DNA of 64,000 nt from a virus, in the IMG/VR virus record IMGVR_UViG_3300023179_000056, positions 1-64,000 of that record; one strand, given 5' to 3'. Shown in pieces: positions 1 to 64,000 of this stretch. The position numbers and the translations under genes are program-made. The notes under the pieces were generated by a model. It was given only the letters and a program-made list of their open reading frames with translations, did not search any database and was not told the origin of the DNA. The stretch's first letter is position 1. Each line of letters starts with the position of its first letter.

Positions 1-132
1 CTGCGCCAGTTGTTCCTTGTGCTCCGGTTGTGCCAGTTGTGCCTTGTGCGCCAGTTGTGCCAGTTGTGCCTTGTGCTCCAGTTGTGCCTTGTGCGCCAGT
101 TGTGCCTTGTGCGCCAGTTGTACCCTGAGCTC
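1..132 (-). repeat. 9/18-bp tandem repeats encoding Gly-Ala-Gln/Gly-Thr-Thr collagen triplets
   Basis: Repeated gtgccttgtgcgccagtt units. Confidence 0.9.
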
Positions 133-736
133 CTCCTCCACCTGTAATACCAGTTAGTTGGCTACCATTACCAATAAAGTAGTTGCCAGTGATGTTACCT
201 GTTGTAGTAAGAGAATCGGTAGTCAACCCTTGTTCAGTGAACACCACGGTATTAGAAACACCGTTGATACTAACAGTAATATTACCATTTGCTACTGCTG
301 CCAGAATTGCACTGGTTCCGTTGCCGAGTCTAGAGGTATTGGTTGCAACGATGCCAGTTAACAAGCTGCCGTTGCCAATAAAGTAGTTGGCTGTGATGTT
401 TCCCGAGATACTGATATTGGGAATATTCAACCCGCCGGTTCCTAAATAGATCGAATTGAATCTTAAAGTTGGACTACCTAAATCATAAACATTGTCCCAA
501 CTGGGAATTACTGAGTTTGTTACCAGTATTTTGCCAATCCCGTTTGGGGATAAAATCAAATTACCATTGCTATTGATAGTGCGAATAGTGTTGTTGGCAA
601 TAGCTACATTGCTCAGAACTGGGCCCGCGGCAAAAACTTGATCAAAGTTTTGATTGGTGTAACTAAAAGCAGTTCGTAACGGATCACCTTGTCCGTCATC
701 GGGTACCGCGCCAATATCAATGGTGTATTGTGTCAT
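1..736 (-). CDS. Collagen-like tail/baseplate fibre protein (partial, runs off the window; not in the ORF track)
   Basis: Manual translation from ATG 736: [35 protein letters not shown], a gp9/gp10-type DG.GD.LR.AF anchor motif. Then '[17 protein letters not shown]' repeats and GAQGTT collagen repeats. TAAATA at 755-760. Confidence 0.8.
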
Positions 737-780
737 TTTTTGAGTCTCTAGCTGTATTTACCAGACTCTACAATAAGGTG

Positions 781-1356
781 TTATAGCCCACACTGATGTA
801 TAAATGCATTGATATCTATGTGTTCAAGATTTTCAATATTTTTGAACTCTTTGATATCTGCCGTGGTAGGGCCGCAAACACGAATAAATTTAGTAGTTGG
901 AAAATCTTTTACCAATGTAACAACTTGGCGTATCCAATTACCTGTGTAAGTTGGTGCAGCATCTGCGCTTTTGTAAAATGCTGTCCCAGCATACACATTG
1001 TTAAATCTCATACTTGCACTAGGGCCCATGTCAAACCCTAACATATAGATACGATCATGCCCGTCTAAGGCAGCAATTGCACATGCAATAGGTCCTGAAC
1101 TGTTGCCATGATACTTTTTAGGAACAACCTGCGCTCCTAAATCTGTCAATGGTTTTCTTGTGTAAAATCTATGATTTTTACTGTATCCTGATCGTTGTAT
1201 TTCTTCTGCAATTGGGCGATCAGTTGCCACAAGACAATCAGGCGTGTAGTCTCTGTATAAGCCATTGCAGCCATAAACAGATCCCAAAGACTTAAATCTT
1301 GTTATATCCAATGCAGATCTACTCTGCCCATTTCCTAAAACAAATGCCACGGTCAT
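781..1356 (-). CDS. Putative CstII/Maf-like (GT42/DUF115-type) glycosyltransferase-fold protein
   Basis: Motifs VLGNGQSR, VYGCN and SSGPIACAIAALDGHDRIYMLGFD parallel the CstII GNGPS / FRCN / TSG...IYLSGID pattern. Confidence 0.55.
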   Translation of the reverse strand: MTVAFVLGNGQSRSALDITRFKSLGSVYGCNGLYRDYTPDCLVATDRPIAEEIQRSGYSKNHRFYTRKPLTDLGAQVVPKKYHGNSSGPIACAIAALDGHDRIYMLGFDMGPSASMRFNNVYAGTAFYKSADAAPTYTGNWIRQVVTLVKDFPTTKFIRVCGPTTADIKEFKNIENLEHIDINAFIHQCGL

Positions 1357-1390
1357 AAAAAAATCCCCCCAGTATGTAGCTGAGAGGATT
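1357..1390 (-). terminator. Intrinsic terminator-like hairpin abutting the next ATG
   Basis: Minus strand: aatcctctcag-ctacata-ctggggggatt then a T tract; the G-U pairs fit the minus-strand RNA. Confidence 0.7.
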
Positions 1391-1405
1391 CCAGGTTCCT
1401 AAATA

Positions 1406-2221
1406 TTAGGAAGTAACGTTGTTGATAACTGCCAGTGGCACATATCCAGCTGGTGCACCAGAAACTGTTTGTGTAGCAGTATCTGTTTCTGACCCAGACT
1501 CTGCAACTCCACCTTCGTCTGTGAAGAAGTTGGCCACATAGTAAAGCTCACTGCTATAGTTAACTTCTCCCAGGTTATTATTGCTGTACTCATTGGTAGT
1601 ACCAGTCCAATCACGCACCCACTTGTTGGTAAGGTTGCTGGCATAAGCAGTTGAACTGTCTCCAGATTCGTACCCAATGCTCATGTAACCAGCTTCCGGG
1701 GTCCCAGAGTTGCTCAATACGCACACACCTACTGGGTATGCTGTACCATTGCCACCGCTGGTGATTTGAATGGCTGTGAAAATATCGCCTGGCGATACAC
1801 TACCAGTTCCTGCACCAACTGTTTGCCAATTGGTAGATCCCAGCGAAACAATTTGATATGCTTGGCCTACAATAAAGCTGCCATCGGACACTGTACTTGA
1901 GGTATAAGCTACCAAATACTTGTGGTTGCCTTTTTGTCGAATAATACGCCCTGGGCCTACACCGGTAGTATTTCCATCAGGGTATAGAATATTCACCGTG
2001 GCCAACACTTCAGGATAAGTGGCACTAGGTTGACTGGTAGCAGGTGATCCACCAACTACTCCCAAGAACTGCTCTGCATTTAAAGTCTGTGTAGGTGAAT
2101 TGTACACCGGAACATCCAGTGAACCAAAAGGTGGATAAGCAAGATCCACAGGTGTAGCAGCCCCGGGGCTACCGACACCAGTATTTAAACTGTATTTTTG
2201 AATTTTTAGAGGACGACCCAT
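1406..2221 (-). CDS. Putative virion structural protein
   Basis: 271 aa, Gly/Ser/Thr-rich, 'GRIIRQKG..KYLV' motif, AAGGA RBS, late-type TAAATA upstream. Confidence 0.6.
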   Translation of the reverse strand: MGRPLKIQKYSLNTGVGSPGAATPVDLAYPPFGSLDVPVYNSPTQTLNAEQFLGVVGGSPATSQPSATYPEVLATVNILYPDGNTTGVGPGRIIRQKGNHKYLVAYTSSTVSDGSFIVGQAYQIVSLGSTNWQTVGAGTGSVSPGDIFTAIQITSGGNGTAYPVGVCVLSNSGTPEAGYMSIGYESGDSSTAYASNLTNKWVRDWTGTTNEYSNNNLGEVNYSSELYYVANFFTDEGGVAESGSETDTATQTVSGAPAGYVPLAVINNVTS

Positions 2222-2234
2222 TTGTTTGATTCCT

Positions 2235-2242
2235 TATAAATA
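2235..2242 (+). promoter_or_regulatory. T4-type late promoter TATAAATA for the homing endonuclease
   Basis: Exact T4 late consensus 80 nt upstream of ORF 2323. Confidence 0.5.
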
Positions 2243-2322
2243 AGTCTGTAGGTTCCAGCCTACTACGCTGAGGGTTTTAAAAGCAGCATAAAACGCATAA
2301 TTACGTTAGTATTATTTATCAA

Positions 2323-3045
2323 ATGATCAAAAATATACCTTATACATATTTAATTGGATGGACTACGTTGGACAAGTGGTATTACGGCGTCCGATATTCA
2401 AAAAAATGCCACCCAGATGATTTATGGGTATCGTATTTTACTTCCAGTAAAATTGTTCGAGACTTTGTTATCATGAACGGTAAACCAGATATAATACAAA
2501 TCAGAAAAAAATTTTCCTCAATTAATTCAGCACAAGTATGGGAAAAACGAGTATTAAAAAAAATGCAAGTAGTTAAAAATTCAAAATGGCTCAATGGACA
2601 TGATAGCAAATCGTTTGATCCTTCTACTGTGCCAAAAGGTCAAAATCACTGGACTAAAAAAAATACCGCCGCTGCTTTAAAGTGGCACAAAAGAGAAGGA
2701 TGGGATTTTACAAAACAAAACACAAAACAAAATTTAGTTAGACCAACTGGTGAAAATCATTGGACTGCTAAAAATACCGATGCTGCAAAAAAACATCAAC
2801 TTCGAATGAATAGCATTAACAATCCAAATTATAATGAAGATGTTAAACAAAAGAAAAGTGCATATCTTAAAGAAAATAACCCAGTGCATAAAGATGGAGT
2901 CAAAGAAAAAATCAGCAAAACGCTGACAGGAAGAAAGAGACCTCGAAAAACCTGCGAATATTGTAATAAAGATATTGCAGACTCTATCTATACTAAATTT
3001 CACGGCGAGAAATGTAATAATAAAATTATATCAAGTAATTTATAG
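2323..3045 (+). CDS. Free-standing GIY-YIG-like (Seg-type) homing endonuclease
   Basis: N-terminal YTYLIG...YYGVR...YFTSS..V...E pattern; basic NUMOD-like C-terminus (KEKISKTLTGRK) and a CxxC...HG..C end. Confidence 0.7.
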   Translation: MIKNIPYTYLIGWTTLDKWYYGVRYSKKCHPDDLWVSYFTSSKIVRDFVIMNGKPDIIQIRKKFSSINSAQVWEKRVLKKMQVVKNSKWLNGHDSKSFDPSTVPKGQNHWTKKNTAAALKWHKREGWDFTKQNTKQNLVRPTGENHWTAKNTDAAKKHQLRMNSINNPNYNEDVKQKKSAYLKENNPVHKDGVKEKISKTLTGRKRPRKTCEYCNKDIADSIYTKFHGEKCNNKIISSNL

Positions 3046-3058
3046 TGTAAATATCTAT

Positions 3059-4210
3059 ATGAACATCAATCAACTACTTGATCAGGGAAACCAATATCGT
3101 AATGACCATCAACCCGAACTGGCATTGAAATGCTATGCCAGTGTGCTGGGTGAAAATTTCAATCACGGTGCTGCATTCAACAATTACGGCAATGTACTAC
3201 GTGAAATGGGATACCCTGCTCGTGCTATACCTTTTTTACATGCTGCCCATGAAATTGATCCTGACAATGTCACTTCTGAATTCAATCTAGCCGTAGCTTA
3301 CTTGCTCAATGGTGATTACGAACGTGGATGGCCTTATTACGAATCTCGTTGGCGTTATGAACACATGGCTGGTACTAAACCACAATTGCCAAAACCTGAA
3401 TGGTCTGGTGAGGACCTCAAAGACAAAACTATATTAGTTGTAGGTGAGCAAGGGCTAGGTGATCAGATTCAGTTTTTGAGATTCACTGCTAACTTATCGT
3501 CAGCTGGTGCCAAAATAAAATTGGTTTTAAGTTCAGGTATTAAATCTTTATTTCCTGCTGGAGCAGGAAACATCATTTGGGTTTACGAGTCTGGCGATGA
3601 TCTCGGCGAATACGATTATTGGATCCCAATGATGAGTATACCCAGAATTATTGGATTGAGATTAGAAACTATTGCACACCAATTGCAATACGTAGCTGCT
3701 ACTCCTGCCAAAGCACAAGAGTGGGGTGATAAATTAGGTTCAAAAAGACGCATGAGGATTGGAGTGTGTTGGAGAGGTCGAACAGATTCATGGATACACA
3801 ATCACAAGGCCATGACTGTGGAAAAGATGTCCGAACTCATACGCCGAAATCCTGAACACCAATGGATTAACCTAACTGTAGATAGCACTGAAGAAGAAAC
3901 TCAAACTATAATTGCAGCCGGTGGTGAGTGTTATCCAGGCGCAATTCAAGATTTTTCTGATACTGCAGGACTCATGCATCACCTGGATCTAGTGATATCT
4001 GTAGACACTGCTGTTGCACACCTAGCTGGTGCCATGGGCCGTACTGTATGGATTCCGTTAAATGCGTATGGCAATTGTTGGCGTTGGTTGTTGAATCGAG
4101 AAGATTCTCCTTGGTACCCCAGTGCTAGACTGTTCCGTCAACCCCAGATGGGCGACTGGGATTCAGTGATCGACCGCATGCACAAATTTCTGGGATTTTT
4201 CAAAATCTAA
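3059..4210 (+). CDS. TPR-repeat protein with GT9-like glycosyltransferase domain
   Basis: TPRs (AFNNYGNVLREMG), then YESRW, EQGLGDQIQF and DLVISVDTAVAHLAGAMG..CWRW..SPWYPS. Start moved to ATG 3059. Confidence 0.85.
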   Translation: MNINQLLDQGNQYRNDHQPELALKCYASVLGENFNHGAAFNNYGNVLREMGYPARAIPFLHAAHEIDPDNVTSEFNLAVAYLLNGDYERGWPYYESRWRYEHMAGTKPQLPKPEWSGEDLKDKTILVVGEQGLGDQIQFLRFTANLSSAGAKIKLVLSSGIKSLFPAGAGNIIWVYESGDDLGEYDYWIPMMSIPRIIGLRLETIAHQLQYVAATPAKAQEWGDKLGSKRRMRIGVCWRGRTDSWIHNHKAMTVEKMSELIRRNPEHQWINLTVDSTEEETQTIIAAGGECYPGAIQDFSDTAGLMHHLDLVISVDTAVAHLAGAMGRTVWIPLNAYGNCWRWLLNREDSPWYPSARLFRQPQMGDWDSVIDRMHKFLGFFKI

Positions 4211-4243
4211 AAATCAAACTTGGCCTGTGGCAGCAACAGTGCG

Positions 4244-4540
4244 TTACAGAGTTGTGCTGTCAAAAGTGTTGCGAAGTACATTAACGATCCTGGTGCCGTC
4301 CTCTAGCGCCACAATCTCATGAGGCTCACCTTCGCGAAAATTCAAAACAACACCAGCAGATGCTTCTTTTTCCCAGTCGTGTGAAAATGCCTTGATGCGA
4401 CCTCGAGCTACCACAGTGATGTGTACTGATGAACAGTCATGCACATGCAACGGCAACACATCTCCTGCAACTTGAAGGTCATGTATTACCACTTTCAAGC
4501 CACCAAAATCAGCCTGTTTAGTCAAGAGCATCAGGCTCAC
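4244..4540 (-). CDS. Cupin-domain protein
   Basis: LPLHVHD..H..VVARG...EPHEIVALEDGT cupin motifs. Confidence 0.75.
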   Translation of the reverse strand: MSLMLLTKQADFGGLKVVIHDLQVAGDVLPLHVHDCSSVHITVVARGRIKAFSHDWEKEASAGVVLNFREGEPHEIVALEDGTRIVNVLRNTFDSTTL

Positions 4541-4826
4541 TACCTTTCATGGTCAGCAGTGGATCTGGCGGCAACTGAGACAGTTCCTCTGGCGTCATTT
4601 TTCTTTCAACCCAGGTTCCTAGAACCCGGCTGCCATCCACAACATAGTGCTGCTCAACTACTTTGTTTTTGTACAAAGTCTGTATTACAGGTTGAGGCAA
4701 AAACTCAGCCCAGTCTGGGTTTTGCTGCGGATCAATGTTACATTGCAGAAGGTTATCCAAGAGAAATGGATAACCTTGTGGCTGGCCGTCTTTGATACGG
4801 ATAAAGAATTTCTGTGTGGTTTCCAA
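4518..4826 (-). CDS. Hypothetical protein, possible fibre assembly chaperone
   Basis: 102 aa directly downstream of a Gly-rich fibre gene. Confidence 0.5.
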   Translation of the reverse strand: METTQKFFIRIKDGQPQGYPFLLDNLLQCNIDPQQNPDWAEFLPQPVIQTLYKNKVVEQHYVVDGSRVLGTWVERKMTPEELSQLPPDPLLTMKGSEPDALD

Positions 4827-4838
4827 GTTGACCCTTTG

Positions 4839-7175
4839 TTACGATGAGCTTGTGCTGACGTTGGTGCTTGGGAAACTTCTTCCAGAGCCCCATAGAATTC
4901 GAACAGCACCACCACTGCCGAAGTTTCCTTGGGTAACACTAACAGAGCCATCGCCGCGCCCGCCACCACCATAGTTTTTGCCTGTGCCGCCCGAGCCAGC
5001 ACCACCGTTGGCAGACCCACTACTGCCTTCCCCATACAAGCCGACTCCGCCCCCGGCGGTACCAGCAGCATTTCCTGAGCCGCCGTTGCCGCCACCGCCA
5101 CCGCCGCCGAGGCCAGCTGATCCGGTAGTATTGCCCGGTGATCCGTTACCTCCGTTGCCGCCAGGTCCTGAATAGCCTCCGGCACCACCACCGCCACCAC
5201 CGCCACCCGTAGTGCTGTTATCGGCGGTGCCGGCAGCACCGCCGGCGCCGCCACCAGAGTGGACCACACCAGAAATTGTTCCTCCTCCTGCACCTCCGGC
5301 GCCGGCATATGTGCCGCCCTTTGCCAACACATATTTGGTGCCAGATCGTTGGATATAACTGTCAGATCCTGTTGAGCCAACAACCGCAGTCCAGGTTTCT
5401 CCCGGAGTAACTGAGATGTTGTTGGTGTACGAGAGTCCACCACCACCACCACCAGGTTTAGAAGTAGTATCACCTAAACAGCATACACCAGAATCTGATC
5501 CACCACTACTGCCGCCGCCAATTGCAACTACACATATAGACGTGACAAAGGTCGGTACTGTCCATGAGTAGGTGCCAGGCGTGGTGTAAACTGCGTCGCC
5601 TGGCACCGCAACGGCTGTGGTAAACGTGATTGCTATACTTAACGAAACATTTCCATAATCGTCAGCAAAGGCACCTGAATCAATTTCCAGGTAATAAACC
5701 GTAGAGGGCAACATGGCTGGGTATGAGATGGTGACCTGATTGGTGCCACTTGGATTAGGAACATTTGAGCTTGTGATAAGTGTGCCGCCATAGCCGCCAG
5801 AGTACAAGCGATACTGTTTGCCAGACACCGAAGTTACAGCTCTGTTGAGAATCAAACTTATAGTGGAGTAGTTTACATCAACAGCATTGTTGGACGGTGT
5901 ACTACTTGCTAATGATACAGGAGTGCGGTAAACATTAAAACTAACAGTTGCTGAGCTGTTGGTTCGAGTACCAAATGGGTTACCGAAAATTGTCCAGTTG
6001 GTGTCTCGTACAAAGTTGGAGCTAAATCCATCAAATGTTGCCCAATTGGATGGAAATGTAATAGTCTCAGTGTAATCCAGTGGAGATTCGGCCGGCGTGT
6101 ATGCCATGGCAAGTGCGGTGCCAGACTTGTCGTTTCGGTCTACTTGGAGCCCTGACAGTGTACCATAGGTTGGCGTGATGCTTGACAAAGATGGCAACGT
6201 ATCGTTTTGCAGCAGACACAAAAAATGATCAAAAGAAACTTTGACTCCAGTAACATTTGATTTTGCAGCCTTGACCTGAACAGGGCGTATCACAACCGTG
6301 GCACTGGGCACAGAAGCCAGCCACAGTGGAACTCCTGCATCGTTGCTTGATCCGCTGTCGTTATAGGCACCAGCTGCAATCAATATTTTGCCCACGTTGT
6401 TGGTTGATGAATTTGCAGATGCCAAATAAAGATTGGTGTATCTAGGGTTATCGGTTGCTGTTGCGGTTGTAGTGCCAGTTTGAGAATTATATACTCCGTT
6501 GACCGAAAAAGATCCCAATCCAACCACGGTGGTTCTTGCAAGGTCTGATGTGGTATATGAACTTGTGGCAATGTTTGCAAAATTCTGAAAATCTACCTTG
6601 ATACGAAGTGCGTTCGCCGATGTTGTGCCAAGATTGCAACAAAGATAACGAGTCACACCTGGAAAATATGGATCAGACAATGAGTATGCAACAATTGATT
6701 CTTTGGTCAAAAGACTAATAATTGGATAAGGTCTATAAACACCTGCTACAGCAGGAGAGTAAATTTGCGTATTTGTAATGCCATCATTGGTGGCTACCGT
6801 GCCGTTTAAAATCTCAAACTGCCCAACAGGTCCACTGAATTGAAAAAGAAAATAATATCTGTTAGAGATTGAGATATCCTGCGTTACTTGGTTGTTGTAG
6901 ATATTTCCATTTCCAAATGTAAAAGAAATATTGTTTGATCCAAAGCTCACAACAGACTGGCTCCAAGTCACATTTGCTGTGACATACTGAACAGCATTGT
7001 AGAGGCTTCCATCAGATTTGCCATCATAATCAACTATAATGTTGGCAGACAACCCGCTGCTTGAAGGATTAGGTATCACGCGATCCCATCGGTTCAGAGC
7101 AAGATTATAGGTGTACAGCTTGTTCCCAAGAGTTCTGGTTGTGCCATCCTCAGCAGCAGTTAAGTCATAGGACAT
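4839..7175 (-). CDS. Gly-rich tail fibre/adhesin with Ig-like domain
   Basis: Ig-like segment (SSTPSNNAVDV..ISLILN..STVYYLEIDSGAF) and 'YTTPGTYSWTVP..ICVVAIGGG...GGAVRILWG' Gly-rich adhesin domain. Confidence 0.75.
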   Translation of the reverse strand: MSYDLTAAEDGTTRTLGNKLYTYNLALNRWDRVIPNPSSSGLSANIIVDYDGKSDGSLYNAVQYVTANVTWSQSVVSFGSNNISFTFGNGNIYNNQVTQDISISNRYYFLFQFSGPVGQFEILNGTVATNDGITNTQIYSPAVAGVYRPYPIISLLTKESIVAYSLSDPYFPGVTRYLCCNLGTTSANALRIKVDFQNFANIATSSYTTSDLARTTVVGLGSFSVNGVYNSQTGTTTATATDNPRYTNLYLASANSSTNNVGKILIAAGAYNDSGSSNDAGVPLWLASVPSATVVIRPVQVKAAKSNVTGVKVSFDHFLCLLQNDTLPSLSSITPTYGTLSGLQVDRNDKSGTALAMAYTPAESPLDYTETITFPSNWATFDGFSSNFVRDTNWTIFGNPFGTRTNSSATVSFNVYRTPVSLASSTPSNNAVDVNYSTISLILNRAVTSVSGKQYRLYSGGYGGTLITSSNVPNPSGTNQVTISYPAMLPSTVYYLEIDSGAFADDYGNVSLSIAITFTTAVAVPGDAVYTTPGTYSWTVPTFVTSICVVAIGGGSSGGSDSGVCCLGDTTSKPGGGGGGLSYTNNISVTPGETWTAVVGSTGSDSYIQRSGTKYVLAKGGTYAGAGGAGGGTISGVVHSGGGAGGAAGTADNSTTGGGGGGGGAGGYSGPGGNGGNGSPGNTTGSAGLGGGGGGGNGGSGNAAGTAGGGVGLYGEGSSGSANGGAGSGGTGKNYGGGGRGDGSVSVTQGNFGSGGAVRILWGSGRSFPSTNVSTSSS

Positions 7176-7178
7176 GTG

Positions 7179-8426
7179 TTATGGTCTCCCGATTTCTACC
7201 CAACCATTGGATGTGACACCACCACCTGCAACAAGATACATGGACCATATGCCAGACGAAGTGTCTAGCCAAGTGTCACCTTCAATTGGATTGGACGGCG
7301 CTGTAGTAGACTTGGTGACTTTGATACCTTGTGTGCCTTGAACACCTTGTATGCCCTGTATGCCTTGTGTGCCCTGTATGCCTTGTGTGCCCTGTATGCC
7401 TTGACTACCGGTTATGCCTTGACTACCGGTTATGCCCTGAACACCTTGTATGCCTTGAACACCTTGTATGCCCTGTATGCCTTGTGTGCCTTGTGTGCCC
7501 TGTATGCCTTGTGTGCCTTGACTACCGGTTATGCCCTGAACACCTTGTATGCCCTGTATGCCTTGTGTGCCTTGTGTGCCCTGTATGCCTTGTGTGCCTT
7601 GTGTGCCTTGACTACCGGTTATGCCTTGACTACCGGTTATGCCTTGAACACCTTGTATGCCTTGGATGCCTTGAACACCTTGGATGCCTTGTGTGCCCTG
7701 TATGCCTTGTGTGCCTTGACTACCGGTTATGCCTTGAACACCTTGACTACCGGTTTCCCCTTGTATACCTCGACTACCGGTTTTGCCTTGAACACCCTGT
7801 GTGCCTTGAGAACCTCCAATTGTGATGATGTAATTTTGAAACACTTCTGTTTGACTTGTGGCAATCAAAGTGTTTGATACAACTTTATCAGTCACAGTTA
7901 CCAACGTATCGGCGCTGATATTTGCTGCCGGCATGATTGACACATTTGCATCGCTGCGAAGAACAGCGGGCACTGTGGGTGTATTTGATGTTGTGCTGTC
8001 GGGTAGTGCAGTAGCACTGGCAAGAAGCACGGCAGGCACAGCAGATGTATTTGGTGTTGTGCTGTCGGGTAGTGCAGTAGCACTGGCAAGAAGCACGGCA
8101 GGCACAGCAGATGTATTTGGTGTTGTGCTGTCAGGTGATAAATTTGCACTGACACGAAGCACGGCAGGCACAGCAGATGTATTTGGTGTTGTGCTGTCAG
8201 GTGATAAATTTGCACTGACACGAAGCACAGCAGGCACAGCAGATGTATTTGGTGTTGTGCTGTCAGGTGATAAATTTGCACTGACACGAAGCACAGCAGG
8301 CACAGCAGATGTATTTGGTGTTGTGCTGTCAGGTGGCACACCAGCGCCTAGCACAGTCACAGTGGTTGTGGCCTGCGTTGTGCTGTATGGTGATGGGCCT
8401 GTGCCCGGGGCGTTAATGGTAACCAT
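7179..8426 (-). CDS. Collagen-like virion fibre protein
   Basis: 22-aa N-terminal repeats, about 54 G-X-Y triplets, C-terminal 'APSNPIEGDTWLDT' motif. Confidence 0.8.
   Translation of the reverse strand: MVTINAPGTGPSPYSTTQATTTVTVLGAGVPPDSTTPNTSAVPAVLRVSANLSPDSTTPNTSAVPAVLRVSANLSPDSTTPNTSAVPAVLRVSANLSPDSTTPNTSAVPAVLLASATALPDSTTPNTSAVPAVLLASATALPDSTTSNTPTVPAVLRSDANVSIMPAANISADTLVTVTDKVVSNTLIATSQTEVFQNYIITIGGSQGTQGVQGKTGSRGIQGETGSQGVQGITGSQGTQGIQGTQGIQGVQGIQGIQGVQGITGSQGITGSQGTQGTQGIQGTQGTQGIQGIQGVQGITGSQGTQGIQGTQGTQGIQGIQGVQGIQGVQGITGSQGITGSQGIQGTQGIQGTQGIQGIQGVQGTQGIKVTKSTTAPSNPIEGDTWLDTSSGIWSMYLVAGGGVTSNGWVEIGRP
7323..7810 (-). repeat. 9-bp collagen-encoding repeats (GTQ/GIQ/GVQ/GIT/GSQ)
   Basis: Directly visible tandem repeats. 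Confidence 0.9.
7950..8333 (-). repeat. 66-bp tandem repeat, about 6 copies (PDSTTPNTSAVPAVLRVSANLS)
   Basis: Core gtatttg(g/a)tgttgtgctgtc at 7981, 8047, 8113, 8179, 8245 and 8311. Confidence 0.9.
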
Positions 8427-8482
8427 AGTTCAAGTGTTTGTTGACATATTTACCGACTCAGACACAATCATTCTCGGCCAAC

Positions 8483-8505
8483 AAAAAAGCACCCGAAGGT
8501 GCTTT
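8483..8505 (-). terminator. Intrinsic terminator with UUCG loop
   Basis: aaagcacc-ttcg-ggtgcttttt on the minus strand. Confidence 0.85.
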
Positions 8506-8529
8506 CGTGTACTTCCCATCCCAAGGTTG

Positions 8530-9282
8530 TTATGGAGTATTTAGTAGAGATCGGCATTTGGCGCCGTGCCAACGAGCATAGCCGTTGACTGCCACTAATC
8601 GATTACAGTGTGGACATAGTTTTGTTTCACGCTTTTTACCCATGTTGGCTAAACTTCGCGTCAATTTTTCTTCTGGTGTTTGTTTACGTCCACGAATCTT
8701 ATCTCCAATTTTTTGTTTGGTTTCGTTGCTCATAGTTATCCCATAACGATTATTATTTACGCCCTGCTTTGCTGCTGATAACTTTGCCCTATGTTCTTCT
8801 GTTATAGGCGGTTTCTTTTTTCCTAAAGTATTTTTTACTAATTTTTTGTGTTGCTCTGGTGTTAGTTTGTTGCCCAACCTTGCTTGTCTAATTTTTTCTT
8901 TTGCACCAGGTGTATGGTGTTTTCCAAACATTCCGTTGCCCTTGCCACCGAGTAACTTACTTTGTAGCTCAGCATATTCTTGTTTAATGCTTTCATATAC
9001 CCGTGCTGTAATTGTTGTATTGTATCTTTCTTGTCCAGCTTTCTCTGCCCGCATCATTCTCAATGCGTTTAACATTTTATGATGATCTTGTCCTGTAGTC
9101 ATTTTGACCAACAACCAGTGGCAAATAAAATGTTCTCGTGCAGTAAGAGCAACCAAGTTGCTTGACTCGTCTGTGCCACCTAGACTACGAGGCTGTATGT
9201 GATGTTTTTCAGTGTAATTGCCTAGATTACGATTTTTAGCTCGGTCTGTAATATCTTGGTACCATTTATTGTATTTGTTCAT
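8530..9282 (-). CDS. HNH homing endonuclease with NUMOD3-like repeats
   Basis: EKHHIQPRSLGGTDESSNLVALTAREHFICH; repeats such as HTPGAKEKIRQA and EEHRAKLSAA. Confidence 0.85.
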   Translation of the reverse strand: MNKYNKWYQDITDRAKNRNLGNYTEKHHIQPRSLGGTDESSNLVALTAREHFICHWLLVKMTTGQDHHKMLNALRMMRAEKAGQERYNTTITARVYESIKQEYAELQSKLLGGKGNGMFGKHHTPGAKEKIRQARLGNKLTPEQHKKLVKNTLGKKKPPITEEHRAKLSAAKQGVNNNRYGITMSNETKQKIGDKIRGRKQTPEEKLTRSLANMGKKRETKLCPHCNRLVAVNGYARWHGAKCRSLLNTP

Positions 9283-9307
9283 ATGTTTATTTATGTTAGT
9301 TAGTTCA

Positions 9308-9336
9308 ACAATAGCATATTATATAACAAAAGTCAA
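9308..9336 (-). promoter_or_regulatory. Sigma70-type promoter (plus late TAAATA at 9288-9293) for the HNH gene
   Basis: TTGACT-N17-TATTGT with an extended TG. Confidence 0.55.
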
Positions 9337-9337
9337 T

Positions 9338-9362
9338 AAAAAACGCCCCGAAGGGCGTTTTT
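9338..9362 (-). terminator. Intrinsic terminator after the capsid gene (potentially bidirectional)
   Basis: aaaaacgccc-ttcg-gggcgtttttt. Confidence 0.9.
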
Positions 9363-9387
9363 GTTGTCCAAATAAATGGATTGTGGA

Positions 9388-10599
9388 TCAGCTGAACGAG
9401 AGATTACTTACGGCTATCTCTCCCACATAATCGCCCGCATTGCCGAATGAAGACGCAGTATTTGTCAATTCTATGAATCCGTAGCGTGTCATAAAGCTAA
9501 CCACTGGTTCGAATGTGGTTGGATCCAATACAACGCCTGAGCTCATCAGGGGAATGTATGGGCAGTAGAATGCAGGAGCGTCAGCTTCTGAACTACCTTT
9601 GTAGCCAACCAATACAGGTGTAGTGTCGCTAGCATAGCTATCAACAAAAACACGCATTGCGCCGTTCAGAGTACCAACAAACTTGGTGTTTGTAGGTGCT
9701 TCGAATGTACCTTCTGTGGTACGTGCAAATGCGCTGGTTGTAGCACTTTGCAGCACTGTGAGTGCAGCTGAGCTGACCACAGCATAGTTACCAGCGCCAC
9801 GACGTGTGCGTTGGGCGATCAAGTTAGCAACACGATTGATCAACACTGCCAAAGCAGCGTGTTCGTCACCAACGAATGTAGCTGTACCACTTACAGTAGC
9901 TTGGTTGTATGTGTACTCAGTTGTGGCCAGTGAGCGCAGGCTCAGCAAGATTTCTTGGTCAATTTCAGCTGTAATTTCTTGAGCCAAAGCTGCCATGATT
10001 TCGGCTTCTACGTCGATACCATGCATGGCTTGTGCGTCTTGAGCAGCTTCAAAAGTCCAACGAGCTTGCAACTTACGTGTCTTAGCTTCAACAGCTTGCT
10101 TCAAGATTTGCACGGAGATCTGACGACCACCACTACCTTCAAGCACTGATGTGTTAGCACCACTGTAGATAGTTTGTGTTGGATCAACAACACCAGCTGT
10201 GACGCTAGATGCCGAAGAATATGCTTGAGCAATCAAGAATGGGCTCAATGCTTCTTGGCCGGCAGCAGTACTGGTTTGAGCAGTGCTGGTGTCAGTCATT
10301 GTGTTGGCATAACGCACACGCAGAGTGTGGATCTGACCAACAGGTCCAGTCATTGGCTGAACGCCAACCAGTTCGTTAGCAATAACAGTTGGCATAACAC
10401 GACGGATCACTGGCAGAATCACACGGTTAAGTGTGGCAATGTTGCCAGAACCAGTGGAACCTGAGCTTGCATTTTCTTTCAAATACTTGCGTGTGTTCTC
10501 TAGGATCACGTTCATGCTGGTGCGCTTGTTGCCTTTTAGGCCTTCGAGAAGGGCTTCCTTGGTTTCATCCCAGCGGCCTTCTAATAGAGTTTGTGACAT
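9388..10599 (-). CDS. gp23: T4-like major capsid protein
   Basis: VGVQPMTGPVGQIHTLR, AKTRKLQARWTFEAAQD, EITAEID, FYCPYIPL, FMTRYG. Confidence 0.97.
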   Translation of the reverse strand: MSQTLLEGRWDETKEALLEGLKGNKRTSMNVILENTRKYLKENASSGSTGSGNIATLNRVILPVIRRVMPTVIANELVGVQPMTGPVGQIHTLRVRYANTMTDTSTAQTSTAAGQEALSPFLIAQAYSSASSVTAGVVDPTQTIYSGANTSVLEGSGGRQISVQILKQAVEAKTRKLQARWTFEAAQDAQAMHGIDVEAEIMAALAQEITAEIDQEILLSLRSLATTEYTYNQATVSGTATFVGDEHAALAVLINRVANLIAQRTRRGAGNYAVVSSAALTVLQSATTSAFARTTEGTFEAPTNTKFVGTLNGAMRVFVDSYASDTTPVLVGYKGSSEADAPAFYCPYIPLMSSGVVLDPTTFEPVVSFMTRYGFIELTNTASSFGNAGDYVGEIAVSNLSFS

Positions 10600-10621
10600 T
10601 TAAGTCTCCTTAGTTAAAAAA

Positions 10622-11719
10622 TTACAGCCCTGCCAGACGCTTGATGGCGATAACATTGCTGTTGTCAGCACTGTCTTCGTCTTGACGAGGGGCAGTTTTA
10701 TTACCAGTTACTTCTGACACATTTTCTGAAATCACCTGGCGGGCTTTTACAGACTTGCCTTCAGCTAATACTGCTGGTAGGTACTTTTCGAAGGCGTTCT
10801 TCAGACGAGGTGTCTGCACGCTCTCGAGTAAATTACGCATGACTTCACGCTTTTCCTCGTTGAGAGGAGAAAGCAGATCATCTAATGTGTTTTGACGCAC
10901 ATTGGATTCACGGATCACACGTATTTCACGTTCCTTGGACTCAACCAAGACTTTTGCCTTGTGGCTGAGTTTAATGGCCTCAGACAGTTGCTGTTCTCTG
11001 TGGGCGATGATGTTTTGCAACTTGCGAACTTCGGCTTTTTCATTGAGATGAGTAGCACCAAATTCCGCAGCATACGCTTCAAAAATACGACGACCAAAGC
11101 TGTTCTCGCGAGCAACCTGGATGTCTTCATGTAACTGACTAAGTTCAGCCTTCAAGTGATGGCTAACAGCTTGACTCATTTTTTTAGCACTTTCTTTTAC
11201 AAAACGTGCTTTGAGATTTTCTAACTTGCCACGTGCTTCTCGGACCAAACGTACTTTAGTTTCCACTACATCACGTTTGTCTTGGGCAAATTCTTGGATC
11301 TCACGAGCCAGTGCATGCACCATGAAGTGTTCTAGTTTTTCTAGTCCTTCATTGTGCTGCTTGCGGTCTTTGCGTAATTCGCTGATTTCTTCAGACAATT
11401 TTGTTACCATGAAATTGTTAAACTTCACAGCACTTTCTTTCATCTTGGATTGAAACTTCACACGATCTTCACGCAGGGCAGCTTTCTCTTGGGCAAACTC
11501 AGCGAGTTCACCGGTGAGACTTTCTGTCATCATCTTGTCTAAGGCTTCAACCATCACTGTCTTGTCGTGCTCGTAGCGTTGAGCAAACTCTTCACGTAGT
11601 TCTACTCGAACCTGTTCACGTGCTTCTGTCAGTTTTGATTCCCAAGCTTCGTTGAGTTCTCGACTGACGTCTTCTGTAATCAGGCCGCTATCTAGCAATG
11701 GTTTGATTGCATCTAGCAT
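10622..11719 (-). CDS. gp22: Prohead core scaffold protein
   Basis: Glu/Lys-rich coiled coil between the protease and capsid genes; FGRRIFEAY motif. Confidence 0.8.
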   Translation of the reverse strand: MLDAIKPLLDSGLITEDVSRELNEAWESKLTEAREQVRVELREEFAQRYEHDKTVMVEALDKMMTESLTGELAEFAQEKAALREDRVKFQSKMKESAVKFNNFMVTKLSEEISELRKDRKQHNEGLEKLEHFMVHALAREIQEFAQDKRDVVETKVRLVREARGKLENLKARFVKESAKKMSQAVSHHLKAELSQLHEDIQVARENSFGRRIFEAYAAEFGATHLNEKAEVRKLQNIIAHREQQLSEAIKLSHKAKVLVESKEREIRVIRESNVRQNTLDDLLSPLNEEKREVMRNLLESVQTPRLKNAFEKYLPAVLAEGKSVKARQVISENVSEVTGNKTAPRQDEDSADNSNVIAIKRLAGL

Positions 11720-11722
11720 GCT

Positions 11723-12364
11723 TTACTCCTTAATTTTGAGATCTTGAATAAGGCGTTTTACTTCCTCACGCAAATATCTCTGTACCTTGCTGTTCTGTCC
11801 GGCGTCCTTGGCAATCTCTAACACTTTATGACCGTACTTCATATTGCGAAGTCCTTCATAAATTGCACGAGGATATGCATGCGGGGCACTAGGCTGAGCA
11901 ACAATATCCACAGTGACTATTTCAAAGTCACTGACATGTCCGTTGCCATCGTTCACGTTGCCGGAACCACGGCTCGAAACTCCGAGTTTTACACCCGAAT
12001 CCAACATGGTCTTGACCAGTTGTCCCATCGGTGTAGGTAATATTTTCAACTTACCGTAACCAGCAGGTCCGTCCATCCACATTTTTTCAATGCAGTGACT
12101 GACTCTGTCTAGGTTTATTTTTAAATCTTCTGGGTGATCTACTTCGCCCAGAACCGAATACCCTTCTCGCAGTTGTTCATTGATACTGTGAACTGCTTTG
12201 CCAATTTCACTAACAGGATATACACGTTCGTTAGCGTTTTTTACTCCGCCTTCTATGCATATACCCTCCATGTACAATGTCTTTCCTGCGCCGTCAGGAC
12301 CATCTTCAACCAAGACGCGAATCTTGGCTTGGTTGAAGTTGAGATGTTCCTGTAAGTATTTCAT
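11723..12364 (-). CDS. gp21: Prohead protease
   Basis: NANERVYP, GEVDHP, LPTPMG, GVSSRGSG, DIVAQPSAP. Confidence 0.95.
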   Translation of the reverse strand: MKYLQEHLNFNQAKIRVLVEDGPDGAGKTLYMEGICIEGGVKNANERVYPVSEIGKAVHSINEQLREGYSVLGEVDHPEDLKINLDRVSHCIEKMWMDGPAGYGKLKILPTPMGQLVKTMLDSGVKLGVSSRGSGNVNDGNGHVSDFEIVTVDIVAQPSAPHAYPRAIYEGLRNMKYGHKVLEIAKDAGQNSKVQRYLREEVKRLIQDLKIKE

Positions 12365-12370
12365 CGCTGA

Positions 12371-13243
12371 TTACTTGCCTTTAGGAAACGGTGTACGTGT
12401 GTTTACACCTGTAGCTTGGCCCAAGTGCGGCTTGGTTGCAGGCTTCAAATCTTGTTTGGCTTGAGCAGGTGAGTTACCAACTTTACCAATCAGATCTTTT
12501 GTGGTATTTTTGTAAGCAGCAGTATCGTGGTGACCACCTTCTGCTTGTCCAGTTTTCACTGGACGACCAGCCATGCCAGTTTGTCCTGCATTAAATGCCA
12601 CAGGACCAGCTTTGCCGTCACCTTCTTCGTGGGTAGTAGTCTTTGGATATACTTGCTTCAGAGTGATGTTTTCCATCATGCCTTCAGTTTCAAATTCGTC
12701 AGCATCAACTTCGATATCATCCATGCCGCCGTCTAGATCCATGTCATCGCCGCCCATGTCATCGCCCATGTCGTCGCCGCCGCCCATCATGTGCTCAAAT
12801 TCAGCCATGAGTTCGTCTAACTTGTCAGCTAGATCCATTACATCGCCTTTTGTGGCAGCTTCTTCACCACCCATATCGTGCTCGCCTTCGAGGTCTTGAG
12901 TTAGGTCGTCGCCGGCTTCTTCAGCTTCATCATCGAAATCTACATCAGTATCGTCATCATCTTCGCCTTCATGCATGCCAGATTCTTCAGTTTCAACATC
13001 ATCGATCATGTCGCCGCTTTGGCTTCCGCCTAGTTCGTCGCCTTCTTCCATTGGAGGATTACCGTCACTGCCTGGTGGTTCTTCACCCATGGCGTTGTCT
13101 TCTTCCACTTCGTCCTCTTGCATGATGTTTTCATAGATCTGACGACTCTTGGCTACTACGATTTGATGAAAAAGTTCTTTGGCTTTTGCATCTTCGTCGT
13201 TGATCACATATTCAATCAACTTTTCAAACTGATTTTCACTCAT
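12371..13243 (-). CDS. Highly acidic prohead core-like protein (gp67/68 position)
   Basis: Asp/Glu-rich; lies between portal and protease. Confidence 0.55.
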   Translation of the reverse strand: MSENQFEKLIEYVINDEDAKAKELFHQIVVAKSRQIYENIMQEDEVEEDNAMGEEPPGSDGNPPMEEGDELGGSQSGDMIDDVETEESGMHEGEDDDDTDVDFDDEAEEAGDDLTQDLEGEHDMGGEEAATKGDVMDLADKLDELMAEFEHMMGGGDDMGDDMGGDDMDLDGGMDDIEVDADEFETEGMMENITLKQVYPKTTTHEEGDGKAGPVAFNAGQTGMAGRPVKTGQAEGGHHDTAAYKNTTKDLIGKVGNSPAQAKQDLKPATKPHLGQATGVNTRTPFPKGK

Positions 13244-13364
13244 TTAACTGGCTCCTATAGATATTCGTTAATTTTGCCACCCGGCAAAATGTATATCTAT
13301 ATTTACAATATAAGAGAAAAATATACCAGTTATGGCTGGTTTTTTAACAATTAAGACAGAAATG

Positions 13365-13583
13365 TTATACTACAGGAGCAGCCGGTGGTGCGTATTGAGT
13401 TCTAATGTCTTTTAGCTTTTCATTGTACTCAAAAGTCCTGGTATCATTCATTTTTCGCAATTTGTTCAATTGCATAAGTGTGAGCTTGGTTTTACGTAAT
13501 TGACCAAGATGAGGCTGAGTATTATCAGCTGCTACATCTTGATATGCACTGGGACTACGTTCGTAAAGCTCGTTAAGGATCAT
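13365..13583 (-). CDS. Small head-module protein (72 aa)
   Basis: MILNELYERSP...RKTKLTLMQLNKLRKM. ATG 13583 follows the portal stop and a TAAATA box; the longer tracked ORF overlaps the portal gene. Confidence 0.7.
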   Translation of the reverse strand: MILNELYERSPSAYQDVAADNTQPHLGQLRKTKLTLMQLNKLRKMNDTRTFEYNEKLKDIRTQYAPPAAPVV

Positions 13584-13590
13584 GATATAT

Positions 13591-15414
13591 TTATGCAGCG
13601 CCCGGAATTGGTGCTCCAGCACCCGGTGGCTGTGCCGCTGGAGTATTTCCAATTGTGCCGCCTGGTGATCCTGGTGATCCTGGTACACCTTCTTGTCCTG
13701 CTGGAACAAGATTTGACATTTCTTGACCCATTGCAACATCACTCTCTAATCCAGCAGGTGTAATACCTACTGAACGTAGATCTTGTCCTTGTGATGTTTC
13801 CAGTTCAGGTTTGGAGCGTTCTTCTTTCCAAAGTTTGGAATTTTGCTGGATTTCATCTTCGGTCAAGCCTAAGAAACGCTCCAACAAGAATCGTTTGCTC
13901 ATGTAAGGCAGTGCTTCCAAACTGGTAAAAGCTGTGATACGTGATGTATCTAATTCAGCTTGACGGTAGCTGGCAAAGTTTTGTGGTGGGTTAAACTTGA
14001 TCTGGAACAGGCCAGCATCAATGTTGAACCCTCTCCATCGCAGGAACATTTTGAATTCATCATCCAGCTTCTGCATGATCAAAGATTGCAAACGCTCACA
14101 ATACTGGTTGAATCTATACTCTTGTATCAAGGCTGTGCCTACTTTTCCGTCGGTCAAAGCACGGTCAGAGTCGTCTGGACCAGTGGGCAGGTAGCTTGAA
14201 GGCACACGCAGACCACGGGCCATTTTGTTGTTAAAATACTTTAAATCGTCAATTTCGCCCAGATTTTGTCCGCCTTGCAGCATCTCAACTGAGCTGCCGC
14301 GACCATCTGCACCCACTGGAAAGAAGAAATCTTCGTTAATACTCAGCGGATTGTAGCTACTATCCATGATGTTCTGACCGCCACCGCCGTATGTGGGAAT
14401 ACGGCGTTGATGCATTTCATTTTTCACACGTTCCACAAACGCCATGGCCATGTGGCTGGGCATGTTGCCTACGTCGATCTTGAACAATCTACGCTCAGGT
14501 GCACGTTGTACACGATAGATCAACATGGCATCTTCCAACAGTTCTTTCTGTTTGAATACCTTGAAGATGTTTTCTAGGATTGATTTACCAAATGGCCAGA
14601 ATGTATCCAGGCCTTCGTTTAAACTCAAATGCACCACGTGTTTGGCATCAATACAAGTTTCATTCACTGCACGATTGAATCTGCTCACACCGCTCATGGC
14701 TGAACTAGGAGCAGTATAGCCGCCGCCTTGCATACTGCCGCCGATACCACCTGCACCACCTGAACTTGGGTTGACCATGAAGTCAGTTGTGGTTTTTGCT
14801 GCCACAGTCAAATTTTGAAAGTTAGGATTGATATCACGTATGATGTATTGTTCTGGGCGTTTGCCTTCATTTTCATTAACAATCACACGTACCACTTTGC
14901 TCATGTCCACCCAGTACATTTCAAATGTTTCTGGATCACGTACAAATACCTGATCACCGTACTTGATTGTGTTACGGAACAGTTTGAATATGCGTTGATC
15001 CAGCTTGTTCAGCTTGACCCATTGCTGCATCTGTTTGCGGATGATTTCAATTTCATGATCTGTTGGATCATCATTGTATGTTATATCAAACGGTGTGTCG
15101 TTATGCTCGTTTAGTTGTGTGGAAAATTCTGATATGATATCTAAACATGCATTGACTTCTGAATCAGCATCCATGTTTTCGTATTGATTATAACGTTCAA
15201 TACGGTTAGGATGACCTGAGTAAACTTCCGGCAATCGACTGGCATAGTTTCTAAAGCTGAAATCAGTATCTGCTTGATTGCTACGACGCCCATCATTTTT
15301 GGGATATCCAGGTAATCCTTGATCTCGACCGCCCGCAATTGGGCTCATCTGTCCAGATAAATCTGCGACTTTGAAATATTTTTTCCACCCAGTGCCTTTG
15401 TTTGATTCTGCCAT
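13591..15414 (-). CDS. gp20: Portal vertex protein
   Basis: LLEDAMLIYRVQRAPERRLFKIDVGNMP, EDFFFP, GGQNLGEIDD. Confidence 0.96.
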   Translation of the reverse strand: MAESNKGTGWKKYFKVADLSGQMSPIAGGRDQGLPGYPKNDGRRSNQADTDFSFRNYASRLPEVYSGHPNRIERYNQYENMDADSEVNACLDIISEFSTQLNEHNDTPFDITYNDDPTDHEIEIIRKQMQQWVKLNKLDQRIFKLFRNTIKYGDQVFVRDPETFEMYWVDMSKVVRVIVNENEGKRPEQYIIRDINPNFQNLTVAAKTTTDFMVNPSSGGAGGIGGSMQGGGYTAPSSAMSGVSRFNRAVNETCIDAKHVVHLSLNEGLDTFWPFGKSILENIFKVFKQKELLEDAMLIYRVQRAPERRLFKIDVGNMPSHMAMAFVERVKNEMHQRRIPTYGGGGQNIMDSSYNPLSINEDFFFPVGADGRGSSVEMLQGGQNLGEIDDLKYFNNKMARGLRVPSSYLPTGPDDSDRALTDGKVGTALIQEYRFNQYCERLQSLIMQKLDDEFKMFLRWRGFNIDAGLFQIKFNPPQNFASYRQAELDTSRITAFTSLEALPYMSKRFLLERFLGLTEDEIQQNSKLWKEERSKPELETSQGQDLRSVGITPAGLESDVAMGQEMSNLVPAGQEGVPGSPGSPGGTIGNTPAAQPPGAGAPIPGAA

Positions 15415-15430
15415 AGTGAGTTATTTATTG

Positions 15431-17317
15431 TTAATTTCTAGTCTGTTGCAGTATCTTAGCTTGAGTACCTACACTTCGTCTCATGAGCTCTACTAGTTCG
15501 TTTGTACTGGATGTTTGCAATCCAATATTGTTAGCCAATGTCATTATGCTTTGAGTTAATTCTGCATTGTTCCCTGCACTGGATTCCTGAGAAGACAACA
15601 ATGTAGGTGCATTAGTCGGTGTAGTGTCACCAAGATTTGTACGATAAGTTGTGTTTGGCCCAGCTATTCCGGACAGTCCTGTATAGACATTGCTGCCAGT
15701 GATGTTGCTTGTTCTTCCAGATAATCCTTCATAGGTTTGTGTGCTGTTAGGACGCTCAACTTCTAACGGTTTTGTCATGGCTGCATATGCTTTGCTAGCA
15801 GTTGCATTGACAAATTCTACTAGATCTCCCGGTTTCCATCTGGTTCCGTAACCGGCAGTAGCAGAAGCATTTACCCCACGTCCTGATCCTGGTTCTCCAG
15901 GTCTGGCACTGACTGATGTTTTTGCGCCTATGTATTCTTTGGGTAGCACTGTGATTACTTTTTCAATACCAGTGGCTAATTTTAACATTCCAGCAGTTAC
16001 AGGGCCCACACCATGATTCACAAGATTATCCAGAGCCATAGTAGTAGCTCTTTGTGCCTCACGCAATGCTACTTGATTGTTGATATCAACATCACCACCT
16101 TTGGCAAGCACAGCTATTTGTTTAGTAGCTGCTTGTTCAGCTTCTTCTCCTTTCAAGCGCGATAGCTCCCGCTGTGCTGCATAACTTGCTTGTATTATGT
16201 CGTTGACCCCAGCTTTGGCCAATCCTATATTTCTTTTGGTACTTGCATCAGCTTCTTTGGCTCCTGCGTCAATGACTTTTGCTGCTTTGAAATTTTGACT
16301 TATAATTGCTTGAGACATCTCAGGCAATGCGATATACATTTTTCTGGCTTCTGGACTGTTTACAAATCCACTCATCAAATCCATAACACCTTGTTTCAAT
16401 GCTGCTGGTGTTCTTGATAATAGTATCTCATTTTGTTTCATCTGATCTTCAGCTGCTCGCGCGCCAGCTTCATCACCAGCTGCCCGGGCAGCATCTGCCT
16501 TCATCTGCAATTCAAGTGATACTGCTGCATATCTTTCATTTGCTTGTCGTGTTTCTGCCTCTTTGGCCAGGGCATCTGCTGACTTTCCTGTAAGTCGGCT
16601 GAGTTTATCTTGTTGCCGAATATATTCTTCTGCACCAGCAGTGAGTTGTGCTGTGCTTTTAACAACACCAGCATTGGTTAATGTTTGTATTTTTAGATAA
16701 TTTGCTGTGCCTTCATTGATATTCTTGGTAGTCAGTCCCATGCGTTCAAATTCAGCTTGCAGTCCTGACTGTTGTATGCCAGCAGCCACTCCGGCAAATG
16801 CTTTAGTGCCTTGACTAACTGTGCCGCCCAGTACTGCCAATGCTTCACTATTTTGAGTAATCATTGCACCAAACTCAGGCAATTGATTCATAGTGAGCCC
16901 AAATTGTTGCATGTTACCAAATACACCTTTCAGGCCGTCGGCTCCGGCACCGCCTACTCTACTGAGATCTTGAAAACTTTTGAACAGTGCATCGCCTTGC
17001 TGATTGGCTCTGACCATGTATTCAGCAGCAAATCCAGTAAGTTTACCAAATGCTGTGCCTAACAGGCCTGCTGATTGTAACAAAGTTCCCAGCGCCGCAG
17101 AACTGGAATTGATTACACCGTTAAACGCACTTGCACCTTGCTGGCCATTGGCCATAGCGGTAGCAAATCCAGTGGCTCCATTTCCAATTTGCTTCATGGC
17201 TTGCGGAAAAGTTTGAGCAAAGCTATTTGTCTGTCCAGCAGCTCTACCCATAACCTCTCGAAGGCGACTTAATTCGTCTCTTAATGCGTTTAATTCATCT
17301 GATGTAGAATCTGCCAT
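15431..17317 (-). CDS. Tape-measure-like protein
   Basis: 628 aa, Ala/Gly/Gln-rich and helical-looking; next to the gp26-like gene. Confidence 0.55.
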   Translation of the reverse strand: MADSTSDELNALRDELSRLREVMGRAAGQTNSFAQTFPQAMKQIGNGATGFATAMANGQQGASAFNGVINSSSAALGTLLQSAGLLGTAFGKLTGFAAEYMVRANQQGDALFKSFQDLSRVGGAGADGLKGVFGNMQQFGLTMNQLPEFGAMITQNSEALAVLGGTVSQGTKAFAGVAAGIQQSGLQAEFERMGLTTKNINEGTANYLKIQTLTNAGVVKSTAQLTAGAEEYIRQQDKLSRLTGKSADALAKEAETRQANERYAAVSLELQMKADAARAAGDEAGARAAEDQMKQNEILLSRTPAALKQGVMDLMSGFVNSPEARKMYIALPEMSQAIISQNFKAAKVIDAGAKEADASTKRNIGLAKAGVNDIIQASYAAQRELSRLKGEEAEQAATKQIAVLAKGGDVDINNQVALREAQRATTMALDNLVNHGVGPVTAGMLKLATGIEKVITVLPKEYIGAKTSVSARPGEPGSGRGVNASATAGYGTRWKPGDLVEFVNATASKAYAAMTKPLEVERPNSTQTYEGLSGRTSNITGSNVYTGLSGIAGPNTTYRTNLGDTTPTNAPTLLSSQESSAGNNAELTQSIMTLANNIGLQTSSTNELVELMRRSVGTQAKILQQTRN

Positions 17318-17380
17318 ATTCGGTCCTTGTAATTTTATACTGGGTAAGGTTGATCATAATTATATTTAGCGAGGAAAATC

Positions 17381-18217
17381 ATGCTACCAAACAACCCCCT
17401 AACACAATATTTCCGGCAACCTGCCATTTATATCCGCCTGCCGTCTGGCGGCAAATTTTATCCGCCAGGCACACTGAATATGCCAGCCAATGGAGAATTG
17501 CCAGTGCTGCCCATGACCAGTGTAGACGAAATCACTTACAGAACCCCAGATGCATTGTTCAACGGAGCAGCCACAGTGAATGTGATCAAAAGCTGTATTC
17601 CAGCTATACGTGATCCGTGGGCTATGCCAGCAGCTGATCTTGATGCTGCACTAGTAGGCATACGTATTGCCAGTTACGGGCATGCAATGGATCTTGATGT
17701 TGCATGCCCAGCATGCAATACTGACGAATCAATCAGCATTGATTTACGTGTGGTCAACGATACATTAAAAATAGGTGATTATGAAAAATCACTAAGCATT
17801 GGTGATTTAGAATTCTGGTTCCGCCCTATTCCGTATAAATTTGTAAACGATAACAATCAGATGCAAATGGAGCAACAACAGGCCATGCGTGTGCTTGAAA
17901 GTGATGCGGACGAAAAAACAAAACTAGATCAATTAAATCGTAGTCTGGCATTGATCAATGAAACCACATTGAGAACTATAGCCCAGAGTATTGCTGCTAT
18001 CAAAACTCCACAAGCAATGGTAAGTGAAACTGAATACATTGTTGAGTATCTACAGAATTGTGATAGCAAAATATTCAATCAATTACGAGATCATGTGATC
18101 TCAGTCAAACAACAAAGTGATATACAACCACTGGCATTGACTTGCAAGGAATGCAGTCATCAGTATTTGCAACCGTTTACACTGAATCTATCAAATTTTT
18201 TCGTCAACGCCTCCTGA
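17381..18217 (+). CDS. gp26: Baseplate hub assembly protein (gp26-like)
   Basis: NPLTQYFRQP..IRLPS, MT..DE, IRIASYG, two CxxC pairs, C-terminal NFF. Confidence 0.75.
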   Translation: MLPNNPLTQYFRQPAIYIRLPSGGKFYPPGTLNMPANGELPVLPMTSVDEITYRTPDALFNGAATVNVIKSCIPAIRDPWAMPAADLDAALVGIRIASYGHAMDLDVACPACNTDESISIDLRVVNDTLKIGDYEKSLSIGDLEFWFRPIPYKFVNDNNQMQMEQQQAMRVLESDADEKTKLDQLNRSLALINETTLRTIAQSIAAIKTPQAMVSETEYIVEYLQNCDSKIFNQLRDHVISVKQQSDIQPLALTCKECSHQYLQPFTLNLSNFFVNAS

Positions 18218-18255
18218 CCTCTAGCCCTGAAGAGATCAACAAGTTGATCGAAAAC

Positions 18256-18432
18256 ATGGATAAAGATTGTCAACAAATACGCCAGGAGGCTATCAAGATG
18301 AGTTGGTTCATGCGGGGTGGATTAACTTACGATCAAGCCATGACATTGGGTGTTCAGGAACGTGAGATCATAAACAACTTGATCAAAGACAACCTGGAGA
18401 CAACAAAAAAAAGTGGTTTGCCATTTTTTTAG
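18256..18432 (+). CDS. Small gp51-like hub assembly protein, possibly expressed as a -1 frameshift extension
   Basis: MSWFMRGGLTYDQAMTL...ER..I..LIKDNLE; its frame is open back through the end of gp26. Confidence 0.65.
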   Translation: MDKDCQQIRQEAIKMSWFMRGGLTYDQAMTLGVQEREIINNLIKDNLETTKKSGLPFF

Positions 18433-18467
18433 TAAAACGGAAACTCTCATTTGTTAGTATAAATAAA

Positions 18468-18475
18468 CATAACAG
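18468..18475 (+). promoter_or_regulatory. Late promoter TATAAATA
   Basis: Exact T4 late consensus followed by an AGGAG RBS and ATG 18485. Confidence 0.7.
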
Positions 18476-18484
18476 GAGACAAGT

Positions 18485-19243
18485 ATGTTTATTCAAAACA
18501 AGTACAAAAAATGGTATGATGCTATTATTAAAAAAGCACAATCAAGATTATTAACATCCACATATTCAGAAAATCATCACATCCTACCACGTAGTCTAAG
18601 TGGTAGTGACCTAATAGAAAATATAGTCACACTCTCTGCTAGAGAACATTTTATTTGTCATGTGTTATTGACCAAATTCACTACAGGTGCACACAGACAT
18701 AAAATGTTATATGCTGCTAACATGATGTCACAAGTATCAAGAGATTATCAAGAGCGTTTTATACCAAATTCAAGACTTTATGAAATGATCAAAAAACAAT
18801 TTGGTCAGATGCATTCAAAAAGATTAACTGGACGTAAACTTACCGAAGATCACAAAGCAAAGATTTCAGCAGCCGGGCGTGGCAGAGTAAGTTCTCAAGA
18901 AACCATCGAGAAGCGGCGTACATCGTGTACAGGTAAAAAACGCACACCCGAACAAAAAGAAAGAATGCAGAAAGCACAGCTTAATCGTAAAGAAAAAACA
19001 CCAGAAGAAAAAGAGGCTATAGCTTTTAAATTATCTCAAGCACTAAAAGGTAAATCCACTGGTGCAAAGTCAGACACACATAAAGAGATGTTATCTAAGT
19101 CATTGGCAGGTAGAAATAAAGGTATTCCTAAGTCAGAAGAAACTAAACAAAAAATGCGTAAACCAAAATCAGAAGCACACAAGAAAGCAATTTCACAAGC
19201 ACGTATAGCAAAATATAAAGCATTACGTGAGTCATCTGTTTAG
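18485..19243 (+). CDS. HNH homing endonuclease with NUMOD3-like repeats
   Basis: ENHHILPRSLSGSD..ENIVTLSAREHFICH; several KSEETKQKM / SEAHKKAIS repeats; paralogue of 8530..9282. Confidence 0.85.
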   Translation: MFIQNKYKKWYDAIIKKAQSRLLTSTYSENHHILPRSLSGSDLIENIVTLSAREHFICHVLLTKFTTGAHRHKMLYAANMMSQVSRDYQERFIPNSRLYEMIKKQFGQMHSKRLTGRKLTEDHKAKISAAGRGRVSSQETIEKRRTSCTGKKRTPEQKERMQKAQLNRKEKTPEEKEAIAFKLSQALKGKSTGAKSDTHKEMLSKSLAGRNKGIPKSEETKQKMRKPKSEAHKKAISQARIAKYKALRESSV

Positions 19244-19696
19244 AGACTTGCTACGCAAGTCTATTGATTCGCTATCGCTCATCAATCTTATTTTGATCTA
19301 AAGAGCGAAGCAAAAAGTCTTCATGTAGATTGTTTTAGTCAGACGGAACCGTTTTGCACGGTTCCGTCTTTTGTCCTCATGTGAGTTGTCACAGCCAAGA
19401 CATTGGAAATAGGTGTTTTTACCGTGTTGCTAATGGGCTCTGATCTTTCCCAACCTACATCGACTCGCTGACAACAGCGTCTTAGACCTCGTTCCTAGTG
19501 TCTAAGTTTTTATAGCACGGTTTTTGGTATGCTAACATTCATACTATATCAATGCGTCGGGCGTATGGTTCTACCCGCACACTCACTTCCGATTTTTCAG
19601 GATAGTCAGATCTACTGACGGGAGTGCATCAATATGTCACGTGTCCGGTTATTCCCCGGTTTTTCCACAGCGGTATTACAAACTGGCCCGCCAACC
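19244..19696 (-). ncRNA. Candidate structured ncRNA or origin-like element (unassigned)
   Basis: ORF-free 450 nt with many inverted repeats, including a perfect 12-bp stem at 19341-19369; strand inferred from A-rich linkers. Confidence 0.45.
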
Positions 19697-20137
19697 TTAA
19701 GTGTTAGATTGAATTTTGCCTTTGATATGAGAACCATTGATCCGACAATTTATAATGCCATTATAATAGTCATCGGATTCTAAAACTTTTCTCAATATTT
19801 GTTCTTTAAGCTCAATGTAAGATGTTGCTGCCTTGCTGTCACAGTAGTGTAGTATTTCTCTTGTGAAATTTTCTTTGCCCAAGCTGTTGATGTCTGCATG
19901 AAGATTGGGGCTGCTACCCCAATAGTCTCGCCAGTCTGAATCAACCTTGCTGCGTATTCGTTTTTTCTTTTTGATGCCGTTTTTCTGCTTAATTACTTTG
20001 TAAGTGGTTTTTGAGAACTTTGCCAGTTTTTTGCCTATGTATTTGCGTCCATTGAGATTATTTGTGATCAAGTAAACAAATCCTACACATGAGTCGGGCA
20101 ATGTCTCTACTGGGGTGTTTTGATATAGCCATGTCAT
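19697..20137 (-). CDS. GIY-YIG endonuclease II-like (DenA-like) protein
   Basis: GFVYLITN..NGRKYIGKK, SDWRDYWGSS, FTREIL, E..EQ, YYN. Confidence 0.8.
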   Translation of the reverse strand: MTWLYQNTPVETLPDSCVGFVYLITNNLNGRKYIGKKLAKFSKTTYKVIKQKNGIKKKKRIRSKVDSDWRDYWGSSPNLHADINSLGKENFTREILHYCDSKAATSYIELKEQILRKVLESDDYYNGIINCRINGSHIKGKIQSNT

Positions 20138-20166
20138 GTTGCAGTTGTGTTACTTGAGTCATATAG

Positions 20167-20751
20167 TTATGCCTTGAAGTTGAAATTAACATAAAAAGTT
20201 GCCTGTTCTATTGTTGTGTTTGCGTTGATATTTGTAGTATAGTTAATAAAGTTGCTGATGTCTTCTAGTGCTTGTCCATTGCCAGTCCATGTGGGTCTGC
20301 TACGGCTGAGTTCTGTATCCAATCTGTCTAGTGTGAGTAAAGTTGTGCGGAATCGCACCTGATCTTGTTTAAATGCCTGCGATCCTTGTCTGCTGGCATG
20401 ACTCAATGCTGCTTTGCTGATCCTGTATGTTTCCCATCTGGGTTCAGGTGCCACGATACTTTGTTCGCCTACTGATCCAATATTAAAAATCCAACCGGAT
20501 TTATCAGCTGCTTTCCAAGCGTCGTAAACAGCCATGTATAACTGTGTCTGTCCAAAATTGGCCCAGGATTCTTGCGGCGGCCCATCAAATGCGTTATTCA
20601 CAAACACATCATAGTCGAGACTCAACGCTGAGATCTCTTGATGATTTTTTGTGATATCAAACCCATCTGCTCGACTGATGCTCACAGCACCAAATCGCTC
20701 TACTAGGTGTTGTCCTAGCCCTCTGTTACCACCGGTTACTAACATTTTCAT
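20167..20751 (-). CDS. Short-chain dehydrogenase/reductase
   Basis: TGGNRGLG, NNA, NIGS, YRISK catalytic motif; ATGA overlap with the upstream stop. Confidence 0.85.
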   Translation of the reverse strand: MKMLVTGGNRGLGQHLVERFGAVSISRADGFDITKNHQEISALSLDYDVFVNNAFDGPPQESWANFGQTQLYMAVYDAWKAADKSGWIFNIGSVGEQSIVAPEPRWETYRISKAALSHASRQGSQAFKQDQVRFRTTLLTLDRLDTELSRSRPTWTGNGQALEDISNFINYTTNINANTTIEQATFYVNFNFKA

Positions 20752-21851
20752 TTGTAGGATCCTCCTTGATCCCATACTTTGGTAAATTTACTGCCACAAG
20801 TCATTGCACATTCAAATAACCTATGTTCATTAGTCCAACTATCTACTAGGTCGGCCCACATGGTATTTTCAAACACACCAGCCAATGAGTTGTTGTGTAT
20901 GTTAAGATTGTCTAATCCGTATCTTGACAAGAAGTCTGTGATCTGATTACGATCATTGCGCCGGCTCAACGGATTGGCCCCTGGCAAACTACCATCTCTG
21001 AATCTAGCATCATACAAGTTGTGATTGAAAAAATTGCAAGGTAACACTATACCTTGGGCATTGATGGCCACTTTACGACCCATCAAGGCATCACATCGTA
21101 TAGGTGTAGTATCAAAATATTCCTTGACTGATGCATATTGTTTTTTAAGTTCAGGCAAAAACATCATACTGGTATTGCGATAGTCTGGATTCTCTGGAGG
21201 TTCTAACAATTGGTTGCTGTTTTTCACAGGCCATGCGTGGATCTCTTCCATGGTCTCATGATTGAGAAATCTGCCAGTCTTGCGAACTAAAATGTTGTGG
21301 AATCCCATGCTGTTGGCCAGTTGTTTGGCCTGTTCAACTTGATGTTCGTTGTGTCGGAACACAATGTAGTTCCATTGAGCACGACCACCAGCCGCAATAA
21401 ACGACTGTGCATTGGCTATCACCTTGGAATACTTTACATTCTTGCGATACAGATGTAGTGTATCTTCAAGCCCATCAATGCCAAAGTCAATCTGCCCATA
21501 CCCATTCATGATATCAGCTATCTCTGCCCAGTACTCGGGGTCATGCACACCACCATTGGTATGCATGTACAACCATAGTGTGGGATTCTTGCTGCGAAAA
21601 TCACGCAGTATGCCCAGGAAGTCTGGATGCATGATAGGATCGCCATAACTGCCGCAGAAGAATATCTGTCTGAGACGACTGCAAAGATCCGGATCAAATG
21701 CACGATCTATCACAGCACGATCAAGATGTGTCAATGGCATGTAAGGGTTAATGCCGTGGCCGAGATCATTACGTGGGCATTGCGGACAAGCCGCATTGCA
21801 ATATGTGGTTATCTCAATTTGATATTCGTCAATTACAGAAAAATCAAACAA
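20748..21851 (-). CDS. Radical SAM protein with SPASM/twitch-like C-terminus
   Basis: CNAACPQC, GSYGDP, HTNG, IDGL and a C-terminal Cys cluster. Likely TTG start 21851 overlapping the upstream stop, with GAGG RBS. Confidence 0.88.
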   Translation of the reverse strand: MFDFSVIDEYQIEITTYCNAACPQCPRNDLGHGINPYMPLTHLDRAVIDRAFDPDLCSRLRQIFFCGSYGDPIMHPDFLGILRDFRSKNPTLWLYMHTNGGVHDPEYWAEIADIMNGYGQIDFGIDGLEDTLHLYRKNVKYSKVIANAQSFIAAGGRAQWNYIVFRHNEHQVEQAKQLANSMGFHNILVRKTGRFLNHETMEEIHAWPVKNSNQLLEPPENPDYRNTSMMFLPELKKQYASVKEYFDTTPIRCDALMGRKVAINAQGIVLPCNFFNHNLYDARFRDGSLPGANPLSRRNDRNQITDFLSRYGLDNLNIHNNSLAGVFENTMWADLVDSWTNEHRLFECAMTCGSKFTKVWDQGGSYK

Positions 21852-22710
21852 GTTCGACCTCTCTCTGCCATTGGCTACTGAAACTGGTTTTTGAGTCAGT
21901 AGTTCTGCATGTGATTTGGCATATAGGATTAGGTGTATCTGATTTCCAAGTTGTCTGTACTTGTTTGATGTCAGACACAGTGTCAGATCGTGATTCACCT
22001 AGCCAGCAGCAAGGGCTCAATCGACCTTGTGCATCTATGTAAGCACTTTTTTCCTGGAGTGCATGGCAGTTGATTGGGCCTTGTGCAACAATAGGTAGCT
22101 GCCACCCTGTTGGTGTTTGTAAATTTGAATTTGCTAATTCTCGACTGGAGACCTTGGCTCGAAACCATTTAAACCCCATGTCTCTTGCTACCTGTTCGCA
22201 TTCTTCCACTTGATGTTGATTGTGTCGGTACACCAACATGTCCCAATGTGCAAACCCACCTGCTTCTATGTAAGCCTGTGCATTGGCCATCAGCTTGCGC
22301 CAATCCACACCACGACGGTATGTGGCATTGGTATCTTCTAAACCATCAATGCTGAATACAACATAATCACGTGGCTGATCAAACATGCGACCCAGTTCGT
22401 GCCACCAGAATGTGTTTTGTATAGCACCATTGGTGTTCATGCCCAGAGTGATGTCGGGATTGAGTTGTCGGAACCAGCGATAGATATCCAATGTGTGTTT
22501 GGCAGCGGCTGGATCGCCATACACTCCACACATGAACATCTTGTTGAGATTTGAAATCACACGATCACTGAAATGCTTTTGTATCTGCGAGATCGTGAGG
22601 TGATGTTGAAGTCTTTTGTTAAACTCTGGATTGACCTCTCTGGCACACAACGGACATGCCGCTTGGCACACATCTGTGGGCTCTAGATGTAAGACTTTGA
22701 TTCTACGCAA
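21844..22710 (-). CDS. Radical SAM protein (paralogue of the neighbour)
   Basis: CQAACPLC, GVYGDP, NTNG, SIDGLEDT, SPCCW. Likely TTG start 22710 overlapping the gp46 stop. Confidence 0.88.
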   Translation of the reverse strand: MRRIKVLHLEPTDVCQAACPLCAREVNPEFNKRLQHHLTISQIQKHFSDRVISNLNKMFMCGVYGDPAAAKHTLDIYRWFRQLNPDITLGMNTNGAIQNTFWWHELGRMFDQPRDYVVFSIDGLEDTNATYRRGVDWRKLMANAQAYIEAGGFAHWDMLVYRHNQHQVEECEQVARDMGFKWFRAKVSSRELANSNLQTPTGWQLPIVAQGPINCHALQEKSAYIDAQGRLSPCCWLGESRSDTVSDIKQVQTTWKSDTPNPICQITCRTTDSKTSFSSQWQREVELV

Positions 22711-24688
22711 TTTCCACGTCCGTGCTATAACTAGTGAATCCATTCTCTTTCACTACCTTGAGAATGTTCTCTACCCTGCTGGTCAGTTCGTCTCTGTGAC
22801 TTACCAACCAGATGCTCTTGTGTCGCTCTCTGCTCATCTTCTTCAGCAAAGCCAATGCGTTCTCCACACCTTGTGTGTCTAACCCAGAATCGATCATCTC
22901 GTCAATGAACAAGATATTGATAGGTTGATACAGACTTTCCCACACATCGCGGAATGCCCAACTCATGCTCAATATCAGTCTGTTGCGTTCACCACGTGAT
23001 AAGTTGTCAAAGTCCAGTTCACGACCCAGTTCTTCAATGCTCACGGTGAGATCGTTCTGGAACTTCACAGTGTGCGGCAATCCAATTCTATCAAGATAAT
23101 GCGTGAGTCTTGAGTTGAGATAACTCAAGTTCTGATCAATGATCTTCTTACGCACAAAGCTGTCTTTGCTGGTGAGCAGTTTCAACAAGAACTCTTGATG
23201 TTCTTGCACCCTGACAAACTCGTTTAGTGTATCGTAGCTGACCACTTGCAATGCTTGATTCTGCATGTCTGCAATTTGTTCAGCATATGGATCAGTATCT
23301 GCAGACCTTACTGCAAGATCCTTACGTAACGTGTCTACTGTATTTTTGTGATTAAGTGCTTGTTCTAAGTTGTCATAAAATACCACAGGCGCTGTGCCTA
23401 GAGTACCAATCGTTGTTAGTGTGGCTTGATGTTCCAATCGTTGTGTATCATTAGTTAACAATTGCAAAGCTAATTCTTGAAGATTTTTTTCACGCTGTGT
23501 TTTTACAGTATCAAGACTGTTGTCGTGTATTTCGGTACCACAAGCAAAGCATTTGTGTGAAGCAATTTGCCCAAGATCTTTTTGAATCTGATCCACTTGC
23601 TTTTGCAATTTTGCATCGTCAGCATTGATCTGTTTGATCCAGCGATTTGCATCATCTGAAGATTTCTTGCGCACATGATATGCTTCGAGGTCTCTATGTG
23701 ATTGAATTTCTGCCGCAATATCAATATGTTCAAGATCACTGATACCTTGAGTCAACGCAGCCACATCTTCTGCTTGTTTGCGAATCCACAGTACACGACG
23801 CTTTTCCAAACTTTGTATTTGTTCTTCGATACGTTTGTTGGCTTCTTGCACAGCCCGGATACGCAGTTCTTCAGATTGGATAGAATCCTTGGTCTGTCTG
23901 TTGAGTTCTTTGATACGGTCCGCACGTTCGCTCAGTAAGGTGATACCCAGCAGTTGTTCAATAATGGTTCGTTGTTCATTGGCTTTGAGACTCAAAAACG
24001 GTGGTGTATATGTGTTTAATGCAACAATGTGTTGAAACATGTCGTGGCTCATGCCCAACACACGCTCAATGGCTTCTTGTGTTTCACGACTATCGCCTTG
24101 CGCCTCGTCCTGTGCTGCTTGATGTTGATCATTTACATAGAACCGGAGCACGTTGGGTTTGCGACCGCGTTCGATACGATAGTTCTGACTGCCTACAGAA
24201 AAATCAAGACTGACCATCATATGTTTGGCATTGGTCTTGTTCACAAGATTGTCTTTGCGGATGTTGCTCAAGGCTTGACCATACAGGGCATAACTTAATG
24301 CATTGACAATTGTGGTGTTATGCGATAAAATTCCACTGGTAAAATATCGGTGATTGGCCGAATCCACTGAAATATCATACATGTTTTCCATGTGCGGATG
24401 CTGGACCACAGAAGTAACCAATTCTGGTCCAGAATTGGTTTGAATCACTGAAACATTTGGTATGAGATTCTTCACATAGATTTCAGTCAAGTTGTGGTCA
24501 AATACAATATGGTCGTCTGCACACCTTAATGTCAGTCCCGATTGAGTTTGAATGGACCAGACTTGGTATGGTATTGTTTTAAATATCTTAGAAACAGGAT
24601 GCCATCCAGTATCGGTTTCTATTTCTAAATTGTCAAGATCAACGATGTCGACAAATTTTCTAGTTACTGTGTCAGAAATTGAATGCAT
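22703..24688 (-). CDS. gp46: gp46 (SbcC/Rad50-like ATPase) C-terminal part fused to a C-intein (aa 1-124)
   Basis: Intein motifs CADDH, MYDISV and ILSHN|T; then a coiled coil with CFAC zinc hook, LSRGE signature, FIDE Walker B and VSH. Confidence 0.92.
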   Translation of the reverse strand: MHSISDTVTRKFVDIVDLDNLEIETDTGWHPVSKIFKTIPYQVWSIQTQSGLTLRCADDHIVFDHNLTEIYVKNLIPNVSVIQTNSGPELVTSVVQHPHMENMYDISVDSANHRYFTSGILSHNTTIVNALSYALYGQALSNIRKDNLVNKTNAKHMMVSLDFSVGSQNYRIERGRKPNVLRFYVNDQHQAAQDEAQGDSRETQEAIERVLGMSHDMFQHIVALNTYTPPFLSLKANEQRTIIEQLLGITLLSERADRIKELNRQTKDSIQSEELRIRAVQEANKRIEEQIQSLEKRRVLWIRKQAEDVAALTQGISDLEHIDIAAEIQSHRDLEAYHVRKKSSDDANRWIKQINADDAKLQKQVDQIQKDLGQIASHKCFACGTEIHDNSLDTVKTQREKNLQELALQLLTNDTQRLEHQATLTTIGTLGTAPVVFYDNLEQALNHKNTVDTLRKDLAVRSADTDPYAEQIADMQNQALQVVSYDTLNEFVRVQEHQEFLLKLLTSKDSFVRKKIIDQNLSYLNSRLTHYLDRIGLPHTVKFQNDLTVSIEELGRELDFDNLSRGERNRLILSMSWAFRDVWESLYQPINILFIDEMIDSGLDTQGVENALALLKKMSRERHKSIWLVSHRDELTSRVENILKVVKENGFTSYSTDVEIA

Positions 24689-25773
24689 TTTTTAATTACT
24701 TCCTCTTTATTTTTCTTAAAATCACTTTCCCAAATTACCAATACTTCATAGCCTTGATCTCGAGCATATTGTAATTTTATGCGATCTGAATCCCATTTGT
24801 TAGTGGCTCTGAGCTTGGTTCTTGGGTTTATAAATTCAGAAGAATACCTGGCTGGGTTGCAATGCCAAAAATCTCCATTATATTCGATAATTTTATTGTT
24901 GACTTGTATGTCATACACATACTGCTTTTTATTTGAGTTAACCAGGGTAAACTGATGACACACCGTTGGTATGACTTGTTTTATTTCATTGAGTAGAATT
25001 TTTTCAGCCTTGGAAACAGTGATGCCTTTAGATAATTTTAACCGATTAATCCTGGCTTTTTCTTCCTGAGATTTTGCATTTAAAGTATTTTGCCACTTCT
25101 CTTGTCTGTTGTTCCAAACTTTTAATCCTTCTAATTCGCCGTGTTTTTGTATGCATATTTCTTTTGAAAAATATTTTTGGGAATTAGACCGCATGATTGC
25201 TGCTTCTTCATCTGAATGGCCTCTGGCAGTATAGTATTCTATACAACGCTTAGAGGTTGCCCGACGAATGTCGGTAGTAGCTGCATTGTTTGCTCCTTTT
25301 TTATTATTTTTAAATTTAGCATCAACAGCGAGCTGCTTGGCAATTTCTTGTGTATATCCCTTTTTAATCCAGTATTCTGGTCGAATTGGTCTACGACTGT
25401 TTCGTTCAAAGTCTGCTTCAATTTCCGTATAGTTATTACCAGTAACTGGATTGATTTTTTTGGTCCAAAATTCCATTGAATATGGACTATCACGATTTGC
25501 TTTTTTATTCACAATTTGCATGTGTGCTGCGGCATTTACTTTGGCTTGTATGCTGTCCCATCCTCGGTCGGTCCAATATTTTGGACTTCCTTGGGATAAG
25601 TTGGTGCAAGGAAACATACTATATGCTAATTTCATGCCAGTACGCATACATTTGATATCTGGTGCATTTATTAGTGCATTGAACATAAATTCTCGTTTTT
25701 TACCATCAAGATTTTTAATCCGTTGGTCTAAAATTTTATTCACTATCTCTAGTTTGCTCAGATTTGATGCCAT
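24664..25773 (-). CDS. Vsr-like (PD-D/ExK) homing endonuclease between the split-intein halves
   Basis: C-terminal YDIQ..IIEYNGDFWHCNP..D..K..GYEVLVIWE; N-terminal YW..RG....A repeats. Confidence 0.8.
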   Translation of the reverse strand: MASNLSKLEIVNKILDQRIKNLDGKKREFMFNALINAPDIKCMRTGMKLAYSMFPCTNLSQGSPKYWTDRGWDSIQAKVNAAAHMQIVNKKANRDSPYSMEFWTKKINPVTGNNYTEIEADFERNSRRPIRPEYWIKKGYTQEIAKQLAVDAKFKNNKKGANNAATTDIRRATSKRCIEYYTARGHSDEEAAIMRSNSQKYFSKEICIQKHGELEGLKVWNNRQEKWQNTLNAKSQEEKARINRLKLSKGITVSKAEKILLNEIKQVIPTVCHQFTLVNSNKKQYVYDIQVNNKIIEYNGDFWHCNPARYSSEFINPRTKLRATNKWDSDRIKLQYARDQGYEVLVIWESDFKKNKEEVIKKCIQFLTQ

Positions 25774-26005
25774 GATATAGTTCTCCCATAGTTAGTTCGG
25801 ATATTTCCCCTGTTAGGGTATTACGAACTTTTATAATAGTATTTATATCAACACACTTGCCTGTGCCATTGCGGGAGCCGTCCCCTCCCATATCCAAGTT
25901 TTCGCCTAGCACCAGCGTGAGATCGCTGCGATCAAAGTCAATGGCCTGCGTGGTGTTGCCCACGCTCATGAAGTTTTTTACTGTGAGATCACGTAGATGT
26001 ATCAT
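25736..26005 (-). CDS. gp46: gp46 N-terminal part (50 aa) fused to a 39-aa N-intein
   Basis: LTVKNFMSVGN...SRNGTGK|CVDINTII: Walker A interrupted by a Cys1 intein block A. Confidence 0.9.
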   Translation of the reverse strand: MIHLRDLTVKNFMSVGNTTQAIDFDRSDLTLVLGENLDMGGDGSRNGTGKCVDINTIIKVRNTLTGEISELTMGELYHGIKSEQTRDSE

Positions 26006-27018
26006 AGATTCTGATAAATTTTTAACAATAATTTGTTATCGTAGAATTCAGATTCAATGTTAGTGATCTGATCTGTAACAATCTGATCCACTGATTCAAA
26101 ACGTATCTCGCCAGGTGCTAGATCTGTGTCCACAGATGAATTCTTGTTGGGTATCAATGACATTTCTCTTAGATTGTAATCTTTAATGTATGTTTCTTTG
26201 ATAAAGTTGGCTTCTTCGTATGAAATCTCAATATCCAAGTTTACACGAACATGCATTCGAGGTGCAAGCAATGCGGCTGCATTGTCGATGATATTGGCCA
26301 GTCCTAACACACGATAACGTGGTTGATCAGGCCAAGCGTGATACACAGGGGTTTTACCCCATTCTATAATAGTAAGCCCACGCTCATCGTCGCCTGCGTC
26401 GGCATAGTTATGTGGAAATGCATTGCCAATATAAGTGATGTTCTTCTTGGTCTGACGTTTGTGAAAGTGCCCAGTGAAAACATGTTCAAAGTTTGAAAAG
26501 TCTTCTCTACGCACCTCACCGTGATCCGGCATTTCCACCATGGCATTCATCAAGTACCCGGGAAGTTCAAAATGCCCAAACATATATTTGCCTTTTAGTT
26601 TGGGAATACGCTTGTAGTCATCACCCACAAGCCAAGGAGCAATCACCACGTCACCGGCTGTGACCCAATCATTGCAAATTTCAACATTGGGCAAATGGCG
26701 AGCCCATTCAACACTTTGAATATCTCTTTTGTCACGATAATACAAGTCGTGATTGCCTGGAATGAAATACACACGCTCAAAATTTGCATTCATGTGCTCT
26801 AGACATTTTAGAGAATAATTTAACGTAAGGATATTAATTGATGCTCGATTATTATGATAATCGCCAAGAAAAAAACAAGTCTCGCATCCTTCTTCTTTTG
26901 CTTTTTTAACCATCCATTGAATGAATCCCCAACAGTCTTCGTTATGTAAGGTACTGTTAGATTTAAGACCCAGATGCAGATCAGTAAAAATTGCAGCCTT
27001 TTTAAATAGATTACTCAT
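26002..27018 (-). CDS. gp47: Recombination nuclease subunit (SbcD/Mre11-like)
   Basis: DLHLG, GD, GNHD and GHFH phosphoesterase motifs. Confidence 0.92.
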   Translation of the reverse strand: MSNLFKKAAIFTDLHLGLKSNSTLHNEDCWGFIQWMVKKAKEEGCETCFFLGDYHNNRASINILTLNYSLKCLEHMNANFERVYFIPGNHDLYYRDKRDIQSVEWARHLPNVEICNDWVTAGDVVIAPWLVGDDYKRIPKLKGKYMFGHFELPGYLMNAMVEMPDHGEVRREDFSNFEHVFTGHFHKRQTKKNITYIGNAFPHNYADAGDDERGLTIIEWGKTPVYHAWPDQPRYRVLGLANIIDNAAALLAPRMHVRVNLDIEISYEEANFIKETYIKDYNLREMSLIPNKNSSVDTDLAPGEIRFESVDQIVTDQITNIESEFYDNKLLLKIYQNL

Positions 27019-27030
27019 TAGTTGATTATA

Positions 27031-27930
27031 CTATTCTTCAAACGAGCTTACGACCGGTCCGGACATGGCCTCCATGCTGTGTTTGCCAGAGTTCTGTCTA
27101 GTCCAGGAAGGATTCAATCCGTTCATTTCCAGGATGTCATCACGTATGTTCTGCATCTTCTTTTCAATGTTTAGGATACGAGTAAAGCTATTGGTAATAG
27201 CAGCAGTGTAATATGCAAAAGGGTTCTGCGATTTTGATTCGTCAAACTGCAATCCAATTTGACTGAGTTGCAACAAGGCTTGCCCGCGCATTTCTTCATT
27301 GTAAGTATATCCCCTCCAATTTGATCTTGTGGCATAACGTTCACAAAGTTTCATAAACATCCGGGCCAAGGTGCGAGTCATTTCGCCGTGATCTTTAGAA
27401 AACTCACCAGTTTCGAGATCTCCCTTCCAATGACTTTTACCTACCAAGAACGGAACTTTGTTTTCATCCACACGATAGTGAAAAAATGGAGGAAAGTTCA
27501 CCCGCATGTGTGTGGGATCCAAGATTGGTTCATCAACTAAACCTGCTAATGCATCGTCTTCTGTGGGCTCGTCCAGTTCCAACAGCTCTTCCAATCGGCG
27601 TTTTTTAGCTGCTGCTTTGGTAATTTTCTTTGGCGCCATGGGTATGTGTTCCCAGGTCATAACACGAAAAACAATGTCTGTGTTGGGTATTTTTTTGGGA
27701 TCAATGATCTCACCAGTTTCACGGCGGATCCGCTCTGCTCGATTTCTACGTGCTTCTGCTGTGCTTTTTTGATTGATCTTGCTTACACTTGGTAAGATGA
27801 TGTCGTATTGATGATCCTGAACAGGATCTCTAAAAGCACAATAATTCTTTTTGCTAAGGTGAATTTCCTTGAGAATATCTCTGTTGTTGAGATAGTTGGT
27901 CTTTGGTGTTGCTCTTGTAATGGTTGCCAT
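27031..27930 (-). CDS. gp55: Late-transcription sigma factor
   Basis: NYLNN, NWRGYTYNEEM, FDESKSQNPFAYYT...EKK. Confidence 0.88.
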   Translation of the reverse strand: MATITRATPKTNYLNNRDILKEIHLSKKNYCAFRDPVQDHQYDIILPSVSKINQKSTAEARRNRAERIRRETGEIIDPKKIPNTDIVFRVMTWEHIPMAPKKITKAAAKKRRLEELLELDEPTEDDALAGLVDEPILDPTHMRVNFPPFFHYRVDENKVPFLVGKSHWKGDLETGEFSKDHGEMTRTLARMFMKLCERYATRSNWRGYTYNEEMRGQALLQLSQIGLQFDESKSQNPFAYYTAAITNSFTRILNIEKKMQNIRDDILEMNGLNPSWTRQNSGKHSMEAMSGPVVSSFEE

Positions 27931-27958
27931 TGGGGCAAGATCCTTTAAAATATTATTT

Positions 27959-27986
27959 ATTATAGCATATCTTCCCAGTTTGTCAA
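27959..27986 (-). promoter_or_regulatory. Consensus sigma70 promoter for the gp55-gp47-gp46 operon
   Basis: TTGACA-N16-TATAAT with extended TG on the minus strand. Confidence 0.8.
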
Positions 27987-27991
27987 TGATT

Positions 27992-28023
27992 ATAAACTAC
28001 GCGGTTTATTTTTTGGGTAAATA
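27992..28023 (+). promoter_or_regulatory. Palindrome ATAAAC-N6-GTTTAT plus late promoter GGTAAATA
   Basis: Same architecture recurs at 36087-36118. Confidence 0.55.
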
Positions 28024-28040
28024 AAGAGTAGGGAATTATC

Positions 28041-29546
28041 ATGGCATACAGCAAAAATAACGCAACATCATTCAATCAATTGATACAACAAGGCCTCACA
28101 GTGACCGACGCCACTGCACAATCTGGAGTTAGTTCTGATGCTGCTTCATACGGCTCTGGTACAAATTTCAATGCAGGTGCAATAATTCCAGGTGCAGGGG
28201 GAGATATTGTCTCGTCAGGAATGACACAAGTACCCTACCCACAACCTAGCATTGCCGTAGATGCACAACCTGCCATAAAGAGTAATCCAGTAGTTGATCC
28301 ACGTGTAATTGTGGTCACACCTCCGCTCCCTACTGTAACAATAATTGAACAACCATCTCCATATGTTGATGCTACAGGAGTAGATGCTGCGGTAAATGCA
28401 GCAACAGCGGCAGCACAACTATCTCCATATGTTGATGCTACAGGAGTAGATGCTGCGGTAAATGCAGCAACAGCGGCAGCACAACTATCTCCATATGTTG
28501 ATGCTACAGGAGTAGATGCTGCGGTGATTGCTGCTAGCACACAAATAACACCAGCGGCTGCACCAGTTATAGTAAATCCAACAGATGCAAGACTTGCAGC
28601 TGGCACACAAACAACGCCAGCGGCTGCACCAGTTGTAGTAAATCCAACAGATGCAAGACTTGCAGCTGGCACACAAACAACGCCTCTAAATGCTGCCACT
28701 GACGCCAACTCAAAAGCCTTGGTCGGTACACAATTGGCACAAAGACAAGCAGTATTAGAGGCGCAACGCAAATTGGTCAACAACGGTGATTGGCGTGTGA
28801 GACTTAGTCTTGCTGCTGGTGCTAACTATTTGTACAATGAGCCATCGAACCCTGGTATACTGGAACCATTGGCTAGAACCGGCGGAGTAATATTTCCATA
28901 CATGCCCAAGATTGACGTGGCATACAAAGCTGACTATGACCCTTACACACTTACACATTCAAATTACAAAGGGTATTTCTACAAAAGCAGTTATACCGAC
29001 GCTGTGACTCTCACTGCAACATTCACAGCACAAGACACATCAGAAGCTAATTATTTGTTAGCAGTGATACATTTTTTCAGATCAGTAACAAAAATGTTTT
29101 ATGGTCAAGATGCACAACGTGGTGCTCCGCCACCACTGGTATATCTAACTGGACTTGGTGAATATCAGTTTGCAGCACATCCTTGTGTGGTCAGCAGTTT
29201 TCAATATAGTTTGCCCAATGATGTAGATTATATTCGCGCAGGCAGTCCCAATATCAATGGTACCAATTTGATCACTCGCAGAGCAAGACAAGACTTGCCT
29301 ACCAATCCTATAACAGGTGCTGTTAAACGATTAGAAAACTTGTTCTCTAGTCAAGGTATCAACAAAGGCGCTATTACAAGTACACAGGCACCACCGTCAT
29401 TGAGTAAAAATTCTCCAACTTATGTGCCTACCAAGATTGATTGTACAATAAGTCTATTGCCCATGCAAACTCGTGCTCAAGTCAGCCAGGTGTTCAGCCT
29501 CAAGAGCTTTGCCAACGGTGACTTGATCAAAGGAGGATTCTGGTAA
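28041..29546 (+). CDS. Baseplate/tail-tube junction protein (gp48/gp54-like) with repetitive N-terminus
   Basis: DWRVRL, GVIFPY.P, HSNY, FTAQ, GAPPP, Y.LP.DVDY, VPT motifs; followed by a gp53-like gene. Confidence 0.6.
   Translation: MAYSKNNATSFNQLIQQGLTVTDATAQSGVSSDAASYGSGTNFNAGAIIPGAGGDIVSSGMTQVPYPQPSIAVDAQPAIKSNPVVDPRVIVVTPPLPTVTIIEQPSPYVDATGVDAAVNAATAAAQLSPYVDATGVDAAVNAATAAAQLSPYVDATGVDAAVIAASTQITPAAAPVIVNPTDARLAAGTQTTPAAAPVVVNPTDARLAAGTQTTPLNAATDANSKALVGTQLAQRQAVLEAQRKLVNNGDWRVRLSLAAGANYLYNEPSNPGILEPLARTGGVIFPYMPKIDVAYKADYDPYTLTHSNYKGYFYKSSYTDAVTLTATFTAQDTSEANYLLAVIHFFRSVTKMFYGQDAQRGAPPPLVYLTGLGEYQFAAHPCVVSSFQYSLPNDVDYIRAGSPNINGTNLITRRARQDLPTNPITGAVKRLENLFSSQGINKGAITSTQAPPSLSKNSPTYVPTKIDCTISLLPMQTRAQVSQVFSLKSFANGDLIKGGFW
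28355..28685 (+). repeat. Two different 66-bp tandem repeats (about 3 and 2 copies)
   Basis: atctccatatgttgatgc at 28355, 28421 and 28487; ccagcggctgcaccag at 28551 and 28617. Confidence 0.9.
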
Positions 29547-29845
29547 TGGCCACATACGACTCGACTAGTGCATACTATACCACAGGGTACAGTCAATTTT
29601 TCTTGGATGTAATGACCAATCGTGCCATCCCCAAAGAAAGTGATGATCGACTCATGCAGATCAATCAAACATACCAGTATAGACCTGACTTATTGGCCTT
29701 GGATTTGTATGATAATCCTGGACTATGGTGGGTGTTTTATCAACGCAACCCCAACACACTCACAGCACCTCCACTGGATTTCAAAGCAGGCGTGCAGATT
29801 TATCTACCCAAAATAACTACGTTACGTAGCGTATTAGGATTCTAA
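29546..29845 (+). CDS. Baseplate wedge gp53-like (LysM-like) protein
   Basis: YRPDLLALDLYDNPGLWWVF..RN...G..IYLP. Confidence 0.75.
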   Translation: MATYDSTSAYYTTGYSQFFLDVMTNRAIPKESDDRLMQINQTYQYRPDLLALDLYDNPGLWWVFYQRNPNTLTAPPLDFKAGVQIYLPKITTLRSVLGF

Positions 29846-29847
29846 GC

Positions 29848-31326
29848 ATGGCATTATATATTGCTAATGAACTTTTTGTTCCTGGGCAGTTGTTGACAGC
29901 ACGACAAATGTTAGCAATTGCTGCTGGCCTACAATTAGGTTTAACATATTCCTCAGATGTATTAGAACAATATTATGCTCAAGGCGGCCAGCTTGGAGCA
30001 GCACTGTTGGCTCAACAGCAAAGTATTGGTGCCCTTGCTAGCAGTAGTGCAGGTGATATCACAGCACAAGCACAAGTGGCCAGAGATGATCAGGCTAATA
30101 CCACAGCAACAGACCCACAGCAAAAAGTGGAAACTCCTGATGGTCGCATCACTAACAAAACACCTGTGGCAAATTCCAATGCCAATCAACCCGACACTAC
30201 CAACAATGGTAATACGGATGCGGGCACCAATGCTGAAACAAGAACACTAAACAACACTCAAGCCATACCATCTCCGGAACCATCGGGTGTGTTGCCGGCT
30301 CCGCCATTTAGGGATCCTCAACAACAAGCAGAATTCAACAACTTGCAAACTCAAGGAGCATTGCCCGGTTATGCTCCAGTTAATAATGCCACTCAAGGTG
30401 GAGTGGGCGCACGAGGCGATGATGCCGCACAACCTACCACCAATGCAGTACGAAATAGACTGGATGAACTGTATGGAGGTATATCCAATGCTATTGTATC
30501 GCAAGATAATATTTTGGATTTTTATGCCAGCTATACCTATAGTCTCAGCTGGTATCTAGTGGACCCTGAAACTTACAATAAATTGGTCAAATCTCCCAAG
30601 AGAAATCTTGAAGGCTACTATCTCCTGGTACAAAGTGGAGGTGCTCCAGTCAACAACCAAGTGCCTGCAAACAACGGAGCCAATCCCACTGTACAAACAT
30701 CGAGCACAGTGGGTTATGGGCGCAGTCCATTTTTTCCACTAGACTATTACATTGACAATCTTGAATTCAATGTTGCTTATGCAGGCACTGCAACCATGGG
30801 TGCAGCTACATTTAGCGATTTAACATTTACCATAACCGAACCCAACGGAATTTCGTTGTTGGATAATTTGTACAGTGCTGTGGCAGATTTATACAGTAAA
30901 AAAAATATTGTCAAACCAGGAACCCCACCAAATTATTCTGCTGCAATATATGTGATGGTAATAAGATTTTATGGGTACGATGTGGACGGAAATCTTGTAC
31001 AACCCATCGGACAACGAACCGGAGTTACAGATAATCAAGCAGTAGTGGAAAAATTTATTCCTTTTATCATTAGCAATATTGATTTCAAAGTGGCTAACAA
31101 GCTGGTTGAATATCAAATTGCCGGAACAGTACCAGGCACCGCAACAGGATTCAGTACCAATCGAGGCAGTATCCCGCAAAACTTTCAATTTCAAGGTACC
31201 ACAGTCAAAGACATTCTGGTTGGAACAGTGGTACAACAAACAGCTAGTCAAGCAGCAGGCGATCAAACTAGAAATGGCATTCCTATATCTGATGCTCCCA
31301 ACAACACTGGATTAGGAATAAGATAA
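29848..31326 (+). CDS. Putative baseplate hub protein, N-terminal part
   Basis: N.L..YASYTY..S, YYIDNL, FTITEPNG.SL; position between gp53 and gp5. Confidence 0.5.
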   Translation: MALYIANELFVPGQLLTARQMLAIAAGLQLGLTYSSDVLEQYYAQGGQLGAALLAQQQSIGALASSSAGDITAQAQVARDDQANTTATDPQQKVETPDGRITNKTPVANSNANQPDTTNNGNTDAGTNAETRTLNNTQAIPSPEPSGVLPAPPFRDPQQQAEFNNLQTQGALPGYAPVNNATQGGVGARGDDAAQPTTNAVRNRLDELYGGISNAIVSQDNILDFYASYTYSLSWYLVDPETYNKLVKSPKRNLEGYYLLVQSGGAPVNNQVPANNGANPTVQTSSTVGYGRSPFFPLDYYIDNLEFNVAYAGTATMGAATFSDLTFTITEPNGISLLDNLYSAVADLYSKKNIVKPGTPPNYSAAIYVMVIRFYGYDVDGNLVQPIGQRTGVTDNQAVVEKFIPFIISNIDFKVANKLVEYQIAGTVPGTATGFSTNRGSIPQNFQFQGTTVKDILVGTVVQQTASQAAGDQTRNGIPISDAPNNTGLGIR

Positions 31327-31327
31327 C

Positions 31328-33040
31328 ATGGCTGATAATCTACAACCAACACCGAGATACACTGGCAAACCAGGAGAAAGCATTTTGGCCAATGCTGCTG
31401 CTGGACTTGCACCAGCCAAAGCTGACGCTGCACCAAAATCTGGCGCCACCGAAACAGGTACTGGACTAATTGCAGCACTCAATGCCTATTGGGCAGGAAT
31501 AGCCAACTCAAAAGGGCTAATACCTGATATTTACGAAATCAAATTTGTTGATCCTTTGTTGAGCAATGCCAGCGTGATTCCACCAGGGCCATTGGATAAA
31601 AGTTTTGCTGGCGGATCTTTACAGGTAACTGCTGCTGATGAGCTACTGCCTGAAAAACAAAACATGAGTCCGGCTGTGAGACAACGATCTGCTACAGCCG
31701 GACAACAGATTCTACAATTCATTGACACAGTATTGCGTAACAGCAATTACATCACAGATCAGCAAAAAGTAATTTGGAATTCAAAAACCAACACATGGGA
31801 TTACAACGGAAAACCTGCACAAAACTTTGCGTGGTTCAATATCTCTTGTCAAGCCGAACAGTTACAGTATGATCCCAAGCAGAATGATTTTGCATATAGG
31901 ATAACTTATATTATTGCACCGTACCAAATTCCTGTTCAAAGTGAATACTTTGACAACAGTTCTTTCAGAGGTGTACACAAAGTTTACAATTACTGGTTCA
32001 CAGGGCAAAATTCTCAAGTCACACACTTTGAACAAAATTACAACAATGCCTGGACACAGTCATTGACTAGTGATGTATCTGTCAGAGCAGGCAATGACTC
32101 CAACGCCAGTCGAGTAAACAGCAGAGAGCAATGGAAAAAAAGATACATGCCGGCTAGTAATCAAGCTAGGCAAGGCAGCGACGGCAACACATTTGAACCC
32201 GGTGCCAATGCTGCTGATTATCTTTACTCTGTTGATACTGCTACTATTGCATTAAACATACTAGGAGATCCTGCATGGATTCCGTCACCAACCAATGTAC
32301 AGCCAGGACAATTTAGCACGTCACCTTTTTTTCCTGATGGCAGCATTAACACCACAGCAAGTGCAGCGTATTTTGAGTTTGCCTGGAACCGGCCCACTGA
32401 TTACAATACAACCACTGGACTTATGGATCCAGGGCAAAACAACTTTGGTTCCAGTTACAGTAATTATGTTGTAAAAAGAGCCAATGACAAAGCAGGTGTT
32501 GCTCAACAAGCTGTTTCGTATCTGGCAACTGGTGTAAAAAGTAAATTTCGTGGTGGTAAATTCACTCAAGAACTAACCGGAACATGGTTGCAAACCCCTG
32601 CTAAAAATGCTGTAGCTGCTGCCGACACTGGTAGAAAAACTGATCCAGTTACTGGAACAACACCAGTAGGCAGCATTAACAATGCACAAGATCCCGAACG
32701 AGGTGGCACTGGTGTTAAATCTCTGGGATTACAAGCTGGTGCATCAGTGTATAACATTAATAATTTTCAAAATCTTGCTACATCAGTGGTAAACATCAAC
32801 TCTTCATCCACTCCAAATTCAATTGCGTCAGTTAATACTGCTGAACTCAGACCAGCTGAGCCACCCACTCAAAACCCAGCTCTGACCCCTAATCCTGCTG
32901 TGGCAGCGCCGCCGGTATTGCCAAAAAACGGGTTAGGTAGCGGAGCTTATGACTCAGAATTTACCAACTTCAGTGATACAGCAGTATCATCTACACCAAC
33001 ACAAGGCATTGTAAATGATGATCAAGGTAAACCAAGATAA
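31328..33040 (+). CDS. Putative baseplate hub protein, C-terminal part
   Basis: K.YNYWFTGQN, LNILGDPAW, V.SKF.GGKFTQEL, resembling a hub/VgrG-type C-terminus. Confidence 0.5.
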   Translation: MADNLQPTPRYTGKPGESILANAAAGLAPAKADAAPKSGATETGTGLIAALNAYWAGIANSKGLIPDIYEIKFVDPLLSNASVIPPGPLDKSFAGGSLQVTAADELLPEKQNMSPAVRQRSATAGQQILQFIDTVLRNSNYITDQQKVIWNSKTNTWDYNGKPAQNFAWFNISCQAEQLQYDPKQNDFAYRITYIIAPYQIPVQSEYFDNSSFRGVHKVYNYWFTGQNSQVTHFEQNYNNAWTQSLTSDVSVRAGNDSNASRVNSREQWKKRYMPASNQARQGSDGNTFEPGANAADYLYSVDTATIALNILGDPAWIPSPTNVQPGQFSTSPFFPDGSINTTASAAYFEFAWNRPTDYNTTTGLMDPGQNNFGSSYSNYVVKRANDKAGVAQQAVSYLATGVKSKFRGGKFTQELTGTWLQTPAKNAVAAADTGRKTDPVTGTTPVGSINNAQDPERGGTGVKSLGLQAGASVYNINNFQNLATSVVNINSSSTPNSIASVNTAELRPAEPPTQNPALTPNPAVAAPPVLPKNGLGSGAYDSEFTNFSDTAVSSTPTQGIVNDDQGKPR

Positions 33041-33055
33041 AGGAAACATGTTGCA

Positions 33056-34573
33056 ATGACAACCAATACAAATCAAGCATCTGGCAGAACAAAGAATTTC
33101 AAGTTTGATCGTGGGGGCACACCCGCCGAGATGGGACCATTCATTGGCCGAATTGTCAACAACATTGATGCTACTCGTACTGGTCGTGTACAAGTGTTTA
33201 TTGAACAATTTGCCACAGGCCAACCCAGCACCAATCCCGAAACCTGGCGATGGGTGCGTTATCTATCACCATTCTATGGAGTAACAGAAAAAAACAGTAC
33301 CAGTGCAGGAGCAGGCTCATATCCGGGCAATCAACAAAGCTATGGCATGTGGTTCACTCCTCCGGACATGGGAACATTGGTCATGTGTTTTTTTGTGGAA
33401 GGAGATCCTGACCAAGGCTACTACGTTGGCAGTGTGATTGACAACAGTTTGAATCACATGTTGCCCGCCATTGGTGCTGCTAACAAATCTCAGTATGTTA
33501 CACAAAACAAAACTCAAGCAGCATATTTTGCAGATGCTCCACAACTTCCAGTTACTGAAATCAACACAGCCAATAAAGAATTAGATCAGAATCCCAGGTT
33601 CTTTGATCAACCCAAGCCGGTACACAGTTATCAAGCAGCTATATTTTTTCAACAAGGTCTAGACAAAGATCCTGAACGTGGACCCATTATATCCAATGCA
33701 CAACGAGAAAGCCCTAGCACAGTGTATGGTATATCCACACCAGGACAACCAATATACCAAGGTGGGCTAGATCCTGCTACCATACGCAAACAACTCAACG
33801 CAGGCTCAGTTAACCCTCAAGATGTCAGGGTCATTGGCCGTAAAGGCGGGCATACTTTGGTAATGGACGATGGCGACCTGGAAAATAAAAATGCTTTGTT
33901 TAGATTGAGAACATCCAAAGGTCATCAGATCATGATGAATGATTCAGAAAATTTCTTTCAAATTATTCATGCCAATGGACAAACCTGGTTGGAGTTTGGC
34001 GAAGAAGGCACAGTGGATGTTTATTCCACTAATTCAGTGAATGTTCGTACACAAGGTACTATAAACTTACATGCTGACAAAGATATCAACATGTATGCCG
34101 GCGGCAATCTCAACATGAAATCAAATTCCAATACCAACATAGGTGCAGTAGGTACCATGGACCTAGCCAGTCAAGGTGAAATGGTATTGTATGGGCAATC
34201 AACTGTGGGAATAAAAGCCGATGGATCACTGGCATTGCAAAGCAAAATCACTGGATCATTTGACGGTGGCGCTTCATTGAGACTCAAAGCAGCCAGAATA
34301 GATCTCAACGGATTACCGCCAACTCCAGTTAAAACTCCTAGGCTGTATCCCAAAACCACATTGGATGACACTGAATTTGATAATTCTACTGGATGGAAAG
34401 TAAAACCAAAATCTTTAGAAAGTATTGTCACTCGTGCTCCTACTCATGAGCCATATCCATATCACAACAAAGGAGTAGCAGTTAGTGTAAATCTTGGAGG
34501 CACAGGAGCGCCTACTCCGCCTCCAGCAGCAGAACCAGTTCCTACAAACTGGAGTATCATAAGAAAATCATGA
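33056..34573 (+). CDS. gp5: Baseplate spike gp5-like protein (OB fold + beta-helix, no lysozyme seen)
   Basis: GRIVNNID.TRTGRVQV, SYGMWFTPPD, GHTLVMDDG, RLRTSKGHQ, RAPTHEPY. Confidence 0.75.
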   Translation: MTTNTNQASGRTKNFKFDRGGTPAEMGPFIGRIVNNIDATRTGRVQVFIEQFATGQPSTNPETWRWVRYLSPFYGVTEKNSTSAGAGSYPGNQQSYGMWFTPPDMGTLVMCFFVEGDPDQGYYVGSVIDNSLNHMLPAIGAANKSQYVTQNKTQAAYFADAPQLPVTEINTANKELDQNPRFFDQPKPVHSYQAAIFFQQGLDKDPERGPIISNAQRESPSTVYGISTPGQPIYQGGLDPATIRKQLNAGSVNPQDVRVIGRKGGHTLVMDDGDLENKNALFRLRTSKGHQIMMNDSENFFQIIHANGQTWLEFGEEGTVDVYSTNSVNVRTQGTINLHADKDINMYAGGNLNMKSNSNTNIGAVGTMDLASQGEMVLYGQSTVGIKADGSLALQSKITGSFDGGASLRLKAARIDLNGLPPTPVKTPRLYPKTTLDDTEFDNSTGWKVKPKSLESIVTRAPTHEPYPYHNKGVAVSVNLGGTGAPTPPPAAEPVPTNWSIIRKS

Positions 34574-35682
34574 GCAACTTTACATTCACTGGTCCAGATG
34601 GTGCAACTTACGAAGTTCAAGGACCTCCTACAGCTACATTTTCCCAAGCTCAAGCAGTGTTTGCTCAACAAATTTCCACCGGCGGCCTAACTGGATTACC
34701 GGTAGGAGGGTTAGTTAATGCAGTGACTCAATCAGCTGGCGGCCTAAGTTCTGCGGTGGCACAGCTGGGGTCACAAGCTATAAGTTTGACAAAACAAATA
34801 GGCAATTATATCAATCTGCCTAACTTAACTGGCCTACCAGTGCCCAACGCTATCACTACAAGTGATTTTGTCAATACCAGAACCTTGGCGCAAACAATTG
34901 GAACCATTGGGTCTACACAAATACAAGGATTAGTAGCGCAAACTGCTGCATCAGTTAATCAAGCTGTGGATGTGATTACCAACACCAAGGGGCTGGGACA
35001 ATTTGGGTTCAATGCTGACCAACTACAACTATCAGGTTTGATCAAACCAGGGCTGGCTGATCAGATCAACCTTGACCCATCTCAATTTACCAGCATACTA
35101 TCAAGTCCCACCAGCTGGACAGGCAAATTAGGCGCAACTGACATTACTTCTGTTCTCAGCAGCGGCAGTTTACAAACCACAGTGCAACAAGGATTAATGA
35201 ACACAGCCCTTGATCAGCTTAAACAACTAGGCACAATTACAGGGTCAGAATCAGCAACACAACTGGGTCCGTTGTTAAATGTAGCTACAAAATTTAGTGC
35301 AGGTACTGCCACTGAATGGCTATCCGGTGCCACCGGAGCATCGGGTATTACCAGTGCAATAACCAGTGCTGTGGGTGGCAATATAAGTGGACTAATCTCC
35401 GGCGGAGGTATCGGCGGTGCAGCTAGTTTGTTAACTGGCGGGTTGACGTCGGCGCCTGGGTTATCGTCGGCAATAGATGGCTTTGCACAATCTGCACAAT
35501 TTGCGCAGGTATTTTCATTTGCTAGTTCTTTTTTGGGTGGCGGTGGAAACCCGCTAGAAGCAGGTACTGTGACTCCTGCGCCCGCCACCAACACAGTGAA
35601 TAGACAAACTGTAAATCAAGCAGTGTTAGCCATAATTGGCAACAACAAAATACCCGTGCCGGACTTTGTACCAACAGCGTAA
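34570..35682 (+). CDS. Hypothetical baseplate-associated protein
   Basis: ATGA overlap with gp5; FTFTGPDGATYEVQGP N-terminus. Confidence 0.55.
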   Translation: MSNFTFTGPDGATYEVQGPPTATFSQAQAVFAQQISTGGLTGLPVGGLVNAVTQSAGGLSSAVAQLGSQAISLTKQIGNYINLPNLTGLPVPNAITTSDFVNTRTLAQTIGTIGSTQIQGLVAQTAASVNQAVDVITNTKGLGQFGFNADQLQLSGLIKPGLADQINLDPSQFTSILSSPTSWTGKLGATDITSVLSSGSLQTTVQQGLMNTALDQLKQLGTITGSESATQLGPLLNVATKFSAGTATEWLSGATGASGITSAITSAVGGNISGLISGGGIGGAASLLTGGLTSAPGLSSAIDGFAQSAQFAQVFSFASSFLGGGGNPLEAGTVTPAPATNTVNRQTVNQAVLAIIGNNKIPVPDFVPTA

Positions 35683-35715
35683 ATCTGCACTGGAATTCAA
35701 TGGATAAATATCAAC

Positions 35716-36090
35716 ATGCCTACATTCATTGGATTCAACACACAAAATCAATACAAAAAGTTTACTGTAGTAGACCAAGAGCTAATCAAACGTGATCTCT
35801 TGAACGCTTTTAACATATGGCAAGGTCAGCTGCCTGGCCGGCCTGCATACGGTACCATACTTTGGGATTTTTTATTTGAAAGCCAGGATCAAACTACTAT
35901 GGCTGCTATCTTGAGAGAAGTACAGCGTGTGGCCGGCGGCGACCCTAGAGTAGCGGTTACAGATGTAAATTTATTTCCACAAGAAAATGGTGTGCTAATT
36001 GAAATTGAAGTGCAATTTGTTCCCAATACTGATGCTCAATTGTTGAGCGTGTTCTTTGATCAACAACAACGTAGAGCTTCGTTTGTATAA
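35716..36090 (+). CDS. gp25: Baseplate wedge gp25-like protein
   Basis: LIKRDLLN.F....G..P..P.YG..LWD.LFE, DPRV. Confidence 0.85.
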   Translation: MPTFIGFNTQNQYKKFTVVDQELIKRDLLNAFNIWQGQLPGRPAYGTILWDFLFESQDQTTMAAILREVQRVAGGDPRVAVTDVNLFPQENGVLIEIEVQFVPNTDAQLLSVFFDQQQRRASFV

Positions 36091-36118
36091 ACGTAGCCGT
36101 TTATATATTCGGTAAATA
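36087..36118 (+). promoter_or_regulatory. Palindrome ATAAAC-N6-GTTTAT plus late promoter GGTAAATA
   Basis: Identical spacing to 27992-28023. Confidence 0.55.
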
Positions 36119-36138
36119 ACAAATAACAACGGACAATC

Positions 36139-39100
36139 ATGGCAACCACTACCAGACAAACAGTTATATTCGGAGTAGAAGATTGGAAACGCATCTACGA
36201 GACCTACAGAGAAGCGGATTTCCAAAGCTATGACTTTGAAACCTTACGCAAAAGTTTTGTAGACTATCTGAGACAGTATTACCCAGAGACTTTTAATGAT
36301 TACATTGAAAGTTCAGAATTCATTGCACTGTTAGATGTGATAGCATTCATGGGTCAGGCCATGAGTTTTCGTAATGATCTCAACACCAGAGAAAACTACA
36401 TAGACACTGCTGAACGTAGAGACAGTGTGGTTCGACTGGCCAATTTAATAAGTTATACACCCAAACGAAACACTGCTGCCAGTGGGTATCTCAAAGTATT
36501 TTCTGTTCAAACCACAGAAAACCTCACAGACTTCAATGGTATAAATCTAGCCAATGTCACAATCAACTGGAACGATCCTACCAACTTCAATTGGTTAGAG
36601 CAGTTCACAGCCGTTATCAATGCAGCATTGGTAGATACACAACGAGTTGGACGTCCAGGCAATCGTGAAACCATAGTGGGAGTAGATACATCAGAATATG
36701 CAATCAACCTGGTTCCTGGATTTTTGCCAGTATTACCCTACACAGCCACGGTGGATGGGGTTAATATGCCATTTGAAGCAGTGAATGCCACATCGGTTGG
36801 GACACCATCAACTTCTCCTTTTATCTTTGAGCCAGCACCACAACCTAGTGGTATTTTCAACGTGTTGTTCCGCAATGACTCACTGGGTTATGCAGCAGCC
36901 AATACAGGATATTTTTTCTACTTCAAGCAAGGTGTATTGCAAAATCAAGATTTTAATCTAGCTGAACGCATTCCTAATCGCACAGTCAATATCAATATTG
37001 ATGGTGTAAACAATGAAGATCGTTGGTTGTTTCAACTTGACAATACTGGCACAGTAACTAAACAATGGCAGTATGTACAGTCTGTATATGCTGCGGCAGC
37101 AGAACAACTGGCACCAGACCAACGTAGTTTATTTTCAGTAACATCCAGGGCCAACGATCAAATCACATTGACATTTGGCGACGGTGTATTTTCAGCTGTG
37201 CCTACTGGGTTGTTCCGTGCATATGTTCGTGCATCAAACGGATTACAATACATTATTAATCCAGAAGAAATGCAAAGTGTAGTATTGCCTATCAGCTATA
37301 TCAGCAGATCAGGACAGTTGGAAACTATCACATTTACCTGTGGTATCACAACCCCAGTAAGCAATGCTCAAGCTAGAGAAACACTGGATGAAATCAAACA
37401 ACGTGCGCCTGCTAGATACTATACACAGAATCGCATGGTCAACGGTGAAGATTACACTAACTTTCCGTTTACTGAATACAATTCTATCATCAAGAGTTAT
37501 GCATTAAACCGTGCCAGTATTGGTACCAGTAGATATCTTGATCTAGTGGACAACACAGGCAAGTACAGCTCCACCAACATCTTTGCATCTGACGGTGCCA
37601 TATGGGAAGAAAATCAGTTGCCTACATTTTTGTTCAACTGGCTTACCAACAATGACATTGCTAATGTGCTGGTTAATCAAGTACAGCCAATAATAGCAAC
37701 TGATGCATTTGTGCAGTTTTACTATGCCAACTTTCTTAGACCAGATCTAGCAGTATTGAATTTAACCTGGCATCAGAGCACAACGTTGGCCAATGAAACC
37801 ACTGGATACTTTGTGAATGCTGCCGGCAATCCTGCACCTATCGGCGCATACAGCAGTTCTAATTCAAAATTTATTACTGTGGGCAGTTTGGTTAAATTTA
37901 CAGCACCCGCAGGCTATTTCTTTGATGCCACCAATCGACTCAAATTGGGCATACCCACACTAGCAGATGAACGCTTGTACTTTTGGGCTAGTCCTTTGAG
38001 TATCTATCTAGACGGAACCAATCAAGGGCAAGGAAACTTTGTAGATGGAACAGGACCTGTGGCCATGAATGTGTTTGTGCCAACTGGTGCAATTCCAACT
38101 GAAGTAATTCCATTGTTAATTACCAGTTTGCCCAGCAGTTTAATCACAGAAATCACACAACAAATTTTGCTGTATAGAAATTTTGGGTTAGGATATGACA
38201 ACACCGGCGCAATCACAGGTACACCGTACACATGGTATCTAATCACGTCCAACAACATAGACGTTGATGCCACTTTTAGTTTGGTCAATGCAGGTAGCAC
38301 ATCCGGCACAAATCAAGATGCCAGCTGGATGATCCAAGCAGTGACCAATGGTACAAAATACACAGTAACCAGTCGTGCATTGGTGTACAATTGGGGTTCG
38401 GTATTACAAACAAGATTTTTCTTTGAAACCGGCAATCGCATCTATGATCCGCGACTGGGCAATATAGTGAGCGACTATATTAATGTGCTCAAAGTCAATA
38501 GTTTGCCTGACTCAAATAGTCCTCAACCCGGGGACATTTATCTCAAGATTACCGGACAGCCTGTGCAGTCCGACGGACTAGTTGATGATTTCCAAGTCAT
38601 CGTCAGCTATGAAGATCGTAACAATGATGGTGTTACAGATGATCCTGATTTCTTCAATGAAATTGTTGCGCCTGACGTGAATTCAAATACAAAATATGTA
38701 TTCTTCCAAAAGACCGTGGACTTTGACAATCTGCAACGCTATTTGTTAATTGCCTCTGGAGTTGTCAACAGTGACTATGCTACCATGGATGATATTGAAG
38801 CTGTAAAAGCTCAATACATTATTGGGCAGATTTTTTATGCATATTCACAAACAATAACAGTGGGACCATTGGCCGGACAAGTGGGTGCGTTTTATCAATT
38901 GGTAATCAGTACCAATGGAACAAAAATCCTACTGGACGTGTCAGGGGAGTGGTTGGCCAAAGTGGGACGATCAGGAATGTATTTCCAATACCGGCACAAT
39001 GCTCCGCTGACCGACCGTATTGATCCAGGTACTACCAACATTATTGATTTGTATGTGGTCACCCAGGCCTATTACACAGCTTATCAAAATTGGATTAGAG

Positions 39101-39609
39101 ATTCAACAAACACAGTGCCCAAACCTGATGTTCCCACAATTAATGAACTCAGCACTGCATATCAAGGACTTGATTCTTACAAAATGATATCTGACAATAT
39201 AGTATTAAATTCAGTATCATTCAAGCCGTTGTTTGGTCCCAAAGCAGCTGAAAATCTACGTGCAACAATCAAGGTAATACGTGCTGCCAATTCCACTGCT
39301 AGCGAAAGTGAAATTAAAACCCTGGTAGTGGCCAATTTAAATGAATATTTCAGCATTGACAAATGGAATTTTGGAGATACATTTTATTTCTCAGAACTGG
39401 CTGCATACATCCACAGAAACATGGGCGGCATCGTGAGCTCAGTGGTGTTGGTGCCATTGGATCCATTGAAATATTTTGGTGACTTGTATGAAATACATTC
39501 AGCACCGAATGAAATATTTGTAAATGGTGCCGGTGTAAGCTCAGTAGAGGTTATAACTTCCTTGACTTCAACTAATATCAGAACTGCACCCGGCAGCGGA
39601 GTAATTTAA
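36139..39609 (+). CDS. gp6: Baseplate wedge protein
   Basis: [47 protein letters not shown]. Confidence 0.85.
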
Positions 39610-42600
39610 TGGCCACAACAAAGTCGGTAGATTTTCTACCACCCATATTTCAAACCAGCACTAACAAGCAATTCTTATCAGCTACACTAGATCAACTGGT
39701 CCAGGAACCCGAATTCAAAAAAACACAAGGGTTTGTTGGACGTCATGTTGGCCCTGGAGTAAATCCCAATGACTACTATGTGGTTGAACCTACTGCCGCT
39801 CGATCAAACTATCAGCTGGAGCCGGGCGTTATAAGTTTAGTGCCAGATACTGATACCATTGCAGATGCAGTAACTTATCCAGGTATCACTGATGCAATAG
39901 GTCGGCAAGGTGGATTCACCAACAATTCATCAAGACTGTATACCAGCGACTACTATACCTGGGATCCGTTTATAAACTTTGATAAGTTTACAAATTACAG
40001 TCAGTATTACTGGCTGCCGGGCGGTCCTATATCTGTGGGTGTGAGTGGAACTACAATTCCAACCACAGCTACCTATGACGTGACCAGAACAGACGCCTAT
40101 TATGAATTTTCAAGCCTACCGGGCCAGAATCCAGTGATCACCTTGGTGCGTGGCGGAACTTACAAGTTTGCAGTCAATCAGGCACCCGATGCTTTTTGGA
40201 TACAATCAGACCCTGGTGTAAATGGACGCTTGCCGTATGCTCCCAACATCAGTTCTAGAACGGTGCTAGGCGTTACCAACAACGGTGAAGATTCGGGCAC
40301 CATTACGTTTAGTGTACCTTATAAAACAGCTCAACAGTTTTATTACGATCTAACACTGGCCCCTACTATTACTGTTGCTGGGCAAGTTGATTTGGTAACC
40401 AACATTGATTACAATCAAATCAACGGAGCGTTAGTAGCTGCATTTTTTGCCAGCTATCCTTCAGGCATAGACGGTATAACTAATCTTCAAAATCGCACAG
40501 TGGTATTCAACAATACCACAGCACCTACTGATGTATATCAAATACAATACATAGGCACTGGTCCTAGCCAAACTATTCAGCTGGTACCAGTGTTGTCAGT
40601 CCCGAGCCTGAACAAATTTACCATCATGTTTGGTGCCGAGTGGAGTAACACACAGTGGTACCTCAATGCATCGGGCTATTTTGAACAAATACCGTTGCTG
40701 ACTGCGGTACAAGATCTGCTGTGGTATCAAGACAGTACCAACCCAGAAATTTTTGGACAAATCAGACTGGTAGATCAAACTCAAGCAGCTTCTATCAATG
40801 TGGTCACTGACATCCTGGGCAAGAAAAACTACACCTCGCCCAATGGTGTGGTGTTCACCAACAATTTAAAGATCACATTTGAAGGCACAGTGTTTCCTGC
40901 CAGCTATCAAGCTCAGACTTATTATGTGGCCGGAGTAGGCACGGCTATACAGTTGTTGTTGGAAACTGATTATGTTACCCCTGAAATTGCACACACTGCC
41001 AGTATTCCTTGGGATTTTGTTCCTTGGGATTCTGCCAACTGGGACGGAACACTGAATCAACCACTGGATCCTGATTACATCACAATAGCACTGGATAGTC
41101 CTGATCTCAATGCCTGGACAAGATCAAATCGCTGGTTTCATATTGATGTAATCAACGCAGCAGCCGCATACAATAACACAATTCCGGTGTTAGATAACGC
41201 ATTCCGTGCCAAACGTCCTATCATTGAATTCCGCGGCGGTACACGTTTGTACAACATGGGCACCGAGTCCAAAGATCCCATAAACATCATTGATCTCAAT
41301 CAAACTGATGCTTTGTCCAATGTCAATGGCACCACTGAGTACTACATTGACGGTTATCAATTGCAACAAGGCAGCAGAGTTATTTTTGCACGCGATGCAG
41401 ATCTTGCTGTGCGTGACAAGATTTATGTGGTAAATTTTGTCAGTCCAGCTTCGGTGCCATTGCCTGACAGTTCGTTGGTGGATCAGCCTATCATTGACCT
41501 AGTGCCAGCGGATGATGCATTGGCTCTGATTGATCAGTGTGTGGTTTGTTTGAGTGGTAATACACTGCAAGGTGTGACTTTTTATTATGATGGTACACAA
41601 TGGATTCGTGCACAGCAGAAAACAGAGGTGAATCAGAATCCCATGTTTGATGTTTACGATCAAGCAGGATACAGTTTGGGTAATCGTGTGGTTTACCCAA
41701 GCTCAACTTTTTCAACTGTCAAGAACAATATTGGTACTGTCACAGGCGGAAGCCCGTTGTTCAGTTATGCAATTGGTCCAGGAACTGTGGCAGATACTGT
41801 GTTGGGATTTCCCCTAAGATATCTCAGCTTGAACAACATTGGCGATATTGTGTTTGATAACAATCTTTATGCAGATACTTTTATCTATGTCAAAGACAAT
41901 ATACAACAAACTGCCAATATCAGTATAGGGCATGTTCGACAATACGAAAATCGAACTGTGTATGCTAAAGAACTTGGCTGGCAAAAAGCCGCGGTCAAGA
42001 GTCAAGTTTATCAACAGTTTAATTTCACATACAGTACCACTCTCGTAACAGCATCTATATCAGGTACAACACTAACTGTGACTCAAGGTCCGGCCACAGG
42101 CTCACTGTTAATTGGGCAAAGTATCTCTGGCAAAGGGGTGGTGCCCGGTACTCAGATCACAGGATTGCTCACCGGAACCGGCGGAACCGGAACTTATACT
42201 GTCACCCCGGCACAAACGGTTCTGTCTGAAATTATCACAGCAACCACACCATTGATCCTGGATGTGGCTGCTGTACCAACTGGCATGATCCCCAGCGTTA
42301 AAGTCTATGCTACCAGTGTGAGTCAAAACTACAGTAGTTTATTTCAAGACCCAGGCAATTACACAGTTACCACCACCGATAACACCACAACTATTAGATT
42401 CAATCCCACAACAAAAATAGTGCAGGGCGACATTGTTGAAGTATTAGTTCTGAGCGATCAAACAAGTGCTGTGGGATTCTATCAAGTTCCTGTCAACTTA
42501 GAAAACAATCCATTGAATGGCAATAACCCATACTTCACGTTGGGTACCATTAGAACACATTATGACACAATTGCACAAAACTTAGTCAATCTCACTGGGC

Positions 42601-45600
42601 CAGTGAATGGTGCCAACAACTCAAGAGACTTGGGCAATATTGTTCCGTACGGGTTGAGCATTTTGCAACAAAGCTCGCCTATGACTCTGGCTGGATACTT
42701 CTTGCGCAAACCCGATTACGATATCTTTGCGTCATTGGCATTCAATTCTAGAGAATACGAAAAATTCAAAGCGCAGTTCCTGAACACAGCAGTTCAAGGT
42801 GATTACACAAACATGACAGTGGCAGAAATACTGAATGCAGTGTTTTCTGAAATTAACACAGGGCAGACCAGTTCAAATCCATTCTATTGGTCAGACATGT
42901 TGCCCACCGGCACAGTGTATACTCAATTACAGACCACAGTGACTCCTATCACTGGGCTGGTGTTTGATCTCACACAAGTATACAATTACACCTCAGCCAA
43001 TTATCAAGCATTGCTGGTGTACATCAATGATCGATTGTTGACTAGAAATATTGAATATGTTGTCAGTACCGATGCACCAGTTATCACAATCTTGATACCA
43101 TTGGCAGTGGGAGAAGTTGTGACCATTCAAGAGTACGAAGCTACTTTTGGTAGCTATGTTCCTAACACTCCTACCAAGCTGGGATTGTATCCAGCATATG
43201 TACCTGAAATATTTTTAGATGAAACTTATGTAACACCTACTGTTGTTATTCGTGGGCATGATGGATCCATTACTAGAGCGTTTGGTGATTTCCGTGATCA
43301 ATTGTTGTTGGAATTTGAAACTAGAATCTACAACAACTTAAAACTAGATAACAATCCAGTACCTCTGACTGCCGCAGAAGTAATTCCAGGTCAATTCCGC
43401 ACCACCGATTACAGTCTATTAGAGATACAAGATATTCTCAATCAAGACTTTTTGACCTGGGTGGGCTGGAACAAACTTGATTACAAAACACAAGATTATA
43501 TTCCAGCCAACGAGTTTACTTGGAATTATAGCACAGCATCAAACAAACTCACTAGTGATCCATTGTTGATTGGCGCCTGGCGCGGTATCTACAATTATTT
43601 CTACGACACTATCTATCCTGCCACACGACCTTGGGAATTACTGGGATTCAGTGAGCGTCCATCATGGTGGGAAAATCAATACGGCCCGGCCCCGTACACT
43701 TCGGGTAACCTGGTGTTATGGGGAGATCTAGCAGCAGGCCTGGTAAGAGATCCAGTGGCTGCTTATGTGCGCCCGGAATACATTCGTCCTGAATTGTTGC
43801 AAGTAATTCCAGTTGATAGTGAAGGTCAATTGTTAAGCCCACAACAAGTGGTAGTAGGCAACTTTAACACAGCCGACTTTCGCAAGAGTTGGACAGCTGG
43901 TGATGACGGCCCTGTAGAAAACGCCTGGCGTACCTCAAGTGCGTATCCATTTGCCATCATGAGATTGTTGGCATTGACCCGCCCGGCTGAATTCTTCTCA
44001 TTGTTTGCTGATAGAGATCTGTACCGATTTGATACTGATTACGATCAATACTTGTACAATAATCGTTATAGACTAGATGCCAATGGTGTTGAAGTGTATG
44101 GCAACGGCATCAGTAAAGCCAGTTATATTGATTGGATTGTGGACTTTAACCGAGTAAGTGGTATTAACTCAACTGCTGCACTCACTGCTGATCTTAAAAA
44201 TCTTGACGTGAGATTATGCTATAGAATGGCATCATTCACCGGCAAAAATCTACTGGAACTGTACACCGAGAAATCTAGTCCTAACAGTTTAAACTCCAAC
44301 TTGTTGTTGCCTGATGACAGTTACAATCTGTTGTTCTACAAAAACGTACCGTTTGCACAACTCACTTACTCTAGTGTGATTGTGCAAAGTACCGCCACGG
44401 GCTGGGCAGTGTATGGTTACAATATGAGTCAACCATATTTTAACATTTTGCAAAGCCGAGTCAATGGCAATCTGGGCACTATATCAGCCGGCAATAGCAC
44501 AGTTCGTGTTCCAGTGACATATACCAATAATGTGGTACAAATTCCATATGGTTATGTGTTTACCAATCAAACATTAGTGGCTGACTTCTTGTTGAGTTAC
44601 GGCGCACTATTGCAAAGTCAAGGTGTTGTGTTCAACACATTGGAAAATGGATATGTGTTGGATTGGAATCAGATGGTCAGTGAATTCTTGTACTGGAGCA
44701 ATCAAGGCTGGGACACTGGCAGTATTATCAATCTGAATCCAGGTGCAAGCAAATTGATTGTGGAGCGTCCAGGCGCAATTGTTGATAGCATTGCAGTGCA
44801 AACTGTAGAGAACATGGTGTTAAATGCCGATAGGGTTCCATTCAATGCCAGAGACTTGGTAATTGAAAGATTGGATAATACTTTCACTATTACCAGCTTG
44901 ACCACAGAAACTATCAACTTCCTCAACATCAAGTTCACCAGTTACGAGAACATGATTGTGTTGGACAACACCAGTATCTTTGCTGACTTGATTTATAATC
45001 CCATAACTGGTGCAAGACAAAGTCGTATTAGACTGGTAGGATGGACCACTACAGAATGGAACGGGCAATTGAATGCTCAAGGATTCATATTAAATCAAGA
45101 TGATATCAAGCCCTGGGATCCATTGAAGAAATACTCTCGTGGCGAAATTGTAAAATGGAAAAATACCTATTACAGTGCCATTGACATAGTACAGCCATCT
45201 GCAGAGTTTGATATCAATAACTGGAGAGTTAGTAACTATACATCAATACAACAAGGGCTGTTACCTAACTTGGCCAACAAGAGCAATCAACTGGCCAACA
45301 GTTACAATATCTACACTGCTAATCTTGAACTCAACCAAGATTTATTCTCATATGCATTGATTGGGTGGAAACCTCGACAATACATGGTAAATCTAGAATT
45401 AGATAGTACCAGCCAGGTGAGTTTGTATCAACAATTTTTAGGTACCAAAGGCACCGTACGTGCGGCTGACATATTCTCATTTGCTGACATAGGGCACGGT
45501 CCTACACAGTATCAGATTTATGAAAATTGGGCCATACTTCGCGGAGTATACGGTGCCAATGCTAACCGCAGCTTCTATGAACTGCAACTCAACGAGGCAT

Positions 45601-48600
45601 TGCTAACTGCTAATCCTAGCACCGTACAGGTTATTTTGCCCAACCAAGCTAGTTTGGCTGAGCAAACAGTGCTGTTGAATAACTTATGGAAATCCAGCTA
45701 CAAGATAACAAGTCCAAATATATTGACCACTGTGACTTTGCCTATAGAGGATTCGGCATTGCCCAGTGCTGGTTATGTGAATTTTGATGATGTTGATATC
45801 ACGGTATTTGATATCACAAACACTGCTGAACTAAGTGCTAATATTGACAATATCAATTTAGGAACTGACATATGGGTGGCACGTATCAACAGTTATGATT
45901 GGGGCATTTATCGAACTAGTCAGATTCCGGGATATCTTGATTCGGTTACCACAAACCTTGACGGCACCAGTGTGTTTACCTTTACTCAACCTCATGGTAT
46001 TACTACCACTGGGCGGCTGTTTATAATTCGATTCTTCTCTGACGAGGTCAATGGAGTATACAACGTACTACGTATACCAAGTATTAATCAACTGGTTGCT
46101 GAATTTAGTTTTGTCAATGCTGGGCAAATTACTGCTGTTGGCAATGGTATTGGATTTGTATTGCAAACTCAACGTGTGAAACAAGCCAGTGATGTGATCT
46201 CATTACCGTATGCCAACAGTTTGATCCCAGGTAATAAAGTATGGGTAGACAACAATGGGTTGGGTCTATGGGAAGTGTTGGAAAAACAACTAGTTTTCAC
46301 ATCCACAGACGAAATAAAAGCTGCTGTTCCACAAACCAATAGTGAATTTGGTCAAAGTGTAGCACAAAACAAAGACAATATCTATGCAATTGTTGGTAGT
46401 CCAGCATACAATTCTGGCATTGGTGCAGCATACACTTACATACGATCAACAGTTAACCCATTTGCAGAAAATTCTGTTCTTGAACTCAATGCCATAGACA
46501 CTGTCGGATACGGACGCGCAGTCAGCATTGGCAATCAGACTTGGCAAGTAATAGGCGCACCGGCCAGTGATAACAACCTAGGATATGCAGCCACGGTTTA
46601 TAGAATCCCTGGCACCAGCACTTTCATAACTTCCGGTTTGCTCACAGTTCCAGTGGTCACTGACTTGGTATATCCAGCTGAGTTTGGCTACAGCGTAGCA
46701 ATGAGCCAAGATGAGCATTGGATGTATATTGGTGCACCGGGAATTAATAAAGTTTTTGCATATGGATTGGTAGAGGTACAGACTCAAACTAAAAAATACA
46801 CAACTACCGGCACTACATCAATTTTCAATTACAGTAATTACATTGTGATTGATTCACAATATCCCAATCAGCTTACTGTGGTCTTGAACAATCAAGAATT
46901 AACAGAAGGACTTGATTATATTTTAACAGCCAGCAGTGTAGTGTTTAATTCAACACCACCAAGTGATTTGATATTACAAATCAGTCGTAGAACTTCTGCA
47001 ACTTATACCGGTGATGGATCAACACATTTGTTTTCGCTGAATGAATATTTGTACACCGCAGTCAACATCTACAGTTTTGTTGTGGCAGTCAACGGAGTAT
47101 TGCAGCGTCCAAATATTGATTACGAATTCAACGCAGACTACAGTACCACTGGTAGAGATTTAATATTCTTCACCGCACCCGCTGCCGCAGCAGTAATTAC
47201 AATAACCACCAACAGTTACTATACATTTGTTGATACGTTAGAGTTTACCATTGAATTCACAGCTTCAATCACAGGCAACACACTCTCAGTAACTGATATG
47301 CCAATTGGCTCTCCGTCTCTTGCTGTTGGCATGATTCTCAGTGGTACTGGTGTTGCACAAGGCACACGTATCACAGCACTGGTCAGCGGAACTGGTGGTA
47401 CAGGAACATATCTAGTATCACCAGGACAGACCACAGCATCTACTGTTATCACAGCTAGATTGCCCGATGATAGTAGATTTGGTGAAAGTATTGCATGTAC
47501 CATTGATGGAACTCAGATCCTCATTGGTGCACCAAATACTGATACTGGTAACGTGATAGATGCTGGTACAGTTTATGCATATGATCGTTCAGTACAAAAT
47601 TTTGTCATAACCAACGCTACTCAAACATCTTATACTGTGGATGGCGGTGTATTAATTTCACCTACTTTTGTAAATTTAAACAACAATTTCTTGGTCAATA
47701 CTGAAGACAACATAGACGGAACATTCTCTGTAAGTGGAGCCACAGTCACAGTCACAGTTCCACTGGCAGTGGGTGATGTGTTACAAGTACAACCAAACAC
47801 ATTTAGTTTATTGCAGATTGTAAATGCTAATACACCAAGTGTGGCTGCTAATTTTGGTAGCAGTGTAGACATGTGCCGATTCAGTTGCAGTGTGTACACA
47901 GGAGCACCACACGATAGTTCTGTGTTGTCACAGGCTGGATCAGTGCAACGCAACGTGAATCAAAGTCGTTTATACGGTACTACCACTAGCCAAACAGTTG
48001 ATCCTGAATTGACCCCAGGGCATAGCATCAGAATCAACAATCAACAAGTGGTATTGAGCAATCCTGATCAATGGATCGGCACAGTAATTTGGCCTGCCAA
48101 CAGCTTGGTGCAAGATACCGGATCAGTGTATCAAGCTATTCGTACTGTACCAGTTGGTGTAACACTCAATGATGTAACCTACTGGAAGCAAAGTAGCTGG
48201 GTAGCAGTATTGGCAAATGATATCAACACATCTGGCATTGCCAACGTGATAGCCAGTACTGGTGCAATTGGAACAGCAACATTTGGATTATTAACTGTAA
48301 GCGTGAAGAATGTGTCAGCAGCTGATCCCGGCAATCGTGTTACTGTATTGCCGGGTCTGACAGGAACTATATTCCAGGCCCTAGGGTTCAATACCTATGC
48401 ATACACACAAACTATTACCAGTCCGGCACCGTCAATCAACGCTAATTTTGGTGCAGCACTGAACATTGATACATCGGCTACTACACTAACAGTAGGAGCA
48501 CCGGGCGGAAACTTATATCGTCCCAACACGTTTGATCAGGGCACTACATATTTTGACGGTCGCACTACCACATTCAATGGACCGTTGTATCAAAGTGGTG

Positions 48601-51600
48601 TAGTGTACACATATGATTATCTAAGTAGTGCTTCAGACTCTGTGAGAGATCCAGGCAAGTTTGCATTTGGACAACAAATATATGATCAACGTGTGCAAGA
48701 ACTAGACCAGTTTGGTACTGCAATGGATTATACCAATGGTGTATTAATGATTGGTAGTCCAGGCAGTGATGTTGACGACAGCACTTTGAGTGAACTCAAT
48801 TATGGACGTGTGGCAATATTCAGAAACGATACACTTACGCCAGCATGGGCAGTGATACATGAACAACTGCCTGTGGTTGATATTAAATTGATCAATTCTG
48901 TATACAGTTACAGCGCCAGCACTGGTGCTAAAACCACGTTCTTTGATTTTATTGATCCATTACAAGGAAAAATCCTAAGTGCTGCCGCTGAAAATATTAA
49001 TTATACCAGTGCTGTGGATCCTGCTGCATACAATGTAGGCCCGGTGAACAACTATGGTAGAATTTGGGCCGAAACTCATGTGGGAGAAATTTGGTGGGAT
49101 ACCAACAGTGTGAGATTTGTTGACCCCAACCAAGACAACATCACTTATGCAGCTCGCCGTTGGGCACAAATATTCCCAGGATCCACTGTTGATGTATATC
49201 AATGGGTCAGCAGTGCAGTACCTCCAGCTGGATACACAGGTCCGGGCACACCACGAGATATTGTCAGTTACAATGCAACCAATGGTATAAATGCCAATGG
49301 TATTTTTACTACCACTTATTATTTCTGGGTAAAAGGTATCACCACAATCAATACCACAGCTGGCAAAACTCTCAGCATCAATGGTATTTCCAGATACATT
49401 GCAGACCCGCGCAGTTCAGGTATCCCTTATGTGGCATTCTTGAATGCCAGTTCAACTGGCATCTACAATGCAGTAAATGATATTTCTGCACAAGATACTA
49501 TACTCAGTATTGAGTTTGATCAAGAATTAACCAGCGACAATGTTCACACACAATACAGTTTGATTCCTCAAGATCGTGCCGATGGATTTCTTCCTGACAA
49601 TCTGTATCTTAAATTTATAGACAGTCTTTGTGGAGTCAATTCCACTGGTGCAGCAGTACCTGATGTGACTTTGAGTCCAGCCAATCGTTATGGCGTACAA
49701 TTCCGCCCACGACAAAGCATGTTTGAGGATAGATTCTTGGCACTAAAGAACTATTTTGGCCGAGTTAATTCAGTACTAGCACAGTATCCAATCACTGAAA
49801 TTCGTAGTTTTGCATTGTTAAACAGTAGAGAACCTGAGCCACCGGCAGGAACTGGCGCCTGGGACAAGCGGGTAGCCAATCTTGAAGAGTTAAGTTATCA
49901 AAATCTTGCATCAGTTCCGGTAGGATATCTATATCTTGTGGCAAGTGATTCAGATCAAAATGGTCTATGGACTATCTATCAAGTTACTGCAACAAAAACA
50001 TTTGCTACCTTGGATCTAGTGCGAGTACAAAACTACGATACTCGTAGATACTGGAGTTATATCAACTGGTACTTACCGGGATACAATCCTAGCAAATTGG
50101 TCATTGCCACAGTGGGGGTATACAGCGACCTCAGCAAGTTAAGTTTGTACCAAGCACCAGTGGGATCCAGTGTGCGAGTTACTGCAAACTCACAAAACAA
50201 GTGGGAAATATACCTGCGTGTGGCCACTGACACATGGGATCGTGTGGCTCTACAAGATGGTACTATAAAAATTTCTGCTGAATTGTGGGATTATCAATTG
50301 GGTCGCTTTGGTTTTGATACCGAAGTGTTTGATGCACAATACTTTGATCAAGAACCTGTAATTGAAACACGACGAATCATACAAGCAATCAATCAAGAAC
50401 TATTAGTAGACGAACTGTTGATTGATCGCAACCGTGCATTGATCCTGATGTTTAATTTTGTACTCAGTGAGTTTGAATCTCCTGATTGGTTGTCAAAGAC
50501 TTCATTGATTGATGTGGATCATACTATTCGTGAATTGGTTGCATTCCAAACATATCAACGAGACAATCAAGATTTTGTGTTGGATTACATCAAAGAAGTC
50601 AAACCGTATCATGTACAAATACGTGAATTCAATTTGATTTACAATGGTTTAGATAGCTATCAAGGGTCGCCAACTGACTTTGATGTACCTGCATATTACG
50701 ACACTGATGTAATCCCCAATCAGTTTGTGAGTCCTATTCTGACTCCTTATACTGTGAGCACAGCACAGGGTACTGGGACTCCGGATGACGCCAGTGACGC
50801 TGCATCTGACAGTTTGATATGGCAAGCACAGCCTTGGAATTTCTGGTATCAAAATCACACTCTGGCAGTGGTAGGTGCATCGGTAGCAGCAGCAGGATCA
50901 GGATACACTGTGGCCCCAGTGGCCACAGTTACCGGCGATTGTGTTACCCCTGCCGAACTAACAGTGACCATAAACAGTGCTGGGCAATTGACTGGAGTTG
51001 TAGTGAACAATCCTGGAGTGGGATACACTACCACTGCGTTGATAACCCTGAGCGGCGGCAATGGAACTGGAGGACAGTTGGTAGCAGTAATGGCCGGCCC
51101 AGGTGTTGGAACAGATCAAAATCCAATGGCAGCAAACAGCGGCGACACACAGTATTATAATCTGGTGCGCAGTTTCAATCTCACAATGAAATATGATAGA
51201 TATCAATATGTATCAACCATTGTGGATTGGGAGCCCAATGTGAACTATGACACTGGCACACAAGTTCGCTATGACAATCGTGTGTGGTCTGCAAATAGCC
51301 CTGACTCAACAGCGGTCAATTCTCAAACATTTGACCCTGCAGACTGGCTATTGGTCGATGCTGCCACATTGAGTGGTGTAGATCGTACCATGGGACTGTA
51401 TGTGCCCACAGTGAACCAACCTGGGTTGGATCTGGGTCAGTTGATCAGTGGTATAACTTACCCAGGTGTACAAGTGAGTGCGCCGACATTTGGACAAAAT
51501 ACTGGTTTTGATGTGGGCAATTTTGATATAAATCCATTTGATAATATTGCATATGGACCTGAGGGACTACCTACATATGATCCGGGCATACTGGACGTTA

Positions 51601-52475
51601 TCTATCAAAGCAGATTCTCGGATATCTATTTGGGTCTGCGTGCCACAGACATCAATGTGGTTGGTGGAGAATTTGTTGGTCCTTTTGAAAGCCATGCACC
51701 AGAAGAGCTGATTCCCGGATCAGCATTTGACACCTTGGATTTCCGTGTGTTCACTCAAGTGAGTGTGGTAGCAGAATTGTTTGGTGATTTGGTGGTGCCA
51801 GAATCAGTGGATTTTAGAATTTTCCAAGACATGCGAGGCGCACAGGCCACTTACCGAATCACGCCTGATACCACAACCGTGCTCACACAAAAATTGTTTA
51901 AAGATCAAGACACAATACATGTTGCAGATGCCGCAGCACTGGCACAACCCAATTTGCAAGCCAACATCTGGGGTGTGATCACCATAAACGGTGAACGCAT
52001 TATGTATCGTGAGATTGACACCAACAACAACACTGTGAGCAGTTTGTTGCGTGGCACAGCAGGTACCGCAGTGGCCGAGCATGACTTGGGTTCCACTGTG
52101 TATAACATCAATAATGGCAACTTGGCGCCAGTTGAATATCAAGATCACGTGGTGTATACCAATACTTTAGCTGATGGCAGTACCACAACATTCTCAGCAC
52201 CAAATATCGATCTCAGTGCATTGACTGTGAGTTTTGCTGAACAAGCCATCTTGGTGTATGTGGCAGGCATACGGGTGTACACTGGATACACTGTGGATTC
52301 TGTGGCACCTGCAACCATAACATTTGGCACAGCACCTGCTGCTGGTTATGAAGTTTCCATACTGGTACGTCAAGGATTTGGTTGGTATCAACCAGCAGCT
52401 GGCAATCCATCAGACGGCACAGCTCTGCAGGTCACCCAAACCGACGCCGCAAGGTTCTTCCGAGAACAAAATTAA
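39609..52475 (+). CDS. Giant (4288 aa) baseplate wedge/structural protein, gp7 position
   Basis: Follows gp6; FG-GAP-like propeller repeats, W...Y..G..V.Y carbohydrate-binding-like modules, EVKPYH motif. Confidence 0.7.
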
Positions 52476-52487
52476 GCTAAATAAATC

Positions 52488-52634
52488 ATGAAGCAAAATC
52501 AGCAGATCACCCCACAGACGCCACGCCAGGCACCAGTAGCTCGCCCAGACGAGCGTGGTGCTATTGCAGTATCAGGATTTTTAAAGATCTCTGATCCTGT
52601 GACCAAACAAATATTTGTGGAGAAAAAAGCATGA
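52488..52634 (+). CDS. 48-aa protein (not in the ORF track)
   Basis: MKQNQQITPQTPRQAPVARPDERGAIAVSGFLKISDPVTKQIFVEKKA; TAAATA upstream; ATGA overlap with the next gene. Confidence 0.7.
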   Translation: MKQNQQITPQTPRQAPVARPDERGAIAVSGFLKISDPVTKQIFVEKKA

Positions 52635-53242
52635 TAATACCAGTTCAGATACAAGGGTTTGTAAAGATTTTTGATCCAAAATCTGGTGAAGTTTTTGTAG
52701 ACAAAAAGAATTCAATACACTATGAAAACATGAGTATTTCTCTAGCCCAGACACTAAGCAATAGAACTCTAGCCCAAGGTGGCGGATGGATTTATGCCAT
52801 GGCATTCGGCAACGGTGGAAGTTCAGTTGACCCCACTGGTGTGATCACATATTTGCCACCCAATACCACCGGTGTCAATGCAGACCTGTACAATGAAACT
52901 TTTGCCAAGGTAGTAGATGACAATTCTGCTGCTGACACTGATGTGACCAACAATTATCTACAGGTGTTGCACACCTCCGGGCAGGTGTACACTGATATTC
53001 TGGTGAGTTGTTTGTTGGACTATGGCGAGCCGCCAGGACAACAGCCTTTTGACAATTCAACCAATTTCAATGGAGAATATGTGTTTGACGAGCTGGGACT
53101 CAAAGCTGTAAACGGAGACACTACCAATCTTCGACTGATAACACATGTGATTTTTCACCCAGTACAAAAAAGTCTAAATCGCCAGATACAAATTGACTAT
53201 ACTGTGCGAATTCAAACACTAACTAACCTAAGCACAACATAA
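52631..53242 (+). CDS. Baseplate/fibre-attachment protein
   Basis: N.IHYEN, MAFGNGG, LDYGEP, FDELGL, THVIFHPVQKS. Confidence 0.6.
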   Translation: MIIPVQIQGFVKIFDPKSGEVFVDKKNSIHYENMSISLAQTLSNRTLAQGGGWIYAMAFGNGGSSVDPTGVITYLPPNTTGVNADLYNETFAKVVDDNSAADTDVTNNYLQVLHTSGQVYTDILVSCLLDYGEPPGQQPFDNSTNFNGEYVFDELGLKAVNGDTTNLRLITHVIFHPVQKSLNRQIQIDYTVRIQTLTNLSTT

Positions 53243-53294
53243 ATATGTGTAGACAAACAGGTAACACACACCTATAAGATTTGGAGCAAGCAAT

Positions 53295-54686
53295 ATGTCA
53301 TATACAATCACTCTTACCGATGGTTCAACGTTCGCAACAATACCTGACGGAACCATCAACACCAGCTCAAGCATGACCCTGGTGGGCAAAAACTACGCTG
53401 GTTACGGACAGTTCATCAATGATGACATCATTCGTTTACTGCAAAATGGAGCAAATACCACAGCACCGGGGGCACCGCTGCAAGGTCAATTATGGTACGA
53501 TCAAACCACAAACACCATGAAGATGTACTCCGGTAGTGCATTTAAGATTATTTCGGGTGCCACTTCCAGCGCCACAGCACCTTCTGTGTCCAATGTGGCA
53601 GGAGATTTGTGGTACGACAATGTAAATGCTCAGCTGAAAGTATACAGTGGTAGTGCCTGGTTGTTGGTGGGCCCGGCCTATACTGGAAATACCGGTGTGA
53701 GCGGAGCAATTGTCACAACCATTACAGACACCAATGCCATAAGTCATGTGGCTGTGGAAATGTATGTTGCTGATGCAGTTGTGGGCATTTTCAGCAAGGA
53801 TGCTGCATATACCCCTGTTACACCGCCAGCAGGTGGCGGCTGGACCGGTAGTAAACAAGTGCAGCCAGGGTTGACCATGTCTGGTGCAATTTCTGGTGTA
53901 ACTCCATTGTTTCAGGGCACAGCCAACAACGCCAATTACCTGGGCGGAACAGCAGCGTCGGGATTTTTGCGCACCACCACCAACCAAACCATGACAGGTA
54001 CATTGGGTATCTTGAATGATACTGGACTGTCGGTGGGTGCAAGTTCCAGTTTTCGAGTTTCGGTAACTGGGTCAGATGTGTATGTGCGCAATCAAATATC
54101 CAATGGCAATTTGAATATACAAGCCAATGTGGGCGGAACCACAACCACAGTCATTGGCGTCAATGGCAGCACCGGCACAGTTAGTATTCCTACTGTTTCG
54201 GTAGGAAACATTGTTAATGCCAATGCCAATGGTGTTGGCAATATTGGAAGCAGTAGCGGTTATTTCAACAAGGTATTTGCACAAGCTACCACAGCACTTT
54301 ATGCCGACGTTGCAGAACGTTTTGCTGCTGATGAAATCTACGAGCCGGGCACTGTGGTTGAACTGGGTGGATCTGCAGAAATCACAAGAGTGCTAATGGA
54401 TGCCAGCGACAATGTATTTGGAGTTATTTCTACCCAGCCTGCATTTACCATGAATGGCGGTGCAGGGGATGACAATACTCACCCGCCAGTTGCCATGACT
54501 GGTCGTGTGCCTGTTCGTGTGACAGGTATTGTAAACAAAGGTGATCGATTGATCTCTGCAGGTGATGGTATTGCTCGTGCTGCATTGGCTGGCGAAGCAA
54601 CTGCATTTAATGTGATTGGTCGTGCATTATCCCACAAGCCCACCACAGGGGTAGGTACTGTAGAAGCCATTGTCACAATAAAATAA
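53295..54686 (+). CDS. Tail fibre protein
   Basis: LVGKNYAGYG, P..GQLWYD repeats, C-terminal YADVAERF..D..YEPGTVV...GRVPV.V.G chaperone-like domain. Confidence 0.75.
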   Translation: MSYTITLTDGSTFATIPDGTINTSSSMTLVGKNYAGYGQFINDDIIRLLQNGANTTAPGAPLQGQLWYDQTTNTMKMYSGSAFKIISGATSSATAPSVSNVAGDLWYDNVNAQLKVYSGSAWLLVGPAYTGNTGVSGAIVTTITDTNAISHVAVEMYVADAVVGIFSKDAAYTPVTPPAGGGWTGSKQVQPGLTMSGAISGVTPLFQGTANNANYLGGTAASGFLRTTTNQTMTGTLGILNDTGLSVGASSSFRVSVTGSDVYVRNQISNGNLNIQANVGGTTTTVIGVNGSTGTVSIPTVSVGNIVNANANGVGNIGSSSGYFNKVFAQATTALYADVAERFAADEIYEPGTVVELGGSAEITRVLMDASDNVFGVISTQPAFTMNGGAGDDNTHPPVAMTGRVPVRVTGIVNKGDRLISAGDGIARAALAGEATAFNVIGRALSHKPTTGVGTVEAIVTIK

Positions 54687-54698
54687 TAGGAAACCAGC

Positions 54699-55688
54699 AT
54701 GACATATTCAACAGGCGGATTAATCCAAGCATCGGACTTCAATGGTTTTGCAAGCAGTCTAAATGACGTATGGGGCACAGGCAGCGGAGACAGTGGATGG
54801 GGGCAAACAGCTATTCCCACAGTGAGTTCAAATGGTACAGTGACTGCTACCAACTGGGCCACATTGATCAACAATCTTTCCACAGCAGCTGGTCAAACTA
54901 ATACTGGGTTAACGGTTCGAACCGCACCAGTCGCGGGCAATATTATTTCTCCCTTTATCAATTTGGGCACTGACATTGCCAATGTCGGTACTAACCGTGG
55001 AAATGCAAGGTTTACTGGCAGCAGCATTAACTCCTGGAGCGGTACAGTTTCTAAAACCACTAGCACCGTCGAGGGCCCAAGTCACAACTGGGCACTAACT
55101 TGGGATCACACCATAACATTTCCCAGTGCCAACCAAGCTAGATATTTTTGGAACGCGGGAGGGTTGGTTCAAATCATCATGAGCAAAACCTCCACTGGTC
55201 TGGCCAACGATGCATCATGGAACAGTTTTATATCAAACATGGGCACTTTTTATTTAAGTGGTAGAGTCAACAATGCTTCTCAGTCCATTGGTGGTCAGAC
55301 ATTTACAGGATTCACAAGATATCTTGGTACAGGTACCCCCACCGTGTTCAATTCAACCACTGGATGGTGGCAGTTACCACCTAATATTGGTTATTCACTA
55401 CTGTGGTCGATCTATAACAATGCTCCATACTCCCTTGAGCAGGTTATTATATCTGCGGGTATTCAAGGTACAAGTACTTTGATTCGGACCGTTTGGCAGC
55501 AATACGCGAATTTCAGTTCATCTTATGATGCTACTATAAGTGGTGGCACACCGACCAACAGCCCGTTTGGTGGTTATGGCACAGCACCAACTGTATTATG
55601 CACACCAATTCTACCAGACACCAGTTATCTGCCCACTAATTCATGGGGAACTCCTACTGTGACTGCTTCTGTTATACAGTCAGGCTAA
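54699..55688 (+). CDS. Putative fibre tip/receptor-binding protein
   Basis: MTYSTGGLIQASDFN, GWGQT, ARYFWNAGG; Ser/Thr/Gly-rich. Confidence 0.6.
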   Translation: MTYSTGGLIQASDFNGFASSLNDVWGTGSGDSGWGQTAIPTVSSNGTVTATNWATLINNLSTAAGQTNTGLTVRTAPVAGNIISPFINLGTDIANVGTNRGNARFTGSSINSWSGTVSKTTSTVEGPSHNWALTWDHTITFPSANQARYFWNAGGLVQIIMSKTSTGLANDASWNSFISNMGTFYLSGRVNNASQSIGGQTFTGFTRYLGTGTPTVFNSTTGWWQLPPNIGYSLLWSIYNNAPYSLEQVIISAGIQGTSTLIRTVWQQYANFSSSYDATISGGTPTNSPFGGYGTAPTVLCTPILPDTSYLPTNSWGTPTVTASVIQSG

Positions 55689-55707
55689 AACTCATCCGGG
55701 CTCAGAG

Positions 55708-55736
55708 TTGACTGTTGTGTTGTTTTTGTTTATAAT
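55708..55736 (+). promoter_or_regulatory. Sigma70 promoter giving a probably leaderless transcript
   Basis: TTGACT-N17-TATAAT; ATG 6 nt after the -10 box. Confidence 0.75.
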
Positions 55737-55742
55737 ATCTCA

Positions 55743-56048
55743 ATGAATACAGATGATTTACTTGCTCATGCAAAATCACGGTTTGATCATGTGGCTGCAC
55801 GCCGTGTGTTGAAGGAAAAATACGAAGCCAAAATGTTGTTTGCACATGCCGGAGGCATGTGGCGCGCAGGCCCTGACCTAATTGCATTGTGTAATGCTTG
55901 CGCAACACAACAAGTGGTATTGCTAGATCTTTATGAAAACCCGGTCAAAGTAAATGCAGCAGATCTACAGGCATTGGCTCAGAGTTGTTGGCAAGAACAA
56001 ATGAATGCCTGGCTGGTAGAGTATGAACATCTGAATAAAAAACGATGA
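55743..56048 (+). CDS. Hypothetical protein
   Basis: 101 aa, first gene of the glycosyltransferase-like operon; ATGA overlap with the next gene. Confidence 0.65.
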   Translation: MNTDDLLAHAKSRFDHVAARRVLKEKYEAKMLFAHAGGMWRAGPDLIALCNACATQQVVLLDLYENPVKVNAADLQALAQSCWQEQMNAWLVEYEHLNKKR

Positions 56049-56848
56049 CCACCGGTGCCTTGATATTTGCATTTGACAGCGAGCAAATAGACTATATTGG
56101 CCTGGCTGCCTGGAGCGCTCAGCGTATCAAACGGCATTTAAACATACCCACTGCTGTGGTAACCAATTGTACAGATCAGTGTCGCTTGGTCAACTTTGAT
56201 CGCGTGATACTAGCAGATGCTGCCACAGGCGGAACGCGACTTTTTTCAGGTTACACACAAGCACAAACATGGTACAACGCTGGAAGAGTAGATGCATACA
56301 CATTGACTCCTTGGGATCAAACTTTAGTTCTAGATGCTGATTATGTTGTTTGTAGTGATCAGTTGACCACAGCTATTCACAGCAATCGAGATTTTTTATG
56401 CCATCGTATGGCTTGGGATATAACAGGAATCAATGATTTTGTGGAGTTGAATTGGTTTGGTACCAGTCGCATGCCCATGTGGTGGGCCACTGTGATGATG
56501 TTTCGCAAAAGTACCACAGCTGAATATATCTTTGATTGTATGAAAATGGTCAAAGAAAATTGGCCGCACTATAACGACTTGTATCACAGTTCTGGTGGCA
56601 TTTTTCGCAATGACCATGCACTCAGTATTGCATTGGGCATAACAAGTGGTCATACATTAAAAGTAGATCACATGCCATGGAGCCTGGCCACTATTGTGTC
56701 CAGTCACAGCTTGACTCAACTGGGCCCAGATCATTTTGAAATACAATATCACGACCAAGGCAAGTTAAAAACACTTGAGTGGCAAAACATGGATTTTCAT
56801 GCCATGTGCAAAAAACAACTGGGAGACATAGTTGCTAATACAGTCTGA
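56045..56848 (+). CDS. GT-A-fold glycosyltransferase-like protein
   Basis: TPWDQTLVLDADY (DxD), WATV..F.K, RNDHALS. Confidence 0.65.
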   Translation: MTTGALIFAFDSEQIDYIGLAAWSAQRIKRHLNIPTAVVTNCTDQCRLVNFDRVILADAATGGTRLFSGYTQAQTWYNAGRVDAYTLTPWDQTLVLDADYVVCSDQLTTAIHSNRDFLCHRMAWDITGINDFVELNWFGTSRMPMWWATVMMFRKSTTAEYIFDCMKMVKENWPHYNDLYHSSGGIFRNDHALSIALGITSGHTLKVDHMPWSLATIVSSHSLTQLGPDHFEIQYHDQGKLKTLEWQNMDFHAMCKKQLGDIVANTV

Positions 56849-57605
56849 ACGAGGGTATTTAATAATAGCTCAACACTCTCAATCAGTTGACTATGTTGGC
56901 TGTGCACATCAGCTGGCTCGATCTATCAGACACTTTCATCCCAATGCCAAAATTTGTTTGTTGTCGGATTCTCACACCCAGCCATGCAATTTGTTTGATT
57001 ATCATCGAATATTCGCACACCCACTTGACCCCAACCCATACGCCAATGACTGGCAGGTGTTTGGCATCAGTCCGTTTAGACAAACTATCAAATTAGAAGC
57101 AGACATGATCATTGCTAGTGCGATTGATCATTGGTGGACCATGCTAGAGCACAAGGATCTGGTGATATCCACCGGTGCAAGAGATTTTTACGATCAAAAA
57201 ACTACCAACCGATGGTATAGAAAAATATTTGATGACAACAATTTACCAGATGTATATAATGCCATAACATACTGGAGGTTAAGCAAAACTGCACAAGAGT
57301 TTTTTCAATTAGTAAAAACAATTTTTGAAAACTGGGAACAATACAAGACTCTACTAAAATTCCCTGACAAAATCCCATCAACAGATTTGGTCTACGCCAT
57401 GGTAGCGCAAATCATGGGACCAGATCAAGTGACCATGCCGTTTGTGAGTTATCCCAGAATTGTGCACATGAAGCGCGGCATAATTCCAACAAGTTTGCAA
57501 GACTGGACACAAGAACTGACTTGGGAATCTAATCCATTAAGGATTCAAACTGTGGCACAATGGGGTGCTGTACATTATCATCAAAAAGCCTGGCGCCATG
57601 ACTGA
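56832..57605 (+). CDS. GT-A-fold glycosyltransferase-like protein (paralogue)
   Basis: SPFRQTIKLEADM, STDLVYA, HMK, HYHQK; TTG start with GGGAG RBS. Confidence 0.6.
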   Translation: MLIQSERGYLIIAQHSQSVDYVGCAHQLARSIRHFHPNAKICLLSDSHTQPCNLFDYHRIFAHPLDPNPYANDWQVFGISPFRQTIKLEADMIIASAIDHWWTMLEHKDLVISTGARDFYDQKTTNRWYRKIFDDNNLPDVYNAITYWRLSKTAQEFFQLVKTIFENWEQYKTLLKFPDKIPSTDLVYAMVAQIMGPDQVTMPFVSYPRIVHMKRGIIPTSLQDWTQELTWESNPLRIQTVAQWGAVHYHQKAWRHD

Positions 57606-57942
57606 ACAAGAATTTTTAGACTTTTGGAAAACAATCAAATGGCCTGAACCCAGGCCAATTTTTTACAGATTATATCACGACCATAATGGTTGGCCATTAT
57701 TTTATAGTCGAGAAGATTTGGCTGGTAAGTACATAGATATTACTCCGGAACAATTCATAGTTCGTGACATGTCAGTGCGTGTGATCAACGGAAAACTTGT
57801 GCCACGTAAAACTGTGTGGCTCAGCAAACTTGTGCCTGCCGCCTCGGGAACTCTTTGCCACCACAAAGATGTTGCTGTTGTGGTTAGCAATCAATCAGGA
57901 CAACACTGGAAGAAAAAAGAAAATGTCACCGAAACAGATTAG
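57598..57942 (+). CDS. Hypothetical protein
   Basis: MTEQEFLDFW..YRLYHD..G; overlaps the previous stop. Confidence 0.6.
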   Translation: MTEQEFLDFWKTIKWPEPRPIFYRLYHDHNGWPLFYSREDLAGKYIDITPEQFIVRDMSVRVINGKLVPRKTVWLSKLVPAASGTLCHHKDVAVVVSNQSGQHWKKKENVTETD

Positions 57943-58043
57943 TACAGTAGATTTGACCCCAACAGAATTTTTGCACCAGTTTTGTTTGATTTGATCTGTC
58001 AAATTGAGTAGTTGATTTTCTAGAAATAACATGAAAGGTTGTT

Positions 58044-58958
58044 ATGAATCAAAAATCAGTAGATCTAGCAGATCTCTGTACCATTTATTTATCTTATGAT
58101 GAACCCAAAAAAGAACAACATTGGATAACAATACGCAACCAAGTGCCTTGGGCCATAAGGGTAGATGGGGTCAAAGGTTCAGATGCTGCACACAAAGCTG
58201 CCGCAGAGGTCAGCACCACAGAACGATTTGTTTTAATTGATGGTGATAATCTTCCTGATCCTGAATTTTTCAATCAAACATTGACATTCTCCACAACAGA
58301 TCATGAACATGCTGTGTACAGATGGCGGGCACGAAATCATATAAATGGACTCATGTACGGCAATGGCGGACTGAGCTCATGGACCAGAACTCATGTGAAA
58401 AACATGCAAACACATGAGAATTCAGATGGTCGAGCAGAAACACAAGTTGAATTTTGCTTTGACCCACTGTACTGGTCCATGCATGATTGTTATTCAACCA
58501 CATACCCCAATGGATCTGCTGCTCAAGCCTGGCGCGCTGGATTCAGAGAAGGAGTGAAAATGTGTTTGGATCGAGGCCAACGACCTACCATGATAGAATT
58601 TCAATCGCGGGTGCATCAACGCAATCTAGATCATCTCACAATTTGGCATAACATAGGTGCAGATGTAGAGTATGGGTACTGGGCCATGGCCGGAGCACGT
58701 CAGGGCACATACATGACCATGCTCACAAACTGGGATTATTTGCAGGTGCAAGACTTTGATGCATTGAATGAATTGTGGCTTACAGTGAAAGATCAGCAGC
58801 CCGAGCATGTGAGCAACAACATTGCAAACGAACTGCACACACAGTTGGGTTTGCCCATGCACATGTTTACTCAAGAAGCCAGCAAATTTTTCAAACATCA
58901 TTATCGATCAAACTGGCGCAATCGTGGTGTTATGGTTCGAGAACTAGATGCAACGTAA
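58044..58958 (+). CDS. Glycosyltransferase-like protein
   Basis: IYLSYDEP, RVDGVKGSDAAH, IDGDN (DxD), NGLMYGNGG, AWRAGFREGVK. Confidence 0.55.
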   Translation: MNQKSVDLADLCTIYLSYDEPKKEQHWITIRNQVPWAIRVDGVKGSDAAHKAAAEVSTTERFVLIDGDNLPDPEFFNQTLTFSTTDHEHAVYRWRARNHINGLMYGNGGLSSWTRTHVKNMQTHENSDGRAETQVEFCFDPLYWSMHDCYSTTYPNGSAAQAWRAGFREGVKMCLDRGQRPTMIEFQSRVHQRNLDHLTIWHNIGADVEYGYWAMAGARQGTYMTMLTNWDYLQVQDFDALNELWLTVKDQQPEHVSNNIANELHTQLGLPMHMFTQEASKFFKHHYRSNWRNRGVMVRELDAT

Positions 58959-58973
58959 CAGCATAAAAATAAC

Positions 58974-60344
58974 ATGAGCAAAAGCAAATTCTTGTCTTCG
59001 GCCGAGCAAATGCATGCAAAGCTGGGTGCCTCATTGTGTTTGGCCAAATGGAAGCAGGTGAGTTTGCATTTGCCCACGGGGTTGAATAACTCATGCTATC
59101 ATCCGCCATTGCACTCAATAGATCCTGCCGAGATCAAACACAATCCGTCTGCTCTACATAACACTCAGCATAAAAAAGCACAACGCAAAATAATGTTGCA
59201 GCAACAGCGCCCTGCGGAATGCAGTTACTGTTGGAACATGGAAGACTTGGGTCGGCTTAGTGATCGACACTACAGATCTGGCGAACCTTGGGCAGCAGTG
59301 GATTTTGAAAAGATAAAAAACTCAACTGGAGATGAAGATGTTGTACCGTCGTATGTGGAAGTTAATTTTAACCATGCTTGCAACCTTAAATGCAGCTATT
59401 GCAGTCCGCAATTTAGCTCTAGTTGGCAACAAGAAGTTGAACGGCATGGCGCATTTCCTACTTTGGTGCCTCATAACGCTCCTGAGCACTTTAGCGGCCA
59501 TCGCAGGCCTATCCCTGCCCGTGACCACAATCCTTATGTAGAAGCGTTCTGGGCATGGTGGCCTGATCTCTACTCTGAACTCAAACACTTTCGAATGACT
59601 GGCGGAGAACCACTCCTGGATCGCAACACCTACAGAGTATTTGACTATGTGTTGTCTCATCCCAAAAGCGATCTGCATCTGGCAGTAACTTCGAACTTCA
59701 GCGTGGAACCCGAGTTGTCAGACAAATACTTCGACTATGTGAAAAGATTGTGCAATACCGACATCGAACACTTTATGCAGTATGTGAGTCTTGACTCGGG
59801 AATTGGTCCACAGGCAGAATACATCCGTTATGGATTGAGCTTTGAAAGATTGCAAACCAATGTAGAAACATATCTCAGAGATATTCCGTATCGCAACAGT
59901 CTCACGTTCATAGTGACCATGAACAATCTGTCAGTGACTGGATTTTTGCCATTGATGAAATGGATATTGGATCTACGTCGACAGCATAGCCAAACATATC
60001 AACGTGTGTGGTTCGATACACCTGTGCTACGACAACCTGCTTGGCAAAGCCTGCAAACACTGCCTGAAAGTTACGCTGCTCTATTGGAAAAAGCAAGAGA
60101 CTTTATGCTGGAAAATCTAGAGACTGAATCTGACCCATTTCATGGATTTAAAGATTATGAAGTTCAGCGACTGGAACGTGCCATAGACTGGATGCGATCT
60201 GCTACGTCGCAACCCACTGCTCTGGCCAACTTTTATAGATTTTTCATGGAACACGATCGTCGTAGAGGTACTGACTTTGAGACAACATTTCCAGAAATGA
60301 TCTCTTGGTGGAAACAATGCAAGGACACAACACATGGCCAATGA
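58974..60344 (+). CDS. Radical SAM protein with N-terminal twitch-like domain
   Basis: CLAKW, SCYHP, CSYCW; CNLKCSYC; TGGEP. Confidence 0.9.
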   Translation: MSKSKFLSSAEQMHAKLGASLCLAKWKQVSLHLPTGLNNSCYHPPLHSIDPAEIKHNPSALHNTQHKKAQRKIMLQQQRPAECSYCWNMEDLGRLSDRHYRSGEPWAAVDFEKIKNSTGDEDVVPSYVEVNFNHACNLKCSYCSPQFSSSWQQEVERHGAFPTLVPHNAPEHFSGHRRPIPARDHNPYVEAFWAWWPDLYSELKHFRMTGGEPLLDRNTYRVFDYVLSHPKSDLHLAVTSNFSVEPELSDKYFDYVKRLCNTDIEHFMQYVSLDSGIGPQAEYIRYGLSFERLQTNVETYLRDIPYRNSLTFIVTMNNLSVTGFLPLMKWILDLRRQHSQTYQRVWFDTPVLRQPAWQSLQTLPESYAALLEKARDFMLENLETESDPFHGFKDYEVQRLERAIDWMRSATSQPTALANFYRFFMEHDRRRGTDFETTFPEMISWWKQCKDTTHGQ

Positions 60345-61698
60345 TCAAAAAATACAATTTTTAAAAAACGTTAGAGATAGACTAAACGCAGTAAGCCCTA
60401 GCTTCTGCACACAAAAATGGTTAAACCAAACCCTGTATTTGCACACAGGCGACAATCACAGTTGCTATCACCCAAGACCACATCACATTGGCCTAGATGA
60501 AATTGCCACAGATCCCAGTGCATTGCATAATACAAAATGGAAAAAACAACAACGCAAAATGATGTTGGAGGGCAAGCGTCCGGATGAGTGTTACTACTGT
60601 TGGAACATTGAGGACCTAGAAGGCGACCACATTAGTGATCGCATGATTCACAGTGGTAGTGATTACTCAGAACCTATTATTGAAAAACTAGCCGAGCTTC
60701 CTTGGGATAGAAATATCAATCCCAAATACTTGGAGGTTAGTTTTGGCAATAACTGTAACTTTCGTTGTGGATACTGCTGTCCGCAGGCCAGCACACAATG
60801 GGTTGATGAAATCAAAGAGTATGGTAATTATGACTTAACCTACAATCAATATGGCATAGAGTTCTTGCATAACGGAACCTACTATACTGCCAAAGAACAA
60901 AATCCATACATTGATGCATTTTGGAAATGGTGGCCAAGTCTCAAACAAGACCTACATACATTGAGAATCACCGGCGGTGAACCTTTGATGAACCCAGCAG
61001 CCATGCACTTTTTTGACTTGCTAGAACACAAACCTGCTTCTGAACTAGAGATCACTCTCAACAGCAATCTAGGAGTTGCCTACGGTAAAATTGACAGACT
61101 GTTGGCTCGTGTTAAGAGTCTATTAGATCAAAAGAAGATTCGTAAGTTCAGTTTCTTTACCAGCATTGATAGTTGGGGAGAGCAAGCAGAGTATATGCGT
61201 ACAGGCTTAGAATGCAGCCATTGGGAACGCAATGCCAAAGCTGTTATGGACACAGGTGCTACGGTTAATCTAATGTGTACATTTAACATTCTCTGCGTTA
61301 CTAATTTTCAACAGCTATTGGAAAAAGTAATCGAATGGCGCAAGGAACGTGGTATGAAGTGTGTGGCATTTGATACACCTTACCTTAAAGAGCCGCCGCA
61401 CTGGATGATTAAAATCCTTACACCAGATTTTATTCCTTATATGGATAATACTTTAAAGTTCATTGAACACAATTCAGAATGGTTCACCGATTTAGAATAC
61501 GAAAAATTTAAACGTGTTACAAACTTTATGAAAGAACATGATATCGGTCAAGACAAGATTCGTGCAGGCCGTAGAGACTTCTATGTGTTCTTTACTGAAA
61601 ATGATAAACGTATTGGCACTGACTTATTAAAAACATTTCCTGAATACGCCGAGTTCTACGAAATGTGCAAAGAGATATATGAAAACTATGATAACTGA
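60334..61698 (+). CDS. Radical SAM protein with N-terminal twitch-like domain (paralogue)
   Basis: CTQKW, SCYHP, CYYCW; CNFRCGYC; TGGEP. Confidence 0.9.
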   Translation: MANDQKIQFLKNVRDRLNAVSPSFCTQKWLNQTLYLHTGDNHSCYHPRPHHIGLDEIATDPSALHNTKWKKQQRKMMLEGKRPDECYYCWNIEDLEGDHISDRMIHSGSDYSEPIIEKLAELPWDRNINPKYLEVSFGNNCNFRCGYCCPQASTQWVDEIKEYGNYDLTYNQYGIEFLHNGTYYTAKEQNPYIDAFWKWWPSLKQDLHTLRITGGEPLMNPAAMHFFDLLEHKPASELEITLNSNLGVAYGKIDRLLARVKSLLDQKKIRKFSFFTSIDSWGEQAEYMRTGLECSHWERNAKAVMDTGATVNLMCTFNILCVTNFQQLLEKVIEWRKERGMKCVAFDTPYLKEPPHWMIKILTPDFIPYMDNTLKFIEHNSEWFTDLEYEKFKRVTNFMKEHDIGQDKIRAGRRDFYVFFTENDKRIGTDLLKTFPEYAEFYEMCKEIYENYDN

Positions 61699-62098
61699 AA
61701 AAAATGAACACTCATGGTGTGTCAATGCTTTCCACGGCATGAGAGCCAACAATGATGGTAGCACTCAGATGTGCTGTATGATATCTAAAGAGTATCGTAG
61801 AATGGGCACCATTGATTATTCAATTGGTAAAGTATCTATACGGGATAACTTTGACAATCCTATTGCTATTTCAATTTGAGAAAACCTTGCCAACGGTGTG
61901 CGAGATGAAGCCTGCAATAACTGCTGGCAAGCAGAAGATGGCGGCCGTAAGAGCAAACGTATGCGTGACAATGAGCGTTATCTACACGAGCTACAATGGC
62001 AAGAGCGCACTCCATATTCTGGACTTGCAAAATTAGAATTGAACCTGGGTAACACCTGTAATATTCAATGCACATACACAAGAAATCATAATGAGTGA
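61688..62098 (+). pseudogene. Truncated twitch-domain radical SAM pseudogene
   Basis: The two tracked ORFs share a frame across TGA 61877-79; twitch motifs CC and CNNCW are present; the gene ends at NTCNIQCTYT without the third Cys or the barrel. Confidence 0.75.
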
Positions 62099-62187
62099 AA
62101 CTACATTTTATACATGTTCGTTTGACAAGTTGTTTATGGACGTAGACGTAGTATAAAACCCTGTTGTTCTTTTGCAGCAAAATTCAA

Positions 62188-62216
62188 TTGCACTCCGACA
62201 AGAATTATGTTATATA
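62188..62216 (+). promoter_or_regulatory. Possible sigma70 promoter, leaderless
   Basis: TTGCAC-N17-TATATA; ATG 6 nt later. Confidence 0.45.
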
Positions 62217-62222
62217 TACTGT

Positions 62223-63542
62223 ATGTTTGATATTGTGATTATGAATATGGGCGGGCATGAGGAGAATCTAAATTGTCTACAAGATCAATTTCCTCATGCC
62301 ATCACAGTGAATTGGACTGACCACTTGTCTACCATTCAACGAGGATCTCGGAATATAAGAACTAGATATTTTTGGGTCATAAGCAGTTGCTGCGATTACA
62401 GTGACTTTGATTTTTTATGGGAACCCAAACCTTGGCAAAGCCATCAGATACATTGCTGGCCCAGCGGCGATCAACAATTTGGTGATACATTTCTAATACC
62501 CACAGCTGACTGGAATCAACAAAAAGACTTGTTGGAACGATTGGAACAATATCGAGATGTGAATTTTGAACATGAATCTGTGACCAGATTGCCTTGGCAA
62601 AAAATACAGTACAATCAGGACAGTGTAGTCACAGCTATTGCTAGTTCACAGTGTGTGACTCCGTATGTGTTATTTGAACATGAAAATAATCCAGTAACTG
62701 TGCAACCTGATCCGTGGCTGTGGAGAGAACAACCAGTTGTTGGACTCACCCGTAATCAAGCATCTTGCCTAGTACCTAGACATGCACATGGTAGCATACA
62801 AACACAAGTGTATGACTACCGATATTTACAAAAGACAAATCTAAATCCCAGCCAACCGTTAGACATAGTATTCATCTCCAATGGAGAACCCAACGCTGAA
62901 CAGAATTTCAAACGTTTGATTTTATTGCCTAGAAAAGATCATCGCACAGTACGAGTAGACAGTGTTAATGGACGAGCGGCAGCATATCATGCAGCAGCAA
63001 GAGCCAGCACCACACCTTGGTTCTTTGCTGTGTTTGCCAAGCTGGAAGTAGATATTGATTTTGATTGGTCATGGCAACCGGATTATATGCAGCAGGCCAA
63101 ACACTATATTTTCCATGCTTGTAATCCGTGCAACGGCTTAGTATACGGGCATCAAGCCATGATTGCATACAATCGACAATTGGTACTAGATAATCCAGGC
63201 CGTGGTTTAGACTTTACATTAGACTCACCGCATGAAGTGGTGCCTATCTTGAGTGGGATAGCAGCTTACAACACATCTGCCTGGAGCACCTGGCGCACAG
63301 CCTTTAGAGAAGTGTTGAAGTTACGAGCCAGCTTACCTGATGTAGAAAATGAATATCGCATACAGCAATGGTTAAAACCAAACCAGGCAGTTCGTAGTGA
63401 ATTAAGTGCAGCAGGTGCACAAGATGCACTAGACTACTATGATGAAGTAGCCGGCGACTTTGATCAACTAAAGAAAAGCTACGAGTGGAAGTGGTTGGCC
63501 AGTTATGCGTTTTTTAAACGGCAGCTAACACCGAATCAATAA
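62223..63542 (+). CDS. Glycosyltransferase-like protein related to 58044..58958
   Basis: DIVFISNGEP, NGRAAAYHAAA, NGLVYGH, WRTAFRE. Confidence 0.55.
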   Translation: MFDIVIMNMGGHEENLNCLQDQFPHAITVNWTDHLSTIQRGSRNIRTRYFWVISSCCDYSDFDFLWEPKPWQSHQIHCWPSGDQQFGDTFLIPTADWNQQKDLLERLEQYRDVNFEHESVTRLPWQKIQYNQDSVVTAIASSQCVTPYVLFEHENNPVTVQPDPWLWREQPVVGLTRNQASCLVPRHAHGSIQTQVYDYRYLQKTNLNPSQPLDIVFISNGEPNAEQNFKRLILLPRKDHRTVRVDSVNGRAAAYHAAARASTTPWFFAVFAKLEVDIDFDWSWQPDYMQQAKHYIFHACNPCNGLVYGHQAMIAYNRQLVLDNPGRGLDFTLDSPHEVVPILSGIAAYNTSAWSTWRTAFREVLKLRASLPDVENEYRIQQWLKPNQAVRSELSAAGAQDALDYYDEVAGDFDQLKKSYEWKWLASYAFFKRQLTPNQ

Positions 63543-63999
63543 CGTAGTCAGTCTCCAGATCGGTCAGTTCAGGATAGAATGGCAATGAGACGCATCGACG
63601 TGACAAACTTGATGCCACGCTCAACAAGTTAGGTCCTTTACAATCTTGATACGCAGTCAGCTCATGCAGAGGATTCTTGTAGTGTACCTTGGTTTCAATT
63701 TGCCCAGCAGCAAGCCTTTGTTGCAATTCTCTTTGATTATCTACTTCAATCACAAACTTCTGCAACGCATGACCCCTAAAGTTGGTATCATCAATCAAGC
63801 ATCTAATAGATTTTTCTTTTAGTCGGGCCATCCAGTATCTTGCTATCTTGCTTCTGCGCAGTTGCCAATCATCTAGATGCTGAGTTTTAACCATCATCTG
63901 CGCACAGTCAATCTCACTCATGCGACTGTTTGTGCCGACAACGGCATGCCCACCAGCTTTGCCGTTGTTGCACCAATTGCGAGCATATTCAGCTAGGTA
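63514..63999 (-). CDS. DegT/DnrJ/EryC1/StrS sugar aminotransferase (C-terminal part; start outside the window)
   Basis: Frame open to the window edge: NNGK...GTNSRMSEIDCA...R..IA..W...IETKVHY..PLH...SLPFYPEL. Confidence 0.85.
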   Translation of the reverse strand, partial: YLAEYARNWCNNGKAGGHAVVGTNSRMSEIDCAQMMVKTQHLDDWQLRRSKIARYWMARLKEKSIRCLIDDTNFRGHALQKFVIEVDNQRELQQRLAAGQIETKVHYKNPLHELTAYQDCKGPNLLSVASSLSRRCVSLPFYPELTDLETDYVIDSVLAAV

Positions 64000-64000
64000 C

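What the first reader, a model, noticed from the sequence alone, without database searches (positions are those of the whole stretch)
19290..19696. ORF-free, densely base-paired ~400-nt element after endonuclease II: candidate large ncRNA
This is the only long non-coding gap in a tightly packed window. Stems seen: a perfect 12-bp stem 19341-52/19358-69, and a long-range bulged stem 19421-32/19513-21 enclosing tggg/ccca (19434-52), cgctg/cagcg (19466-79) and cttagac/gtctaag (19481-506). A possible pseudoknot pairs taggt 19410-14 with accta 19453-57. Further hairpins: gtatg/catac (19527-44), cggg/cccg (~19558-77), gtcag/ctgac (19605-19) and ccgg/ccgg (~19645-59). Linkers are A-rich on the minus strand, co-oriented with the GIY-YIG gene whose stop it abuts. 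I could not match it to tmRNA, RNase P or intron cores. Inference: a nuclease-associated RNA or a structured replication primer RNA.
Basis: partly seen in the sequence, partly recalled or inferred. Interest (0 to 1): 0.72.

Follow-up and report, generated by a model that had tools for sequence, protein, structure and literature searches.

The report
Twin-box structured RNA of jumbo phages
The gene-free gap encodes a real, knotted non-coding RNA of about 465 bases. Hundreds of uncultured T4-like giant lake phages carry it, it is an uncatalogued sibling of the orphan Polynucleobacter-1 motif, and its job and any link to the neighbouring nuclease are not shown.

Summary

- **What it is.** Window 19244-19708, minus strand, is a structured RNA gene.
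- **Folding.** z = -5.2 against shuffles.
- **Covariation.** In 68 distinct relatives, 95.9% of 87 modelled pairs hold and 47 pairs change on both sides. This includes two pseudoknots.
- **Strand and coding.** G-U outnumbers A-C 412 to 80, which fixes the strand. There is no codon periodicity.
- **Distribution.** 119 or more IMG/VR contigs carry it, with one copy per ~330-kb genome. I found none in 50,697 GenBank phages and none in the prokaryote genomes scanned.
- **Rfam.** Rfam 15 gives no match for this clade. Close homologues of the same GIY-YIG gene elsewhere are followed by Polynucleobacter-1 (RF01718) RNAs. These share the 3' module: two near-identical boxes that change in step, a hairpin, UGAC and a tail.
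- **Nuclease link.** The RNA also occurs without the nuclease, or upstream of it, and then has its own late-type promoter. It is therefore not a shown partner or guide.
- **Twin boxes.** One 5' strand can pair with either box, which suggests a two-state or two-end design.

Function is unknown. This scan has met the same family many times on other DNA.

The parts
19244..19708 (-). Whole structured RNA gene: core 19319-19708 and 3' tail 19244-19318
   Evidence: Sharp conservation boundaries in 74 relatives. Full length is 81-91% identical in related contigs. Covariation.
19701..19707 (-). Invariant 5' word CUAACAC, followed by AAGGUU. It marks the start of the conserved core and overlaps the last codons of the GIY-YIG ORF.
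   Evidence: Invariant in all 68 aligned sequences whichever ORF precedes it.
19717..19721 (-). AGGCA leader motif about 10 nt before the core. In nuclease-less loci it is repeated 3-4 times after a TAAATA late-type promoter.
   Evidence: TAAATA also sits about 20 nt before late baseplate genes of this window.
19669..19692 (-). P1 hairpin (19692-88 / 19673-69) with a conserved 14-nt loop
   Evidence: helix 1: 100% paired, 3 of 5 pairs covary.
19664..19668 (-). 5' strand GUGGA of the closing helix P2. It pairs with box 2 and is equally complementary to box 1.
   Evidence: Across clades the dinucleotide changes in a compensatory way: GU/AC, CU/AG, CC/GG (read by eye).
19546..19659 (-). 5' domain: P3 (19659-56/19648-45), P4 (19635-26/19555-46), P5 (19625-22/19584-81), P6 (19619-15/19609-05), P7 (19602-00/19590-88), P8 (19576-73/19562-59)
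   Evidence: helices 3-8: 98.9-100% paired, 17 of 29 pairs covary. The P5-P8 subdomain is deleted in L113 and P8 in L095/L181.
19527..19544 (-). P9 hairpin GUAUG/CAUAC inside the invariant 22-mer UAUAGUAUGAAUGUUAGCAUAC
   Evidence: Never varies. The 18-mer was used to fetch 119+ viral contigs.
19409..19521 (-). Central double-pseudoknot domain: P10 (19521-13 / 19432-21, bulged), P11 (19506-00/19487-81), P12 (19479-75/19470-66), P13 (19461-59/19444-42, in the loop of P15), P14 (19458-54/19413-09), P15 (19451-49/19437-35)
   Evidence: helices 10-17: P13 has 3 of 3 pairs covarying, P14 is 100% paired, P11 has 7 of 7 covarying. P10 extension.
19375..19386 (-). Box 1 (ACUCACAUGAGG). Its 3' end pairs with GUCUU 19401-19397 (P16).
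   Evidence: P16 is only 77.6% paired.
19341..19369 (-). P17, an 11-bp hairpin between the boxes, followed by conserved UGAC (19336-19339)
   Evidence: Across clades the stem has three or more different complementary sequences.
19319..19330 (-). Box 2 (AUCUACAUGAAG). It is the 3' strand of P2, and its 7-letter word ACAUGAA is identical to that of box 1.
   Evidence: at least 12 different words, always the same in both boxes.
19244..19318 (-). 3' tail: tentative H-type pseudoknot (S1 19308-03/19280-75, S2 19286-81/19268-63) and terminal hairpin 19262-55/19251-44. The tail abuts the HNH stop codon.
   Evidence: S2 and the terminal hairpin covary. S1 is read from the sequence only. The tail is shared with RF01718-bearing RNAs.
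19697..20137 (-). 146-aa stand-alone GIY-YIG nuclease gene, directly upstream on the same strand
   Evidence: PF19835, E 1.5e-31. PHROG 447. 596+ close relatives in IMG/VR.
18485..19243 (+). HNH/NUMOD3 homing-endonuclease gene on the other side, convergent. This insertion is absent from the relatives fetched.
   Evidence: TATAAATA lies 20 nt before its start.

Best explanation
**Shown.** Window 19244-19708 (minus strand) is a gene for a large, stable, pseudoknotted non-coding RNA. It belongs to a widespread family of uncultured T4-like jumbo phages and occurs once per genome. It is a sibling of the Rfam motif Polynucleobacter-1: the 3' module and the position behind the same nuclease gene are shared, while the 5' domain is too diverged for the Rfam model.

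**Inferred.**
- It is made either by read-through from the GIY-YIG gene or, where that gene is missing, from its own late-type promoter.
- It acts by itself, most likely as a protein-binding or regulatory RNA, and not as a guide for the nuclease.
- The nuclease gene, and in this window an HNH gene on the other side, are neighbours of the kind seen with free-standing homing endonucleases that settle beside conserved RNA genes.
- The strand GUGGA can close the molecule with either of two near-identical 3' boxes. I therefore read the twin boxes as the two alternative partners of one helix, giving a two-state fold or two alternative 3' ends. The second half of each box is read by a partner that is still unknown.
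For: - **Fold.** z = -5.22.
- **Covariation.** 95.9% of cells paired against 87.2% in shuffles. 47 of 87 pairs change on both sides against 28.8 in shuffles (0/500). Slid controls give 32-38%.
- **Strand and coding.** G-U 412 against A-C 80, and no codon periodicity.
- **Spread.** 119+ viral contigs.
- **Copy number.** One copy in each of four 150-330-kb records.
- **Rfam link.** RF01718 scores 85-114 bits directly after GIY-YIG homologues in L012, L024 and L026. Those RNAs have the same boxes, hairpin, UGAC and tail. nhmmer matches the 3' module at E 3e-8 to 6e-5.
- **Module model.** Model R1 of the module scores 72 bits once in G000 and once in G005.
- **Independence from the nuclease.** The RNA occurs without the nuclease or upstream of it, with TAAATA-N4-9-ACAGGCA upstream in 16 loci.
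- **Box pairing.** GUGG pairs with box 1 in 67-68 of 68 sequences and with box 2 in 65-68 of 68, through the same parallel changes.
Against: - There are no expression data, so the promoter, the ends and the stability are all inferred.
- From the nuclease side the link is very tight: about 68 of about 72 usable homologue loci have the twin-box RNA. It even survives a change of gene order, so a functional partnership is not excluded.
- No pairing partner for the second half of the boxes was found in cis or in the available 92 kb of the genome. The toggle therefore explains only the first half of the boxes.
- The alternative helix GUGAGU/box 1 has uncompensated C-A cells.
Confidence: 0.55

Rival explanations
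1. The RNA is a working partner of the GIY-YIG nuclease: a guide, activator, inhibitor or antitoxin-like RNA. The pair moves as one cassette.
For: About 94% of usable loci with a close GIY-YIG homologue carry the twin-box RNA downstream. Adjacency is kept when the order flips, with the nuclease downstream in L082, L087, L106, L136, L155, L158 and L179. The protein is a bare catalytic domain with no DNA-binding domain. Weinberg 2010 already noted that Polynucleobacter-1 follows one gene family (PMC2864571).
Against: About a fifth of clade-A loci with enough flank have no GIY-YIG gene nearby. GIY-YIG homologues at 36-51% identity in Melnitz and cyanophages have no such RNA. The RNA has no variable guide-like end. 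The box words differ between lineages, but I found no complementary target.
Confidence: 0.17
2. The two boxes are two equivalent processing sites, either self-cleavage or cuts by an RNase. The cuts set alternative 3' ends and release the ~56-nt P17 hairpin RNA, much as repeats delimit units in type III antitoxin or CRISPR-like transcripts.
For: The two boxes are identical over 7 or more letters in at least 12 word variants and flank one conserved hairpin at 47-58 nt spacing. The centre of the box reads R-N-A-U in nearly all variants. From my own knowledge, this resembles the loose RNase E preference.
Against: No known ribozyme family matches. There is only one unit, not an array. Box 2 is clearly base-paired in P2. 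A host RNase would not force the boxes to change in step.
Confidence: 0.12
3. It is an origin transcript that primes DNA replication through an R-loop, as at the T4 origins. The boxes or hairpins would work at the DNA level.
For: It lies at the end of the gp47-gp46 recombination operon. It has A-rich linkers and stable mini-hairpins in the tail (and note e1-6007068). Repeated boxes about five helical turns apart recall iterons.
Against: Compensatory changes with strong G-U asymmetry show selection on an RNA fold, not on DNA. Two pseudoknots and invariant loops are far more than a primer needs. The promoter in free-standing loci looks late-type, whereas T4 origin transcripts come from early or middle promoters (my own knowledge). 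Box spacing varies from 47 to 58 nt.
Confidence: 0.08
4. It is only a cis-acting 3' end structure: a terminator, stabiliser or insulator between convergent operons.
For: It lies between convergent genes in the window and in most relatives. The terminal hairpin abuts the stop codon of the convergent gene.
Against: In one clade all neighbours run the same way and the RNA has its own promoter-like element. 390 nt with invariant single-stranded words is far beyond what termination needs. Only P17 looks terminator-like, and its U-run, on the opposite strand, is not conserved.
Confidence: 0.06

Closest known systems
Polynucleobacter-1 RNA motif (Rfam RF01718; Weinberg et al. 2010, PMC2864571)
   Same: It sits directly after close homologues (68-75% identical) of the same small GIY-YIG gene. 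It has the same 3' module of twin boxes, hairpin, UGAC and tail. Several 5' words are similar, such as GGAA-hairpin-GAC, CACUC and CUAUCCU...GGA (read by eye). It comes from freshwater or estuary samples and its function is unknown.
   Different: The Rfam model covers only 141 nt of the 5' part. It does not score this window, eight other clade-A loci or four clade-A genomes even at E <= 1-10. The 5' and central domains here are organised differently: extra P6 and P8 and a double pseudoknot. The twin-box 3' half is not in Rfam or in the paper.
GOLLD, ROOL, OLE and raiA: large 'ornate' RNAs of bacteria and phages with unknown function
   Same: Large size, many helices and pseudoknots, invariant loops, carried by phages, no known job.
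   Different: No Rfam match to any of them. No tRNA neighbours. The twin boxes have no counterpart in those RNAs as far as I know.
T4 SegB-type arrangement: a free-standing GIY-YIG homing endonuclease lodged in an RNA (tRNA) gene cluster
   Same: A GIY-YIG gene abuts a conserved RNA gene, its presence and side vary between relatives, and a second (HNH) endonuclease gene flanks the RNA in this window.
   Different: The protein here has no C-terminal DNA-binding domain (146 aa). It is far more constant next to the RNA than a sporadic homing gene usually is. Homing was not tested.
OMEGA systems (IscB/TnpB with omega or HEARO RNA)
   Same: A small nuclease gene next to a large structured RNA on the same strand.
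   Different: The nuclease fold is different: GIY-YIG, not RuvC/HNH. There is no HEARO match, no variable guide segment and no transposon ends, and the RNA occurs without the nuclease.

Membership tests
Polynucleobacter-1 (RF01718) | Scores at or above the Rfam gathering threshold (37 bits) with the family covariance model | tested here: not met
   No hit at E <= 10 in the window or its genome. None in eight other clade-A loci or in records G001-G005.
Polynucleobacter-1 (RF01718) | Lies downstream of one particular small gene family (GOS11034 / PSSM2_218-like in Weinberg 2010) | tested here: met
   RF01718 hits in L012, L024 and L026 start 12-50 nt after homologues of the window's GIY-YIG gene. 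The window RNA holds the same position. Identity of that gene family with GOS11034 itself was not checked.
Polynucleobacter-1 (RF01718) | Shared descent of the whole transcript, taken here as a common 3' module | tested here: met
   nhmmer E 3e-8 to 6e-5 between the window's 3' part and such loci. A joint alignment and model R1 score 72 bits in both G000 and G005.
OMEGA / guide RNA of a nuclease | Obligate pairing with the nuclease gene, and a lineage-specific guide segment at one end | tested here: not met
   The RNA is found without an adjacent GIY-YIG gene. Both ends are conserved words. No complementary targets were found. No HEARO match.
GOLLD / ROOL / OLE / raiA | Match to the curated covariance models | tested here: not met
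tmRNA, RNase P RNA, group I/II introns | ARAGORN or Rfam model match; for introns, conserved flanking exons | tested here: not met
   The flanks are unrelated between loci.
T4-type origin primer transcript | Early or middle promoter, downstream DNA-unwinding element, persistent R-loop | not testable with these tools
   The only finding is that free-standing copies have a late-type TAAATA element.
Free-standing GIY-YIG homing endonuclease (Seg type) | GIY-YIG catalytic domain plus a C-terminal DNA-binding domain; sporadic presence between otherwise collinear genomes | tested here: inconclusive
   The domain is present (PF19835) but the protein is only 146 aa with no second domain. Presence and side vary, yet about 94% of homologue loci keep the RNA.

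The most novel reading that the evidence does not exclude
The twin-box RNA is an active RNA machine, not a passive scaffold. It could be a switch or ribozyme whose closing helix jumps between the two boxes, or which is cut at both to release the P17 hairpin RNA. It could work together with the bare GIY-YIG domain, which would be the first RNA-dependent GIY-YIG nuclease system.
Probability: 0.12. Interest if true: 0.88.

Novelty: new variant of a known kind. Interest (0 to 1): 0.6.

Why it matters
Large RNAs with conserved pseudoknots and invariant loops are rare, and the known ones tend to be ribozymes or the cores of RNA-protein machines. This family is common in giant lake phages, yet Rfam records only a 141-nt fragment of one sister clade. 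It has never been studied experimentally: the only paper found in the library is the 2010 motif survey.

The twin boxes change in step across at least 12 variants. That gives a sharp, testable handle on how the RNA works. The near-constant bare GIY-YIG neighbour raises the question of an RNA-nuclease partnership, which is open but can be settled.

Tried and rejected
**RNA families and similarity**
- Rfam at gathering and at E <= 10 on the window, a 1.3-kb stretch and a 426-nt stretch gave only microRNA noise.
- ARAGORN found nothing.
- blastn of clades A, B and C against 50,697 GenBank phages found no match.
- A 23-nt 5' motif scanned over prokaryote genomes gave seven chance hits, none confirmed by nhmmer.

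**Coding**
- A 63-aa antisense ORF appears in 52 relatives. I rejected it: there is no such ORF in the window, no codon periodicity, and stop-free frames range from 43 to 127 aa.

**Cultured relatives**
- The syntenic 836-nt gap of E. coli phage PBECO4 shows no nhmmer similarity and no hit with model R1. Melnitz and MED4-213 also give no hit.

**Partners for the box word**
- No partner in cis.
- No complementary copy and no enrichment in the 92-kb genome piece.
- No copy near the ends of a complete relative.

**Motifs and structure tests**
- K-turn or C/D-box readings of the boxes were rejected because the GA and UGA letters are not conserved.
- The helix GUGAGU/box 1 lacks compensation.
- One search was a mis-nested structure string and should be ignored.

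Full report
**Setting**

The window is part of a 91,885-base IMG/VR virus record, estimated 26% complete. Its baseplate hub is about 30% identical to those of jumbo phages such as PA5oct, Atu_ph07 and PBECO4.

Its neighbours at this locus are T4-like:
- gp47-like and gp46-like genes, radical-SAM genes and an SDR-like gene, all on the minus strand;
- then a 146-aa GIY-YIG gene (19697-20137; Pfam SegE_GIY-YIG, E 1.5e-31);
- then the gap;
- then a convergent HNH/NUMOD3 homing-endonuclease gene (18485-19243) and the baseplate hub.

- The gap has no frame longer than 54 codons.
- It folds far better than shuffles: z = -5.22 for the minus strand and -3.75 for the plus strand.
- Rfam and ARAGORN find nothing.

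**Conservation**

- A search with the GIY-YIG protein returned 596+ relatives in IMG/VR. Ten of the 80 kept loci had the whole element at 81-91% identity, directly downstream on the same strand.
- Conservation starts sharply at CUAACAC (19707) whichever ORF precedes it. The core ends at box 2 (19319). The tail down to 19244 is more variable but recognisably shared.
- There is one copy in each of four records of 150-330 kb.
- There is no blastn match in 50,697 GenBank phages and no true match in the prokaryote genome collection.

**Structure**

I used a MAFFT alignment of 68 distinct sequences and a hand-built model of 87 pairs in 17 named helices (the counting tool splits them into 19).
- 95.9% of cells pair, against 87.2% in shuffles.
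- 47 pairs change on both sides, against 28.8 in shuffles (0/500).
- The covariation score is 0.278 against 0.123.
- Sliding one strand by 1-3 columns drops pairing to 32-38%.

Two pseudoknots are supported:
- P13, where three nucleotides before P14 pair into the loop of P15, and all three pairs covary;
- the crossing of P10 with P14.

P10 extends by five pairs that occur as several different complementary sequences.

G-U cells outnumber A-C cells 412 to 80. The RNA is therefore read from the minus strand, the strand of the GIY-YIG gene. Variation shows no three-base rhythm.

**Twin boxes**

Near the 3' end are two boxes about 56 nt apart:
- ACUC-ACAUGAA-G (19386-19375)
- AUCU-ACAUGAA-G (19330-19319)

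They flank the 11-bp hairpin P17 and a conserved UGAC. Across 136 distinct family members, the 7-letter word takes at least 12 forms, among them ACAUGAA, AGAUAAU, GGAUAAU, AGAUGAU, ACAUAAA, ACAGAAA and GCAUAAU. It is the same in both boxes each time.

The first part of box 2 is the 3' strand of the closing helix P2 (GUGGA/UCUAC). Across clades, its dinucleotide changes together with the 5' strand: GU/AC, CU/AG, CC/GG (read by eye). The same 5' strand is complementary to box 1 in 67-68 of 68 sequences.

This is the simplest reason for the first halves to stay alike: one strand, two alternative partners.

The second half of the word has no consistent partner:
- not in the RNA;
- not in the available genome;
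- not at the ends of a complete relative.

**Relation to the known motif**

- RF01718 does not score this window, its genome, eight other clade-A loci or four clade-A records.
- Among 20 loci that hold close homologues of the GIY-YIG gene but lack my clade, three have RF01718 hits of 85-114 bits starting 12-50 nt after the gene.
- Their transcripts continue into the same twin boxes, hairpin, UGAC and tail.
- nhmmer links the window's 3' part to such loci at E 3e-8 to 6e-5.
- A covariance model of the module built from all clades scores 72 bits once in G000 and once in G005.
- Weinberg et al. wrote that the motif mostly follows one gene family with a possible cyanophage homologue, and that its 3' half is not always detected.

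The window RNA is therefore an uncatalogued sibling. The real family is a 330-470-nt RNA, of which Rfam holds a fragment of one clade.

**The nuclease**

- **Seen from the nuclease.** About 68 of about 72 homologue loci with enough flank carry the twin-box RNA downstream.
- **Seen from the RNA (clade A).** Most loci have the gene upstream, sometimes with an 88-aa zinc-ribbon-like ORF in between. One clade, in a different gene context, has the nuclease downstream or not at all.
- **Promoter.** In that clade, a TAAATA element followed after 4-9 nt by ACAGGCA lies about 70 nt before the core (16 loci). TAAATA also precedes late baseplate genes in this window. This suggests an independent late transcript.
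- **Distant homologues.** GIY-YIG homologues at 36-51% identity are common in cultured T4-like phages, where they are often mislabelled NAD synthetase. In Melnitz the gene sits next to nrdAB. No twin-box RNA was found there.
- **No structural relative.** The protein matches no GIY-YIG structure among solved structures at E <= 1. 'Endonuclease II' is therefore only a guess.

**Verdict**

The finding is a real RNA gene. Its class is known only as an orphan motif, and its mechanism is open.

I commit to a self-standing late RNA with a two-partner closing helix, and I keep the nuclease partnership as the main rival. The family has been met repeatedly by this scan on other DNA. What I add here:
- the formal pair counts;
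- the direct positional and 3'-module link to RF01718;
- the late-type promoter of free-standing copies;
- the shared-partner reading of the boxes;
- the negative tests on PBECO4, Melnitz and MED4-213.

Noticed in passing
window 18485-19243 (+), with TATAAATA at 18458-18465: An HNH/NUMOD3 homing-endonuclease gene (PHROG 655, E 3e-39) sits between the RNA's terminal hairpin and the gp51/hub genes. It appears in no fetched relative's gene layout. The RNA gene is thus flanked by two different endonuclease genes.
   Followed up: partly
L099:2375-2644 and 43 other loci, between the GIY-YIG gene and the RNA: An 88-89-aa ORF ends inside the RNA's first conserved word. Its tail reads like a zinc ribbon (H..GK.IC.TC..KF..W.PK). 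It has no Pfam or PHROG family, is absent from the window, and could be an RNA-binding partner.
   Followed up: no
L207:8038-8873 (E. coli phage PBECO4, NC_027364.1 304727-305562): An unannotated 836-nt gap lies at the syntenic spot between hub/gp51 and gp46. It has an extended -10-like TGCTATAAT and a terminator-like hairpin about 440 nt later. It shows no similarity to the twin-box RNA, so it may be a different ncRNA.
   Followed up: partly
L113:778-1271, L095:1277-1770, L181:482-975: Natural deletion variants exist. L113 lacks the whole P5-P8 subdomain (about 48 nt), and L095 and L181 lack P8. That part is therefore peripheral.
   Followed up: no
GenBank phage records under hits H32-H65: Homologues of this GIY-YIG protein are annotated 'NAD synthetase' in many cyanophage and rhizobiophage genomes (PHROG 447). 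Pfam sees a SegE-type GIY-YIG domain, so the label looks like a propagated error.
   Followed up: partly
L031:3425-3560, L009, L006 (clade C RNAs): The word AAGGCAA recurs three times in single-stranded stretches of these RNAs. It recurs 3-4 times in the leaders of free-standing clade-A copies. This may be a protein-binding repeat.
   Followed up: no

Follow-up and report, generated by a model that had tools for sequence, protein, structure and literature searches.

The locus studied here raises the question of how a phage could obtain a working gp46, a Rad50/SbcC-like ATPase, from a gene that is broken inside its Walker A motif by an endonuclease reading frame. The window, i.e., the whole stretch of DNA that was analysed (IMGVR_UViG_3300023179_000056:1-64000; 64,000 nucleotides), belongs to the genome of an uncultured T4-like giant lake phage. 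Our overall reading, which we hold to be very probably correct, is that gp46 is here a fractured gene, its Walker A motif occupied by a class-1 intein together with a Vsr-like homing endonuclease gene (HEG) that is free-standing, and that the two halves of the protein would be joined by trans-splicing.

On the minus strand, gp47 is followed by the gp46 N-half, then by the endonuclease ORF, which is read in a different frame, and then by the gp46 C-half (Table 1). The boundaries that an earlier note made from the sequence had given for the ORFs, exteins and intein parts were all recovered in the ORF listing, as were the frame relations that it had described. The two halves share one frame because the distance between their starts, 1317 nt, is divisible by 3, and the endonuclease is in a different one because its start is offset by 232 nt from that of the N-half. 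It overlaps the N-half by 38 nt (25736-25773) and the C-half by 25 nt (24664-24688), while the gp47 stop and the N-half start overlap by 4 nt (ATGA).

Table 1. Coordinates of the gp46 locus, counted from the first letter of the window.
Feature	Coordinates	Strand	Basis
gp47 / SbcD-Mre11-like nuclease subunit	26002..27018	-	ORF call; Pfam Metallophos E 3e-8
gp46 N-half ORF, 89 aa	25736..26005	-	N-extein 50 aa + N-intein 39 aa
gp46 N-extein, 50 aa, Walker A GTGK at end	25856..26005	-	alignment with intact gp46; PHROG 77 SbcC-like
N-intein, 39 aa, Cys1	25739..25855	-	ORF translation; homologous N-halves
Endonuclease ORF, 369 aa, predicted free-standing homing endonuclease gene	24664..25773	-	homologues, motifs, AF2 model
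gp46 C-half ORF, 661 aa	22703..24688	-	C-intein 124 aa + C-extein 537 aa
C-intein, 124 aa	24317..24688	-	translation; profile matches to solved inteins
gp46 C-extein, 537 aa, from Thr+1 (Walker A Thr)	22703..24316	-	PHROG 77

Read-through of the N-half stop by an amber suppressor was considered and ruled out, the stop being TAA (25736-25738) and the next ORF lying in another frame. The endonuclease gene has no leader or hairpin on its 5' side because its start overlaps the N-half, and a scan for sigma-70 promoters and terminators returned sites no commoner than in shuffled sequence. A megablast search of GenBank phages gave no match to the locus, and a search for RNA runs containing it listed none. 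The 91.9-kb contig, itself a genome fragment, holds no second copy of gp46, the intein or the endonuclease. At contig positions 71944-72033 there is a weak N-intein-like tblastn match (E 0.25), which is probably due to chance.

The sequence of the exteins identifies the host protein as gp46 rather than the large terminase. The C-extein matches PHROG 77 with E 1e-81 and contains the CxxC zinc hook (C380 and C383 being invariant) as well as the signature and Walker B region; it is 48% identical to PA5oct gp46, and the Metallophos-containing gp47 lies directly upstream. The N-extein ends in GDGSRNGTGK, and the C-extein begins directly after the SHN of the C-intein with TTIVNALSYALYG. As the earlier note had anticipated, joining the exteins restores the Walker A loop (NGTGK-TT), in alignment with the intact gp46 proteins of phages PA5oct and Phosso and with some 70 environmental alleles that have no intein. 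In these alleles NGTGK-TT reads without a gap, so the insertion is precise and in frame, and the intein-less gp46 alleles of close relatives place it exactly between the Walker A Lys and Thr. With one of these alleles, L003, the N-extein is 100% identical at the amino acid level.

The N-intein (CVDINT...RDSE) places its Cys (Cys1) directly after GTGK and continues through two strands to the first helix (block A, or N1), ending in a 9-aa tail encoded within the overlap with the endonuclease gene. The C-intein starts with MHSISDT and carries blocks N2-N4, with the block B His in CADDH, then block F (MYDISVD) and block G (ILSHN), after which comes Thr+1. Among the relatives, Cys1 is present in all 120 homologous N-halves, whose N-inteins measure 32-46 aa, SHN followed by Thr in 119 of 120, and the block B motif CAD[DTE]H in 116 of 120. 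His60 of block B is invariant in sets of 26 and of 5 aligned relatives; the Thr position of this block is Ala in the window, giving AxxH (CADDH) and not TxxH. Given that 119-120 of the 120 relatives keep Cys1, the block B His and the terminal HN-T, we strongly infer that the gp46 halves are trans-spliced.

When the locus was compared with intein profiles, as the earlier note had proposed, the outcome was divided: the Pfam Intein_splicing profile matched the C-half of the window at E 0.5 only, whereas a profile of five C-inteins, the window's included, recovered VidaL (E 6e-9), the gp41-1 intein (1.5e-5) and CatC (1.8e-4). The fold was modelled not on the window's own halves but on a relative, L085, an endonuclease-free split form that is 58-65% identical, with its TAA read through as Gln. 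This model has a pLDDT of 91.9 with disorder only in the split-site linker: residues 1-38 are structured, with a helix at 23-38, and the low-confidence linker (42-52) falls where the two ORFs meet. In a Foldseek search VidaL (6vgv) was the best match (E 4e-9), followed by dozens of inteins and Cat (6dsl); there were 64 PDB matches with E ≤ 0.001, and those listed are inteins or intein-like HINT domains. Judging from this relative, the two intein parts together are predicted to adopt a HINT fold, with the split after the first α-helix, at the atypical S2 position.

The element sits between the Lys and Thr of the gp46 Walker A motif, and the position of the HEG, within the intein coding sequence after the first helix, breaks the host gene into two ORFs, gp46(1-50) with a 39-aa IntN and a 124-aa IntC with gp46(51-587). 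In the mechanism that we propose, the two polypeptides would associate through their intein halves and rebuild the HINT fold, upon which Cys1 would form a thioester, Thr+1 would attack it and Asn124 would cyclise, releasing a gp46 of 587 aa whose GTGKTT P-loop is intact; if splicing failed, 163 foreign residues would remain in that loop. Since trypsin cuts exactly between GK and T, detecting the junction peptide needs another protease. Translation of the endonuclease would use a Shine-Dalgarno sequence and a start codon of its own, both within the N-half, and the 3' end of its gene provides, in the overlap of 25 nt, the codon at which the C-half starts. The enzyme itself would presumably cut intein-less gp46 alleles of co-infecting phages, repair of which would copy in the whole element.

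The Shine-Dalgarno sequence of the endonuclease gene, GGGAG, sits in the N-intein coding region. The protein, homologues of which fall into 276 clusters, is predicted to consist of a helical N-terminal part and a Vsr-like catalytic domain (residues ~251-369). D288, E297, F302-W303-H304 and D330 represent, respectively, the conserved Asp, the Glu 7 residues before the His, the FWH and the second Asp of the Vsr-like motif (described in PMC2677866), with counterparts in Vsr at D51, the F62 position, F67-W68-H69 and D97. All of these except F302 are invariant in 32 aligned homologues. The catalytic domain (251-369) of the AF2 model, which has a pLDDT of 86, aligns in VIA-align with Vsr (1cw0; Z 11.7, rmsd 2.6, 111 aligned) and with I-Bth0305I (3r3p; Z 11.1, rmsd 3.5, 93 aligned). 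Likewise, an endonuclease profile run against the PDB matched only Vsr, at E 0.11, with GxFWH, D and VWE aligned. A single-sequence phmmer search of the PDB gave chance matches only, a Foldseek search with the whole 369-aa model gave none at E ≤ 0.001, and the helical N-terminal 250 residues had no clear structural match. We assign the catalytic domain, on its modelled fold and motifs, to the Vsr / I-Bth0305I type, in agreement with the Vsr-like label given to it in the earlier note.

Comparison with relatives indicates that the element is mobile and has been transferred horizontally. The closest relative that carries the intein is L083. Between it and the window, identity is 92-96.5% in the intein DNA (dS ~0.1), far above the values for the flanking exteins (64% for the N-extein; 82%, with dS 1.34, for the C-extein); gp47 is 78% identical (dS 2.9). 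The closest gp46 relatives, L003-L006, are without the element. L083 has both halves intact but its endonuclease gene deleted (912 bp); L085, L123 and L150-152 are endonuclease-free split forms, and P0004 and P0052 are contiguous mini-inteins. The relatives thus show every stage of the homing cycle: the empty site, the form with the endonuclease, the form that has lost it by deletion, the split form without an endonuclease and the contiguous mini-intein.

The C-intein is 40-54% identical to Walker A-site inteins of phage TerL and DnaB-like helicases. One intein family occupies the P-loops of three different ATPases: gp46/Rad50, a DnaB-like helicase and the large terminase. The pattern of host switches within this family was taken from a FastTree tree read without support values and is only indicative. 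It is conceivable, although we consider it doubtful, that a single intein-and-endonuclease lineage hops among the Walker A sites (GK before T or S) of these phage ATPases, which are otherwise unrelated, as the endonuclease or the repair would tolerate the short P-loop coding sequence that they share. If true, this would be a natural case of motif-directed ectopic homing, and the mutually diverged short-IntN Cys1/Thr+1 split inteins might serve as orthogonal ligation tools.

The architecture could, in principle, be explained without trans-splicing. The earlier note had allowed that the three ORFs might be one contiguous gp46-intein-endonuclease frame broken by assembly or sequencing errors, and this did not prove to be the case: the five-part layout with its overlaps is repeated in about 40 independent viral contigs, N-halves of ~89 aa form 606 clusters in public data, and a Logan contig from the probable sample of origin spans 24200-25985 and shows neither a difference nor a gap. 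An assembly artefact is thus excluded, and with the endonuclease in a different frame, equipped with its own start and Shine-Dalgarno sequence, we give practically no credence to an error of any such kind. That the element has inactivated gp46, leaving halves that are decaying remnants, is also very improbable. A second gp46 copy could lie elsewhere, the contig being incomplete; however, both half-ORFs are full length, intact relatives number in the hundreds, and L083 keeps both halves intact even though it has lost the endonuclease gene. Moreover, dN/dS against L083 is 0.046 for the extein and 0.115 for the C-intein; for the N-intein it is ~1, over only 117 nt that are partly dual-coding. Only slightly more credit goes to the intein halves being a mere dimerisation module, with the gp46 pieces working non-covalently in the manner of the fractured NrdA of phage Aeh1, which relies on interaction domains of its own. 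Fractured phage genes that work without splicing do exist, Aeh1 nrdA being one (PMC3045599; cited in PMC2677866). Here, however, the break is within the P-loop, where 163 intein residues would part GK from T. Such conservation of Cys1, the block B His and HN-T would be unexpected if the chemistry were dispensable, and the contiguous forms of the same intein (P0004) must splice in cis.

A milder departure from the fractured-gene reading, which strikes us as unlikely but less so than the foregoing, would retain a functional split intein and deny the endonuclease its homing role, the enzyme either lacking activity or being a nuclease, domesticated or free-standing, that is directed at another target. 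Homing endonuclease genes often decay once they are fixed, and there are relatives with a deleted endonuclease gene (L083, L123 and L085). Against this, the ORF in the window is full length and keeps every residue that is invariant in the 32 aligned homologues, and the element has moved recently between diverged genomes. Further, empty sites are common in close relatives, and it is when such sites are available that selection maintains an active homing enzyme. We thus favour a trans-spliced gp46 accompanied by a homing endonuclease.

As to known systems, the locus resembles the fractured genes of Dassa, London, Stoddard, Schueler-Furman and Pietrokovski 2009 (PMC2677866), which include a 'Terminase' locus from Lake Gatun: in both, co-oriented half-genes of phage DNA metabolism carry split-intein parts and flank a free-standing Vsr-like endonuclease ORF. 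The overlap of the endonuclease 3' end with the downstream half is 6-69 bp in that study and 25 nt here, and their terminase intein has the same unusual break point, with a 122-aa C-part holding all N motifs except N1 (124 aa in gp46). In contrast, gp46 is absent from their eight enzyme types, the study reporting only a fractured SbcD-like gene that has no intein, and the endonuclease of the gp46 locus shares 38 nt with the upstream half as well, without an untranslated leader or hairpin. Its probable relative I-Bth0305I (Taylor et al. [quoted passage not shown] The two are ~17% identical in the catalytic domain; I-Bth0305I comes from a group I intron in recA, whereas the gp46-locus enzyme is free-standing inside a split intein.

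The intein itself is most like the atypically split TerL inteins, namely AceL-TerL (25/104 aa), GOS-TerL (37/115 aa) and the consensus Cat-TerL (30/104 aa), and VidaL with its 16-aa IntN (PMC11766414, PMC13014065). As the earlier note had proposed, it combines a short IntN with a long IntC (39/124 aa). The IntN holds block A only and the IntC blocks B, F and G, and the intein is split after the first helix (S2, as defined in PMC13014065), as are AceL and GOS-TerL; VidaL and CatC are among its best PDB matches by sequence profile and fold. Its TerL-borne relatives, with the C-intein identity noted above and a homologous endonuclease, form a sister set to the gp46 form. It differs in its Cys1/Thr+1 pair, as against Cys1/Cys+1 (AceL, Cat) or Ser1/Cys+1 (GOS), published short-IntN inteins using either Cys or Ser at each of these two positions. 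Its 39-aa IntN slightly exceeds the published natural range of 15-37 aa, and the intein is only ~20-25% identical to the solved TerL inteins. The novelty that had been claimed for the locus accordingly holds in part: we found no description of an intein or split intein in gp46/SbcC, and this host is new to the literature searched, but the intein type belongs to a known family (the terminase fractured gene, VidaL, Cat-TerL). The intein in its gp46 form turns up very often in metagenomes. With this locus, a recombination ATPase joins the hosts of fractured genes, and the few natural split inteins with a short IntN, a type in demand for protein labelling, gain a further example. The relatives of the locus provide, in compact form, a natural series that illustrates the homing cycle and the gene-breaking model of Dassa and colleagues.

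In the window, the gene for the Rad50/SbcC-like ATPase gp46 is broken into two half-genes with an endonuclease ORF between them, next to the gene for the SbcD/Mre11-like nuclease subunit gp47. The N-half carries 50 gp46 residues up to GDGSRNGTGK, followed by 39 residues that begin with a Cys and end at a TAA stop; the first 124 residues of the C-half include CADDH and close with ILSHN, after which comes TTIVNALSYALYG. Since their starts lie 1317 nt apart, the half-genes have a common frame; the endonuclease ORF occupies a different one, overlaps its neighbors by 38 and 25 nt, and has an ATG preceded at 9 nt by a GGGAG Shine–Dalgarno sequence within the N-intein coding sequence. The ORF listing and junction sequence thus agree throughout with the coordinates of the earlier note and with its proposal of an out-of-frame endonuclease between in-frame halves. 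A frame error in the assembly was rejected: the layout recurs in many independent contigs, and a Logan contig of 2,866 nt, from lake water that is the likely source sample, spans 24200-25985 with 0 differences. The observation itself is solid.

Features of the gp46 locus in the window and cargo at the equivalent junction of related environmental viral loci
Feature	Coordinates	Strand	Source
gp47	26002-27018	minus	ORF listing
gp46 N-half, 89-aa ORF	25736-26005	minus	ORF listing
endonuclease, 369-aa ORF	24664-25773	minus	ORF listing
gp46 C-half, 661-aa ORF	22703-24688	minus	ORF listing
gp47-gp46 junction cargo in relatives	L003:3027-3854, L005:2555-3864, L007:1380-3790, L012:1765-3854, L016:2623-3854, L035:2502-3858		

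Directly downstream of gp46 are two radical SAM/SPASM-like ORFs of 416 and 299 aa (20748-22743, minus strand), the second overlapping the gp46 end by 41 nt. The gp47-gp46 junction, a 4-nt overlap in the window, is occupied in relatives by 0.8-2.5 kb of cargo genes that differ between loci, radical-SAM-like and GDSL-like ORFs being among them; judged from this cargo, it appears to be an insertion hot spot.

The insertion site is defined by intact gp46 proteins from Pseudomonas phage PA5oct (48% identical) and Sinorhizobium phage Phosso (45%), in which NGTGKT is uninterrupted: the alignment of the N-half with them ends at GK, and that of the C-half begins with the first residue past SHN. The predicted spliced product has 587 aa, against 584 aa for PA5oct gp46. 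In a gp46 profile scan of viral contigs, about 70 of the 80 loci returned had intein-less, contiguous genes, including the closest relatives, L003-L006 (protein identity 92-100% in the N-extein and 88-90% in the C-extein). Thus, the element is a presence/absence polymorphism located exactly between the Lys and Thr of Walker A, where it had been placed from the sequence alone.

The window halves display Cys1, the block B His, block F (MYDISVD), block G (HN) and Thr+1, motifs consistent with a class-1 intein. Among homologous clusters (606 for the ~89-aa N-half, 325 for the C-intein), Cys1 is present in all 120 best N-half clusters, and the SHN/T junction and CAD[DTE]H in 119 and 116, respectively, of the 120 best C-half clusters. 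A profile built from five C-inteins, the window's among them, matches VidaL (6e-9), gp41-1 (1.5e-5), CatC (1.8e-4) and NrdJ-1 (2.3e-4) by sequence alone. We modelled the fold on a natural relative (L085), in which TAA and one codon part the halves, reading the stop as Gln (pLDDT 91.9, pTM 0.84). Foldseek with this model placed the VidaL intein 6vgv on top (E 4e-9, TM 0.81 on target), ahead of dozens of inteins and of Cat, the consensus atypical TerL intein (6dsl). Residues 1-38 form strands and the first helix, and the sole disordered stretch, 42-52, is the exact split position. These results support the proposed intein identity and its atypical short-N/long-C, TerL-type split, which falls after the first helix at the S2 position.

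The halves very likely act by trans-splicing: the two polypeptides would associate and splice through a Cys1 thioester, Thr+1 transesterification and Asn124 cyclisation, which would make the P-loop whole again. The C-half start codon would be supplied by the 3' end of the endonuclease gene, with translation possibly by coupling. Purely non-covalent assembly of the halves would probably leave the ATPase inactive because the break falls inside the P-loop. A second gp46 was not found in the 91.9-kb contig, which represents an incomplete genome.

The endonuclease (276 homologous clusters, ~366 aa) has D288, E297, W303, H304, D330, W348 and E349 invariant in 32 aligned members. These match the motifs by which Dassa et al. 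defined Vsr-like homing endonucleases, among them an invariant Glu that takes the place of Vsr Phe62 and precedes the catalytic His by seven residues (PMC2677866). Its profile matches only the three Vsr entries in the PDB (E 0.11), pairing GxFWH, the second Asp and VWE. In an AlphaFold model (pLDDT 86.2), residues 251-369 match Vsr 1cw0 (Z 11.7, rmsd 2.6, 111 residues), the I-Bth0305I catalytic domain 3r3p (Z 11.1) and NGO0050 3hrl (Z 10.6), and the designation "Vsr-like" is therefore confirmed. The N-terminal 250 residues are helical, with repeats of the type YWxxRGWxxxEA, and no clear structural match to them was found by model comparison. In two loci (L067:56-676 and L035:3262-3858), an intein-less gp46 is immediately preceded by a free-standing HNH-type endonuclease ORF. 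The L067 ORF has a helical repeat module (FSK..CI.KHGE..G...RQDKWQ.TLN) in common with the N-terminal part of the window endonuclease, which suggests, from sequence, a DNA-binding module shuffled between nuclease types.

Comparison with the nearest intein-bearing relative, L083 (IMG/VR contig UViG_3300033064_002377), revealed nucleotide identities of 92% for the N-intein (dS 0.08) and 96.5% for the C-intein (dS 0.12), against 64% for the N-extein (dS saturated), 82% for the C-extein (dS 1.34) and 78% for gp47 (dS 2.9), with the high-identity tract ending at the intein ends. The two host genomes therefore diverged long before they came to share the element, which has thus been horizontally transferred; the endonuclease would cut empty gp46 alleles. 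L083 (3253-3872) bears a clean ~912-bp internal deletion (window 24769-25680; ~7 nt overlap at the junction) that removes endonuclease codons ~32-335 and leaves both intein halves intact (C-intein dN/dS 0.115). L083 is a naturally occurring halfway form, standing between fractured genes and split inteins that lack an endonuclease. In L123 (3333-3872), the endonuclease is reduced to a 19-aa remnant; L085 (3366-3869), L150 (3357-3869), L151 and L152 lack it, yet are split by a stop codon. In L085, L150 and L123, the halves are in one frame, parted by the stop and 1-20 codons. In the proteins P0004 (749 aa) and P0052, gp46 is one uninterrupted chain with a mini-intein at this site, and the Met that begins the split C-half is retained. 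With the empty alleles added, these forms make up the full range of stages that the homing cycle and the gene-breaking model of Dassa et al. predict. A second study's metagenome (run X2, compared with window 24200-25700) contains a 94-96% identical C-intein and endonuclease variant, and one of its contigs departs from the window beyond 24772, near the L083 deletion boundary; endonuclease-deleted and endonuclease-bearing variants may coexist in that sample.

When viral contigs were searched again, now with the C-intein as the only query, 80 loci were retrieved. Roughly 40 of these show the complete order of gp47, N-extein, N-intein, endonuclease, C-intein and C-extein, and among them are 24 different C-intein sequences carried by gp46. 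Roughly 20 have an equivalent layout at Walker A of the large terminase (RQxGK/T, break before T), with C-inteins 40-54% identical to the window's and a homologous endonuclease (19-41% identity). In nine, the intein lies at the Walker A GK/S of a DnaB-like helicase (match to Pfam DnaB_C at E 4e-20). These helicase loci (L135-L137, L142-L144, L146, L148, L155) carry an intein of the same family, often along with a homologous Vsr-like endonuclease, and in L135-L137, L143 and L144 gp47 and gp46 follow the intein-bearing gene a few kb downstream. Among GenBank phage genomes, the C-intein retrieved 320 records (identity <=44%), the best 30 all being terminase genes. In a quick FastTree tree, whose topology is indicative only, most gp46 inteins group; a single TerL intein falls inside that group, and a single gp46 intein is placed among TerL inteins.

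The combination of a fractured gene and a Vsr-like endonuclease has been known since 2009, one example being a terminase locus "fractured at an unusual point" whose C-part has 122 aa (PMC2677866). The TerL-type atypically split inteins AceL, GOS, Cat and VidaL have been biochemically characterised (PMC11766414, PMC13014065), and AceL-TerL and GOS-TerL have the S2 split in common with the window's gp46 intein (PMC13014065). Dassa et al. list eight enzyme types, with an SbcD-like fractured gene only as an intein-less form (PMC2677866); gp46, SbcC or Rad50 as an intein host finds no mention in these three papers or elsewhere in the searched literature. Hence, both the gene organization and the split type were known already and the gp46 host is the part absent from that literature, giving this fractured gene a moderate surprise value.
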